This document shows, piece by piece, positions 1-56,322 of a DNA stretch of 56,322 nucleotides (positions are counted from its first letter, which is position 1; each line of letters starts with the position of its first letter). The DNA is taken from positions 1-56,322 of the IMG/VR virus record IMGVR_UViG_3300051212_000212. One strand, written 5' to 3'. Under the pieces are notes generated by a model. That model did not search any database and had not been told where the DNA came from. It saw only the letters and a program-made list of their open reading frames with translations. This DNA is from a virus (lineage: Duplodnaviria; Caudoviricetes). A program made the translations under genes and the position numbers.

Positions 1-1
1 A

Positions 2-907
2 AATCCATTTAGGTTTGATGATGCTAGAAATGCTGCGCTTGCTTTAATTCCCACCGATATTGACTACTGTATGTCCGTAGACATGGATGAGGTTTTGTCA
101 GAAAGTTGGCGGGAACAATTTAATCTTCTACCACCAGGAACTACAAGACCTATGGTTAGGCAAGCGACAAATATAAAAGACGGCAAACCAGAAATGACAT
201 TTAAATCAATTAGGGCGCATGCTAGAAATGGATTTAGATGGAAGCATCCTGTCCATGAAGCATGCGTGTCATATTTAGTTGGCGGGATAGAAGCAAGGTT
301 TGACCTAGACATAGATATAATACATTTACCAGATGATAGTAAACCTAGATCACAATATTTGCCTATGCTACAAATGGCTACACAAGAAGAGCCTAATGAT
401 GAAAGAATGTCATATTATTATGGGAGAGAATTGTTCTTCCGTAAAAAATATGATGAGGCTATAAAAGAATTAAATAGATATCTTGAACTTCCGTCCGCTA
501 CATGGAACCCAGAGAGAGCATATGCAATGAGATACCTTGCCAAATCCGATCCAGACAATAAAGAGACCTGGTTAATAAAAGCATACGAAGAGTTTCCAGA
601 ATCTAGGGATGCCATAGTTGATTTGGCAGAACATTATTACCTGAATCAAGAGTGGCAAAAATGTTTAGAGGCGGCAGAAAAAGCTTTATCCATAAAAGAA
701 AAAAGCCTAAACTACTTTACGGAATCATATGCTTGGGAAGATACCCCATATGATCTAGCCGCATTAGCTTGCTATAACTTGGGGTTATACGATAAAGCGG
801 TGGAGTATGGTAAAATTGCTATAGAATACAAGCCAGATGACGAAAGGCTGAGGGGTAATCTAGAATTCTACACACAAACTCATAACCCCCAGAATGGTAT
901 AATTTAA
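2..907 (+). CDS. GT2-like glycosyltransferase with C-terminal TPR repeats (5' truncated by window edge)
   Basis: The frame is open from position 2: [26 protein letters not shown] (F..ARN motif and DxD), then 'HPVHE' and TPR-like helices ([32 protein letters not shown]). Confidence 0.8.
895..903 (+). promoter_or_regulatory. Extended -10 promoter (TGGTATAAT), probably giving a leaderless transcript
   Basis: TGnTATAAT lies 6 nt before the ATG at 910, and no SD is evident. Confidence 0.5.
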
Positions 908-909
908 GA

Positions 910-3568
<2,659 letters not shown>

Positions 3569-4541
3569 TAGGCCCAACTGGCCCAACTGGATCAACAGGT
3601 CCTACAGGCCCAACTGGACCAACAGGTGCAGCAAGCACAGTACAAGGTCCGACAGGACCAACAGGTACTGCAGCATCCATAACATTAGGAACTGTTAGCA
3701 CTGGATCTGCTGGATCAAATGCTTCTATATCAAATGTTGGAAGCGCAACAGCAGCAATATTTAATTTTACTATACCACGTGGAGACACTGGGGCACAAGG
3801 ACCGCAAGGTACAACTGGTGCAACTGGTGCAACTGGTGCAGCTGGCGCAACTGGTGCACAAGGTCCACAAGGACCGCAAGGTACAACTGGCGCAACGGGA
3901 TCACAAGGTCCACAAGGTCCTACAGGCCCAACTGGGCCAGCAGGAACAATAACCTACCCATTATATTCACCAGAATTTAATGCAGCAGTTTTAGATGGAT
4001 TTACATCTATTAAGTCAGCATCAACTGGCGGAACTGGAAGCTGGTTCCCATATTCAGATGTAACATATAACCTTGGTTCATCAACATATAAATGGAATAA
4101 TATTTATAACCGTGTTTCAACAATTAATACATCTGATCAAAGAGAAAAGAAAGATATTATTTCTTCCGATCTTGGCCTTGAATTTATAAAAGATTTAAAT
4201 CCAGTATCTTATAGATTTATAGTTGGTCAAAATTCAGAAGTTTTAGATGAAAATGGTAATCACGTTCTTGATGGAAATGGAAATCCTACATATCAACCAG
4301 AACCAGGTTTAAGATATCATTACGGATTAATTTCTCAAGAAGTAAAACAAACAGTAGATAATCATACTGACAAAGATTTTGCTGGGTGGATTTTAATGAA
4401 TCCGTCTGACCCTAACTCAGAACAAGGTTTACGTTATGGGGAATTTATTGCTCCACTTATTAAAGCTGTGCAAGAATTGTCTGCACAAGTAGAGGCTCTT
4501 CAGCAAGAGATAGAAACTCTTAAAAATCAGTAGGAGATTAA

Positions 4542-6386
4542 ATGGCATATAAAGATGTAATCCTATCTGATAGTCCAATAGCGTTCTTAAGATCTAATAA
4601 TGTAACAGGAACAGGAGTGGCGACGTATCAGGAAGTACTAGATAATTATAGTACTTACTCTGAATTGTTTGCTGACATTGAAGATTACTCATCAATAGTT
4701 GGAAGTGCAATTATTGATGAATCCCCCTGCGGGAATAATGCTTCGTATATTGGAGACATCCAGACTAACCTACTGCCAGTAATTCCAGGAGAAACTTATG
4801 GAATGAAGATAGATGTAGATAGTTCTATTGTTGTAACAATATCAAATGATTATCAAGGACGGGCAGTGTCTGGTAGCGCATTTGGAACAACTTATAATTC
4901 AGATAATGACTTTACATTATCATTATGGGTAAGACCAAAAATATCAAGTACAGGACTAATACCATTGCTTGCAGATACAACAAATGGAATAGGATTATAT
5001 TATCAAAAAGGTAATATTGTATTTAAATTACAGAATGAAGTAGTAGAATATACTCTGCCATATTTAGACAGATCTTTTTATGTGGCGGGAACCTATAATG
5101 GCACAACCATGAATCTATATATAGATGGAGAATCAAAGTCTATTAAGACTTTAAGTAATTTCTCTTTTACAAATACATCGGTAAATTTGCAAATTGGACC
5201 AACTGCTTCTAATGAGTATTTTATAACAAATGGGGTAGCGATATACAGATATGCTTTAGGTGCTGCAGATTTTGCTGATCATATGAATCAATCTATTGGA
5301 ATTCCACCATTGCAGGTAGCCTCCGTAGATAATGGAAGTTTATTTGAGTTATATGACAGCACAGCGTCAGATACATTTAGTTTTACATATCCAACAAATA
5401 AAAGCTGGTCTTATCTTGTAGAAGATGGTTTGGCATATGATACTGTGTCTAATAATTTATATATGGAAAAGACAACAGGAGCAACGGCACAAACAATAGA
5501 GGTTGAAGATTTTATATTTTTGCCTACAACAAATAATATGGATTCTTCAAAAATAGAATGGTCTGGAGATAATGGCGTAGCAATACATGCCAGCCTAGAT
5601 GGAGTTACATATGTGCCTTGCATAAATGGCGGGGTTATTCCAGGATATTCCCTATCCTCATTTAGCTCAGATAGAAAACTATATTTAAAGTTTATTTTTA
5701 CATCAACAGATTCAAGTCGATATACACCAAAACTAGAGTATGTATTTATTAAAATGTATAATAATTACTCTGAGTCTGCTACAAATTCAGCAGATTATTT
5801 TACAACTCTTGAAGGCGTATCTGGAGTGTCTAACTACGATGTCACAATAGGCAATAATCTATTTCCAGCCCTGATTAGAGACGCTAGGAACGGTGTTCAG
5901 GTATCATCAGGCTCTGGCTTCCTAATAAACTCTCAAAACGGCTTCAGGACCCTTGAATTCTTTTATACTCCAAAGACCCTATCGGCAAGTGGACTTATAT
6001 CAGATTCAATCTATTATAGATGGAATGGGTCTGGTTTAATATCATCAAATGGAATTAGTTGGATCTATGTTAATGGGGTAGACAAAACAACTGCTACAAA
6101 TGTTTCTCAATTATTTGAGGCTGGTGAAACATATCACGTTATGATTGGCCTAACAAGCCTAGCCTCTGGCGCAATTAAATTTAATCACACATCTTCTGGA
6201 TCGGCGGCAGCAAGATATCAAAATATAACCCTATACCCAACCATATTGGCTCAGTCAAAGGTTCAAGAAAATTATAATTTGTATAGGGGAACTTCTCAAT
6301 TTACAGTAAGCGCAGGTGCATTCTCTGTGACAGAATCATCGGCTGAGTACTATAATATTGACTGGACAGTGGTCGAAAACGCATAA
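4542..6386 (+). CDS. LamG/concanavalin-A-like domain virion protein
   Basis: 'AYKDVILSDSPIAFLR' N-terminus and 'FTLSLWVRP...FYVAGTYNGTTMNLYIDG' LamG pattern; SD AGGAG. Confidence 0.7.
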   Translation: MAYKDVILSDSPIAFLRSNNVTGTGVATYQEVLDNYSTYSELFADIEDYSSIVGSAIIDESPCGNNASYIGDIQTNLLPVIPGETYGMKIDVDSSIVVTISNDYQGRAVSGSAFGTTYNSDNDFTLSLWVRPKISSTGLIPLLADTTNGIGLYYQKGNIVFKLQNEVVEYTLPYLDRSFYVAGTYNGTTMNLYIDGESKSIKTLSNFSFTNTSVNLQIGPTASNEYFITNGVAIYRYALGAADFADHMNQSIGIPPLQVASVDNGSLFELYDSTASDTFSFTYPTNKSWSYLVEDGLAYDTVSNNLYMEKTTGATAQTIEVEDFIFLPTTNNMDSSKIEWSGDNGVAIHASLDGVTYVPCINGGVIPGYSLSSFSSDRKLYLKFIFTSTDSSRYTPKLEYVFIKMYNNYSESATNSADYFTTLEGVSGVSNYDVTIGNNLFPALIRDARNGVQVSSGSGFLINSQNGFRTLEFFYTPKTLSASGLISDSIYYRWNGSGLISSNGISWIYVNGVDKTTATNVSQLFEAGETYHVMIGLTSLASGAIKFNHTSSGSAAARYQNITLYPTILAQSKVQENYNLYRGTSQFTVSAGAFSVTESSAEYYNIDWTVVENA

Positions 6387-6448
6387 TTTTGTCAAATCGC
6401 TTGACAAAAAGCTGGACTTAGATACATCAAGGTGGTAAAATAAACACA

Positions 6449-6781
6449 ATGGACATGAAAGCAAAGATTTTAGATGAAGAGACCCGCCTAGGTATCTATG
6501 TATGGGAAATGCCAGATGGTCGTTGGATCGGCGACGATGAAGGAAATTACCTATCCATAACATCGACAAAAGGAAATAGGTCTAGAATTGACGCTCTTGC
6601 CAGAGAGGTTCGTTCTTATGGAATTTATGAGGGAACTCCTAAATTCTTATCTGGAAGGCGGAAAATAGATGATGAAGAATTTGAACTACAGCAACAAAGA
6701 TTAAAGTGGGGTCTGGTTCCAGATCCTTTGGATATTGGAAATTATAAGGATGAGATGAAGAATCTCAAGGGTGGCAATTAA
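6449..6781 (+). CDS. Hypothetical protein preceding portal
   Basis: 110-aa ORF with TAATG coupling to the portal gene; TGGTAAAAT upstream. Confidence 0.7.
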   Translation: MDMKAKILDEETRLGIYVWEMPDGRWIGDDEGNYLSITSTKGNRSRIDALAREVRSYGIYEGTPKFLSGRRKIDDEEFELQQQRLKWGLVPDPLDIGNYKDEMKNLKGGN

Positions 6782-8358
6782 TGGAATACATGGATGAAGA
6801 CGATTCACAAGATATAGTAATTAGCAATTCGTCTGATTGGACTTTGCCTTCTTCAAAAGATATTAAGTCAAACGATCCATTTAAGGCTGAGGGTGAAGCT
6901 CTTCTAAAGATACAAGGGCTCGGAACAGCAATGCGTCGTAAGATACACAGAACCCTAGAAAAAAGATTTACTGGACAAGAAGGAACAGAAACTCAACAGA
7001 TTCTTCTTGCACAAGCAATTACTGGATACGCAACATTTGATCTTATTGAGCCATCCTACAACCTAGATTATCTATCTAGAATTTATGAAATATCTCCATA
7101 TAACTATGCAGCAATTAATGCAAAGGTAGCAAATATTGTTGGTCTTGGATATTCTTTTGTTGAAACTAAAAAGACTAACGATGCTTTAGATTCAATTACA
7201 GATGATAAGCAATTGGAAAGAGCACGTAGAAAATTAAATAAACTTCGTCAAGACTTACAGGATTGGTTAGATTCAACAAACGAAGAAGATACATTTACAG
7301 AAACTTTAATTAAGGCGTATACAGATCTTGAAGCAACAGGAAATGGCTATCTTGAAATAGGCCGCACAACTTCTGGAAATATCGGATATATCGGACATAT
7401 TCCAGCAAAGACAATGCGTGTGCGTCGCCTGCGTGATGGCTTTGTTCAATTGCTTTACGGCAAGGCTGTGTTCTTCCGTAACTTTGGAGATCAGGAAACT
7501 CCTAACCCATTGTCGGGCGGAAACGATAGACCAAATGAAGTTATACATCTAAAGAAATATACACCGATGAATAACTATTACGGTATCCCAGATATCGTAG
7601 CATCTTCAAATGCTATGGCTGGAAACGAATTTGCTGGCAAATATAACTTAGATTATTTTGAAAACAAAGCAGTTCCAAGATATATTATTACCGTTAAAGG
7701 TGCTAAACTTTCAAGCGAATCAGAGCGCAAGCTTCTTGAATTTTTCCAGGTTGGATTAAAGGGTAAGAACCATAGGTCTCTATATATTCCACTTCCTCCA
7801 GATAGCCAGGATTCTAAAACTGAATTTAAGATGGAACCAATTGAGGCGGGTAATCAAGAAGGCTCATTTGAGAAATACCGTAAGACAAATAGAGACGAAA
7901 TATTACTTGCTCACAGAACACCAATTAATAAAATTGGAACACCAGAGGGTGTTAATTTAGCAGTTGCTCGTGATGCAGATAAAACATTTAAAGAACAGGT
8001 TTGCCGTCCAGCACAGGATAAACTTGAAAAGAAATTAAATAGAATATTTGCAGAAAAGACAGATGCTCTATTAATTAAATTCAACGAGCTAACCCTGACA
8101 GATGAGGACACTCAGTCTAAGATTGATGAGCGTTATTTGAGAATGCAGGTAATTACTCCAAATGAAGTTCGTATCCGTAAGGGTATGATTCCTCTAGACG
8201 GAGGAGACGAAGTGGTACAATTAAAACCACAACAACAGGCGGATATTAGGGCAAATGCTGGAAATACCAGAGCTAGGTCCCAAGAAAGACAAAATACCCA
8301 GCCAGACATTTCGGGAGAAGCAAGGAACCCAAAGGGCGAAGGAAGACAAGTCGAGTAG
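6781..8358 (+). CDS. Phage portal protein
   Basis: 'TDLEATGNGYLEI.R', 'NEVIHLKKYTP...YYGIPD', 'YFENKAVP', 'ITPNEVR...G..PL.GGD'; located upstream of the protease and capsid genes. Confidence 0.92.
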   Translation: MEYMDEDDSQDIVISNSSDWTLPSSKDIKSNDPFKAEGEALLKIQGLGTAMRRKIHRTLEKRFTGQEGTETQQILLAQAITGYATFDLIEPSYNLDYLSRIYEISPYNYAAINAKVANIVGLGYSFVETKKTNDALDSITDDKQLERARRKLNKLRQDLQDWLDSTNEEDTFTETLIKAYTDLEATGNGYLEIGRTTSGNIGYIGHIPAKTMRVRRLRDGFVQLLYGKAVFFRNFGDQETPNPLSGGNDRPNEVIHLKKYTPMNNYYGIPDIVASSNAMAGNEFAGKYNLDYFENKAVPRYIITVKGAKLSSESERKLLEFFQVGLKGKNHRSLYIPLPPDSQDSKTEFKMEPIEAGNQEGSFEKYRKTNRDEILLAHRTPINKIGTPEGVNLAVARDADKTFKEQVCRPAQDKLEKKLNRIFAEKTDALLIKFNELTLTDEDTQSKIDERYLRMQVITPNEVRIRKGMIPLDGGDEVVQLKPQQQADIRANAGNTRARSQERQNTQPDISGEARNPKGEGRQVE

Positions 8359-8376
8359 TCCTACTCAACTAATTAT

Positions 8377-8405
8377 TTGCCTTTTTATATATAAAAAATT
8401 ATAAT
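8377..8405 (+). promoter_or_regulatory. Sigma70-like promoter (TTGCCT-N17-TATAAT)
   Basis: -35 at 8377-8382 and -10 at 8400-8405; the ATG follows 7 nt later (leaderless-like). Confidence 0.55.
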
Positions 8406-8412
8406 TGACCAT

Positions 8413-9726
8413 ATGAATATTGAAAAATCGCATTGGTCTGCTGACGGAGACAGGATCTCGTTTTCTGTTCCCTTCACCAAAGTCAATCGTGAAAAAAGAA
8501 CAGTCTCAGGTTTTGCAACACTAGATAACCTAGATCAGACTGGCGATGTAGTCACAGCAGAAGCATCATCAAAAGCTTTTGAAAGTTTCCGTGGCAACAT
8601 CAGAGAAATGCACGGACCTACAGCAGTAGGTAAAATGCTTTCGTTCAGATCAGAATCTTTCTATGATCCAAAGTCTGGAGATTTTTTCAATGGCATTTAT
8701 GTAGATGTTTATGTTTCAAAGGGTGCACAAGATACTTGGGAAAAAGTTCTTGATGGCACTCTTTCTGGTTTCTCAATCGGCGGAAAGATTAAAGATTCAG
8801 ATAACGAAGTAAACAAGGCCACAGGACAAACAACAAGATTTATTAAGGAATATGATTTGATGGAGTTGTCAATTGTTGACTCTCCAGCAAATGAGCTTTG
8901 CAACATCCTGTCTATTCAGAAAATGAATGGGCAACTAGTGTTTAAGGGAATGGCTGCAGAAGTACAAACAGAGAATATCTTTTATTGTGAAGATAGCGAC
9001 TCTGTATTCATGTCCACAGAGTCAACATACACATCTCCAGTTTCTGGAAAACCAGCAACACTAATTGGGTGGGTAGAATCTAACGACATTAATAAAGCAA
9101 AAGAAATAGATAGAATTCTTGATTCATATAAGAAGTCAAGAGTAACGTTGCCTGATACACAAATAATTGCAAAACAGGCAAACGCAGAAGGAGGTAATGA
9201 AGTGTCAGAAAACACAGAAAACACAGTAGTTGAAGAAACTCCTGCCGTTGAAGAAGCAGCACCAGTAGTCGAAGAGACAGCTCCTGCTGCAGATGCACCT
9301 GCTGAAGCAGTTGCAGACGCTTCTGCTGAAACTCTGGAAAAAGCAGCCGATGTATCAGAAGTTGAGGTTGATGAACCTGATTTTGCAAAGATGCTAGGCG
9401 AACTCAAGGGCTTTTTCTCAGACACTTTGAATAAGGCGTCAGAAGCTAATGCCGCTCAAGTAACATCCATTAAGGATACAGTTGAGACATTTAGCAAGAG
9501 TGTAGACACCAGAATTTCAGAGTTGGCAGAACAGCATGCTGCATTAAGCAAGGCTGTAGAAGATATAAAGGGCACAATCGACAATGTCGAAAAGCGTGTC
9601 GACGCAGTTGAATCAGAGACTGCAATTAAGAAGTCCTCAGACCTTGGCGGGTCTCAGGAAGTTACACTCAAAAAATCCAAATGGAACGGTTCTTTCCTTG
9701 GTTCCGTAAACGAACTTTTTAATTAA
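8413..9726 (+). CDS. Prohead protease (HK97-type) fused to scaffold region
   Basis: 'RTVSGFATLDNLDQTGD', 'IREMH', 'GTLSGFSIGG', 'ELSIVDSPAN'; acidic and coiled-coil C-terminal half. Confidence 0.88.
   Translation: MNIEKSHWSADGDRISFSVPFTKVNREKRTVSGFATLDNLDQTGDVVTAEASSKAFESFRGNIREMHGPTAVGKMLSFRSESFYDPKSGDFFNGIYVDVYVSKGAQDTWEKVLDGTLSGFSIGGKIKDSDNEVNKATGQTTRFIKEYDLMELSIVDSPANELCNILSIQKMNGQLVFKGMAAEVQTENIFYCEDSDSVFMSTESTYTSPVSGKPATLIGWVESNDINKAKEIDRILDSYKKSRVTLPDTQIIAKQANAEGGNEVSENTENTVVEETPAVEEAAPVVEETAPAADAPAEAVADASAETLEKAADVSEVEVDEPDFAKMLGELKGFFSDTLNKASEANAAQVTSIKDTVETFSKSVDTRISELAEQHAALSKAVEDIKGTIDNVEKRVDAVESETAIKKSSDLGGSQEVTLKKSKWNGSFLGSVNELFN
9202..9726 (+). CDS. Probable nested in-frame scaffold protein (internal GTG start)
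   Basis: AGGAGGT at 9189-9195 lies 6 nt before an in-frame GTG at 9202, at the boundary of the acidic region. Confidence 0.55.
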   Translation: MSENTENTVVEETPAVEEAAPVVEETAPAADAPAEAVADASAETLEKAADVSEVEVDEPDFAKMLGELKGFFSDTLNKASEANAAQVTSIKDTVETFSKSVDTRISELAEQHAALSKAVEDIKGTIDNVEKRVDAVESETAIKKSSDLGGSQEVTLKKSKWNGSFLGSVNELFN

Positions 9727-9743
9727 AGGAGGGTAGAAAAAAA

Positions 9744-10793
9744 ATGAGCAATGAAACATTAGAAAAAGCAGTTGCCGCTGGTACGACAGAGACAGCCACT
9801 ATGGTTGGTTCTTCGTTCTCAGACACAGGTATCCATCGTGCAAACGAGGGTAAGGGTGGTCTTCTAAATCCAGAGCAGTCTGCACGTTTTCTTGATTACA
9901 TGTTCGATGCAACTGTAATCGGCAAAGTGGCTCGTACTGTTCGCATGCGAGCAGACACCACAGAGATTGATCGTATTGGCGTTGGGGAGAAACTTATGAA
10001 ACTCGCCACCGAAGCTGACAATACTGCTACAAACGCAGCAGTCACTTTCTCCAAGATTTCTCTCACAACAAAGAAGCTCCGCCTAGATTGGGAACTCTCA
10101 ACAGAGTCTCTAGAAGACAACATTGAAGGTCCAGATCTAGAGGATCATATTGCACGTATGATGGCTACACAGGCAGGTAACGACATTGAGGATGTAATCC
10201 TTAATGGAGATACTGGTAACACAGGAGATGCACTTTATAAGGCATTCAACGGTGTTGTTAAGCTATCAAAGGCAAATGGCCGTGTAGTAGATGGCGGTGG
10301 AAATAACATTTCCCGTGAAATCTTCAACAAGGCACTCAAGGCTATGCCACGTAAGTACAAGCAACGTCGCAACGACCTTCGCTTCCTTGCTGGATCGAAC
10401 TTGATTCAAGATTATCTATACAGCACATCTCAAAACATTCAAAATGTTAACCCACAGGATATCGCTTCAAGCATTATCCGTGGCGACCAGCCAGGTCTTG
10501 GTGGTCCAGCAGGTTTCGTAGCACCTTTTGCATTCGGTATTCCGATTGTTGAAGTTCCGCTACTTCCAGAAACTCAAGCTGGCGACTATTCAGGCGCAGC
10601 TGGTTCACATGGCGATGTCCACTTGACATTCCCAAATAACGTTGTTATTGGTGTTAAGCGTGATGTAACCGTATATCGTTTCTTCTGGCCACGTAAGGAC
10701 TCCATCGAGTACACAATGTATACTCGTGTTGGCGTTCAAATCGAGCAAGCAGATTGCTGGGTCGTAGTCAAGAACGTTAAGGTCGCTTCCTAA
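9744..10793 (+). CDS. Major capsid protein (HK97 fold)
   Basis: 'GGLLNPEQSARFLDYM', 'ELSTESLEDNIEG', 'ILNGD'; strong SD; follows the protease gene and is followed by a terminator. Confidence 0.92.
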   Translation: MSNETLEKAVAAGTTETATMVGSSFSDTGIHRANEGKGGLLNPEQSARFLDYMFDATVIGKVARTVRMRADTTEIDRIGVGEKLMKLATEADNTATNAAVTFSKISLTTKKLRLDWELSTESLEDNIEGPDLEDHIARMMATQAGNDIEDVILNGDTGNTGDALYKAFNGVVKLSKANGRVVDGGGNNISREIFNKALKAMPRKYKQRRNDLRFLAGSNLIQDYLYSTSQNIQNVNPQDIASSIIRGDQPGLGGPAGFVAPFAFGIPIVEVPLLPETQAGDYSGAAGSHGDVHLTFPNNVVIGVKRDVTVYRFFWPRKDSIEYTMYTRVGVQIEQADCWVVVKNVKVAS

Positions 10794-10814
10794 TTTATAG
10801 GATTTAGACTGCAT

Positions 10815-10852
10815 AAAAGCCCCTAAATTAATTTTTGGGGGCTTTTACTTTT
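10815..10852 (+). terminator. Rho-independent terminator after the capsid gene
   Basis: AAAAGCCCC...GGGGCTTTT stem followed by a T-rich tract. Confidence 0.75.
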
Positions 10853-10898
10853 AATTTACTAATGCTATAATTGATTTACCTAGAATAAGGAGAAATAC

Positions 10899-11297
10899 AT
10901 GTCATTTGATACACTTAAGGTATCCGAATTAAAGAAGATTGCAGAAGATTTCGCAGTCGAGACAAATGGATTAAAAACTAAAACAGACATTATTGCAGCC
11001 CTAGCAGATGAAGGCGTTTCATGGTCGATATACCAGAACACGCTAGAAAAAGTGGCGGAAGCAGCAGAAGAAGTAGACGAAATTCTACCTAGATTTGATT
11101 CAAAGGCGGTACAGCCAGAAAACACAGTCCTAGTTAGAATGAATAGAGAAAACTTCAGGTATGATATCAATGGATATACCTTTACAAAAGAACATCCATT
11201 TGTGGCAATGCCAGAAGACGATGCTCAGAAAATTTTTGACAAGGAGGAAGGTTTCAGATTAGCAACCCCGAAAGAGGTTCAAGAGTACTACAGCTAA
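10899..11297 (+). CDS. Hypothetical protein with N-terminal Rho-N/HeH-like helix pair
   Basis: 'LKVSELKKIAEDFAV...KTKTDIIAAL'; TGCTATAAT at 10863 and SD AAGGAG. Confidence 0.65.
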   Translation: MSFDTLKVSELKKIAEDFAVETNGLKTKTDIIAALADEGVSWSIYQNTLEKVAEAAEEVDEILPRFDSKAVQPENTVLVRMNRENFRYDINGYTFTKEHPFVAMPEDDAQKIFDKEEGFRLATPKEVQEYYS

Positions 11298-11311
11298 TCT
11301 AGGCCTTTATA

Positions 11312-12307
11312 ATGGCAGAGATATATGTAAATACAATTAGTAAAGTCGGCATGAAAACTTTTTATGCTGGAAATATTATCGACGCTCTAATACCAATAAC
11401 AGCGTCAATTTATGATATTACAGAAGATCAAACTATATCTCCTGCTATTAGCCCAACAACTCCATTGTATGCAGGTATCATTGCTGAGAAAACAGAAACA
11501 GACCCTGGCTCATATGAGATCATAATCCCATATGCAATTACAAATAGACCAAGAAAGCTAAAGGTTACTTGGCAATACTTGTATGGTTCCCAGGCTATAA
11601 CTCAGTATACATTTGTTGATGTTGTTGTACCTTATGCTTCTATTGAAGAAGCAATTACAGATTTAGGAATCAGCACAGATCCAAGCGATCCAAATTACAA
11701 GAGCTACCATGAATTAAGCATGGCAGAAAAGTATGCCCGTAAAGTTGTTGAAGATTTTACAGGGCAAGATTTCTATACTTATTTTGATGTAGATGTTGTA
11801 TATGGAAGCGGATCAGATATACTGCCTACATCCACTAGAGTAGAAAAGATTTATAAGCTATATGCAGATGATATTCTTCTTATAGATACACTTGCTAATC
11901 CTCCAGTAAATAATTGGGGATACACTCCAATCATTTCAGAGACTGGATTTGGAATTAGGCTAGATAGAACAACCCTACTAGATAATACAGTTTATGTCGC
12001 AAACGGAATGGTTCCACCATCAATTAGCGACGAGTACGCAGGACAGGCTTTCAGAAAGGGTGTTCGCTATAAGATTGTAGGAGAGTTTGGCTGGAGTCGA
12101 GTACCAGATGAAGTTGAGCAGGCAACAATACAACTTATGGGTCATTACTTTGCTAAAGATAGAGCATGGGCAGATAGATATCTAAAGAATGTATCCACAT
12201 TTGACTGGGACTTTGAGTATAGCGATGAAGTCTATAAGGGAACTGGTTGTGCTTATGCGGATAAGCTTTTGTCTGAATACGTTATAACCAGTATCATACT
12301 GGTATAA
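11312..12307 (+). CDS. Head-tail adaptor/connector protein
   Basis: 'YARKVVEDFTGQDF', 'GEFGWSRVPDEVEQATIQL', 'TGCAYADKLLSEY'; position after the capsid gene. Confidence 0.65.
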   Translation: MAEIYVNTISKVGMKTFYAGNIIDALIPITASIYDITEDQTISPAISPTTPLYAGIIAEKTETDPGSYEIIIPYAITNRPRKLKVTWQYLYGSQAITQYTFVDVVVPYASIEEAITDLGISTDPSDPNYKSYHELSMAEKYARKVVEDFTGQDFYTYFDVDVVYGSGSDILPTSTRVEKIYKLYADDILLIDTLANPPVNNWGYTPIISETGFGIRLDRTTLLDNTVYVANGMVPPSISDEYAGQAFRKGVRYKIVGEFGWSRVPDEVEQATIQLMGHYFAKDRAWADRYLKNVSTFDWDFEYSDEVYKGTGCAYADKLLSEYVITSIILV

Positions 12308-12723
12308 TGTTTGGGTTAATAGATTCCGTTCTCTCAATGAAGCTTGACGTTTATCGTCAAGTAGATTCACAAGATGAAGAGACTGGTGCTATACGAAAGT
12401 ATTGGCAATATTATAAAACTCTTGATTGCCATGCAAAAGGAGTAATAACAAATTCAGCTACAACAAGATCAAGCGATAAGCAAATTATTTCTAACAAATA
12501 TGCATTCGATCAAATCATCCAGGTTAGAACAGATGTTAAATTAAGTCTAAGAGAAAAAATATCAAATATTAGGTCTGCAGAAGGTGTAGTCATTTGGCAA
12601 GAACTAGACTATCCAAACGAGACTCCAACAGTTTTTGAGGTTATGGGGGTAACTCCAATTACTGATCCTTTTGGTGCTTTGATAGGATACATCTCTAAAG
12701 AGGTCGGAGGTACAAAGACTTGA
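12307..12723 (+). CDS. Head closure/stopper-like protein
   Basis: Size, beta-rich sequence and neck-module position; TAATG coupling. Confidence 0.55.
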   Translation: MFGLIDSVLSMKLDVYRQVDSQDEETGAIRKYWQYYKTLDCHAKGVITNSATTRSSDKQIISNKYAFDQIIQVRTDVKLSLREKISNIRSAEGVVIWQELDYPNETPTVFEVMGVTPITDPFGALIGYISKEVGGTKT

Positions 12724-13499
12724 ACTCTAATGCATTATTAGTACAAGCAGCCAGCGGACTAGAAAGAATGATGGCTGGCAGTAAGTATGAGAATTTAAAA
12801 GAAAGCGTAGTAGCTCAAGTATCTGCTACCGTATACTATAAAGCTCATGTATTAGCAAAGGTTGCTACAAGCAAAGCATTTAAAGAGAAATTTACCAAGG
12901 TTGTATTTGATCAGATAAATAAAGACTTTGGAGAATATATTGATGCCAAAGCTAGAATATCCCCTAAGTCATTGCACCATGTATACGAATGGAAAAAGAC
13001 AGGGTCTGCAACAGCAAGACTATTTAAATTAAATCTATTGCCAGGAGAAGGATTATCATTCCGCATATCTTCAGAATTCAAGCTTTCTACAAGCATGGTC
13101 CCAACTGGAAAAGGAAAGCATAGACATGTATTTGCAAATAAAGCAATGGTCATGGAACAAGGAAACCCAGTAGTAATTACTCCAAGAAGTGCTGAAAGAA
13201 TTGTTTTTGATATAAATGGATATACTGTTTATATGCCTAAAGGTGCATCTGTAACAGTAAGACGACCTGGAGGAGCTGCTGCAAAGCAATCATTTGAATT
13301 AAATAAGAGACACTTCTTTGCAAGCGATCTTGTAAATCAATCCATAAAGAGATCAGGATTTCAAAATATATTCTCTTCTTCTATGGCCCGTGCACTCGGA
13401 GTTCCAGCAAGTGTTAAAAAAGTTTCATATTCGTTTTCTCCAAACACTCTTCAAAGAGCAGCAGAGACTGCAGTAGAAACAGCATTTGGAGGCATCTAA
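12720..13499 (+). CDS. Neck/tail-completion protein (putative)
   Basis: Basic 259-aa ORF in the neck module; TTG start overlapping the upstream stop. Confidence 0.5.
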   Translation: MNSNALLVQAASGLERMMAGSKYENLKESVVAQVSATVYYKAHVLAKVATSKAFKEKFTKVVFDQINKDFGEYIDAKARISPKSLHHVYEWKKTGSATARLFKLNLLPGEGLSFRISSEFKLSTSMVPTGKGKHRHVFANKAMVMEQGNPVVITPRSAERIVFDINGYTVYMPKGASVTVRRPGGAAAKQSFELNKRHFFASDLVNQSIKRSGFQNIFSSSMARALGVPASVKKVSYSFSPNTLQRAAETAVETAFGGI

Positions 13500-14011
13500 T
13501 GACAGTAAATTATAAGCAAGACGCAATGATAGAGGTGAGAAAGTTCCTTTGGGATAAATTGACGGCGGCAGGGCTATTTAATCCAGACCATTACTACAGT
13601 GAGAATATATCTGAAACTATAATCCCAATACTACCAGTACAGCAAGCGCCAGAAATGAATCAATTCCTTAATGGCAAAAAGCATTTTGTGTACGACAAAA
13701 TCGGAATGTCGTATGAAAATATGTGGGCTATATGCTGCGAACAGATACTGTTCACAATATACGCCCCACAAGTATCCGATATTATAGAAATCAGGAACTT
13801 CATGACAGATGAGTTTAGACGTATGGACGAGTCTGCAAAGGATATAAATGCCTCAAGCGTGACTTCAAATAAGTTTAATTTCTATAGCGTCTTTATAGCA
13901 GACATATCCCCTATTTCTCCTTCTGAGGAGCTACAGGGCATGTTCGCCACAGACGTAATTCTTGAGATAAAATACGGCAGGGCTACAGATAGAAAAGGTA
14001 GATTTATATAG
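13499..14011 (+). CDS. Tail terminator-like protein (putative)
   Basis: 170 aa, immediately upstream of the major tail gene. Confidence 0.5.
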   Translation: MTVNYKQDAMIEVRKFLWDKLTAAGLFNPDHYYSENISETIIPILPVQQAPEMNQFLNGKKHFVYDKIGMSYENMWAICCEQILFTIYAPQVSDIIEIRNFMTDEFRRMDESAKDINASSVTSNKFNFYSVFIADISPISPSEELQGMFATDVILEIKYGRATDRKGRFI

Positions 14012-14098
14012 TTTGCCTTTTGACCTCTAATAGATTAGAATTATACCAAGAGGAAAGAGCCTAGCCAGCCAATAATTTCGAAATTAGGAGGTAATTAA

Positions 14099-14812
14099 AT
14101 GGCAAGAGAAAGTTATAACTCAGCCAAGAACATCATCGTTGGTGCTTCACCACTATTCATTAGCAAGTCTCAAGCAGGTTTGTCTAAGTTGGATCCAACA
14201 TCTGGTGCAGAAAAAGTAGATTTCGTTGCAAACGAGTCTTACATTGATACACTGAATGGAACAACTGGCGCTTCAAAGTGGCGCAATGTTGGTTACACCA
14301 ATAACGGTCTTCAAATTACATACAACCCATCATACGGTTCTGTAACTGTTGACCAGCTTCTTGACACAGCAAAACTTTTCAAGGAGTCCATGGAAGTCAT
14401 GCTTATGACAGAAATGGCAGAAGGTACTCTAGAAAATCTAGTTGTAGTATTTGGTCAGCCAGATGTCGCTAACAGCGATACAATTGGAAACACAAATACA
14501 CTACAGAGCTCAGATCCAGCAGCAAATGGAACTAAGGCTCTCGGTCTTGCAGCAGGAGCATTGCTCCAGGCTCCAGTCGAGCGTCAGCTTTGCGCTGTAG
14601 GTCCAGCTCCAGATTATTCTGGTTCAACCGCAATCAGCGGATATACAAAGAATGAGCGTGTATATTATGCTCGCCGTGTGCTCTCTGTGCAACAGTCACA
14701 GTTCTCATTGGCTCGTAATACACCAACAACATTCCCAGTAACATTCCGTCTTCTTCCAGAAGCAGCATATGCAGGCGCTGAATATGGTAAGATCATTGAT
14801 CGTGTATTCTAA
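14099..14812 (+). CDS. Major tail tube protein
   Basis: 'NIIVGASPLFI', 'VGYTNNGLQITYNP', 'PVTFRLLP'; strong AGGAGGT SD; terminator downstream; followed by chaperone and tape measure genes. Confidence 0.8.
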   Translation: MARESYNSAKNIIVGASPLFISKSQAGLSKLDPTSGAEKVDFVANESYIDTLNGTTGASKWRNVGYTNNGLQITYNPSYGSVTVDQLLDTAKLFKESMEVMLMTEMAEGTLENLVVVFGQPDVANSDTIGNTNTLQSSDPAANGTKALGLAAGALLQAPVERQLCAVGPAPDYSGSTAISGYTKNERVYYARRVLSVQQSQFSLARNTPTTFPVTFRLLPEAAYAGAEYGKIIDRVF

Positions 14813-14835
14813 TTAAATTTCAATTTAATTAATTC

Positions 14836-14864
14836 GAGATCCCCCCAGAAATGGGGGGATTTTC
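14836..14864 (+). terminator. Rho-independent terminator after the major tail gene
   Basis: ATCCCCCCA-GAAA-TGGGGGGAT followed by TTT. Confidence 0.8.
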
Positions 14865-14922
14865 GCTTGTCTTTATAACATGTATTTGTTATAATGAATG
14901 TAACTATCCGAAGGAGGATAAA

Positions 14923-15255
14923 TTGGCTACAAAGGTATATGATGTAGAAGAAATCGAGCTCCAGAATGGGGCTAAGGTTAAGTTAAAACCATTAACTATC
15001 AAGGAACTACGTAAGTTCATGACAGCAATTCAAAAGACTGCAAATGTAACAACAGAAGATGAGACACTAACAATTCTTATCGAAGCGTGTGCAGTAGCAT
15101 TAGAGAAGCAGCTTCCAGATCTTGTAAAAGATCTAGACGCTCTAGAAGATGCTTTGGACGTACCAACTATCAATCGCATTCTAGAAGTATGCGGTGGAAT
15201 TAAGATGGACGACCCAAACCTTCTAGCGGCAGCGGTTCTGGCTGGGCAGAACTAG
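14923..15255 (+). CDS. Tail assembly chaperone (lambda G-like)
   Basis: AAGGAGG SD then TTG at 14923; located between the tail tube and tape measure genes. Confidence 0.75.
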   Translation: MATKVYDVEEIELQNGAKVKLKPLTIKELRKFMTAIQKTANVTTEDETLTILIEACAVALEKQLPDLVKDLDALEDALDVPTINRILEVCGGIKMDDPNLLAAAVLAGQN

Positions 15256-15578
15256 ATTTAGCCGCTTTACTCGGAGAAGTTTTCCTTCTTGGTAATTGGA
15301 AAAATTACGAAGAACTAGAGGATAACTTATCAATGCCAGAATTAATCCAGACGTTTAAGGCAATGCAAAAAACGGAGGAAGAGAAGAGGAGATTCTTAGC
15401 TTCACTTCAAGGCATTAACTTAAATGAGCAAGAAGAAGAAGGCCCGTCCTTTGAAGATGTTCAAAGAAAAGCCTTGGGAATAAATGCAAGAGGAGACGAT
15501 GTGGTATCACTACAAGGTCCGTTTGCAGCCCAAGCAGGTTTTGGTGTCGGAATGGGATTGGGATATGAACAGGGGTAG
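14923..15578 (+). CDS. Tail assembly chaperone frameshift product (GT-like), -1 shift at C CCA AAC (15213-15219)
   Basis: In-frame X XXY YYZ heptamer; the -1 frame is open from 15204 to 15578 and joins the 15333 ORF. Confidence 0.7.
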
Positions 15579-15589
15579 TATATTGACAA

Positions 15590-18500
15590 ATGGCTGACGA
15601 GCAAATTGTAACTAATATAGTTGCTAATGCCGACTTTTCTAATCTCATCGGAGATTTAAATAAAGTAACGGTAGCGCTCAGTCGCATGCAGTCCGAACTA
15701 AAGTCCACTCAAAGATCTTTAGGTAATCAGATTCGTGCAATCAATACCCAATTCGGTGAGACTCTTAGAAGCACTGGACAGTTCACATCCCATTTCGTAA
15801 CCATATCTTCAGATGTAGAAAAGTTTGGTAGAAGCCTAGACTCAGGCAAGATGAAGTTAGGCCAATACTTTAAGGTATGGCAAGACCATCATAGAACTGC
15901 AGGCGGATTAATTAGAGACCTTGCTAAACAGCAAGTTCAAATGCAAAATGCGGTTCTGCAACCAATAGGTAAAAATGCAGAAGGAATGATGCGCTTTGCT
16001 GTGCATGTTCCTAAAGGCTTAGATTTAATAAGAAACAAAACAGCTTTAACTCGTCAAGAGTTAGCTATTATGAATAAGGTTGTGCAGGACGGAGCACAGC
16101 AATTAATTAACTGGGGTAAAAATACACAGTGGGCTGGTCGTCAGTTAACTGTAGGATTAACCGTACCACTTGTAGCATTCGGCAAAGCAGCAGCAGACGC
16201 ATTTAGAGCGGCAGACCAAGAATTAGTTCGTCTAACAAAGGTTTATGGAGATTTAGGCGAAACAACAACTGCTAATCTGGCACAAGTAAGAAAAGAAGTT
16301 GTAGCAACAGCAAAAGAACTTTCTACTACAATGGGAGTTTCCTTTAAAGACACAATTGCTCTTGGCGCTGATATTGCTGCTACTGGTAAAACTGGAAATG
16401 AACTACTTTCATCTATCTCAGAAACAACTCGTCTTGCAGTTCTTGGTGAGGTTGATCGTCAAGATGCTATGAAAGCAACGCTTGCAATTCAGTCAGCATT
16501 TAAAGCAAATACAGAAGAACTAGCAGAATCAATTAACTTCCTAAACGCAGTTGAAAACCAAACATCAACAACTCTAAACGATCTCGTAGAAGCAATTCCA
16601 AAAGCTGGTCCTGTAATTAAAGGTTTGGGCGGAAGCGTACAAGATCTTGCTCTTTATCTAACTGCTATGCGTGAAGGCGGAATTAACGCAACAGAAGGAG
16701 CGAATGCTCTAAAGTCAGCACTAGCATCTTTGATTAACCCGACAGATGTTGCTGTAAAGAAATTTGAAGGATTTGGAATAGACCTACTTGGTATTGTAAA
16801 TAACAATGCTGGTAATGTAACAAAGACTCTATTAACCCTACAATCAGCATTAGATCAGTTAGATCCTTTGGCTAAGCAGCAGGCAATCGAACAATTGTTT
16901 GGCAAGTTCCAGTTCTCAAGACTAAATGCTTTGTTTGAGAATTTAGGAAAGCAGGGAAGCCAGACACTACAGGTTTTAGATTTGATGAAGGCATCATCAG
17001 AAGACTTGGCAAATATAGCTGGTCGAGAATTAGCGGCAGTAACAGAATCGGCTTCTGGTAAATATCGTAGAGCGCTTGAAACACTAAAAGCAGACCTAGC
17101 TCAAACTGGAGAACAGTTCCTTAATATTGCTACAAAGGTAATTAATGCAACAGATAAAATAATTAATTTTATAAACAATTTGCCCGAACCAATGAAGAAG
17201 ATTCTTGGATTGGCTGGAGGATTTACTGCTCTGGTTGGTCCACTTATCATGCTTACTGGTGTTCTTGGAAACTTCTTTGGCTATATTGTAAAGGGAGTCT
17301 ACCACTTCAAAGCACTTTTCAAGGGTGCAGAAGGATGGAAACTTCTTACTCCAGAAATTATGGCGGCAAACAATGCTGGAACATTAATTGAGAAAACATT
17401 TTATTCTGATGCGAAAGCGGCGGCTGTACTACACAAAGCAATACTAGATTTAACTGCACAGTATAACGGGCTTGCAGAAGCAGCAGCAAGAGCTGCAATT
17501 GGAACTGGAGCAGTATCTACAACAGCAGGAAACCCTGTAATAGTATCTACACCAGGCGGCGGAAAGAGAATTGTAGACCCAACACACCCATTAGCAGGTA
17601 GAGAAGGAACCAGATCATTTGCACATATGGTTCCAAGAAAGACAGATCAACCTGGAAGTATATTTGGAGTTGTTCAATCTTCAGGTCCAGTAAATACTCT
17701 TGTTGGCGAAAATCCTATGATTTACGCAGCAGACGATTTGCCAAATATTCCAGGACTTACAACAATTGAAAGAAGTGTAAAGACTGCTGCTGGAAGACAG
17801 CCTATGGCCGTATCTACAGGAGTTGTAATAGATGAGGTTGCTAAACAGCATGCCTTGATGGCAGCATTGGCAATGCAAGGAAAACAAGAATTAATTGAAA
17901 TTGAAGATACCCTAAAAAATAGCGGAATGCTAACAGTAGGGTTTATGCAAACATTTGATGACATCCTGCCAGAGACTTCAAGAATTGCTAAAAATGCAGC
18001 AGCTGCATCACAAGCAATTATTGCAGAAGTTCAAGCAGGAAAAGTAACTGTAGAACAAGCAAGAGCAAAAATTATTCAATTGAATATTGCAGTAGAACAA
18101 GAAATTATAGAAACAATGTCTTTGCTTGCTGCTTCAAGAGGTGCAGCATTTGACCCATACACAATACCTCTTCTTTCACAGCCCTCAATAACTGCGGCTG
18201 GAAAATCAAATATGAAAGAGCTTTTCCATAAAGAAAATACTCGTGATTTGGTAAATCAAATTGCTACATTGCTTGGAGTTAGAACTTCAGGCGCTGGTTA
18301 TAATTTAGAAACTACAACTCCAGTCGGTGCTCGTAAAGGATATAGGCAGCTTCCATTGCCAGGATTTATAGGCGGAGGACAGATAGCAGACGGAGTATAT
18401 ACTCTAAATGATGGAAATATTGTTCCTGGTCCAAAACATATAAATAGAGATATTCAATTTGGAATATTACCAGTAGATTCATTTGTAGTAAATCAGGGTG

Positions 18501-21500
18501 CTACTAAAAAGAATCTTGAATTTTTGCAAGGAATGGTTGGAGAAAAGAACAATTTAACTGGGGGCGGACAACCAGTAATGCTTTCGCCATTTGAATTTGT
18601 AGTTCCCCCAGAAGTAGTAAATGAAGGAAATAATTTAGATATATTAAAGGGTATAAATTCTGGACAAATAACATTTAGTAATACTGGTGGCAAAATACCA
18701 GCTCTACAATATTTTGCTGCTGTAAATGCTGGAAGAATGGTTGCAAGAAAAACAACTCCATTAAAGGTTACTCTTTCAAAATCAAAGATAAAGAAAATTG
18801 ATCCTAAGTGGTCTCCTAGAAATCCAAAACGAGGAGATACATGGAATTTAAAACCAGCAAGTGGTGGAGTATATGGCGTAGATGATTCTGGGGTAAATGA
18901 AAGGCTTGCAACTACTGGAGCTTCGGCGTCAGAGTATCTTGAGTCTTTAAGAAATGCAGCAGTTATAAAAGGTTCAAGCAACCCATTGGTTGGAACAACA
19001 GATGATTTCTTGGAAGCCCTTGTCTTAGCTGGAAAGATTTCTAAATCTGAAGCAGACAGGGTATTAGTAAGTCTATCTAAAGCTTACACTGCTAAAGTAA
19101 AAGAGATGTCTGTAATTACAGATCCAACAAATCCATATCACGCACTATCTGAGCGGGCAATTATGGATTCTCCATATGCAGCAAAAATTTTGCCTTGGTG
19201 GAAACAGTTTAAGGTTAAAACAGGATCAATAGAAAAAAACAGACCTTCTGGCTCAAGAAGTGGAGCTTCTGGAAGTCCAACATCTACAATTTTAGTTGTA
19301 GATGGTGAAGTTGTAAAAGTAAAACCATTTGAAGGAAGCAGAAAAGACTCTATAAAAGCACTTCATGGTGCAAATAAAGATTGGTCTGATTTTATAGAAG
19401 AGTCTTTGGGAACTGGAGTGGGCGCTGCAATGCTGGGCGGCTTAATACAAAAATTTGCTGCATTCATGCCAGGAAGAAAAGTACAGAAAAAGGTTGGACC
19501 AGAGTTTGAAGAAGAATTTCCTGATTGGGTAATTAGAAATGAAAAAACTAATTTATCCAATACAGACCCATTACATGGACCACTTCAAATTGGAAGATAT
19601 CAACCACCACTAACTATAAGAACTAGGCGTCAGCCAGCAGGAATTATGTATCGTGGTCGTTATACAAAATCTATATGGCAGGGTGGACCAAAGAAGGGCG
19701 AAGCCTATTGGAGCCCAAGACATACAGCTAAAGTTGAAGCATTTTTAACTGGCGATGAGGCAGCACGTGCAAATTATATAATTGAAGAATATATGCGTGG
19801 CGCATATAGCGTTATGGGAATAAAAGGCGCAGCAGAAGCTCTTCGTGCCGCCGCAAAAAAGGTTAGCGGAAGATTTTATAGGGGAATAACTCTTGGAGGA
19901 AGAAGCAGAGTTGGCGGCACAATGTCTGCATTACCAGATTGGTTAGAACAAGAACTTGAGTTGGCAAGAAAGACTGGAGACTTTTCTGGAGTTATAGGAA
20001 GAGAGTTTATTCTACGCAGGTCTTCTTGGAGCGAAAATCCAAAAACAGCTGGAGGTTTTGGAGACTTCTTTATAACAGCAGATGTAAAAAATAGAAATGC
20101 TGTTAAGGCATCAGAGATGTTCCCAGATCTCAGATTCCCAGACCCAAGAACTGGAGAAATGTTGCCAGTTAATGAAAGCGAATCTTTCTTTGGCGGCAAG
20201 TTTAGAATTGTAAAAGCAAGCAAAGATGGAATGTATGTTCAAAGCGTAAACAGCCCTATGGGTGGAAACCGTGCTATGGGCGGAGATGTTAATGCTGGAA
20301 CCCCATACATAGTAGGAGAAAATGGTCCAGAGGTATTTATTCCAAGACAGAGCGGCGGAATAATTCCTAATAACATGATGCAATATAAACTTGCAGGCGG
20401 AGGAATTAAGGCTATATGGAATGCAATTCGTGGAGTTCTTTCTAAAGGCAAAACAGCAAAAGCACCAGCAACTACAGCAGCACCAAGTGGTTCTGGACAA
20501 ATGGAGTTGGATCTAGGAGTACCCGCAGCAGCGGCAGCAGATGATTTAACTGGACAGATGTCTCCGTTTGGATTTAAGGGACAAATGATTGGACTCGGCG
20601 GAAGTTTGGCGGGAGGAGCAATAGGACAATCAATTGGCGGAACACCAGGATTTATGGTTGGTAGCATGGTTGGAAATATGGCAATGTTTATACCACAACT
20701 AATTAAGGCTGCTAAAGTTGCTGGAACATTATTTAAGCTATTAAAGAATTTAACTATAGGCGGAGCAGTAATAACAGCATTAATTTCTATTGGAAAGTAT
20801 TTGCTAGATCTTAAGAAGAAGGCGGAAGATTTAGGAAAGGCTAATAGATTAGCATTTGGCGGAACTCAAGAATCATTTACATCTGTAGGCATAAAGAGCT
20901 ACAAATCAATGTCTGACCGTATTAAAGACATAAATGAGCAATTGGAATTACATCGAGCAAAGGTTAAATCAGTATATGAATCATATACCAAGACTGGTGT
21001 ATCTGGTCTAAGCCTTACAATTGAAGAACTTAGAAAAGCAATTGAAAATGCTAAAACAAGCCAGAAAGAATATGTTGAGGCATTTAACAACATAGATTCA
21101 GGCAGAGTTGTAGAATATGCTGCTCAATTAAAAGCACAATTTGTTGCTATGGGAATGTCAGCACAAGAGGCTACAAATCAAATTTATGCAATAGTTAAAG
21201 CATCAGAAAAGGCTGGGCAGGCGTTTTCAGCAATAACATCAAAGGCATTTACATCAATTAAAGACTCCACTAGTGGCATAGAATTTATTATAAACTATCT
21301 AAAAGAATCTCTTGGAGACACGTTTAACGTAGAAGAGTTTAATACAGGCCTGGACACACTTTTAAATGCTGTATTAATGTATAGAGATTCTTTGGTTGGA
21401 ACAGCGGATGATCAAAAGAATATTAGAGATGAAGCAGATGCAACAGCAGAAACTTTAGAAAAAATTGGTAAAATGAAGGGCTCTGAAAGAATAATAAATG

Positions 21501-24500
21501 CAGAGCAAATAGAACAGCTAAAATCACAAAATATTATATATGGCTCTATACTTAGCAGCACAGAATCTATTGAGAGCATAACTGCTAAGATCCTTCTGTA
21601 TAGCTCTGGATTGGCTGATGTTGTTGATCTAGGAAGAATGTCTGCAGAAAATGCAATAGCTCTTGCTAAAAACTTTGCTACTGTTCAAAATATAATGAAC
21701 TCAGTAACAGAAGATATTCAAGATGATAAATATAGAAATACATTAGAGCCTCTTGCAAAAGTAATTAAAACAGTAAAAGATGATTCTGATAGTGCTGCTG
21801 AAGCAGTAAAGCGTTTAAAAAAGGTTGATGAAGATTATTATAGAAACAAGATGAAGGCTATTGATGATCTTATTAAGAAACTTCAAAAAGAAAGAGACGA
21901 AAGGCTTAAGCTAATCGATCTTCAGGAAAGAGCTTCAACATTTGAAAATCAAATGAAGTCAGCTCAAATTAAATATCAGCAATCATTGACTGCTGGTAAT
22001 TTGGCTCAAGCAGCACAAGAGCAATTAAACATAAATCAATTATCTTCAGAAAGACAAAGACAGCTTTTGCGTGATTCTATTAATGATAAATATAATGATC
22101 AGATAGATAAACTTCAAGCTCAAAAAGATAAATTACAGGACGATCTTGATAAGGCTAATAAAAACTATAATGCCAAAACAGCAGCGGCATCAGAAAAAGC
22201 TGCGGAGCTTGCAAAGCTTCAAGCGTATAGAGACGAACTAGAATTAATAGCACTTAGAAATGTAGATGGACCAATTAGCAAAACTGATTCTATGCGTATT
22301 GAAAATATATTTAAAGAAATGACAGACGCTGGCGGAGAACTAAAGAAAGCAGCTGAAGCAATGCGAGTTGGAAACCCAGCAGTTCCATCGATTAGAGGTA
22401 CTGCAGGAAAGTCATTCTCTCAAGTACTTGTAGACAATTTGAATGCTGATGTAAAGTCTAGGGCTGCTGAAAATAAAACATTTAAAACTGCAGTTGATGC
22501 TTTTGTTAAAGCTGTAGATAAATTTAAGGGAGACAGTACTATCCCAGCAGCACCTGGAGCAGGAGACTATAAAAATGTTAAATTTGGTATAGACTACAGT
22601 TATTTGCATTTCGAAGCACCTTCTGGAAAATATGTAATTAAAGTTAATTCAACTAGATATGACGATACTTTCCAAACCGTTAAAGATAAGGGATGGACTC
22701 CAGTAAGATGGAATGATGTCAGAATGAAAGGCTTTAAGGATCTTGGTACTCAAGGAGAAGACGGAGAACTTTCAGATCAAAATCTTGCTACTGGAGGCTA
22801 TGTAAAGGGTTACTCTAAGGCGGGAGAAATTACAGGAAGTGGTGGAACAGGAACTTCTGATGACATATTAATTCGTGCCTCTAGAGGCGAATTTATGGTT
22901 AATGCAAATTCAGTTGCTAGTGCTGGAATAGAGAATATGCACTCTATTAACCAAAAGGGCGCAGACGGAATTATTGAAGCTGCAATGAGATTGCTTTCTG
23001 GATCAAAGAGATTAAACAAGGGCGGAATTACAGACCAACAGATGGCAAAAACAAATAAGGGTCTTTCTTACTATGATAAGAATATAGATCCAAAATTTGA
23101 ATCTTTTGCAAGGTTAACTGCAAAATTATTTACAAATTCCCCAGGAGGATATATTCTTCCAGCCATGCATGTGGCAAAAGATGTTTTTGGTTCATGGCTT
23201 TTTGGAGCAAAACCAACATTTGGTAAGCGTGGCATATTAAAAGACTTAGATCCAAAAACCTATACACCTTATTTAGAAGCATTCAATATGTCAATGCTTC
23301 ACCCATTCTCAGAAATTGCAAAGGGAAGTGCAACAAAGGGAGACTGGATAAATGCCGCTTTGTTTATGGTTCCACAATCAAAGGCTGGCACAGGCCTATC
23401 AGCAGCGTCAAGAATTCAAATGTCTAAGTCTGGAGCTTTTGCTGCTCTTTCAACTAAGAGATACAAGGATTTTGTTAAATCAATATATCAAACAAAGTAT
23501 GTGGAAAATGATGGACTTAAATTCCCAACACATACAATAGGAACAGATAGCACTAGATTTGGATTTGAGGGATACGGAGAAGATTTATCTGGACTATTAA
23601 AGGCGGGTAAAATAGATGAGATTGTTAAAACCACTCCTGAAGGAATACTAGAGGCTGCATTAAAACTAAATCCTAAGAGTAAAGAAATTAGATCTTTGCT
23701 TGATAATTTTAAAAATAAAAATATTACCCAAAAAGAAATAGAATTTTTAGATCAAATGATTGGCGCTACCTCTATAAGTAATAGAGGAAAGCGTACACAA
23801 TTAGAGCAAGGCGAAGGATTTGCAATGCTTTTGGCTGCCCTTAAGGGAGACAAAAATGCTCAAGATATAGTTAAAATTAAAGCTGGAATTGCTGAAGAGA
23901 TAGTTAAAAAAGAAAGACTTGCAAGAAATAAAGAAGTTGCTGAGTCGTATAAGGGATTTAGACTGGAGGACGGTCCAGTTGAGCCACAAAATGTTCCAGT
24001 AATACATTCTACAAAATATCCTGTTGTAAGGGATAAAAACGGAAATGTAGTTTTACATACCTATGGAGATCAAAATATAGGTACAGATGTAGCGTACCCT
24101 AGAGCATCGCTACACTTTACATTAGAAGATACTGTAAAATCTCACATGCAAGGTCAATGGGATTCTGCACAAAATAAAATAGTCTCTAGATTGTCTACAA
24201 TGATAGACGATAGCGGATTGCCATATCAATTAAATTCCACAGATACATGGTGGATGAGAAATCCTGGACAGCCTCTTAAGATATCTGATGCTAGTGTTAT
24301 TAAGCCGTTTACAAATTATTCTTCTTATGCCGATGAATTAATTTCAAGAGGTTTGATGAAGGCTGGGGACGATACCCCAATTATGGCTATAGATACTAAA
24401 ACTAAAGAAATTTTACATCTAATTAAAGAAAACTACACCGACGCAGATAGAATTAAGATTGCTGAATTGCAAGGGTATTCTGCTGGATATGCTGAAACAC

Positions 24501-25183
24501 TAGTTGGCAAAGAGGCTAATGCCATAGAAGAAACAGCTTTGCAACTTGCAAAACAACAGCTTGGCATTAAAACTTCTGCAGTTAATTTAGAACAACATGG
24601 ACTAGGAAGCAAGAGTCGTCAAGACCATATTTATAGAATAGCAAAAGCACTTGGTTTAAGTAGTGAAATACATTCTGGATCAAGGCCTTATATTATGGAG
24701 AGCCTATTCTCTAAGTCTTTCTTTGGTCCAAATAGAAATACAGAAATAGCAAGCAATAAATTGTGGGTTGATACACAAGAAGCCTTAAGGTCTCTTGCAC
24801 AGCATGGATATTTTAAAACTTTAATTAAAAAAATGAAGAGTGCAGACGACTTTGATTTTGCTCGTGGCGGATACATTAGAAAATTCCATGACCTAAGAGG
24901 ACCTATTCCAGGGCCATATAATGCAGAAGTTGGAGCGCTTGTTCGTGCAAAAACAGAAAGTATTTATCCTACAGGCTATGTAGAATCTCTACAAAATGCT
25001 ACAATGAGTGGAGGAAACACATACGTGCTAAAGAATGAAATTCATGCCTCAGAAGGAATGGATGTAAATCAATTGGCAGATGTTGTTACAAAGAGAACTA
25101 TAGATACAATTAAATCAATTGATTCTGTAAACTTAAAGTCTACGGGAACAAATAGAAAGTTTGGAGGTATGATTCCAGCATGA
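15590..25183 (+). CDS. Tape measure protein (3197 aa) with inserted cargo domains, including an ADP-ribosyltransferase-like domain
   Basis: TP901-type TMP core ('GRQLTVGLTVPL', 'NFLNAVENQTST', 'EGANALKS'), long helical regions, repeated 'GG..GPG...D' modules and a YRG/SSWS/ESE motif. Confidence 0.9.
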   Translation: MADEQIVTNIVANADFSNLIGDLNKVTVALSRMQSELKSTQRSLGNQIRAINTQFGETLRSTGQFTSHFVTISSDVEKFGRSLDSGKMKLGQYFKVWQDHHRTAGGLIRDLAKQQVQMQNAVLQPIGKNAEGMMRFAVHVPKGLDLIRNKTALTRQELAIMNKVVQDGAQQLINWGKNTQWAGRQLTVGLTVPLVAFGKAAADAFRAADQELVRLTKVYGDLGETTTANLAQVRKEVVATAKELSTTMGVSFKDTIALGADIAATGKTGNELLSSISETTRLAVLGEVDRQDAMKATLAIQSAFKANTEELAESINFLNAVENQTSTTLNDLVEAIPKAGPVIKGLGGSVQDLALYLTAMREGGINATEGANALKSALASLINPTDVAVKKFEGFGIDLLGIVNNNAGNVTKTLLTLQSALDQLDPLAKQQAIEQLFGKFQFSRLNALFENLGKQGSQTLQVLDLMKASSEDLANIAGRELAAVTESASGKYRRALETLKADLAQTGEQFLNIATKVINATDKIINFINNLPEPMKKILGLAGGFTALVGPLIMLTGVLGNFFGYIVKGVYHFKALFKGAEGWKLLTPEIMAANNAGTLIEKTFYSDAKAAAVLHKAILDLTAQYNGLAEAAARAAIGTGAVSTTAGNPVIVSTPGGGKRIVDPTHPLAGREGTRSFAHMVPRKTDQPGSIFGVVQSSGPVNTLVGENPMIYAADDLPNIPGLTTIERSVKTAAGRQPMAVSTGVVIDEVAKQHALMAALAMQGKQELIEIEDTLKNSGMLTVGFMQTFDDILPETSRIAKNAAAASQAIIAEVQAGKVTVEQARAKIIQLNIAVEQEIIETMSLLAASRGAAFDPYTIPLLSQPSITAAGKSNMKELFHKENTRDLVNQIATLLGVRTSGAGYNLETTTPVGARKGYRQLPLPGFIGGGQIADGVYTLNDGNIVPGPKHINRDIQFGILPVDSFVVNQGATKKNLEFLQGMVGEKNNLTGGGQPVMLSPFEFVVPPEVVNEGNNLDILKGINSGQITFSNTGGKIPALQYFAAVNAGRMVARKTTPLKVTLSKSKIKKIDPKWSPRNPKRGDTWNLKPASGGVYGVDDSGVNERLATTGASASEYLESLRNAAVIKGSSNPLVGTTDDFLEALVLAGKISKSEADRVLVSLSKAYTAKVKEMSVITDPTNPYHALSERAIMDSPYAAKILPWWKQFKVKTGSIEKNRPSGSRSGASGSPTSTILVVDGEVVKVKPFEGSRKDSIKALHGANKDWSDFIEESLGTGVGAAMLGGLIQKFAAFMPGRKVQKKVGPEFEEEFPDWVIRNEKTNLSNTDPLHGPLQIGRYQPPLTIRTRRQPAGIMYRGRYTKSIWQGGPKKGEAYWSPRHTAKVEAFLTGDEAARANYIIEEYMRGAYSVMGIKGAAEALRAAAKKVSGRFYRGITLGGRSRVGGTMSALPDWLEQELELARKTGDFSGVIGREFILRRSSWSENPKTAGGFGDFFITADVKNRNAVKASEMFPDLRFPDPRTGEMLPVNESESFFGGKFRIVKASKDGMYVQSVNSPMGGNRAMGGDVNAGTPYIVGENGPEVFIPRQSGGIIPNNMMQYKLAGGGIKAIWNAIRGVLSKGKTAKAPATTAAPSGSGQMELDLGVPAAAAADDLTGQMSPFGFKGQMIGLGGSLAGGAIGQSIGGTPGFMVGSMVGNMAMFIPQLIKAAKVAGTLFKLLKNLTIGGAVITALISIGKYLLDLKKKAEDLGKANRLAFGGTQESFTSVGIKSYKSMSDRIKDINEQLELHRAKVKSVYESYTKTGVSGLSLTIEELRKAIENAKTSQKEYVEAFNNIDSGRVVEYAAQLKAQFVAMGMSAQEATNQIYAIVKASEKAGQAFSAITSKAFTSIKDSTSGIEFIINYLKESLGDTFNVEEFNTGLDTLLNAVLMYRDSLVGTADDQKNIRDEADATAETLEKIGKMKGSERIINAEQIEQLKSQNIIYGSILSSTESIESITAKILLYSSGLADVVDLGRMSAENAIALAKNFATVQNIMNSVTEDIQDDKYRNTLEPLAKVIKTVKDDSDSAAEAVKRLKKVDEDYYRNKMKAIDDLIKKLQKERDERLKLIDLQERASTFENQMKSAQIKYQQSLTAGNLAQAAQEQLNINQLSSERQRQLLRDSINDKYNDQIDKLQAQKDKLQDDLDKANKNYNAKTAAASEKAAELAKLQAYRDELELIALRNVDGPISKTDSMRIENIFKEMTDAGGELKKAAEAMRVGNPAVPSIRGTAGKSFSQVLVDNLNADVKSRAAENKTFKTAVDAFVKAVDKFKGDSTIPAAPGAGDYKNVKFGIDYSYLHFEAPSGKYVIKVNSTRYDDTFQTVKDKGWTPVRWNDVRMKGFKDLGTQGEDGELSDQNLATGGYVKGYSKAGEITGSGGTGTSDDILIRASRGEFMVNANSVASAGIENMHSINQKGADGIIEAAMRLLSGSKRLNKGGITDQQMAKTNKGLSYYDKNIDPKFESFARLTAKLFTNSPGGYILPAMHVAKDVFGSWLFGAKPTFGKRGILKDLDPKTYTPYLEAFNMSMLHPFSEIAKGSATKGDWINAALFMVPQSKAGTGLSAASRIQMSKSGAFAALSTKRYKDFVKSIYQTKYVENDGLKFPTHTIGTDSTRFGFEGYGEDLSGLLKAGKIDEIVKTTPEGILEAALKLNPKSKEIRSLLDNFKNKNITQKEIEFLDQMIGATSISNRGKRTQLEQGEGFAMLLAALKGDKNAQDIVKIKAGIAEEIVKKERLARNKEVAESYKGFRLEDGPVEPQNVPVIHSTKYPVVRDKNGNVVLHTYGDQNIGTDVAYPRASLHFTLEDTVKSHMQGQWDSAQNKIVSRLSTMIDDSGLPYQLNSTDTWWMRNPGQPLKISDASVIKPFTNYSSYADELISRGLMKAGDDTPIMAIDTKTKEILHLIKENYTDADRIKIAELQGYSAGYAETLVGKEANAIEETALQLAKQQLGIKTSAVNLEQHGLGSKSRQDHIYRIAKALGLSSEIHSGSRPYIMESLFSKSFFGPNRNTEIASNKLWVDTQEALRSLAQHGYFKTLIKKMKSADDFDFARGGYIRKFHDLRGPIPGPYNAEVGALVRAKTESIYPTGYVESLQNATMSGGNTYVLKNEIHASEGMDVNQLADVVTKRTIDTIKSIDSVNLKSTGTNRKFGGMIPA

Positions 25184-25632
25184 CATATCCACTAGTATTA
25201 CCTAAAGGATCTGTGTTGTATTTTGATACATCTACTACCTCTACCCCGACCTGGCAAAAAGTATCAGAACATAATAGACAAGAATTTTTAGTAAATAGTA
25301 ATCGAATAGAACAATCAGTAAGAATGGCTAATGGAACTTTGAGGAAATTTTATGTGGCGGATAAAAAAACCTATAGTACATCTTGGAGCATGCTGCCATC
25401 TACATCTGCTTTTACTGTTGATGGTGGATGGGGCGCAACAGATATTAAAACTTTTTATGAAGGAATAGGGAAGGGTGCTTTTAAAATAAAGATAAATTAC
25501 TCCACAGACGGAACAGACCAGTCATCTACAGCAACACCAATATTGGTAATGTTTAGAGAATGCTCTTTGAATCTTGTCAAGCGTGGAGTAGAAGCACACT
25601 GGAATGTATCGCTTGCGCTGGAAGAGGTATAA
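25180..25632 (+). CDS. Distal tail protein-like
   Basis: First gene after the TMP; 'RMANGTLRKFYVADK', 'WNVSLALEEV'. Confidence 0.6.
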   Translation: MTYPLVLPKGSVLYFDTSTTSTPTWQKVSEHNRQEFLVNSNRIEQSVRMANGTLRKFYVADKKTYSTSWSMLPSTSAFTVDGGWGATDIKTFYEGIGKGAFKIKINYSTDGTDQSSTATPILVMFRECSLNLVKRGVEAHWNVSLALEEV

Positions 25633-27911
25633 TGATCAATCTTGCCAACGCTCTAGAAACTCAAGCAGCTAAAGACATAATAAATAAAAACTATTCGGTT
25701 CCAGTTGGTATCGGATGCTCTATTGAATACAATATGAATTCAATGATAGAAAATGTATCTGTATATTCAACCAATCTCGATTCAGAATATACCAGTGGAA
25801 TTACAGGCGGGTGGACAAAAGCAAGCCCATATAAAAAGCTATTTCCAGTAGACACAATCATTAGACCATTTAGACCGATAGACTCTGGAATAAAATACTT
25901 TATAATTCCATCTAACTCAACCAATTTTTCATATAAAGATCCAAAATCAGTATATTACAACCTAGGTACTGCCAGAATATATTATCCAGGATTTTCAAAT
26001 AAATATAAATATTGGGTGTCTCCAGAAGGAAAGAACGCTAAATTAGTTGTTAAGTATACTCAGTCCACCGCAAAAATAATTGAGGCTACATCTTCAAATC
26101 CTACAAAAGAAAGAGTTGCATACGTAACAGAGTATTCGCATGGATTTGTTGTAAATAATATTGTAAAAATAACTGGCATGTCAAATGCAGCATTTAATAT
26201 TACTGGGGTTATTACAGAAGTCCCAGACACCAAAACATTTGTTTTGGCCAAAAGCATTGCTGCTTCGAATAAAATTTCATCACAATCTGGGACAGCTACA
26301 TTGGTTTTAAGCGAAACACAAGATACAGCAATATCTACAAAGCCAGCAATTGCAAATAAAATTATTATTAGTTTTGAAAAAAATCATAACTTGCCAACAT
26401 CGGTAACGGTAAAAATTAAACACCTAGACGATACCGAAAAGACTACAACTATATCTTCTTTTAATACTACATTTCCAAACGGACAGGTTATTCTATATGC
26501 ACCAGTAGCAGATGGAAATTGGACTACATCTACTACCAACGTATATACTACTCCTAAATTTGTAAAATCTATAGAGGTAGAGGCCACAGCGCCATCATCA
26601 ACAGCAGTTATGGCTGTTACAGAGATATCTGCAAGATGGATAAAAGATGTGACATCTTTACTGGTAATGTCTGATATAAATAAAGAGTCTTCATCCTCAT
26701 CCGAAGATATTCTTCCAGTTGGAAAAATTTCTTCTAATACGGCTACTATTTCATTTTCAAACTACAACCAAGACCAGCTTATGATAATTCCATATTCTAA
26801 ATCTAATCTATGGAATACTGGTACTGGGGTTACTGAATTTGATTTTCTATATATGGTAAAGAATGCTGAGATTAAGCCTTACTTTAAGATATCTAATTCT
26901 ACAAATACATATAGTATTCCGCAGGGAACATATTATGCAGATAGTTGGGAGATAGATCAGTATGGCAATACAAGCGTTACTGCTTTAGACGGGGCAAAGT
27001 ATCTAATGGAATCTATTCCACAAAGCCTGTTGTTAGAACAGTATTCAGCTACTGCGGTTATCAGAACACTACTAGACTCTGTAGGGTTTACAAATTATAA
27101 TTTTAACTTTTTATTTAAAACTGAAAACAACCAAGTTGTTGTTACAGATACATCTATTCCAAACATATCATACTTTTGGACTGATGAAACAAAAACAGTA
27201 TGGGAAATTCTTCAAGAAATATGCAGAGACATACAGATGAATGCATTTTTTGATGAAAACAATATTCTACAATTTTACAGCAGAGATAAAATTTATTCTC
27301 AAACACCTTCAGTTTGGTCTTTTTATGAAAAGCCTGAAGGAGAAATTCTACCTAATATCGTGACAATGTCACAGTCAGAAATTCCTTCTGCTAACCAAGT
27401 AAAGCTTTTGTGGATACCAGTTCTAACTACAGAATACTTGGGTGATGCAGGACCACTTGCACAGGCAAATACTGCTTATCTTTCTGCTGGCGGACTTGCA
27501 TACCCTATTACTGCAGAATCTTCTGCGGAAAATACAGATTTAATAATTAATAATTCTACAATGGACGAGTACGGAGTATTTCAGGCGGGTTCAAGTTTTA
27601 GCGGATTCTTTTTAATTGATGACGAGATTATTGAATTTGATGCGCTAGAATATCAATATGTTGGAAGAGACGAAAACGTGTATACTGTTTGGATAACATC
27701 ACAGTCTGATGTTGATAAGTATTTGGCATTGTCTAAACCAGGAGCAGCAGATGTCAGTAATTACGCAAGAACAGTTTACTTCAGACCTACTGGAAGATAT
27801 CGTGTTAAAACAAGAGGAGCTTTGGGTACAAAGCCAGCGGCACACAGTGTTGTTCCAGTAGATGTCGCAGCAAATAATGGATGGAAGGAGGTTTCTTTAA
27901 ATTTAACATGA
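25632..27911 (+). CDS. Tail tip/hub protein
   Basis: ATG coupled to the upstream stop; 'TVWEILQEICRDIQMNAFFDENNILQF' hub-like pattern. Confidence 0.6.
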   Translation: MINLANALETQAAKDIINKNYSVPVGIGCSIEYNMNSMIENVSVYSTNLDSEYTSGITGGWTKASPYKKLFPVDTIIRPFRPIDSGIKYFIIPSNSTNFSYKDPKSVYYNLGTARIYYPGFSNKYKYWVSPEGKNAKLVVKYTQSTAKIIEATSSNPTKERVAYVTEYSHGFVVNNIVKITGMSNAAFNITGVITEVPDTKTFVLAKSIAASNKISSQSGTATLVLSETQDTAISTKPAIANKIIISFEKNHNLPTSVTVKIKHLDDTEKTTTISSFNTTFPNGQVILYAPVADGNWTTSTTNVYTTPKFVKSIEVEATAPSSTAVMAVTEISARWIKDVTSLLVMSDINKESSSSSEDILPVGKISSNTATISFSNYNQDQLMIIPYSKSNLWNTGTGVTEFDFLYMVKNAEIKPYFKISNSTNTYSIPQGTYYADSWEIDQYGNTSVTALDGAKYLMESIPQSLLLEQYSATAVIRTLLDSVGFTNYNFNFLFKTENNQVVVTDTSIPNISYFWTDETKTVWEILQEICRDIQMNAFFDENNILQFYSRDKIYSQTPSVWSFYEKPEGEILPNIVTMSQSEIPSANQVKLLWIPVLTTEYLGDAGPLAQANTAYLSAGGLAYPITAESSAENTDLIINNSTMDEYGVFQAGSSFSGFFLIDDEIIEFDALEYQYVGRDENVYTVWITSQSDVDKYLALSKPGAADVSNYARTVYFRPTGRYRVKTRGALGTKPAAHSVVPVDVAANNGWKEVSLNLT

Positions 27912-29926
27912 GACCATATTTGGTAACAGAGGGTGGCGGAAGCTCCAATAGTTTAGATATTATATATAATCCAATCATTAACGACTTTGTTATTCCTGGA
28001 GCAAATTATGTTGCAGTAAATATTGAGGTTGATGAATTAGACATGGGAATAGATCCAGACGGATACGGAGTGTCTTATTTAGAATATGCATTAGATGGAG
28101 TAACTCCTAATGGGCTTGAAACCGAAAAACAGATATTCTATAAAACAATTCCAATAACAGCGGTAGAATGTTCTGGAAATACAATAGTTTATACATCTAA
28201 TTCACATCCATTAGTTGTTGGTGACTATGTAACAATAGAGGGGTCTGCTCTTTTAAGATTTAATGTTGTTGATAGAAGAGTTACTGCTGTTTCTACAAAT
28301 ACATTTACAATAGAAAGAACAGGACAAGGCGCTACCGCAGGTACTTTAAACACAACAGCAAGTGCAAGAGAGCTTATGATTGTAAAAAATTTAGGGTCTG
28401 GTGTTAGGTATGACTTTTTTATACAACCATTTAAAGGTAATCCAAATTTAGAAACAAATTTTGCAAACAAAACTCCTTACACAAACTATATAACTAAATT
28501 GTTAAAACCAGCTATTCAAAATAAAACTAGGGCAATTGATCCAAATAAACGTGTTCCTGGAAAATCATATGTCCAGATATCAAATATCGGAGCAAGTAAA
28601 AATCAGTATCAATTCTTGTTAAAAGATTTTGAATCAGTGACAGTTCCAGAAATAACAAAACAACAGCAGACAGTTAAAAAGGGAACAACTACAATACAAA
28701 AAACTATTAATGTTTTTGATACTTCATATTATGCTTTTGGTACATCTATGCTGATAAGCAACTCTGAAAGCCAAAACGGAAGAGGAGGCGGAGGCCTAGG
28801 ATTCTTTATGTCTGGAGACGGTACTACAGGATATTACATTGTTTTAGACACAGGACAAAAAGCATCAGACATAAATGATAATGAACTTAGAATTGTAAAG
28901 GTAAGAGGATCCCAACAAAAAGTATTAAAGGATACACAAAATACTATTACAAGAACTGCTAAAGGCAATACCATGTCTACAAATAAAACACAGGGGACAC
29001 TAGCAAATACTCAGGCGGGTAAAATATATAATATATCTGTAAAGGTTCAGGCTAACAGTAATTCATTAAGAATGATTGTAGAAGTAAATGGATTTAAAGT
29101 AAATGTATATGACGATATAGATTTTGCAGAACCGCTTCCAACTATAATTGCTCCATCAAAAGGTGTAGGCCTATTTTGCACATCTGGCCAGGTAATGTTT
29201 GACTATGCGTATGCAAAAGATATAACTCCAGAAGAATTTAAGAGGGCGGAGTTTGAGCCAGATTTTTATTCTGGACAATTTTCAAATGACTTTATAGATA
29301 GCTCATTTGGTAATTTAATTTATAATCAAAACTTTAACAATACGGATATAGATGAGGTTGATCTCAAGCCAAAAGCAATAGATGAGTTTGGAACAACTGC
29401 TAGAGAGATATATAAACTTAAATCCAAGTTTGAAAATGTTTCAAAGCCTTCAGGGGTATCTCTAGGAAACAATACAAGCGCATCAATCTTGTCAACTAAA
29501 TTTAATAATTTTGAGGCAGAGGTATATGTTTTAAATAATGCCTCAACTACAATCCCCCTAGAAGATTCTGGTTTTAACAGCCTATTTGTTTGGGGAAATG
29601 AAATAACAAGGGGAAGCGTACAAGAATATTTAACTGTAAATGAAACAGACTTTTCTTATATAGAGCCAATTACTTTTGAAGCAAAGTGGGTACAGAATGA
29701 AGAAGACGCAAAGTCATTGGCTGATTGGATAAAGAAGTCTGTTATAAATAAAGGTAAAGTTGTTGAGATGGAAGTATTTGGAAATCCGCTTATTTCTGTT
29801 GGAGATATCGTAAACATTAAATATACATATCAGGGAATTCTCGGCACAGAAAAATTTATTATAACTAAAGTAACACATTCTTTTAATCAAGGGCTGGTGA
29901 CAAACTTAACCTGTAGGTCACTGTAG
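27908..29926 (+). CDS. Tail tip protein
   Basis: ATGA coupling; C-terminal 'GNPLISVGDIVNI...FIITKVTHSF' typical of hub/tail proteins. Confidence 0.6.
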   Translation: MRPYLVTEGGGSSNSLDIIYNPIINDFVIPGANYVAVNIEVDELDMGIDPDGYGVSYLEYALDGVTPNGLETEKQIFYKTIPITAVECSGNTIVYTSNSHPLVVGDYVTIEGSALLRFNVVDRRVTAVSTNTFTIERTGQGATAGTLNTTASARELMIVKNLGSGVRYDFFIQPFKGNPNLETNFANKTPYTNYITKLLKPAIQNKTRAIDPNKRVPGKSYVQISNIGASKNQYQFLLKDFESVTVPEITKQQQTVKKGTTTIQKTINVFDTSYYAFGTSMLISNSESQNGRGGGGLGFFMSGDGTTGYYIVLDTGQKASDINDNELRIVKVRGSQQKVLKDTQNTITRTAKGNTMSTNKTQGTLANTQAGKIYNISVKVQANSNSLRMIVEVNGFKVNVYDDIDFAEPLPTIIAPSKGVGLFCTSGQVMFDYAYAKDITPEEFKRAEFEPDFYSGQFSNDFIDSSFGNLIYNQNFNNTDIDEVDLKPKAIDEFGTTAREIYKLKSKFENVSKPSGVSLGNNTSASILSTKFNNFEAEVYVLNNASTTIPLEDSGFNSLFVWGNEITRGSVQEYLTVNETDFSYIEPITFEAKWVQNEEDAKSLADWIKKSVINKGKVVEMEVFGNPLISVGDIVNIKYTYQGILGTEKFIITKVTHSFNQGLVTNLTCRSL

Positions 29927-29951
29927 TCGACTAAATGGTATAATAAAAAAT

Positions 29952-30806
29952 ATGGCAACTTCAGACAGCGCAAGCAAGGCAAGACAACCAGCGGTTCCAG
30001 CAAACAGTCCGCTGATTACTGCTGGCATATTAAATAAAAATAAAGTTAGAATATATGATCCTTCTACTGGAGAACTTGCTGATGTCTATGCGCCAATTAA
30101 ACCCTTCTATTCTCCAAGAGTATCAGATCCGTCTAAGGTTGGAACTGGACCTACTGGAGATGACGGGACTGGTCCAACTGGTCCAACTGGTTCTGGATTT
30201 GAAATAATTCAAAAAGATCTTGTAGAATTAACAGATATTGAAAGTGTTACGTTTGAAGAGTATGAAGACCCTATTAGCAAAATTGTAAAAATTAGAGCTT
30301 ACATAAAAGTAAGAAATACAAGTTTAAAACAATCAGATGTAAGCGCAGTAGACGTAAGAATTTTTGATGACTCTGCCGAAAATACAATAACAAAAGAAGA
30401 TACAGTTATAGTTTATACAGGTCCTTCTGGCTCTGTTCCTGGTGGCACTAAGTTTGTAAGGCCTACACCTTCTACGCCTAGCGTAAAGTTTGATAGAACT
30501 GGTACTGCTATTGCCTGGGGGTGGAATAACGTCTCAGGGCTTGGGTCATATTCTTCTGTTTATTATGAATGGATTATTAGTAAAACAAATAAAAAGAATG
30601 CAGCAGAATTAGATTCTGGAGTAAAGAATTACGACAATACTGGAAACTTCCAGATAGGTAATAGTGGAGTTTATAAAAAATATAGGGTAAGCTCAGGTCA
30701 AGGAGATACCACAGCAACTGCATCTGCAAGATGGCTCAGAGTAAGGGCAGTAGTGGTCGGAACTGATGGGAAGAACTATTATTCCGAATACTCAAATCCA
30801 ATTTAG
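29952..30806 (+). CDS. Minor tail protein (putative)
   Basis: Tail module position; short GPT stretch; Fn3-like C-terminus. Confidence 0.5.
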   Translation: MATSDSASKARQPAVPANSPLITAGILNKNKVRIYDPSTGELADVYAPIKPFYSPRVSDPSKVGTGPTGDDGTGPTGPTGSGFEIIQKDLVELTDIESVTFEEYEDPISKIVKIRAYIKVRNTSLKQSDVSAVDVRIFDDSAENTITKEDTVIVYTGPSGSVPGGTKFVRPTPSTPSVKFDRTGTAIAWGWNNVSGLGSYSSVYYEWIISKTNKKNAAELDSGVKNYDNTGNFQIGNSGVYKKYRVSSGQGDTTATASARWLRVRAVVVGTDGKNYYSEYSNPI

Positions 30807-30813
30807 GAGAAAC

Positions 30814-31968
30814 ATGATTAAGGGAACATATATCGTATACGAAGACGGCAAAGAAATATACAGAAGCCGTAATGTTATTACTAAATTTGGAAAAAGGTTT
30901 TTAACAAATTATATTGCTGGATCTATTCCTAATTTTTCAAAAGATATTGCTTTCGGTATAGATAGAAAAGAGTCTTTGATTACTGCCGCTTCTGCATCTG
31001 CTGGAATCATAACATATACTGGATTAAATTATTTTTCTGCAGGAGACAAGGTCAGCATTACAGGGCTATCAACAGAAGATTTTAATATATCAAATGCTAC
31101 AGTAGCCGCAGCAAACTCAACACAATTTACAGTGGCTAGTACAATTACTGGAACTGCTGTTACTGGGTCTACAACTGGGCGGGCATATAAAAATGCAGTA
31201 GATACAGATACAAGATTAGGGTTTGAATTCTATAGATCCCCAGTAGATATATATAGCACAGACATTCAGACCAATGAAGAGACTACTACATATGGGGTAG
31301 TATATAAAACAACATTGCCTCAAGAAGTATCTGGAATTATATCCGAGTTGGGCATATACCCATCTACTAGAATTTCAAAGAATAATTTTGATAGCCAATT
31401 CCTAGACAATTTCTCAGATAACCTCGCATGGTCAGCTAATACTTTAGAGAATCCAAGCTACTCAGAAGTAGGAGCAAGAATTGGAGATGATGTTGTTTCT
31501 CTTGCATCTGGGTCTGGAACTGCAAAGACATATACTAGAGAAATTCCAACAATTAATCTTTTGGGGTATAGCGTTAATGATAGTATTACTTTTGCTTATT
31601 ACAAATCAGATAACAATTTAAGCAAGATAAGAATTAAATTGCATAGCGATACTACAAACTATTTTTATGCAGACATAACACCACAGTCTGGTATTGGATA
31701 TAAGATAGCACCAGATATATCCATGGCAACATTTTTTAACAATCAGATAGGATCACCAGATAAAGCAAACATAGATTTAATATCAATTGAAATACATCCA
31801 ACAACTGGAAACACCACATCAATAGGTGCTGATGGATTACGTATTAATGATGAAGATACATTTGACCCAGGATTTGGTTTAATCAGTAGAACCGCTCTTG
31901 AAACTCCGCTGGTTAAATATACTGGAAGGACGGTTGACGTAGAGTATAGACTGGAGCTGACATTCTAA
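30814..31968 (+). CDS. Minor tail/baseplate protein (putative)
   Basis: SD AGGAG before ATG 30814; 'NVITKFGKRFL', 'ISELGIYP' fibre-base-like motifs. Confidence 0.55.
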   Translation: MIKGTYIVYEDGKEIYRSRNVITKFGKRFLTNYIAGSIPNFSKDIAFGIDRKESLITAASASAGIITYTGLNYFSAGDKVSITGLSTEDFNISNATVAAANSTQFTVASTITGTAVTGSTTGRAYKNAVDTDTRLGFEFYRSPVDIYSTDIQTNEETTTYGVVYKTTLPQEVSGIISELGIYPSTRISKNNFDSQFLDNFSDNLAWSANTLENPSYSEVGARIGDDVVSLASGSGTAKTYTREIPTINLLGYSVNDSITFAYYKSDNNLSKIRIKLHSDTTNYFYADITPQSGIGYKIAPDISMATFFNNQIGSPDKANIDLISIEIHPTTGNTTSIGADGLRINDEDTFDPGFGLISRTALETPLVKYTGRTVDVEYRLELTF

Positions 31969-34900
31969 ATGGCATATGAAGATCTCCTAAAAGATACGTC
32001 GCAGTCTTTTGAAGACGGAAACTATTTTATAGTAACTGTTCCAGACCTAACACCTGGAACTATTTACCCTTTAGAGTTTAGATGGAAATATAAAGACGGA
32101 ACATTTGCTGACTGGGGTTGTGTAAAAACAATAACTGCAGCACCAGAAACAAGTCCTAAGAAACCAACTTTAACAGCCACATACTTTCAAGGCATAATTA
32201 CAGTTGCTTGGAACGGAAAAGCGTTTGACGCTGCAGCATATTCTGTAGTAGATCGTGTAGAAGTATATCTACAAAATATAAATATCGGAACCTACTTTCC
32301 TGCTGGTTCAATTCAATATAACAATGGAGTTGGCGGAACTTTAAGCATACCAGTAGAGCCAGGGACATATAAGGTAAGGGGAAGAGCTATATCAAAGGGA
32401 AGCTTAGAGTCTGTATATAGTGATGAGATAACTGTAACAGCTAAGCTAGAGCCTCCAGTAGATGTAACAACAGTAGCCGCAACATGGGCAGCAACAGATT
32501 TTAATATTACATTTACCCACGATCCAGCGGCTGCGGCCAACAAATGGCTTAGCTATTATCTAGTAACTCTAACATCTGGGCTAGACACAAAAACATTTAA
32601 TCTCCTTCCTATAACTGGAACAACACAAAAGTTTTCTATGAGCCTTGCTTCAAATAGAGCAGCATTTGGAATTCCTAAAACATCATTTAGCGGATCAGTA
32701 AGAACAGTAGACATATATGGCAACATGGGAACAGCGATTACATTTGGAAGCATAGCCTATGTAAACTCATTGACCCCACCATCTATCACTGCTACAGAAA
32801 TACAACAAGGTTATAGTATTGCTTACACAACTCCAACTAGTTCTTCTTATGATCATATAGAAATAGAAGAAGTTGAGTCTAACGCTTCAAGCGCACCATC
32901 TTCAGGATATTCAGTAATATTTTCTGGTGTAGCTAACCCAGCGCCAATAATTAGACCTAATCAAAATAAGAGATGGGTTAGGGCAAGGTTTGCAGATAAT
33001 ATAGGTTCATTTAGCGCATACAGCACAGCTATTGCGGCAACACCATTATCTCCAATAACAGCAGACACTACACCACCAGCAGCTCCAGCGACAGGATCGG
33101 TAACGGCAGGAGTAGATAACTCTACGGGGGCTACGGTTGGATTTAATGCTTACTTGAACATTTCATGGAACGCAGTATCTGACACATCATTGCGTGGATA
33201 TAGAATTAGATTTAGAGAAAACGGAACAACCAACCCATATTCTTATGTTGACTCCCCAGGAACTGGAACATCATTTAGACTAAATGGATTGGCAATTGGA
33301 ACTGTTTATGAAGTAGGAGTTGCTTCTTACGACGAATATAATAATACGAGTTCTGCATACACATCATTAGGAACTGCACAAGCAACTGGAACTCCGTTTA
33401 TTGGAAAAAATGTTACTACACAAGGATACTTTGGAGCATCTGCTACTGGGGATACTGGAACATTTAAATTTGGTTATGGAGTGCAGGATAGCGGCGGAGT
33501 CAAAAGAGGACTAGTATTTAACTCAAGCAACTATTGGTACATAGACTCAGCGCAGTCAGCTTTATTTAAACTTGGCGGAGATACAAATAACTACATTGAA
33601 TGGAATGGTGCTTCTTTTATAGTACAAGGAGACATTCGTGCAAGAGCAGGTAACTTTTCTGGAAACGTACAAATAGCATCTGGAGGATCTCTATATTCAG
33701 GAACTATAGTAAGCAATAATTTATCTGGTGCTGGCTTTATATTAAACAACTCTGGACTAACATTTAACTCGTCTACCGTAAATGGTATTACTACAATTAA
33801 TGGAACAACAGGATTATTCACAACATCTAGCGCAAATATTGGTGGATGGAGCGTAACATCAGGTGCAATATCTAAAACAAGCAGCAGTGGAACAATAACA
33901 TTAAATTCATCAAATGCTCAAATTACTTTAGGAAGCACAAGTTATTCAGCAGGTATAGCAACACCAGATACAGACTCTGCCGCTGATATTGTGTTTTGGG
34001 CTGGTGGCTCAAGAAGCACAGGCGCTAATTTTTATGTAAGAGCAGATGGAACAGTCAAACTAGCGTCAGCAATTATTACTGGGTATGCAACTCAGGCCTC
34101 ATTAGATTCAACAAACACTACAGTCTCAGGAAAGGTATCTGCATCTCAAGTTAAAGATAACTTGGGCGGGACAGGAATAACTACAATTACTGGAGATAAA
34201 GTAAGTACTGGAACTATATCTGGAAACAGTTATTCTTACGATGGAACATTAAATCCATTCTCAAATAACGGAATGGCAATTGATTTAACTAATAATATTA
34301 TTCGTTCTCCTCAATTTGCAATTGTTGGAGGAAACGCATATTTTAAAGGACAGTTATCTGCAGCTTCAGGATCATTCAGCGGATCTGTCACATCAACCAG
34401 TTTTAGTTTAACGGCAGGTAGTGATTTTTGGAATAGCAATGGGTCATTCCAGTTTGGCGGAAGTACTGGTATAACTAAATCTACAACAGGTGCAATATCA
34501 ATAGGATCTAACGTAGTAATAAGTGGAAACCTCACAGCTAATCAAGTAAATACAACAAACTTAACTATAGCCACAGATGGTAGAATATATAACTCTGGAG
34601 GATTTGAAGTAACAGCGGCTGGAGTATTAAAAGCAACAGGGGCAGAGTTTACTGGGTCTATTAAATCTGGTTCAACAATTTCGGGAAGCTCTTTTTCTGG
34701 CGGAAGCCTAAATGTAACTGGTGAAAATTTTAATATTAATTATTCTAACGATGCCGACGGATTGGCTCCAGTAGTAAGCTCAACATCCAATGCATTTGCA
34801 AGTACCTATATCAGACAAAATATTAGTTGTGTGGGATTTAATGCTATAGCATTTACTTCAATACAAACTGCTGGTGTGCTAAGTTCTTGGTATCCATACT

Positions 34901-35478
34901 ATGATGCCGATGTAGATTTAGGCGTAAAACAAAGTGCAACATATGGTGGCCCATATAGATGGAGAAACGCTAGACTTACTGGAAGCCTTATGTTGGGTGG
35001 GGACGGTTCAACAGATACTCCAAGCAATACAGGTGTTGGACCATACACGAGAATTTATGGTGATGGAAGAATATATGCAAATACGCTTGGAACTGCAACC
35101 ACAACAAACTATGTAACACAATCTTCTGGATTCCTTAGAGTAAACACCTCTTCTAGCCAAAGATATAAGCATAATATAGTTGATCTTGATTCAATAGAAG
35201 ATTTTAATCCAAATTCATTATTAAATTTAACAGTAAAAGCATTTAAATTTAAACCAGAATATCTTTCAGAAGAAGATCAAAGATTTGATAAAATGGTTCC
35301 TGGATTTATAGCGGAAGAATTAGAACAGGTATATCCTGTTGCTGTAGATTATAACGACGATGGGCTTCCAGAAAGATGGAACGTAAATATTCTAGTCCCA
35401 GCTATGCTTAAATTAATTCAAAAACAAAATAATGAAATAAATAGCTTGAAAACAAGGCTTGACGTCCTTGAAGGATAA
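31969..35478 (+). CDS. Central tail fibre/spike with Fn3 domains and C-terminal peptidase S74-like chaperone
   Basis: Fn3 motifs ('DTTPPAAP', 'ISWNAVSD...GYRIRFR', 'GL..GTVYEVGVASYD'); 'SSSQRYKHNI...PGFIAEEL...LVPAMLKLIQ'. Confidence 0.8.
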   Translation: MAYEDLLKDTSQSFEDGNYFIVTVPDLTPGTIYPLEFRWKYKDGTFADWGCVKTITAAPETSPKKPTLTATYFQGIITVAWNGKAFDAAAYSVVDRVEVYLQNINIGTYFPAGSIQYNNGVGGTLSIPVEPGTYKVRGRAISKGSLESVYSDEITVTAKLEPPVDVTTVAATWAATDFNITFTHDPAAAANKWLSYYLVTLTSGLDTKTFNLLPITGTTQKFSMSLASNRAAFGIPKTSFSGSVRTVDIYGNMGTAITFGSIAYVNSLTPPSITATEIQQGYSIAYTTPTSSSYDHIEIEEVESNASSAPSSGYSVIFSGVANPAPIIRPNQNKRWVRARFADNIGSFSAYSTAIAATPLSPITADTTPPAAPATGSVTAGVDNSTGATVGFNAYLNISWNAVSDTSLRGYRIRFRENGTTNPYSYVDSPGTGTSFRLNGLAIGTVYEVGVASYDEYNNTSSAYTSLGTAQATGTPFIGKNVTTQGYFGASATGDTGTFKFGYGVQDSGGVKRGLVFNSSNYWYIDSAQSALFKLGGDTNNYIEWNGASFIVQGDIRARAGNFSGNVQIASGGSLYSGTIVSNNLSGAGFILNNSGLTFNSSTVNGITTINGTTGLFTTSSANIGGWSVTSGAISKTSSSGTITLNSSNAQITLGSTSYSAGIATPDTDSAADIVFWAGGSRSTGANFYVRADGTVKLASAIITGYATQASLDSTNTTVSGKVSASQVKDNLGGTGITTITGDKVSTGTISGNSYSYDGTLNPFSNNGMAIDLTNNIIRSPQFAIVGGNAYFKGQLSAASGSFSGSVTSTSFSLTAGSDFWNSNGSFQFGGSTGITKSTTGAISIGSNVVISGNLTANQVNTTNLTIATDGRIYNSGGFEVTAAGVLKATGAEFTGSIKSGSTISGSSFSGGSLNVTGENFNINYSNDADGLAPVVSSTSNAFASTYIRQNISCVGFNAIAFTSIQTAGVLSSWYPYYDADVDLGVKQSATYGGPYRWRNARLTGSLMLGGDGSTDTPSNTGVGPYTRIYGDGRIYANTLGTATTTNYVTQSSGFLRVNTSSSQRYKHNIVDLDSIEDFNPNSLLNLTVKAFKFKPEYLSEEDQRFDKMVPGFIAEELEQVYPVAVDYNDDGLPERWNVNILVPAMLKLIQKQNNEINSLKTRLDVLEG

Positions 35479-35509
35479 TGGTATCCTTTAGGTCTATAAA
35501 AGGAGAAAT

Positions 35510-35668
35510 ATGACAGAAAAAGTAGAACTAGTTATAACAGCGCTACAACAGCGCATAGGAGAACTGGTCGCAAATTATGAAACTCAGATTGCAATTCTAC
35601 GTGCAGAAATTACTCAACTTGTTGAGGAAAAGAATGCTCAAGAAGCGCCAAGTAGCGACAATAACTAA
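35510..35668 (+). CDS. Small coiled-coil protein (52 aa)
   Basis: AAGGAG SD; MTEKVELVITALQQRIGELVANYETQIAILRAEITQL. Not in the ORF track. Confidence 0.65.
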   Translation: MTEKVELVITALQQRIGELVANYETQIAILRAEITQLVEEKNAQEAPSSDNN

Positions 35669-36023
35669 TCCTACTTTAATCCCTTCTGGTCTTGCTGTTA
35701 AAACAGATAAGGCTACTTATTGGGTTAAAGATGGTAAACGCTATAAATTAATTTCTGATCGTGCCGTTAAATCTTGGTGCTTTACAACTGTAAAGGCTAC
35801 AGAAGAAGCGGTGGCAGGAATGAAGCTTGTAGGCAAATTGGGCTTCCGTGACGGGACCTTGATAAAGAACATAGCGGATGGTAAAATGTATTTGATATCG
35901 CAGAACAAGAAGCGTCATATAGTTGACCCAGACTCTTTTGATAAGTACGGACTAGACCGTAAATCAGTATTAGAGGTTTCTGAATCAGAGGCTAATATGC
36001 ACGATATAGGAGAAAATTTATAA
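35634..36023 (+). CDS. Hypothetical protein with two internal repeats
   Basis: 'TYWVKDGKRYKLIS' and 'MYLISQNKKRHIVD' repeats; start position uncertain. Confidence 0.6.
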   Translation: MLKKRQVATITNPTLIPSGLAVKTDKATYWVKDGKRYKLISDRAVKSWCFTTVKATEEAVAGMKLVGKLGFRDGTLIKNIADGKMYLISQNKKRHIVDPDSFDKYGLDRKSVLEVSESEANMHDIGENL

Positions 36024-36478
36024 TGGCAGGAATTACAATAAAGCCAGTAGTGTTCCAAGAAGGCGCACCGCTAGACCCAAATGAATTAAATAAACTTGCA
36101 GACAATATTCAGCAAGTATATCAATTGGGTATATCTTTACAGAATGCCACAACAAATGGATCTCAAACTGTGAGACGAGTTGCTATCGTAGACGCAGGCA
36201 GAGTAACAGTTGATTCTTTAAAAGCCAAAACTGTTTTAAAGCTTGATGTTGATTTAACTCCAAATTTATTTGCTGAATTTCTAACAAGCAAGGACACATA
36301 TCCGTACATTACTGCATCTATTCAGTCTTCAGGAGAAGGGTTTTTGGATAATGCTAAAGATATTCAGATAGCAGTAAGCAATACCAAGACTCCTAAAATT
36401 TTGATTAGATCTGAGACAGCAGTTACAACAGAGTTTTATGTAGCATGGACTGCAGTAGCATTTAAGCAGCTAACATAG
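36023..36478 (+). CDS. Hypothetical protein (possible structural)
   Basis: TAATG coupling; last gene of the tail operon. Confidence 0.6.
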   Translation: MAGITIKPVVFQEGAPLDPNELNKLADNIQQVYQLGISLQNATTNGSQTVRRVAIVDAGRVTVDSLKAKTVLKLDVDLTPNLFAEFLTSKDTYPYITASIQSSGEGFLDNAKDIQIAVSNTKTPKILIRSETAVTTEFYVAWTAVAFKQLT

Positions 36479-36479
36479 C

Positions 36480-36507
36480 TTGACAACCCCCAAATATATG
36501 TTACAAT
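36480..36507 (+). promoter_or_regulatory. Strong sigma70-type promoter for the replication module
   Basis: TTGACA-N16-TACAAT with an extended TG. Confidence 0.7.
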
Positions 36508-36520
36508 TTGTTGTAACATC

Positions 36521-36546
36521 AAAGTCACGACCTCGTGACTTTTTTA
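36521..36546 (+). terminator. Terminator-like hairpin
   Basis: AAAGTCACGA-CC-TCGTGACTTT followed by a T run. Confidence 0.6.
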
Positions 36547-36560
36547 GTATAAGGATTTAA

Positions 36561-37361
36561 ATGACAAACGATTTAAAGTGGATGTTATCATCTGACCAGC
36601 AATTCCCGTATCAAGATGATAAAATGATTGAGCTATGGTTTAAGGTAATGAAGTGGTTTAAGCCAGATGTTGTTGATTACCTTGGCGATACAGACGATCA
36701 GGCATGCTACAGCAAATATACAGAAGGACGCTCAGCAGAGTTTTTAAATTTATATAAAACAGATAGTGCAGATTTAATTATTCCAACAATGAGACATGAA
36801 GCAAAGGGTGCAAGAGATTTCTATGCAAAGACCCGTGAGATGCTTCCAGATGCACAATTGTTTTCCGCATTAGGAAATCATGATATCAGAATTTTTAATT
36901 ATGTAGATGCAAAGCTTCCAGATTATATATCAGAAGTTACGCCAGAAGCTTTATGGAACTTAGATTCTCTTGGCTATGAGTATATTTATTATGACTCATT
37001 ACCTAAGCGTAGGTTTGGAGATATCCATGTGCATCATGGGATTTCAATTTCTGCTACTGGATCTGTAAGAAAAGATATGGAAGATATGCAGGTTTCTTTG
37101 ATTCGTGGCCACTCGCACAGAATTGCTTCGCATATGGTTACATATGAATTAAGAAATAATGGCGAAGGCGAAACTCTTCGTGGATATGAAATTGGACATA
37201 TGTGTGATGAAAAAGGTCCAGGCATGAAGTATACTCAGCATCATGATTGGCAAAAGGGATTTGCAATTGCACACATTGTAAATGATTACCCACATATTCA
37301 AATGGTGCATGTTGCCCCTGACTATTCTTGTGTGGTAGATGGGAAGCTATTTAAACTATGA
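36561..37361 (+). CDS. Calcineurin-like metallophosphoesterase
   Basis: 'SDQQ', 'LGD', 'GNHD', 'HHG' and 'GHSHR' motifs. Confidence 0.85.
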   Translation: MTNDLKWMLSSDQQFPYQDDKMIELWFKVMKWFKPDVVDYLGDTDDQACYSKYTEGRSAEFLNLYKTDSADLIIPTMRHEAKGARDFYAKTREMLPDAQLFSALGNHDIRIFNYVDAKLPDYISEVTPEALWNLDSLGYEYIYYDSLPKRRFGDIHVHHGISISATGSVRKDMEDMQVSLIRGHSHRIASHMVTYELRNNGEGETLRGYEIGHMCDEKGPGMKYTQHHDWQKGFAIAHIVNDYPHIQMVHVAPDYSCVVDGKLFKL

Positions 37362-37546
37362 TGTGGTGTCAGCGTTGTAATGGAAGGGTGTTCATCGATA
37401 GAGTGTTCTCTCAAAAACTACACATAGAGCTATTTTGTATTATGTGTGGAAGACGCTGGATGCTCAATAAAGATACGAATAGGTTGGGAAGATGGCTAGA
37501 GGAAAGAGACTCAGAGCACAAAAAAAGTTCTTATATTTCTTCTTAA
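37358..37546 (+). CDS. Zinc-ribbon protein
   Basis: CQRC...CIMC. Confidence 0.7.
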   Translation: MMWCQRCNGRVFIDRVFSQKLHIELFCIMCGRRWMLNKDTNRLGRWLEERDSEHKKSSYISS

Positions 37547-37974
37547 ACGATAAAGTCCATAAAACAATTCGTGTTCACAGGGGAAAAGATGAACTGGTTG
37601 CTTGGTGCTACAAAGACAAGAAGAGAGTTCTATACTCTTATTCTCAAGTAGAAAAGTATGGGCAAATGGCCTATAGCATTAAACAAGCTGGGGAAATTCT
37701 TAATAGGCACAAAGTAACTATTGAAAATTATATTTTAGATGGCAAAATAAAAGAGCCAGAAAAGATATATTCAATTAGTAACCCAGACGGAGGCTGGACA
37801 AAATTTATGCTCAGCGAAAAAGATATAATGGATCTGCATGAATTTCTTTTAGAGGCTGGGTATAGTCACAACCTTCCTACAAAAACTGAGTTACAGGGTC
37901 TTCTCAAACACAATTTAATATTGTATACTAAGACCGATGAAGGTAAGTTCGTACCAGTTTGGAGGGCGGAATAG
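37492..37974 (+). CDS. Helix-turn-helix DNA-binding protein (MerR/excisionase-like)
   Basis: 'AYSIKQAGEILNRHKVTIENYILDGKI'. Confidence 0.65.
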   Translation: MARGKRLRAQKKFLYFFLNDKVHKTIRVHRGKDELVAWCYKDKKRVLYSYSQVEKYGQMAYSIKQAGEILNRHKVTIENYILDGKIKEPEKIYSISNPDGGWTKFMLSEKDIMDLHEFLLEAGYSHNLPTKTELQGLLKHNLILYTKTDEGKFVPVWRAE

Positions 37975-38084
37975 TGGCAGGTAAAGTTGTAATATGTGAT
38001 ATTTGTAAGAAAGAGATTGAAGTTCGTTGGGGAATATTTGCCCACGACACCCTAAGCAGACATAGAAAGGCGGATCATAAATGA
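37974..38084 (+). CDS. 36-aa C2H2-type zinc-binding microprotein
   Basis: GGAGG SD, GTG start, MAGKVVICDICKKEIEVRWGIFAHDTLSRHRKADHK; coupled to both neighbouring genes. Not in the ORF track. Confidence 0.6.
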   Translation: MAGKVVICDICKKEIEVRWGIFAHDTLSRHRKADHK

Positions 38085-38284
38085 GTGAGACTAAAGTCAA
38101 GGTTGACCTTTCATTTACACGCAACTTAGGAAACTATGAAAGTATTAAAATTGGTATAGGCATAGAAGACTTTGTTAGACAAGGTGAAACTGCAGATGCC
38201 GCAACTGAGCGTGTTTATAAATTTGTAGAGGATAAGCTTATTCAAAAAACTCGTGAGGTGGAAGAAGAGTTAAAGCGTGGCTAG
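38081..38284 (+). CDS. Hypothetical protein
   Basis: 'FTRNLGNYESIKI' small phage protein; coupled overlaps with neighbours. Confidence 0.7.
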   Translation: MSETKVKVDLSFTRNLGNYESIKIGIGIEDFVRQGETADAATERVYKFVEDKLIQKTREVEEELKRG

Positions 38285-38594
38285 TGATAAACTTCCTTAT
38301 ATTCTTATTGGCATATACGAATCATTGTATAAAGATAAATACAAGAAAGCTCCACGCATAAACAAATATCGTGAGAAATGGGCTATGCAAGATGTTATTG
38401 ATAGTGTAGGATATGATCGTGCAAAAGAGCTTCTTGAGTATTATTTTAAAACAAGTAAGTCTGGGCATCCGCTGAACTTCTTTTATTATAATTTTGATAA
38501 GATAGACCGCATAAAGCACGACATCGATTTAGATAAAGTAAATCGTGAAAGATTAAGAGAGCAGACAAAGAAGATGGTTGAGGGCGAAGAATGA
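38277..38594 (+). CDS. Hypothetical protein (possible helicase loader/initiator partner)
   Basis: GTG start, directly upstream of the DnaB-like gene. Confidence 0.6.
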   Translation: MASDKLPYILIGIYESLYKDKYKKAPRINKYREKWAMQDVIDSVGYDRAKELLEYYFKTSKSGHPLNFFYYNFDKIDRIKHDIDLDKVNRERLREQTKKMVEGEE

Positions 38595-39844
38595 ATATAG
38601 AAGCAACAGTTATATCTGCTGTATGTCATAATAAAGATATTAGCACCCTGCTTGCAGATAACGTAGATGAATTGTTCACATCTCATAGAGATGTTTGGGA
38701 AAGCCTAAAGTCATACTACTATAAATTTAAGGCAGTTCCAGAAGTGGGAATCATAATGGAGCGCCATAAAGATTTCGAGCCAGTAGAAATTAAAGGTGAG
38801 ACTGGATACTACTTAGACAGACTAAAGAGTGAGTTTATATCTAATAAGCTTAAGTCTATTATTCTTCGTGGCGGGTCAGCCCTAAAAGAAGATGCACCAT
38901 CTAGAGTCCTTGCACAAATGCAAAGTGATTTGGCTAACTTGTCACGGTATACAAATAATGTTAGAGACTTGGATGTTATAGATGTTGAGTCTGCTGCTAG
39001 ACACTTTGAGTCTGTAAAAGATAGATCTGCCTTGATGGGCGGTAGCCCAGGAATTCTGACAGGCTTTAATGCTATAGATAAAGCATATCCTACAGGTATG
39101 GCTCCAGGACATCTTATTGTTGCTATTGGTTGGCCAGGACGTGGTAAGACATGGTTTACATCATACCTTGCTTGCAAAGCTTGGGAGCAGGGCTTCAAGC
39201 CGATGATTGTGTCTCTCGAAATGTCTCCAGAGAATATGCGTGACCGCATTTATACAATGCTTGGATCTGGCTTATTCCGTGCAAGTGATTTGTCTAAGGG
39301 TGATATCAACATTGATGATTTTAGATCATGGGGTAAGAAAAAGTTTGAGGGTAAAAATAGTTTTGTACTGGTATCGAACGAAGGCTCTGCAGAGATAACT
39401 CCTGCTACAGTTCAGGGTAAGATAGATCAGCATAAGCCAGACTTGGTAATCCTAGACTACCATCAGCTATTTAATGATAATAAACGCAGCAACTCAGAAG
39501 TAGAACGAAATAGAAATATTTCTCGTGAGTTTAAACTTCTTGCTGTTTCAAATAATATTCCGATTATCGATATCACCGCTGCAACGGCAGACGATATATC
39601 GGACCAAGATGAACCGCCAATGATGAGTCAGGTAGCATGGTCAAAGGCCATTGAGTATGATGCCGATATGGCTATGGCTATCCATAGATATCCAAATACA
39701 AACATGATTGAAGTGGTTAGCCGAAAGAATCGTCATGGACATGAATTTGATTTCTATCTTGACTGGGATATTAATCGTGGTATCGTAAAAGAGATTTACG
39801 AGAATTTGCCAAACATGAAGAATGACGACACACAAAAGAATTAA
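38591..39844 (+). CDS. dnaB: DnaB-like replicative helicase
   Basis: 'ILTGFNAID', Walker A GWPGRGKT, 'SLEMS', 'VILDY', 'IEYDAD', 'KNRHG'. Confidence 0.92.
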   Translation: MNIEATVISAVCHNKDISTLLADNVDELFTSHRDVWESLKSYYYKFKAVPEVGIIMERHKDFEPVEIKGETGYYLDRLKSEFISNKLKSIILRGGSALKEDAPSRVLAQMQSDLANLSRYTNNVRDLDVIDVESAARHFESVKDRSALMGGSPGILTGFNAIDKAYPTGMAPGHLIVAIGWPGRGKTWFTSYLACKAWEQGFKPMIVSLEMSPENMRDRIYTMLGSGLFRASDLSKGDINIDDFRSWGKKKFEGKNSFVLVSNEGSAEITPATVQGKIDQHKPDLVILDYHQLFNDNKRSNSEVERNRNISREFKLLAVSNNIPIIDITAATADDISDQDEPPMMSQVAWSKAIEYDADMAMAIHRYPNTNMIEVVSRKNRHGHEFDFYLDWDINRGIVKEIYENLPNMKNDDTQKN

Positions 39845-40124
39845 ACGGTTTCAAATAGAGGTGCAGTTCCACGATAACTCGCAACTAATTAGCTTGAGAC
39901 CGCAATATGAAAACCTATTGACTCACGACATGAGGGCAAAAGGTTATGTTAGGGTCCTTGACATAGACCCAGCATTTTCTGTAGAATTTACAGGTGAGAC
40001 TTGGAAGTTCTTGATGAGCATCCATGGTATATATGTGGGAAAGAAGAAGGCATGGCAGTTAGAGGGCATAACACAGGGCAAGCAAGTGCCACGAAGTATG
40101 CGCCAGACCATATCAAGTCTGTAG
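39822..40124 (+). CDS. Hypothetical protein
   Basis: 100-aa ORF between the helicase and primase genes. Confidence 0.6.
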   Translation: MTTHKRIKRFQIEVQFHDNSQLISLRPQYENLLTHDMRAKGYVRVLDIDPAFSVEFTGETWKFLMSIHGIYVGKKKAWQLEGITQGKQVPRSMRQTISSL

Positions 40125-41050
40125 TTAAATCTATTGGCGTACATATTGCTGGTGAAACAAACTCTGAGATATCTTTCTATTGCCCATTTCACAACAACAC
40201 ACACAGCCCTAGTTGTAGCATAAATAAAGAAACTGGAGCATGGATCTGCTTTAACCCTTCATGCGGTGAGTCTGGCTTAATTATAGATATGGTTAAAAAG
40301 GTTTTAAACAAGAATGACTTTGAGGCTATAAGATTTGTATCTTCAAAAGAAAACGAAGTCTTGGATAACTTTGCTGAGACTTTGGCTGACATGATGGCGG
40401 ATAAGCCAGAGTTTGTAGAGTTTCCACAGCAAACCCTAGATAAACTATACAATGAGTTAGGCAGTAGTAACGCAGCACGTGACTATTTCAAATCTCGTGG
40501 TATAAATGAAGATTCAATGCAGCATTTTAAATTAGGGTACTCTGCCAACATGGACATGGTTATTGTTCCTATACATAGCCCAGATGGAACCCCAGTTGGT
40601 TTAGTTGGAAGATCTATATCTGAAAAAAGATTTAAGAACAGCACAAATTTACCACGTAGTAAAACTATGTTTAATATACATAGGGCTAAAAGAATTGGAG
40701 ACCATGTAATTGTCGTAGAGTCCAGCTTTGATGCAATTAGAATACATCAGGCTGGGTTTCCCAATGTAGTGGCTACTTTGGGTGGACATATATCCCCAGA
40801 CAATCTAAAACTACTTAATAGATATTTTAATAAAATAACTATAATGACAGATGCGGATGTGGCTGGAAGAGACCTGGGTCTTCATATTGCGAATAAACTT
40901 CGTAATAAAAACATCTTGTGGGCTTCCCATAGTTATGGTAAGATATACCCACACAACGCAAAAGATGCAGGTGACATGACCGAAGAGGAAATTGTTACAT
41001 GTATTAAAAATGCAGTTTCCGATATCGAATATCGATCTTGGAACCCATGA
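40052..41050 (+). CDS. dnaG: DnaG-like primase (CHC2 zinc finger + TOPRIM)
   Basis: 'CPFHNNTHSPS...CFNPSC', 'VVESSFDA', 'MTDADVAG', 'KDAGD'. Confidence 0.9.
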   Translation: MAVRGHNTGQASATKYAPDHIKSVVKSIGVHIAGETNSEISFYCPFHNNTHSPSCSINKETGAWICFNPSCGESGLIIDMVKKVLNKNDFEAIRFVSSKENEVLDNFAETLADMMADKPEFVEFPQQTLDKLYNELGSSNAARDYFKSRGINEDSMQHFKLGYSANMDMVIVPIHSPDGTPVGLVGRSISEKRFKNSTNLPRSKTMFNIHRAKRIGDHVIVVESSFDAIRIHQAGFPNVVATLGGHISPDNLKLLNRYFNKITIMTDADVAGRDLGLHIANKLRNKNILWASHSYGKIYPHNAKDAGDMTEEEIVTCIKNAVSDIEYRSWNP

Positions 41051-41103
41051 TATAATGAAAGAATAGACGGATCTATACCGTCAAATATATAAGGAGAAAA
41101 ACT

Positions 41104-41775
41104 ATGGGTATAGTAAAGGGTCTAAAAGACCTCAACAAGGCTTTGGATAAGCCAACGTACAGCGATTCTGATTCTACAAAGGGTCGCTGGGTAAAATTAG
41201 AAGATGGTGAAAGCGTCAAGATTCGTTTCTTGCAAGAGCTAGATCCAGATTCACCTAATTATAATGATAAAGCTGGTCTTGGATTTATTGCTGTAGAACA
41301 CACAAATCCAAAAGATTATCGCCGTAAGGCTCTTTGCACAATGGAAGATCAAGGAAAGTGCTGGGGCTGCGAACAACACCGTAAAGATTATAAGGCAGGC
41401 TGGAAAGGCCGTTCACGTCTTTACATTAATGTCCTTGTTGATGATGGCAAGGAAACTCCATATGTTGCAATTCTTTCGCAGGGTTCTAGCGGAAAGACTG
41501 TAACACCTACCCTCATTGAATACGCAGGAGAGATGGGCTCAATTACAAATCTCATGTGGCGTATTAAACGTTCTGGTACAAAAACAGACACCAGTTATAC
41601 AATTATTCCATTAGCAAAAGATGAGACACCTTTCGACTCGTCTTCTCTAGAATTGTATCAACTAGAATCATCTGCAGTAAGGGATTTGCCTTACGTAGAA
41701 CAGGAATCATTCTTCACAGGCGACGGAGCCGAGGAGAAGCAAGAGTCAACTACATCTAGTAGCGTAGACTGGTAA
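41104..41775 (+). CDS. Single-stranded DNA-binding protein (gp32-like)
   Basis: 'VKLEDGESVKIRFL', H/C Zn ligands, 'IKRSGTKTDTSY', acidic tail ending VDW; lies between primase and polymerase. Confidence 0.7.
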   Translation: MGIVKGLKDLNKALDKPTYSDSDSTKGRWVKLEDGESVKIRFLQELDPDSPNYNDKAGLGFIAVEHTNPKDYRRKALCTMEDQGKCWGCEQHRKDYKAGWKGRSRLYINVLVDDGKETPYVAILSQGSSGKTVTPTLIEYAGEMGSITNLMWRIKRSGTKTDTSYTIIPLAKDETPFDSSSLELYQLESSAVRDLPYVEQESFFTGDGAEEKQESTTSSSVDW

Positions 41776-41797
41776 CACAGGGTAAGGCGGAGAGTTA

Positions 41798-44700
41798 ATG
41801 TCATTTACACATTTACATGTGCATTCATACTATTCGTTAATGGATGGACTTAACTCTCCTGCCGAACTTGTTCAAGCAGCTAAAGATGCTGGACAAACAG
41901 CATTAGCCATTACAGATCATGGTACGCTTGCCTCACATCGTGAAATGCAGATAGCGTGTAAAGAAATTGGAATCAAGCCAATACTTGGGGTTGAAGCATA
42001 TATATCCCCTACAGATAGATTTGATAGAGCGTCAAAAACAGATAAAACTATTCAGGCTTATAACCATATTATATTGCTTGCAAAAAATAAAAAAGGTTTA
42101 GAAAATATAAATACCTTGCAGGAGATTGCATGGAACGAAGGCTTTTATCATAAGCCACGTATTGATAGAGAGGTATTAAAAGAATATGCGGAAGGTATTA
42201 TTGTTCTTAGCGGATGCCTTAATGGCCTTATTAGTAAAGCTATTGAACGCCAGGAGTTCTCAGAAGCCAAGCTTATACTCAAAGATTTTAAACAAACTTT
42301 TGGTGAAGACTTTTACATTGAGGTTCAGTCGCACAACCCGAAAGAAATAAACTCAAATCTTCTCGAACTCGCAGATGAATTAAAAATTAAGGCGGTGGCA
42401 ACAGGAGATGCCCATTTTGCCAAAGGTGAAGATAAAATATTAGAAGAAGCAATGCTTATTCTATCTACAAATCCCAAATCAGATAAAGAGGCAGACTTTG
42501 AAATGTCTCGACAAATGAAAGACATGCTAGATAGATTTAATTATTTGTATCCTGACCGTAGAATTTCATTTCAAGACTATAATCTATTTATTCAAACCCG
42601 TCAAGAAATTGAGGCGGACTTCAAAGAGGCTGGAATAAATAGAACAGACATATATGACAATACTATGGAGATAGCCTCTAAAATTGGAGAATACGACTTT
42701 TACCAGGGTCTAGACCTACTTCCAGTCCCTAAGACCAATGCTGACAAGAAACTGGCTGAGATGGCCTCAGAAGGCCTTAAAGCCCTAGGTCTGGACAAGG
42801 ATCAGGTCTACTTGGACAGACTTCAGGAAGAGTTACAAGTAATTAAAGATAAGAAATTCGCATCTTATTTTCTAGTTGTAGCAGACATGATTAACTGGGC
42901 TAAGGATAATAATATTATGGTTGGGCCAGGTCGTGGCTCTGCAGCAGGCTCCTTAGTTTGCTACACGCTTGGAATTACAGATGTTGATCCAATTAAATAC
43001 GACCTACTGTTCTTTAGATTTATTAATCCAGAGCGTAACGACTTCCCAGATATTGATACAGATTTTGAGGACCGCCGTCGCAAAGAAGTTAAAGATTATT
43101 TGAAGAAGAAGTTTAAGCATGTTGCTTCTATTTCTACATACACATATTTTAAAGACAAGGGTGTTATTAGAGATGCTGCAAGGGTATTTATGGTTCCGCT
43201 TGGCGAAGTAAACAAAGCTTTGAAATCAGTAGATACATTTGAAGACTACACAGACTCTCCAAATACAAAAGAATTTAGAATGAAGTATCCAGAAGTAACA
43301 TGGCTTGCAGAAAGACTTCGTGGAAAAATTAGAAGCGTAGGCGTACATGCTGCAGGTGTTGTCGTTGCAAAGGATGATATCAGAAAGTATGCTCCTATTG
43401 AATCTCGTGAAGACGCACAGGATAAAGTTTCTGGACGTATCCCAGTAGTTGCATATGACATGGATACTGTAGCAGATGTTGGGCTAATCAAAATCGATGC
43501 TCTTGGATTAAAGTCTTTATCTGTAATTAAAGATACTCTTGATGCCATTAAGAATAGGACTGGCAAAGAAATAGATCTGTCAGACCTAGACCTTCAAGAC
43601 CCAGCAGTATATAAGCTTTTAAATGAAGGGTATACCAAAGGAGTATTTCAGGCTGAGGCAACTCCTTATACAAACCTTTTGATTAAGATGGGTGTCGATA
43701 AGTTTGAAGACCTTGCTGCTTCTAATGCTCTTGTTCGACCAGGCGCAATGAATACTGTAGGGTCTTCATACATTAAAAGAAAAAACGGTCTAGAGGCTGT
43801 TAAGTATGTACATCCAATCATGAAACCTTTTACAGAAAATACATACGGAGTTATCATATATCAAGAACAGGTTATGCAGGCTTGCGTACACCTAGGTGGA
43901 ATGACTTGGTCTGAGGCAGACAAAGTCAGAAAGATTATTGGAAAGAAAAAAGATGCAAGAGAATTTGACCAGTTCAAGGATAAATTTATTGAAGGAGCTT
44001 CGCAGCATATTAGCAAAAAACAAGCCGAAGACCTCTGGCACACGTTTGAAGCTCACGCTGGGTATTCCTTCAATCGTAGCCATGCCGTTGCTTATTCTAT
44101 GCTTTCTTATTATACCGCTTGGCTTAAGTCTTATTATCCTTTGGAGTTTATGTTTTCCGTCCTCAAAAACGAAGGAGACAAAGACGCTAGAACAGAATAC
44201 TTGATTGAGGCAAAGCGTTTAGGTTTGAAGATAAAACTTCCACATGTAAACGAGTCTGATGTTTATTTCTCATTGAAAGAAGATTCTATTAGATTTGGTT
44301 TAGCAGAGGTTAAATTTATATCAGACAGTATTGCTAATAAAATCATAGAGCGTAGACCGTTTAAAAACTACGCAGACTTTATTGATAAGGCTTCTAAAAA
44401 GGGTAGCGGTATTAACAGCAGAGCGGTATCAGCATTAAATTCAATTGGCGGTGCAGCGTTTGAGGACAATCCCAGAGCTGGCAACGAAAAGGATAATTAC
44501 TATGAATACTTGGGCATACCTACATTTAATTTAGATTTGCCGCCTAGAATTAAGTCGCAGGCTAAACCAATAGAAGAGTTCGATGACCTTGGATCTTTCC
44601 CTATGTTTGGAATGGTTAAAAATATTAAACGTGGAACGGGCTGGGCTCGTGTAGAGTTAGTAGATGAAACTGGATCTATTGGTCTATTTCATAATGAACA

Positions 44701-45064
44701 GACACAAATAGAGTCTGGACAAATGTATTTCATTCTTGTAGGAGATAATCGTATTGCAAGGTATATAAATGTAAAAGACATGGATCCCAATGGGTCCGAT
44801 TTGTTTGTAGACTATTTATATAGAAAGCAATATGATATTAAAGACGAAGAGAGACTAGTAATTAGCTTTACGCCATATCAAACTAAGGCTGGCAAAATGA
44901 TGGCTCACATCGTATTTACAGACAAGGATAAAAATCTTACAAGAGCTATTGCTTTCCCAGCCATGTATAAGATAGCATTAGCCAAGATGCGAGAAGGCAT
45001 GGTATGCGTTCCAGTATTATCTAAATTAGATGATGGAACATTAAATATAAAGGAGATAAAGTGA
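41798..45064 (+). CDS. dnaE: DNA polymerase III alpha subunit
   Basis: PHP 'HLHVHSYYSLMDG', 'AITDHG', 'GPGRGSAAGSLV', 'PDIDTDF', 'HAAGVV', 'YSFNRSHA'. Confidence 0.96.
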   Translation: MSFTHLHVHSYYSLMDGLNSPAELVQAAKDAGQTALAITDHGTLASHREMQIACKEIGIKPILGVEAYISPTDRFDRASKTDKTIQAYNHIILLAKNKKGLENINTLQEIAWNEGFYHKPRIDREVLKEYAEGIIVLSGCLNGLISKAIERQEFSEAKLILKDFKQTFGEDFYIEVQSHNPKEINSNLLELADELKIKAVATGDAHFAKGEDKILEEAMLILSTNPKSDKEADFEMSRQMKDMLDRFNYLYPDRRISFQDYNLFIQTRQEIEADFKEAGINRTDIYDNTMEIASKIGEYDFYQGLDLLPVPKTNADKKLAEMASEGLKALGLDKDQVYLDRLQEELQVIKDKKFASYFLVVADMINWAKDNNIMVGPGRGSAAGSLVCYTLGITDVDPIKYDLLFFRFINPERNDFPDIDTDFEDRRRKEVKDYLKKKFKHVASISTYTYFKDKGVIRDAARVFMVPLGEVNKALKSVDTFEDYTDSPNTKEFRMKYPEVTWLAERLRGKIRSVGVHAAGVVVAKDDIRKYAPIESREDAQDKVSGRIPVVAYDMDTVADVGLIKIDALGLKSLSVIKDTLDAIKNRTGKEIDLSDLDLQDPAVYKLLNEGYTKGVFQAEATPYTNLLIKMGVDKFEDLAASNALVRPGAMNTVGSSYIKRKNGLEAVKYVHPIMKPFTENTYGVIIYQEQVMQACVHLGGMTWSEADKVRKIIGKKKDAREFDQFKDKFIEGASQHISKKQAEDLWHTFEAHAGYSFNRSHAVAYSMLSYYTAWLKSYYPLEFMFSVLKNEGDKDARTEYLIEAKRLGLKIKLPHVNESDVYFSLKEDSIRFGLAEVKFISDSIANKIIERRPFKNYADFIDKASKKGSGINSRAVSALNSIGGAAFEDNPRAGNEKDNYYEYLGIPTFNLDLPPRIKSQAKPIEEFDDLGSFPMFGMVKNIKRGTGWARVELVDETGSIGLFHNEQTQIESGQMYFILVGDNRIARYINVKDMDPNGSDLFVDYLYRKQYDIKDEERLVISFTPYQTKAGKMMAHIVFTDKDKNLTRAIAFPAMYKIALAKMREGMVCVPVLSKLDDGTLNIKEIK

Positions 45065-45264
45065 CAGAAGAATTAGTTGCTCAAATGAGCACAAACAAGG
45101 TTCTAGTCGCAATTTTAGAAACATTGGGGAAGGTAACTGTTCCAACACTTACATTTCTTGATGCCTCAAATTCAGACAAGGAACTTGTGATTGATTACAA
45201 CGAAGAACCACCTTCGTTTGTTTTTAGTTTAAGGGATAAAGTTGGAGACCAAGATACTAACTGA
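45061..45264 (+). CDS. Hypothetical protein
   Basis: GTGA coupling; SD AAGGAG. Confidence 0.6.
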   Translation: MTEELVAQMSTNKVLVAILETLGKVTVPTLTFLDASNSDKELVIDYNEEPPSFVFSLRDKVGDQDTN

Positions 45265-45586
45265 GTACGGACTGGATGCGCTGTCAGCAATTCTTCATGA
45301 GATTGCTAAAGATAAAGGCTTCTGGGAAGGAAACCATAATGATGATAAATTTGGAATGAAGCTGGCTTTAGTTCATTCTGAAGTTACTGAAATTTTAGAG
45401 GCTATGAGAAAGTCTCAGGGTTCAGAAAAAATTGTAGAAGAAATTGCAGATGTTATTATCAGATTGCTAGATGTTTATGCAGCAATGCGAAATGAAGAAA
45501 TTGTATTGCATAGTCTTGATGATGTTTTGCAAAGTAAAATTGATAAAAATAAACAGCGGCCTACTCTTCACGGCAACCGTTTTTAA
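45242..45586 (+). CDS. MazG-like NTP pyrophosphohydrolase
   Basis: 'LALVHSEVTEILEA...EEIADVIIRLLD...K...N..R'. Confidence 0.8.
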   Translation: METKILTEYGLDALSAILHEIAKDKGFWEGNHNDDKFGMKLALVHSEVTEILEAMRKSQGSEKIVEEIADVIIRLLDVYAAMRNEEIVLHSLDDVLQSKIDKNKQRPTLHGNRF

Positions 45587-45617
45587 TGCTATAATAGTAG
45601 ACTAAGAAAAGAGAACA

Positions 45618-46622
45618 ATGACAATCGCAATAGATGATATATTAGCAAAATTAGATACAAAAACTAGAAATAGAGTTCAATCAGCAGTAGATGTACAGAT
45701 AGAAAAGCAGGCTACCCCAAGCATAGGTTTAAACTTAGCTTTAAGGGGAGGACTTGGATTCGGAAGACAGGTATTAATCTGGGGAAACAAGTCTGCTGGT
45801 AAATCTTCTTTTTGTTTACAGATGATTGCAGAAGCACAGAAGGCTGGTAAGTCTTGTGCTTGGATCGATGCTGAGGCTTCATACGACCAGAAATGGGCGG
45901 AAGAGTTGGGCGTTGACTCATCTAAACTAATATATTCCTCTGCTAAAACTATTAATGACATGGTGGATGTTGCTACTCAGTTAATGGAGGCAGAGGTAGA
46001 TGTTATTGTTGTGGATTCAATTTCAGCGCTACTTCCAGCAATATATTTTGAAAAAGATTCCAATGAATTAAAGAAGCTTGAAGACACCAAGCAGATAGGA
46101 GCGGAAGCAAAGGACATGACCCATGCGGTCAAGATGCTAAACTATGCAAACAAAAACACATTACTTGTTCTTATCTCACAACAAAGAAATCAATTTGGCT
46201 CTATGCATGCATCCCACATTCCAACAGGAGGAATGGCTGTTAAATTCTTCTCTTCCACTGTTATCAAGCTCTGGTCTAGCGAAGCCGAAGCGAATGCTAT
46301 TAAGGCTGGTGTTAAGGTTGGCGACAAGATTATTGAGCAGAGAGTCGGACGCCCAGTCAATTGGATTATTGATTACAACAAACTCGGACCGCCCAATTTA
46401 TCAGGACAATATGACTTCTATTTCCAAGGAGAAGCAATAGGAGTCGATCAGATAGGGGAAACCTTGGATGTTGCAGAAATGTGTGGCATTGTAGAAAAAG
46501 GTGGAGCCTGGTATACAGTTGATGGGCAAAGATTGCAAGGACGAGCAAAAGCAGTTCAATATCTAAAGGAAAACACAAAGGTTGCAGAAAAACTTCGCAA
46601 GGAAATTTATGCCAAATATTAA
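45618..46622 (+). CDS. recA: RecA recombinase
   Basis: 'GGLGFGR', Walker A GNKSAGKS, 'AWIDAE', 'VVDSISAL', 'PTGGMAVKFFSS', 'GAWY'. Confidence 0.93.
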   Translation: MTIAIDDILAKLDTKTRNRVQSAVDVQIEKQATPSIGLNLALRGGLGFGRQVLIWGNKSAGKSSFCLQMIAEAQKAGKSCAWIDAEASYDQKWAEELGVDSSKLIYSSAKTINDMVDVATQLMEAEVDVIVVDSISALLPAIYFEKDSNELKKLEDTKQIGAEAKDMTHAVKMLNYANKNTLLVLISQQRNQFGSMHASHIPTGGMAVKFFSSTVIKLWSSEAEANAIKAGVKVGDKIIEQRVGRPVNWIIDYNKLGPPNLSGQYDFYFQGEAIGVDQIGETLDVAEMCGIVEKGGAWYTVDGQRLQGRAKAVQYLKENTKVAEKLRKEIYAKY

Positions 46623-46797
46623 TGAGTTCTTTCATAAGCCAGAAAGGCTTGCAGCAACAGAGTTGCAAGCAATATCTGGAGTAAAGCCTTGTTCTAAATG
46701 TGATAAAAATGCACATGAAGGGTTTTGGGATCCAGTAACTATGCAACTGTCCTGGACTTGTCCAGACGGACACCAAACAATACATCAGGTTGGATAA
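46609..46797 (+). CDS. Small zinc-ribbon protein
   Basis: CSKC...CPDGH. Confidence 0.6.
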   Translation: MPNINEFFHKPERLAATELQAISGVKPCSKCDKNAHEGFWDPVTMQLSWTCPDGHQTIHQVG

Positions 46798-47108
46798 TGT
46801 CTGAGCGTAGCGAAATAAAAAGAGATGGTGCTAAAGCACAAAAGAATTCAGGTAGAGGTAAGTATCAAAAGGGAGATGCCAAGTGGTTCTCTTTTGTTGT
46901 AGATTATAAAGAGGCTAACGCTTCTTTTAATTTAAATAAAGATGTATGGGCAAAGATTTGCACAGATACATTTAAGGTGAATAGAAATATGCACCCAGCA
47001 TTAAAAGTTATTATAGGTGAAGATTCAAAAGTTAGATTGGGCATAGTCGAATGGGCAATGCTAGAAGAATTGATTACATTTTGGGAGGAAAACCATGTCA
47101 AGCGGTAA
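46797..47108 (+). CDS. PD-(D/E)xK nuclease, Holliday-junction-resolvase-like
   Basis: 'SE....DGA...NSGRG...KGDA....FVVDYKE'. Confidence 0.6.
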   Translation: MSERSEIKRDGAKAQKNSGRGKYQKGDAKWFSFVVDYKEANASFNLNKDVWAKICTDTFKVNRNMHPALKVIIGEDSKVRLGIVEWAMLEELITFWEENHVKR

Positions 47109-47229
47109 ACTAAAAGTTAGACGTAGATTTAATAAGACACAAATAAAAAACGGAAGAATTGTAAGGCTTCGTAAAGACGGGACCGTAAAGGCGGATCTTG
47201 GCCCATACCCAAAAGAAAAGAGGTCATAA
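47095..47229 (+). CDS. Small basic protein (44 aa)
   Basis: GGAGG SD; MSSGKLKVRRRFNKTQIKNGRIVRLRKDGTVKADLGPYPKEKRS. Not in the ORF track. Confidence 0.6.
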   Translation: MSSGKLKVRRRFNKTQIKNGRIVRLRKDGTVKADLGPYPKEKRS

Positions 47230-47384
47230 TGAAAGAAATATTGCTTACAACAATTACTGGAATGGGAGTAGGTGCAGTTTTTGCTGCGTTTAAGCTCCCT
47301 GTCCCAGCACCACCAGTATTTGCTGGACTAATGGGAATATTTGGTCTGTGGCTTGGATACGGATTAATTCAGAGGGTGTTTTAA
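47229..47384 (+). CDS. XapX-domain (DUF1427-like) small membrane protein
   Basis: MKEILLTTITGMGVGAVFAAFKLPVPAPPVFAGLMGIFGLWLGY: the LP.PAPP motif between two TM helices. Confidence 0.75.
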   Translation: MKEILLTTITGMGVGAVFAAFKLPVPAPPVFAGLMGIFGLWLGYGLIQRVF

Positions 47385-47518
47385 TGAATATTGATTCTGT
47401 AACATTTGGATTGTTTATTGGATATTTTAGCGGGTATTTTTCTGCCATGCTAGTTGTACATTTACAGGAAAAGGAGAAGGCCCGTGAACGACAAAAACAC
47501 TCTGGAACTAATCAGTGA
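47384..47518 (+). CDS. Small single-TM protein (44 aa)
   Basis: TAATG coupling; hydrophobic N-terminus and charged tail. Confidence 0.45.
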   Translation: MNIDSVTFGLFIGYFSGYFSAMLVVHLQEKEKARERQKHSGTNQ

Positions 47519-47819
47519 TATAACAGAATTTAATGATCTTCATGAGTACATGAAGGATGAGCATCTAGATAAAGCTTTGGCTGTTGTGGTAAAATTGTTA
47601 ATGAATCCAGATGTTCCACCTGCAAAAGCACCGCTTTTAATTATAGAGTTGCAAGCTATGTCAACTAAGTTTGCTGTATTGGCTTCAGTATATTCTACTA
47701 TCGCTAAAGATAAAGCGGGAACAGTAAACAACAATAAAAAGAATGTGTATTACTCAGTAAAGGAGTCGATAGATAAACTTGTGGATGCCCTCAAGTATGT
47801 CGTTCGTTATAATGGCTAG
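47484..47819 (+). CDS. Hypothetical helical protein
   Basis: AAGGAG SD then GTG at 47484. Confidence 0.65.
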   Translation: MNDKNTLELISDITEFNDLHEYMKDEHLDKALAVVVKLLMNPDVPPAKAPLLIIELQAMSTKFAVLASVYSTIAKDKAGTVNNNKKNVYYSVKESIDKLVDALKYVVRYNG

Positions 47820-48588
47820 AGAAATAGTAAATAATTTAAAATTTAAAAAGTCTACTGGTAATTTTAATCCAGAGGCTTTTGCAAAGATGCTTAATGATGC
47901 TTATATGGACAGCAAAAGGGCAGATGGGAAAATGACAAAGACATCCTTTAGTCCAAGTTCATTGGGCTATGGGCATGGCAATTGTCCAAGATATTGGTTT
48001 ATGGCATTTACTGGTGCTGTATTTATAGATAACAATGATGCGGTTTCAGTTGCCAATATGGCAAATGGAACGCAGGCTCATGAAAGAATTCAAAAGATAA
48101 TTAAAAGCATGGGAATTCTGAAGCATGAAGAATTTGAAATTGTAAATGAATATCCTCCTATTCGTGGTTTTATGGATGTAATACTCGATTGGAATGGAGA
48201 AGAGGTTATTGGAGAAATTAAAACTGCCAAGCAGGAAGTTTGGGATACAAGACAGGCAGAGATGAAATCTTCAGCAAACCACCTACTCCAGCTATTGACT
48301 TACATGAAATTACGAAATATTAAAGAGGGATTTTTCTTGTATGAAAATAAAAATACTCAAGAAATGCTTGTCATTCCAGTTCAAATGAACGATAGAAATA
48401 AAAAGATTATTGATGAACTGTTTGAGTGGTTATGCTCTGTTTATGATAATTTTAGAGAAGGTGATCTTCCTACACGCCCATTTATTAAAACAAGTTACAC
48501 ATGTAAAAATTGTCCAGTAAAGAAAGAATGCTGGAAGGGTGAAGAAGGAACAGTAGACATTCCAGCCTATGAGGTTCCTAAAGTATGA
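47812..48588 (+). CDS. Cas4-like PD-(D/E)xK exonuclease with Fe-S cysteines
   Basis: 'SPSSL...CPR', 'GT..HE', 'GFMD', 'EIKT', 'QLLTYM', 'CKNCPVKKEC'. Confidence 0.85.
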   Translation: MAREIVNNLKFKKSTGNFNPEAFAKMLNDAYMDSKRADGKMTKTSFSPSSLGYGHGNCPRYWFMAFTGAVFIDNNDAVSVANMANGTQAHERIQKIIKSMGILKHEEFEIVNEYPPIRGFMDVILDWNGEEVIGEIKTAKQEVWDTRQAEMKSSANHLLQLLTYMKLRNIKEGFFLYENKNTQEMLVIPVQMNDRNKKIIDELFEWLCSVYDNFREGDLPTRPFIKTSYTCKNCPVKKECWKGEEGTVDIPAYEVPKV

Positions 48589-48863
48589 TATGCAGTAATT
48601 CAGATTGCAGTAAAGACTTTGAGCCTAAAACACACAACCAAAAATATTGCTCAGATGAATGCTGCCGTATTGCTACAAATAAAAGAATCATGGAAAAGTA
48701 TTATGAGAAAAAAGCAATTAGGGGTGGCAAGTTTCGTCCATGCAATAAATGCAAGGCTCCACTAAGTAGATACAATCAATCAAACTTATGCTCCTCATGT
48801 GAAAAGAATGCTGGATTAAAGAATAGAGATAAGTTGTTGGGAATGATAAATGAGATTAGCTGA
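48585..48863 (+). CDS. Cys-rich zinc-finger protein
   Basis: CSNSDC...YCSDECC...CNKC...CSSC. Confidence 0.7.
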   Translation: MICSNSDCSKDFEPKTHNQKYCSDECCRIATNKRIMEKYYEKKAIRGGKFRPCNKCKAPLSRYNQSNLCSSCEKNAGLKNRDKLLGMINEIS

Positions 48864-49416
48864 GCTGGTTAAGACTAAGGCAAACAGGGTATTAGGTATA
48901 GATGCCTCTACAAACTCTGTAGCATTTTGCTTAATGGAAAATGATAAGCCGATCAGATGGGGCAAGGTAGAGTTTAGCGGATCTGATATATATGAAAAAA
49001 TATATGATGCTAAAGTTAAAATGCATGCCATGCTTCCACAACTTAAATCAGATTATATAGTTGTTGAGGGTGCAGTATTTGTTAAATCTCCAGATGCTGT
49101 GATTAAACTATCATATGTATATGGAGTTGTAATTGCAGAACTTATGTCTACTGGAGCCAAGGTTATGACCATATCTCCTACATCTTGGCAGGCACATATT
49201 GGAAATAAGAATCCAACAAAGATAGAAAAAGATAAGCTTAGATTTGAAAATCCTGGACATGCTGACTCTTGGTATAAGGCAAAGATGCGGGAGATCAGAA
49301 AGCAAAGAACCGTAGATTATTTTAATAAAAAGTATAATTTAGAATTAGATGATTTTGATGTGGCAGATGCATTCGGCATTGCCCACTATTCAAACACGGT
49401 GTTAACAGAACGATGA
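48850..49416 (+). CDS. RuvC-like Holliday junction resolvase
   Basis: 'VLGIDAS', 'IVVE', 'DVADAFGIAHY'. Confidence 0.8.
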   Translation: MRLAELVKTKANRVLGIDASTNSVAFCLMENDKPIRWGKVEFSGSDIYEKIYDAKVKMHAMLPQLKSDYIVVEGAVFVKSPDAVIKLSYVYGVVIAELMSTGAKVMTISPTSWQAHIGNKNPTKIEKDKLRFENPGHADSWYKAKMREIRKQRTVDYFNKKYNLELDDFDVADAFGIAHYSNTVLTER

Positions 49417-49559
49417 AACTATATCAAAGTAAAGACTGGCTATATAGACGATATGTGGTGCAGAAAAAGACTGTTACAGAAATTGCGTCAGAATGTGGAG
49501 TCTCTGCTATGACTATACAGAGACACTTGGAGAAGTTTGGATTGATTAAAAAAAGATGA
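49413..49559 (+). CDS. Small HTH DNA-binding protein (48 aa)
   Basis: MKLYQSKDWLYRRYVVQKKTVTEIASECGVSAMTIQRHLEKFGL; ATGA coupling on both sides. Not in the ORF track. Confidence 0.75.
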   Translation: MKLYQSKDWLYRRYVVQKKTVTEIASECGVSAMTIQRHLEKFGLIKKR

Positions 49560-50113
49560 TACATTATTACGGTAGTCAAAGTCAGGCTGGACAAGAATCA
49601 TTTGTCTTAAATGTTTTAAATCAGAAAAGAAACGGGGTCTACTTAGAGATAGGTGGATACCATTCAAAGAGAGATAGCAATACATATTTACTAGAGACAG
49701 CATTTGATTGGACTGGTGTCGCATTTGAAATAGATAAAGATAGATGCGAAGAGTATAATTTAAACAGAAAAAATCCATGCCTAAATGTGGATGCAACTAC
49801 ATTTAATTACTTAGAGTATTTAGAGTCAAATAATTTTCCAAAAACAATAGATTATTTGCAATTAGACATAGAGCCTGCTGCTCAAACTTTAGCAGCGCTA
49901 AAGGCATTACCTCTTGACAAATATAGGTTCTCTGTTATAACATTTGAACATGACTTGTATGCTGATCCAAATAATAGATTGGTAAAGCAGGAAGCGGCAG
50001 AGATATTAGCAAGTCTTGGGTATAAATTGGCTGCTGATAATATAGATCATTGTGGCAACATATTTGAAGACTGGTGGGCAGATTCAAATATAAACATAGA
50101 GGGGATATTGTAA
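49556..50113 (+). CDS. FkbM-family SAM-dependent methyltransferase
   Basis: 'SQAGQE.FV', 'YLEIGG', 'SNTYLLE..FDWTG', 'IDYLQLDIE', 'VITFEHD'. Confidence 0.75.
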   Translation: MIHYYGSQSQAGQESFVLNVLNQKRNGVYLEIGGYHSKRDSNTYLLETAFDWTGVAFEIDKDRCEEYNLNRKNPCLNVDATTFNYLEYLESNNFPKTIDYLQLDIEPAAQTLAALKALPLDKYRFSVITFEHDLYADPNNRLVKQEAAEILASLGYKLAADNIDHCGNIFEDWWADSNINIEGIL

Positions 50114-50442
50114 TGCTTGAACCAGTATTTGAAGATGTAAAAGAATTTCGTTGTGAAGATTTATATTTGCTGACAGTAGGCACTGAAGCAGGTAAAGAAA
50201 TATGGGATACTTGCCATGAGATTGCTCATATGCTAATTAAAAAGAATATTGCTTACGGTAACTCAGCCTTAGACCCTGTCCGTATATTTTCAAAGGCGGG
50301 ACCAAGAGAACAACTCCATGTAAGAATTGATGATAAATTAAATAGACTTATGAAGGGTACAGAATATCCAGGCGATAATGATATTGACGATTTAATTGGA
50401 TATTTAGTCTTATTAAAGATTGCCAAGCAAAAATCCAGTTGA
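50113..50442 (+). CDS. Nucleotide-modification-associated domain 1 (DUF1599-like) protein
   Basis: 'KKNIAYGNS...RIDDKLNRL...DDLIGY'. Confidence 0.7.
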   Translation: MLEPVFEDVKEFRCEDLYLLTVGTEAGKEIWDTCHEIAHMLIKKNIAYGNSALDPVRIFSKAGPREQLHVRIDDKLNRLMKGTEYPGDNDIDDLIGYLVLLKIAKQKSS

Positions 50443-50475
50443 TTTTTTAGTCGACTAGGAATATAATATCTATAT

Positions 50476-51012
50476 ATGGACATTGAATTAGCTGATCATT
50501 TTGATCGTATGAATAAGGTTGTTTCTGAATTGCTCAAGGGCAACAGCGCAACTCAGATTGCTTCTATAACGGGTTTTAAACGGGCAGAAGTTGTAGAGTA
50601 TATAGACGAGTGGAAACAGGTCGTTAGAAGCGATTCTGGAGCCCGTGACAGGGCAAAGGAAGCCATCTCTGGGGCAGACCAACATTACGCTATGCTCATT
50701 AAAGAGGCTTGGAAAACCGTAGAGGATGCAGACCAAGCAGGCCAATTAAATATAAAAGCCACAGCATTAAAACTAATTGCAGATATTGAAGGCAAGCGTA
50801 TAGGCATGCTTCAAGAAGTAGGTTTGCTAGACAACGCAGAACTTGCAACCCAGTTGGCGGAAACTGAGCGGAAGCAAGACATCCTTGTAAAGATTCTAAA
50901 AGAAGTAACAGCAAGTTGTCCAAAGTGTAAATTAGAAGTTGCTAAACGTCTATCTCAAATAACTGGGATAGTTGAACCAGTTGAAATTATAGAGGAAGTT
51001 AGTGGATCTTAA
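50476..51012 (+). CDS. Putative terminase small subunit (N-terminal HTH)
   Basis: HTH 'GNSATQIASITGFKRAEV'; directly upstream of and overlapping the large terminase gene. Confidence 0.6.
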   Translation: MDIELADHFDRMNKVVSELLKGNSATQIASITGFKRAEVVEYIDEWKQVVRSDSGARDRAKEAISGADQHYAMLIKEAWKTVEDADQAGQLNIKATALKLIADIEGKRIGMLQEVGLLDNAELATQLAETERKQDILVKILKEVTASCPKCKLEVAKRLSQITGIVEPVEIIEEVSGS

Positions 51013-52786
51013 TTTTAATGATCTCATAGACATCCTCGACGGAGAGGAATTTGATGAGAGACCAGTCGATCTACGAACATTTGTTACGGGACAAGATTAC
51101 CTTGCACTACCTCCGCTTTCGGAGCACCAGTATACACTCATTGAGAAGAGCAGCCAAATCTACAAGGAATCTACCCTTATAAAATTATTTGGGGAAGAAG
51201 AAGGAAAACGTAGATTTAAACAAACATGTAATGAAGTTATTGCTCAGCTTGGTAAGGGTAGTGGTAAAGATTATTGTTCCACTATATCTGTTTGCTATAT
51301 AGTATATTTACTATTGTGCCTGAAGGACCCAGCTACATATTACGGCAAGCCACCTGGAGACTCAATAGACATTTTAAATATTGCTATCAACGCACAACAG
51401 GCAAACAATGTTTTTTTCAAAGGCTTTAAAACACGCATAGACTCTTCTCCATGGTTTGTTGGAAAATATGAAGCCAAGGCTTCTGAGATGAAATTTAATA
51501 AAGCAGTAACGGTTCATTCTGGTCACTCAGAGCGAGAGGCATGGGAAGGCTATAACGTAATAGTTGTAGTCCTAGACGAGATCTCAGGCTTTGCTACAGA
51601 AAATACAACTGGGCATGATCAGGCTAAAACAGCAGACGCTATATATGATATGTATAGGGCTTCGGTTGATTCACGTTTTCCAGACTTTGGAAAAGTTATT
51701 TTGCTTTCTTTCCCACGATTTAAAAATGATCCTATCCAAAAGTTTTATGAGTCAGTCATTGCAGAAAAAGAAACTTTAGTTAAAACTAAAGTATTAAAAA
51801 TGGATGACTCATTACCAGACGGAATAGAAGGAAACGAAATAACCGTTGAATGGGAAGAAGATCATATTATTTCCTATAACATTCCAAGAGTATTTGCTTT
51901 AAAAAGACCAACATGGGAAGTCAATCCTACAAAAAAGATTGAAGATTTTAAAGTGGCATTTTATAAAAACATGCCAGATGCTCTGGGAAGATTTGCATGC
52001 ATGCCTTCAGAAGCAGTAGATGCATTCTTTAAATCAAGAGAAAAGGTAGAAAAAGCATTTAGTAATATGGCTTTGGCTATTGATAAATTTGGAAGACTTG
52101 AACCTTGGTTTGCCCCAGACCCAGATAAAGAATATTTCTTGCATGTAGACCTTGCTCAAAAGCACGACCACTGTGCAGTTGCAATGTCTCATGTAAACAA
52201 ATGGGTAAATATAAAAGTTACTGACACATACTCTCAGCCTGCTCCAATAGTTGAGGTAGATGCAGTTAGATATTGGACTCCAACACCAGATAAGTCTGTG
52301 GATTTTACAGAAGTAAAAGATTATATATTAGCACTTAGAACTGCTGGATTTAATATAAGAGTATGTACTTTTGACCGTTGGAATTCGCATGACATGATGC
52401 AACAATTAAAGCAATATGGAATCAACACAGAAACTTTGTCGGTGGCAAAGAAACATTATGATGATATGGCAATGGTTATTCTAGAAGAAAGATTAACTGG
52501 TCCGAACATAAAGCTTCTTATAGACGAATTATTACAATTAAGAATTATGAGGGATAAGGTGGACCACCCAAGAAAAGGATCTAAAGACTTGGCGGACGCA
52601 GTTTGTGGATCTATATATAATGCAATAAGCAGAAGTAAGTTTGATGTTTTTGGAGAAGTAGAAGTTCATACATATGACTCGCTTAAATATGAAGAAAGAG
52701 AAGATGTATATGTACAAAATATGATACGTGCTCCAAGGATGCCTCAACAACTAGAAGAGGCTTTGGATAGAATGGAAATATTATGA
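51002..52786 (+). CDS. terL: Terminase large subunit
   Basis: Walker A 'GKGSGKD', Walker B 'VVVLDE', 'LSFP', nuclease 'HVDLAQKHD', 'TFDRWNS', 'DHPRKGSKDLADA'. Confidence 0.9.
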   Translation: MDLNFNDLIDILDGEEFDERPVDLRTFVTGQDYLALPPLSEHQYTLIEKSSQIYKESTLIKLFGEEEGKRRFKQTCNEVIAQLGKGSGKDYCSTISVCYIVYLLLCLKDPATYYGKPPGDSIDILNIAINAQQANNVFFKGFKTRIDSSPWFVGKYEAKASEMKFNKAVTVHSGHSEREAWEGYNVIVVVLDEISGFATENTTGHDQAKTADAIYDMYRASVDSRFPDFGKVILLSFPRFKNDPIQKFYESVIAEKETLVKTKVLKMDDSLPDGIEGNEITVEWEEDHIISYNIPRVFALKRPTWEVNPTKKIEDFKVAFYKNMPDALGRFACMPSEAVDAFFKSREKVEKAFSNMALAIDKFGRLEPWFAPDPDKEYFLHVDLAQKHDHCAVAMSHVNKWVNIKVTDTYSQPAPIVEVDAVRYWTPTPDKSVDFTEVKDYILALRTAGFNIRVCTFDRWNSHDMMQQLKQYGINTETLSVAKKHYDDMAMVILEERLTGPNIKLLIDELLQLRIMRDKVDHPRKGSKDLADAVCGSIYNAISRSKFDVFGEVEVHTYDSLKYEEREDVYVQNMIRAPRMPQQLEEALDRMEIL

Positions 52787-53052
52787 GTATATATCAAGAT
52801 AAGGCTAAGGAATGCAAGTGTTGTGGAAAGCATGTTCCACTTCCTACGACATTAAAAGAATACAATAATATAATGCTATGCCCCACCACATTCGCAAACG
52901 TGATAGAATATAAGAGACTATGGAAATCTCTTGGCAATAGACCGCCAGGAAGTATACGTAAACATTTTTCTGATTACGTACAAAAAATAGTTGAAGATAC
53001 TATTGACAAGAATGAGGACGGGACAATACAATTAGACACTAAGCAGCAATAG
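52783..53052 (+). CDS. Hypothetical protein with CxxC-like motif
   Basis: ATGA coupling with terL; CKCC...LCP. Confidence 0.6.
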   Translation: MSIYQDKAKECKCCGKHVPLPTTLKEYNNIMLCPTTFANVIEYKRLWKSLGNRPPGSIRKHFSDYVQKIVEDTIDKNEDGTIQLDTKQQ

Positions 53053-53116
53053 CTTAGTTGGTTAGAGCCCCCGACTCATAATCGGGTAGTCGTAGGTTCA
53101 AGTCCTACTTGCTGCA
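53043..53116 (+). tRNA. tRNA with CAT anticodon (elongator Met or Ile2); CCA not encoded
   Basis: Acceptor stem GCAGCAA/TTGCTGC, D arm GCTT..GAGC, anticodon stem CCCGA-CTCATAA-TCGGG, T arm GTAGG-TTCAAGT-CCTAC. Confidence 0.92.
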
Positions 53117-53128
53117 CAAAGGAGAAAA

Positions 53129-53440
53129 ATGTTTGACGATGATGATGGTAGACTACAACACTATTTAGAAATAGGTGCGGTAGAAGTTGCAGGCATAGAC
53201 CCAGATGGAGAATTTATATATGAAATATGCGAAAGGGCACAAGTAGTAGCGCCAGAGTTATGGCATGCCCATCAAATTCATATAGAGCAATCTTTAACTA
53301 AGATGTTTGAAGAAGGTCTTTTAGATGTAACTTATGATGAAAATTTAGAAGCTCATGTTAAGTTAAGCGAAGAGGGCAAAAAGAGATCAAAAGAATTTGG
53401 TATAATTGAGATGGACAAAAAAGATTTGCCCAATAATTAG
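53129..53440 (+). CDS. Hypothetical acidic protein
   Basis: AAGGAG SD; 103 aa. Confidence 0.65.
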   Translation: MFDDDDGRLQHYLEIGAVEVAGIDPDGEFIYEICERAQVVAPELWHAHQIHIEQSLTKMFEEGLLDVTYDENLEAHVKLSEEGKKRSKEFGIIEMDKKDLPNN

Positions 53441-53448
53441 GAGGAATC

Positions 53449-53628
53449 ATGCCTTGGAATATTAAAAGAAATGCTGCGGGATGCAGGGGCTATGCAGTAG
53501 TAAAAGAAGACGGGGAATTAGTTGGATGCCATGAGTCTGAAACAAAGGCTAAGGCACACATGAGAGCCTTGTATGCTTCAGAAGCAGATGCTAAAAAAAT
53601 GAAGGATAAAAAGAAAAAGATTTACTAA
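53449..53628 (+). CDS. Small phage protein (59 aa)
   Basis: AGGAGG SD; MPWNIKRNAAGCRGYAVVKEDGELVGCHESETKAKAHMRALYASE. Not in the ORF track. Confidence 0.7.
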   Translation: MPWNIKRNAAGCRGYAVVKEDGELVGCHESETKAKAHMRALYASEADAKKMKDKKKKIY

Positions 53629-53648
53629 TAAAAACTATTTGCTATAAT

Positions 53649-53710
53649 ATATATGGGTCGCCATTCGGGGCCCATATATTAATTTATTCGCTTGAAGGAG
53701 GAATAAAATG
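53649..53710 (+). promoter_or_regulatory. ROSE-like RNA thermometer in the hsp20 leader
   Basis: Two hairpins; the 3' hairpin TTATTC-G-CTT/GAAG/GAGGAATAA carries UCGCU with a bulged G opposite the SD; promoter TGCTATAAT at 53640. Confidence 0.65.
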
Positions 53711-54130
53711 GTTACAACATATACATGGGACCTTTTCAAGGATCCCTTTTTTATTGGCTTCAACAATATGGTTGATCGCCTAAATTCAGTTCATACAACA
53801 GCAACACATCAATCTTATCCGCCATATGACGTGGCTCAAATTGATGAAAATGAATATATTGTTAGCCTTGCAGTAGCAGGTTTTAGCAAGGAAGATATAA
53901 CCGTTGAGGTTGATAATGGAACTCTTGTAATTAAAGGTGAAAGAGATATTGAGGATGCTCCAAAGCATGTAATTCATAAAGGAATTGCTGCAAGGAAATT
54001 TACTCGCACCTTTGCTCTCGGAGAATATATGGAGGTGTCCAGTGCTCAGTTGGAGAACGGCCTTCTTAATATTCATGTGGAACGAATCGTCCCAGAAGAG
54101 AAAAAGCCAAAGACAATCAAAGTCAAATAA
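53708..54130 (+). CDS. hsp20: Small heat-shock protein (Hsp20/IbpA-like)
   Basis: 'SYPPYDV', 'LAVAGFSKEDI', 'HKGIAARKFTRTFAL', 'A.LENGLL.I', 'PEEKKPK.I'. Confidence 0.93.
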   Translation: MVTTYTWDLFKDPFFIGFNNMVDRLNSVHTTATHQSYPPYDVAQIDENEYIVSLAVAGFSKEDITVEVDNGTLVIKGERDIEDAPKHVIHKGIAARKFTRTFALGEYMEVSSAQLENGLLNIHVERIVPEEKKPKTIKVK

Positions 54131-54140
54131 GGTATAATGA

Positions 54141-54247
54141 TCTTGGGCATAGTTGCCTAGGATAGTCGGGGGAGACAGCGACTCAAAATAACTGGTATAG
54201 TCCTGAGCATGACTGTAAAAAACTGCTCCTAAAAATTTAGGAGAAAT
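54141..54247 (+). ncRNA. Structured 5' leader: two hairpins, an H-type pseudoknot and an anti-SD hairpin (candidate cis-regulatory RNA)
   Basis: Complementary segments read directly from the sequence (see finding); GGTATAAT -10 at 54131. Confidence 0.5.
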
Positions 54248-54655
54248 ATGTACGAATATCGTGTAAAAAAGCTTGTAGGAGTTGTAGATGGAGATACCAT
54301 CGATGTTGATATTGACCTTGGCTTTAATGTTTCATACTCTCAACGAGTTAGGCTTGCTGGCATAGATACTCCAGAATCCCGCACCAAAGATAAGTTCGAA
54401 AAAACACTTGGACTTGAATCAAAAGAATATATCAAGTCAAAGTTAAAAGATGCCACTGATATTGTTATTAAAACAGAGCTCCCAGACTCTTCAGAAAAGT
54501 ATGGAAGAATTCTAGGCTGGCTATTCGTAGATGGATCTTTAAAATCTATTAATGAGCAAATGATAGAAGATGGATACGCTTGGTCATACATGGGTGATAC
54601 TAAGGTAAAAGACTTTGCTGCCCTTGCAGAAAAGAGAAAGAAAAGCGGTAAGTAA
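54248..54655 (+). CDS. Thermonuclease (SNase-like)
   Basis: 'VVDGDTIDV', 'RVRLAGIDTPE', 'KYGRILG', 'INEQMIEDGYA'. Confidence 0.9.
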   Translation: MYEYRVKKLVGVVDGDTIDVDIDLGFNVSYSQRVRLAGIDTPESRTKDKFEKTLGLESKEYIKSKLKDATDIVIKTELPDSSEKYGRILGWLFVDGSLKSINEQMIEDGYAWSYMGDTKVKDFAALAEKRKKSGK

Positions 54656-54837
54656 TGCCTGCATATGACTACAAGTGTGTACTTTGTGAACACGTCAAAG
54701 AAGTTAACAAGTCTATTAATGATGCAGCAATGGTTGAGCTTTGTGACAAGTGTGGTGCTGCAATGATTAAGCAGTTTGGTACATTTGGAATTCAGTTTAA
54801 GGGTTCTGGCTTTTACAAAACAGATAACGCTAAGTAG
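54655..54837 (+). CDS. FmdB-family zinc-ribbon protein
   Basis: 'MPAYDYKC..C...C.KCG...FKGSGFYKTD'. Confidence 0.85.
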   Translation: MPAYDYKCVLCEHVKEVNKSINDAAMVELCDKCGAAMIKQFGTFGIQFKGSGFYKTDNAK

Positions 54838-54887
54838 TCCAATGATATAATTAACTTGTTATAAGATTTATAACAAGGAGTTATTAG

Positions 54888-56322
54888 TTGACTAGGACTA
54901 AGTTATGGAGATTGTCATTAGCCGCCATTTTAGGGTTTGGTTGGCTATTTCTCACACCCGCTTCTTATAGCGATGACCCTCTAAGCTTAGCCGCTCAAGA
55001 AATACAAGAGCTAAATGAAAAAGTAAGCAATCTAAATGAAGAAGCTGAAACTCAAGCCCTTATAGATATAGCAGAAGATAAATACGATGATGCAGTAGCC
55101 GCAAAAGATGCTAGAGATGATGCCTATGATGCATATGATGCGTCGTTAGCAGCAGAAGCAACAGCATTACAGGAAAAAAATACAGCTCAAACTGCTGTAG
55201 AAAACCAAACTCCAATAGTTGCAACAGCCTTAGAAGATAAAAATGATGCACAAGATGCTTTAGATATAGCAAATATAAATCTACAAACAACGCAATCAGC
55301 AGTTCAAAATGCTGGCAATCAAGGACTACAATATACTGTATACCATCTTACAAGAGGATGGAACGGCGTAGCAATACCAGATTCAGTTATATGTACTGGA
55401 GTATGGAATTCAAATTCAATGCAGCCACCAGTATGCGGTTATTATGAAAACTTTATAGTTAAATTTACTGGAAAGATTACGGTTCCTTCTCATTGGACCA
55501 CCACATATTTTGCTGGATATACAGATGATGGATTTAGAATGTATATAGACGGACAGCTTGCAATTGATGAATGGGTAGAAAAAGGATCTTCCTGGAGTGA
55601 GTATTCTCCAATTTATAATGTTAGTCAGGACAAAACATTAGATGTAGAAATATGGTGGTATAACGGTGGAGGCCCAGGTTACTATCATCTTGGATGGGCA
55701 ATTCCTGGGGGTTGGACAGGAGCGGGATGTGATTATACTGGAGGCTGGGGTATAGGATTTAGTTGTAATCTAAATACATTTTCTTATGGTGTAGGTGCAA
55801 CACAATCACAAATTGACGCATATAATGCAGCAGTAACTGCACAGGCGGCGGCACAGACAGATTATAATAACAAACTTGCTACATACAATACCGCAAACTC
55901 TACATTAACTACATACAATCAAACATTAACAACTAAGACTAATTCGTATAATACTGCAGTAACAAATACAGCAAATGCTTTAACTGCTAAAAATAATACA
56001 CAATCAACCTATGATCAATCTATCATTGATTTAAATAATGCAATAGATGATGCATGGGAACTATATAATGAAACTTGGCAATTTGAAGAACAACAAAGAA
56101 TTCAAGCAGCTATTGCTGCCGCTATGGCAAATCAACCACAGCCAACGCCAGAACCTACAGTAGAACCAACTCCAGAACCTACGCCTGAGCCATCGCCTGA
56201 GCAAACTGAACCAGACGATCCCACTCCAACTCCAGATTCCGAAACCACAGATGAACCGACGCCAGATCCAACTCCTGAACCAGAGCCCACTGTTGAGCCT
56301 TCACCAGAGCCTTCACCTCTGC
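54888..56322 (+). CDS. Secreted/surface protein: signal peptide, coiled coil, PA14 domain, Pro/Thr/Glu-rich linker (3' truncated)
   Basis: AAGGAG SD, TTG at 54888; LTRTKLWRLSLAAILGFGWLFLTPASYS signal-like; 'FIVKFTGKITVP...AGYTDDGFRMYIDG..AIDEW'; PEPTPEP repeats. Open to the window end, so absent from the ORF track. Confidence 0.8.
   Translation, partial: MTRTKLWRLSLAAILGFGWLFLTPASYSDDPLSLAAQEIQELNEKVSNLNEEAETQALIDIAEDKYDDAVAAKDARDDAYDAYDASLAAEATALQEKNTAQTAVENQTPIVATALEDKNDAQDALDIANINLQTTQSAVQNAGNQGLQYTVYHLTRGWNGVAIPDSVICTGVWNSNSMQPPVCGYYENFIVKFTGKITVPSHWTTTYFAGYTDDGFRMYIDGQLAIDEWVEKGSSWSEYSPIYNVSQDKTLDVEIWWYNGGGPGYYHLGWAIPGGWTGAGCDYTGGWGIGFSCNLNTFSYGVGATQSQIDAYNAAVTAQAAAQTDYNNKLATYNTANSTLTTYNQTLTTKTNSYNTAVTNTANALTAKNNTQSTYDQSIIDLNNAIDDAWELYNETWQFEEQQRIQAAIAAAMANQPQPTPEPTVEPTPEPTPEPSPEQTEPDDPTPTPDSETTDEPTPDPTPEPEPTVEPSPEPSPL

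Follow-up and report, generated by a model that had tools for sequence, protein, structure and literature searches.

A small covarying pseudoknot shared by the intergenic regions of unrelated phages and its possible place at RNA 3' ends

What does a compact RNA fold lying between an hsp20 gene and a nuclease gene do for the virus that carries it? In the 56,322-nt stretch of Caudoviricetes DNA analyzed here (IMG/VR record IMGVR_UViG_3300051212_000212; hereafter, the window), the hsp20 stop codon ends at position 54130, 66 nt before the fold in question, and no plus-strand ORF crosses positions 54131-54247. For this interval, an initial annotation had proposed an H-type pseudoknot comprising two helices (P1 and P2) and an A-rich linker that would compete with a hairpin masking the Shine-Dalgarno (SD) sequence of the nuclease gene and so gate translation of a potentially toxic enzyme. 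All of the letters assigned to P1, P2, the linker and the alternative hairpin were found in the window sequence, as follows.

53708-54130, plus strand: upstream gene, hsp20 (Pfam PF00011, E = 8.8e-21)
54133-54138, plus strand: TATAAT box directly 3' of the hsp20 stop codon, with AAGACA 17 nt upstream (10 of 12 promoter matches); kept in relatives
54140-54183, plus strand: two further hairpin modules (54140-54163 and 54164-54183) in the centroid fold, with mosaic presence or absence among relatives
54194-54232, plus strand: whole pseudoknot module (covariance model R1, 32.9 bits, E = 5.4e-8), the sole window match below E = 0.5
54196-54202, plus strand: P1 5' arm, TATAGTC (letters, RNAfold and covariation)
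54199-54202, plus strand: family-wide core of P1, AGTC, the closing C being nearly invariant
54203-54204, plus strand: loop 1, CT, unchanged in all variants seen and fixed in every search anchor
54205-54209, plus strand: P2 5' arm, GAGCA, within the P1 hairpin loop (letters; compensatory variants elsewhere)
54210, plus strand: junction nucleotide T (in the family, T in 99, A in 65 and C in 18 of 198 copies)
54211-54217, plus strand: P1 3' arm, GACTGTA (letters, RNAfold and covariation)
54218-54223, plus strand: loop 3, AAAAAC (in the family, two variable nucleotides followed by AAAC; commonest length 6)
54224-54228, plus strand: P2 3' arm (P2b), TGCTC (letters, and covariation in two alignments)
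54226-54243, plus strand: alternative hairpin, CTCCTAA (54226-54232) with TTAGGAG (54237-54243), in the RNAfold minimum free energy (MFE) fold and overlapping P2 by 3 nt
54248-54655, plus strand: downstream gene encoding an SNase-like nuclease (Pfam PF00565, E = 2.2e-15), an optional neighbor of the knot

In the window, P1 comprises seven pairs, one of which is a wobble (T54198.G54215), and P2 comprises five Watson-Crick pairs. The alternative hairpin contains seven pairs closed around the loop AAAT and covers the nuclease SD sequence, GGAG (54240-54243), ahead of the ATG at 54248; this hairpin and P2 share C54226-C54228. RNAfold, which cannot score pseudoknots, predicted the P1 hairpin and the SD hairpin to form together across positions 54131-54270, with an MFE of -37.6 kcal/mol. 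This 140-nt fold returned a z-score of -3.85, with 0 of 200 shuffles folding as well.

Relatives of the nuclease were collected from viral contigs (323 confirmed, 80 kept), and the 130 nt upstream of each of the 80 were considered. The same motif was present in many of these regions, with P1 being changed by compensatory pairs and P2 by one double change. A strict pattern corresponding to the two conserved blocks matched at least 119 further viral contigs; among the 146 strict-pattern matches listed, 139 present at least three contiguous P1 pairs and 111 at least four. A covariance model was built from 105 copies found in other phage contigs, with P1 as its only structure. When directed at the window, this model detected a single copy of the knot, the next best match scoring 9.6 bits, and it recovered many extra copies in the loci that had been missed by the strict pattern.

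Comparison of 106 distinct model-aligned copies revealed 92.6% of the cells to be paired, as compared to 77.1% in shuffles, a value reached in none of 500 shuffles. Three P1 pairs showed 49, 61 and 53 double changes, respectively, while the closing pair was C-G in 101 of the 106 rows and the pair next to it was found only as A-U (52) or U-A (50). No unpaired cells were seen in the four central P2 pairs, at which G-C was exchanged for A-U, A-U for G-C and C-G for U-A. Because P2 is absent from the model structure, its pairing was not built into this result. The compensatory P2 variants include GGGCA/TGCCC, GGGTA/TACCC, AAGCA/TGCTT, AGGCA/TGCCT, GAGTA/TACTC and GGACA/TGTCC. In a second alignment, drawn from loci chosen by their neighboring proteins only and limited to rows with at least four P1 and at least four P2 pairs (four off-consensus candidates having been dropped), 98% of the cells were paired and P2 pairs showed 3, 12 and 3 double changes. 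The 106-copy alignment also contains 33 G.U or U.G cells that would be A.C mismatches were the other strand to be read, and the fold therefore belongs to the sense strand, that is, to RNA. Orientation was similarly uniform, with all model matches at E ≤ 0.01 in protein-picked loci, 48 of 50 matches at E ≤ 1 in the nuclease loci and 63 of 63 matches in loci picked by Hsp20 lying on the gene strand.

The pseudoknot in the window is one copy of a conserved phage intergenic RNA element and not a chance arrangement of letters. The pseudoknot with its A-rich linker, as first drawn, is borne out by the window letters and the score of the model, while the covariation in homologues that had been suggested as a check was found for both helices, in the 106 copies and in the protein-picked loci alike. 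The seven-pair P1 described earlier exists in the window; across the family, however, only the inner four pairs (AGTC/GACT) are kept, with the outer three being lineage-specific. The family consensus is ~31 nt long and consists of a P1 of 3-7 pairs closed by C-G, a CU loop 1, a P2 formed by GAGCA and UGCUC, a 1-nt junction and a loop 3 reading NNAAAC.

The knot had not been recognized as a member of any named family, and this still holds, given that Rfam 15 returned no match to it, whether the window was scanned at the gathering threshold or positions 54050-54350 at E values up to 10. When 15 carrier loci were scanned, the only Rfam matches beside the knots were to tRNA, tmRNA and hammerhead models. 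The literature searched yielded no description of the element, its own letters retrieved only unrelated primer matches, and the accessible portions of 2026 preprints on tRNA mimics and genome-language-model mining do not mention it. It may, nonetheless, be an unlabelled entry among the 10,006 candidate RNAs from IMG/VR that are reported in the accessible part of PMC10690425. The drum motif, a terminator-linked motif associated with DUF3800-type genes according to the available description (PMC5737381), is ruled out by that description as being the same element. The knot is, apparently, an uncatalogued phage RNA family.

In terms of geometry, the knot is nearly identical to the frameshift pseudoknots of luteoviruses, such as BWYV, in which 4-5 pairs make up stem 1, loop 1 measures 2 nt and the junction 1 nt, and an A-rich loop of 6-7 nt is able to lie in the minor groove of stem 1. 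Moreover, a stop codon often lies 5-9 nt before P1 in the knot family. Unlike the luteovirus elements, however, the knot lies outside ORFs, and the contexts seen require neither a slippery heptamer nor an extended frame. Indeed, as the next gene begins ~20 nt after the knot, there is no extended frame that -1 frameshifting or readthrough could serve.

The gene with which the knot is associated was considered from both sides. The knot was found directly upstream of the nuclease gene in 32 of 80 nuclease loci. Among 86 nuclease homologues (loci L001-L200), 35 have the knot, with hsp20 also lying upstream in 32 of these 35; of the 51 nuclease homologues without the knot, 50 are without hsp20 upstream. 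Eighty loci were then picked by Hsp20 alone, of which 79 remained once one that was cut off had been set aside. Just downstream of hsp20, the model matched in 63 of these loci and the covariant GGACA/TGTCC form was present in nine more, giving 72 of 79. In the other seven, the place of the knot is taken by another structured element of ~85 nt, which had no Rfam match in the five loci scanned. In the 63 loci with a model match, the gene that follows the knot encodes the nuclease in 19 cases and a different product in 44. Distances in the hsp20 lineage vary on one side only: 6-94 nt, with other hairpins in between, separate the stop codon from the knot, while the next start codon is a nearly fixed ~20 nt away. 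In the lineage of the window, the knot thus travels with hsp20, and the nuclease gene that may follow is optional.

A switch dedicated to a toxic nuclease, as initially proposed, is at odds with the nuclease being next in line in only 19 of 63 loci when the knot follows hsp20 in 72 of 79. Nuclease gating also fails to explain why, in phages that are not related, the same element precedes T-runs, hammerhead ribozymes, tRNA genes and a wide variety of other genes. For the window, gating of a toxic nuclease by a metabolite is accordingly dropped as an idea; the nuclease gene instead appears to be an optional one located behind a module that belongs to hsp20.

The masking of the SD sequence was next considered across the family. 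The hairpin formed by the segment running from P2b to the start codon was calculated at -8.3 kcal/mol in the window lineage and at -1 to -2 kcal/mol in most relatives, such that a strong SD hairpin is limited to the window and a minority of relatives. A stem of at least five pairs between P2b and the SD sequence was found in 24 of 73 distinct segments, as compared to 18.6 when the letters of P2b were shuffled. Furthermore, the position directly after P2b (+1) is A in 134 of 198 copies, whereas an anti-SD sequence CUCC would require C at this position. The SD-masking hairpin is lineage-specific and no commoner than in the shuffled control. The competition suggested earlier is therefore real insofar as both folds vie for CTC in the window, but it does not extend to relatives, where the P2b-SD stem is not enriched.

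A translational switch of broader remit, in which a ligand or a protein stabilizes the knot, frees CUC from the anti-SD hairpin and turns on whichever gene comes next, is an unlikely explanation of the family. Small H-type pseudoknots with an A-rich 3' tail, often near an SD sequence, make up the preQ1-I and SAM-II/SAM-V aptamers, which rank among the smallest of riboswitch aptamers. The knot is similar to preQ1-I (RF00522) and SAM-II/SAM-V in its size (~30-35 nt) and topology, with the loop of a short covarying hairpin pairing with the end of an A-rich tail, and its invariant loops would suit a binding pocket. A switch could also account for the 3-nt overlap of the two folds and the strong SD hairpin of the window, for the nearly constant ~20 nt to the next start codon in the hsp20 lineage, and for the SD sequence and start codon that occur within 55 nt of the knot in 73 of 245 copies. 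Yet, the knot differs from these aptamers in its 1-nt junction and in a five-pair P2 of different sequence, and no Rfam riboswitch model matched it at E values up to 10. The ORFs found downstream do not define one pathway but are instead very diverse (46 crude clusters among 123). Some copies immediately precede tRNAs or ribozymes, with no SD sequence there, or T-runs, and a single locus can contain up to seven copies, or three in tandem. Nor does anything in the data point to a ligand or protein partner, and the P2b-SD stem is, as noted, not enriched.

As to its genomic setting, the family is intergenic, apart from 11 of 198 copies found inside a same-strand ORF of at least 60 amino acids. 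In 53 of the 97 copies with a stop codon within 60 nt, this codon lies 9-13 nt before the loop, while a start codon often lies ~20-30 nt downstream of the knot. For fifty copies, a stop codon lies within 20 nt and the next ORF over 100 nt away, whereas 37 are near a start codon and far from a stop codon. The upstream genes include members of the DUF932 and Hsp20 families; an upstream gene of ~338 amino acids that had been considered as encoding a major capsid protein proved to be DUF932, ruling out that assignment.

Carriers of the knot include cyanophages, mycobacteriophages, T7-like Paracoccus phages, Vibrio phages, phages of gut Firmicutes and contigs binned with Saccharibacteria. Its sequence has been kept in phages whose hosts are actinobacteria, cyanobacteria, proteobacteria and gut Firmicutes. 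Four complete genomes of cultured phages contain one copy each, namely those of Mycobacterium phage Labelle (knot at 56436-56471), cyanophage S-RIM4 (45608-45643), Paracoccus phage ParKuw1 (itself T7-like; 28604-28639) and Vibrio phage D456, and in complete genomes this single copy is placed in the early or non-structural region. In some uncultured lineages, as many as seven copies are found within 15 kb, or three lie in tandem; BLAST of a multi-copy locus against cultured phages returned no close relative. The strict pattern also matched contigs of cellular genomes. Here, 31 of 120 matches have at least four P1 pairs, occur in contigs labelled with many phyla and may represent prophages or binned phage DNA, while the other 89 have fewer than four P1 pairs, lie in apparent coding sequence and were set aside as mostly chance.

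The sequences that stand 3' of the knot proved to be of several kinds. In 16 of 245 distinct copies, a same-strand tRNA begins 4-13 nt after P2b, three of these tRNAs also being matched by Rfam; by comparison, a tRNA lies within 200 nt upstream in only 2 of the 245. At one multi-copy locus (L295), two type III hammerhead ribozymes (RF00008, 50.5 and 41.2 bits) adjoin knots, with the cleavage site (GUC/GUA) lying 6 nt after P2b, in a repeated unit that reads gene, stop codon, knot, ribozyme, SD sequence and gene. Two more hammerhead-like cores next to knots, identified by regular expression match only, are considered as candidates, giving a total of two to four. In 74 of 245 copies, a run of at least five T in eight nucleotides begins 0-3 nt 3' of P2b, as compared to 14-30 copies when the run is sought further downstream and 17 when it is sought 5' of the knot; for runs of at least six T in eight, the corresponding number is 39, as opposed to 2-11 in the controls. 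G is nearly absent from the second position after P2b (3 of 198), and the commonest 4-mer directly after P2b is ACCA (18 of 198, or 9%).

These neighbors lead to our main reading, to which we assign a probability of roughly 40%, namely that the knot is a self-contained structural module that lies at, or helps to make, the 3' ends of upstream RNAs through termination, RNase P cleavage or ribozyme cleavage. Intrinsic terminators are marked by a structure lying directly before a U-tract, whereas a structure positioned a few nucleotides upstream of a site cut by RNase P or a ribozyme would remain at the newly made 3' end, leaving too short a tail for 3' exonucleases. On the basis of the structure, spread and neighbors described above, we infer roles in termination and protection from exonucleases, as well as any effect on translation. 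In copies followed by a U-tract, P2 would act as the terminator stem, while in those followed by a tRNA (and hence RNase P) or a hammerhead, the transcript would be cut within a few nucleotides 3' of the knot. The upstream RNA would then end in the knot and a short tail that 3' exonucleases could not grip. P1 would be locked by the A-rich loop 3 lying in its minor groove, as suggested by the geometry that the knot shares with luteovirus pseudoknots and small riboswitch aptamers, with P2 being the helix next to the end. The remaining copies, including that of the window, sit in a short AU-rich spacer before the next gene. In the window, the knot may end or cap hsp20 messages, with read-through RNA carrying the nuclease sequence; competition with the nuclease SD hairpin would be a secondary, lineage-specific effect.

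The association with the upstream gene, together with the tRNA, hammerhead and T-run neighbors, counts in favor of a 3'-end module, with those elements found 3' of the knot being the most telling. Other observations count against it. The fixed distance of ~20 nt to the next start codon in the hsp20 lineage and the 37 copies near a start codon only also fit a role in the 5' UTR. In the window, moreover, P2b is directly followed by CTAAAAAT, with no plus-strand terminator being called and no T-run, tRNA or ribozyme behind it, and the end of an RNA contig at 54191 lies 5' of the knot. As the four cultured genomes hold exactly one copy each, the knot is not a general cap for phage mRNAs.

A similar logic is known from the 3' ends of MALAT1 and MEN-beta, where RNase P cuts a tRNA-like RNA that lies behind a triple-helical element. 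In the 16 copies described above, a compact A-rich structure likewise precedes a tRNA by a few nucleotides, and 5' processing of this tRNA would make the 3' end of the upstream RNA. MALAT1 is, however, a eukaryotic nuclear RNA in which a U.A-U triple helix clamps an encoded A-tract, and no relation to the knot exists in terms of sequence or family. Likewise, the U-tract found after 74 of 245 copies and the intercistronic position of the knot recall intrinsic terminators and the stabilizing 3' hairpins left by RNase III on T7 early mRNAs. Unlike such terminators, the stem before the U-tract is the second helix of a pseudoknot, comprises 5-6 pairs around a 12-nt loop that is itself paired and is not GC-rich; most copies, in addition, are not followed by a U-tract. 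The T4 gene 32 operator offers another phage H-type pseudoknot, in this case found upstream of an AU-rich stretch and an SD sequence. The knot, by contrast, requires no ssDNA-binding protein downstream, tracks the upstream gene and occurs in other contexts as well. The operator has no Rfam model, according to the accessible part of PMC10690425. Finally, the PeSL cassettes are, in the available text of PMC4122927, simple stem-loops with sigma-70-like promoters in one phage group, the T4-type phages. These, too, are short conserved intergenic modules with a regulatory role at the junctions of shuffled genes, much as the TATAAT box and interchangeable hairpins after hsp20 in the window; as so described, they differ from the knot, a covarying pseudoknot common to unrelated phage groups.

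Proximity to tRNA genes and the letters after P2b also raise the prospect that the knot mimics the acceptor arm of a tRNA, with P2 stacked on P1 and followed by A(CCA), and that it serves as a substrate for RNase P, with the cut falling in loop 1, or for RNase Z or the CCA-adding enzyme. According to the part of PMC12710915 available, loop 1 of a small H-type pseudoknot is cleaved by bacterial RNase P RNA if RCCA follows. A at +1 in 134 of 198 copies, the scarcity of G at +2 and ACCA being the commonest 4-mer also count in favor of such mimicry. ACCA is nonetheless present in only 9% of the copies, no T-loop is seen, and a stacked helix of ~8 to 12 pairs, reflecting a P1 that ranges from 3 to 7 pairs, would poorly serve enzymes that measure ~12 pairs. 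The tight spacing to real tRNAs would, furthermore, not be needed were the knot itself the substrate. Such mimicry is accordingly thought to be quite unlikely. That the knot is itself a new small self-cleaving ribozyme is barely credible, despite the invariant loop nucleotides in a pseudoknot, the intergenic position in phages and the hammerheads and tRNAs nearby. At ~31 nt, the knot is smaller than any self-cleaving class known to us; in L295, it adjoins a hammerhead of working type, next to which a second ribozyme would be redundant. No Rfam ribozyme model matches the knot, the hammerheads being separate, adjacent elements.

Also counting against the 3'-end module, the near-invariance of the loops and of P2 across phages of many host phyla seems to exceed what a passive roadblock would need, hinting at a specific partner or ligand. 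A fuller but more tentative version would hold the knot to be a universal 3'-end module built on a 31-nt triplex-type pseudoknot, serving as terminator where a U-tract follows and as exonuclease-proof cap where RNase P or a hammerhead cuts, with the invariant loops possibly binding a universal host factor or ligand. Were this so, the knot would be the counterpart in bacterial viruses of the MALAT1 arrangement of triple helix and tRNA-like RNA, and the bound factor or ligand would set the fate of the upstream message. If it does act at 3' ends, the knot would be among the smallest conserved RNA folds known and among the most widely shared cis-elements of phages, yet absent from Rfam. It would also provide a simple means of locating transcript boundaries in the genomes of uncultured phages, a compact part for stabilizing or insulating synthetic transcripts and a test case for pseudoknots replacing hairpins in termination and in blocking exonucleases. 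As several carriers are cultured phages, the function of the knot can be directly tested.

RNA evidence for the window comes from metatranscriptomes in the form of assembled contigs, the ends of which can reflect strain mosaicism. In three metatranscriptomes, the hsp20 bins are deep, with contig depth falling across positions 54186-54362, a bin that is shallow in all three. The RNA contig of one relative ends at 54229, 1 nt after P2b, while an abundant RNA contig end at 54191 runs into Illumina adapter. These contigs are weakly consistent with a 3'-end role. The shallow or uncovered stretch after 54186 and contig stops at 54132 and 54170 were not taken as transcript ends, as contigs cannot be so read.

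The contig ends that flank the knot of the window, at 54191 and 54229, would also fit a small RNA acting in trans, in which case the knot, released from polycistronic RNA by cuts in its flanks, would serve as decoy for a conserved host factor, such as a defense or RNA-processing protein. The conservation of sequence over phages of many host groups, the presence of one to seven copies and of tandem arrays, and the processing sites next door can all be so understood. Such a decoy is still improbable, since positions 54186-54362 are shallow in the three metatranscriptomes (although libraries of this type lose short RNAs) and no consistent 5' processing signal is seen.

The TATAAT box that follows hsp20 is kept in relatives as TAGTATAAT/TGTATAAT and is a predicted promoter. 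Its position upstream of the knot in the hsp20 lineage, like the single copy in the early or non-structural region of complete genomes, could befit a put-like processive antiterminator that is directed at RNA polymerase in cis, a universal target that would explain the conservation of the knot. This is nevertheless a very improbable reading. A T-run, contrary to the needs of antitermination, comes after about 30% of the copies, many copies lie directly after stop codons and far from promoter-like sites, and an antiterminator would not account for the tight spacing to tRNAs and ribozymes.

Two other calls in this part of the window were set aside. A sigma-70 promoter overlapping P1 (TGGTATAGT, 54193-54201; GAGACA-18-TATAGT, 9 of 12 matches) was discounted, since its -10 element is not conserved; at this place, relatives present AATAGT, GATAGT, ATAGAC or ATGGAC, with pairing being kept. 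A terminator called on the minus strand (54243-54226) merely mirrors the SD hairpin, which is palindromic. The long ORFs around the knot are all found on the plus strand, and a tRNA at 53043-53116 is the sole Rfam match in the window at the gathering threshold.

Examination of the region that follows the pseudoknot in the window, where the gene encoding the SNase-like nuclease (54248-54655) precedes a Zn-ribbon gene, revealed a gene order that differs from that seen in many relatives (L335 and L351 among them), in which the Zn-ribbon gene lies directly after the pseudoknot, with no nuclease gene between. As such, the nuclease gene looks to be optional, having been inserted or lost between the pseudoknot and the Zn-ribbon gene. 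Beyond the latter, a long ORF runs past the window end; the N-terminal part of its predicted product is A/T/Q/N-rich and coiled-looking, while the tail comprises PT/PE-rich repeats.

Window genes downstream of the nuclease gene
54655-54837, Zn-ribbon gene
54888-56321, + strand, long ORF

In the T7-like Paracoccus phage ParKuw1 and two freshwater contigs, a P-loop protein with a common GLPG-type N-terminal motif is encoded immediately 3' of the pseudoknot. Of these proteins, that of ParKuw1 has a match to AAA_33 (Pfam PF13671). The presence of such a protein behind the pseudoknot in all three may be coincidence.

P-loop protein genes
L321 (ParKuw1), 1553-1990
L052, 3016-3774
L159

Repeated sequences were also found 3' of pseudoknot copies. 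In four loci (L088, L092, L101, and L144), DnaA-box-like TTATCCACA repeats are clustered 30-60 nt 3' of some copies of the element, suggesting that a replication origin adjoins the pseudoknot in this phage lineage. In the multi-copy lineage (L086, L117, and L155), a repeated AAAATTTTCGACC...GGGCGTGTCG sequence comes after several copies; it could represent a promoter specific to the phage or some other repeat.

On the other side of the pseudoknot, a conserved TATAAT box and hairpin modules directly follow the hsp20 stop codon.

54131-54183 (window), TATAAT box and hairpin modules

The modules 3' of the box vary, with the combinations kept or lost differing between relatives (L005, L006, L008, L017, L036, and others). 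Two modules of the relatives are those found in the window, which does not contain another, namely, CCCC...GGGG enclosed by outer arms TCTGC...GCAGA. This arrangement resembles a set of shuffled regulatory cassettes akin to the PeSL (promoter/stem-loop) elements of T4-type phages. In three freshwater/riverine metatranscriptome runs, summed contig depth at 53655-54185, the hsp20 region, was far above that of its neighbors, this being contig depth and not a measure of expression.

In 7 of the 80 loci chosen by Hsp20 protein alone, a different structured element of ~85 nt was found instead of the pseudoknot, with a TATAAT box coming after it. The predicted fold consists of an outer stem (CCCCACACAGG...CCTGTGTGGGG) containing two hairpins, with compensatory changes at 6 of 27 predicted pairs. 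An Rfam search with this element returned no match.

L363, L378, L388, L395, L397, L400, and L401, ~85-nt element, about 10-130 nt 3' of hsp20

A tRNA gene and matches to tmRNA-type RNAs were also noted. The tRNA gene of the window sits upstream of hsp20, flanked by ORFs of 89 and 103 amino acids, and has no pseudoknot copy in front of it here. Two pseudoknot-carrying phage loci contain Rfam matches, one tmRNA-like and one permuted-tmRNA; that in L193 begins ~95 nt 3' of a pseudoknot copy.

53043-53116 (window), + strand, tRNA gene (Rfam RF00005, 72.5 bits)
L193, 11486-11558, tmRNA-type match
L134, 11778-12019, tmRNA-type match
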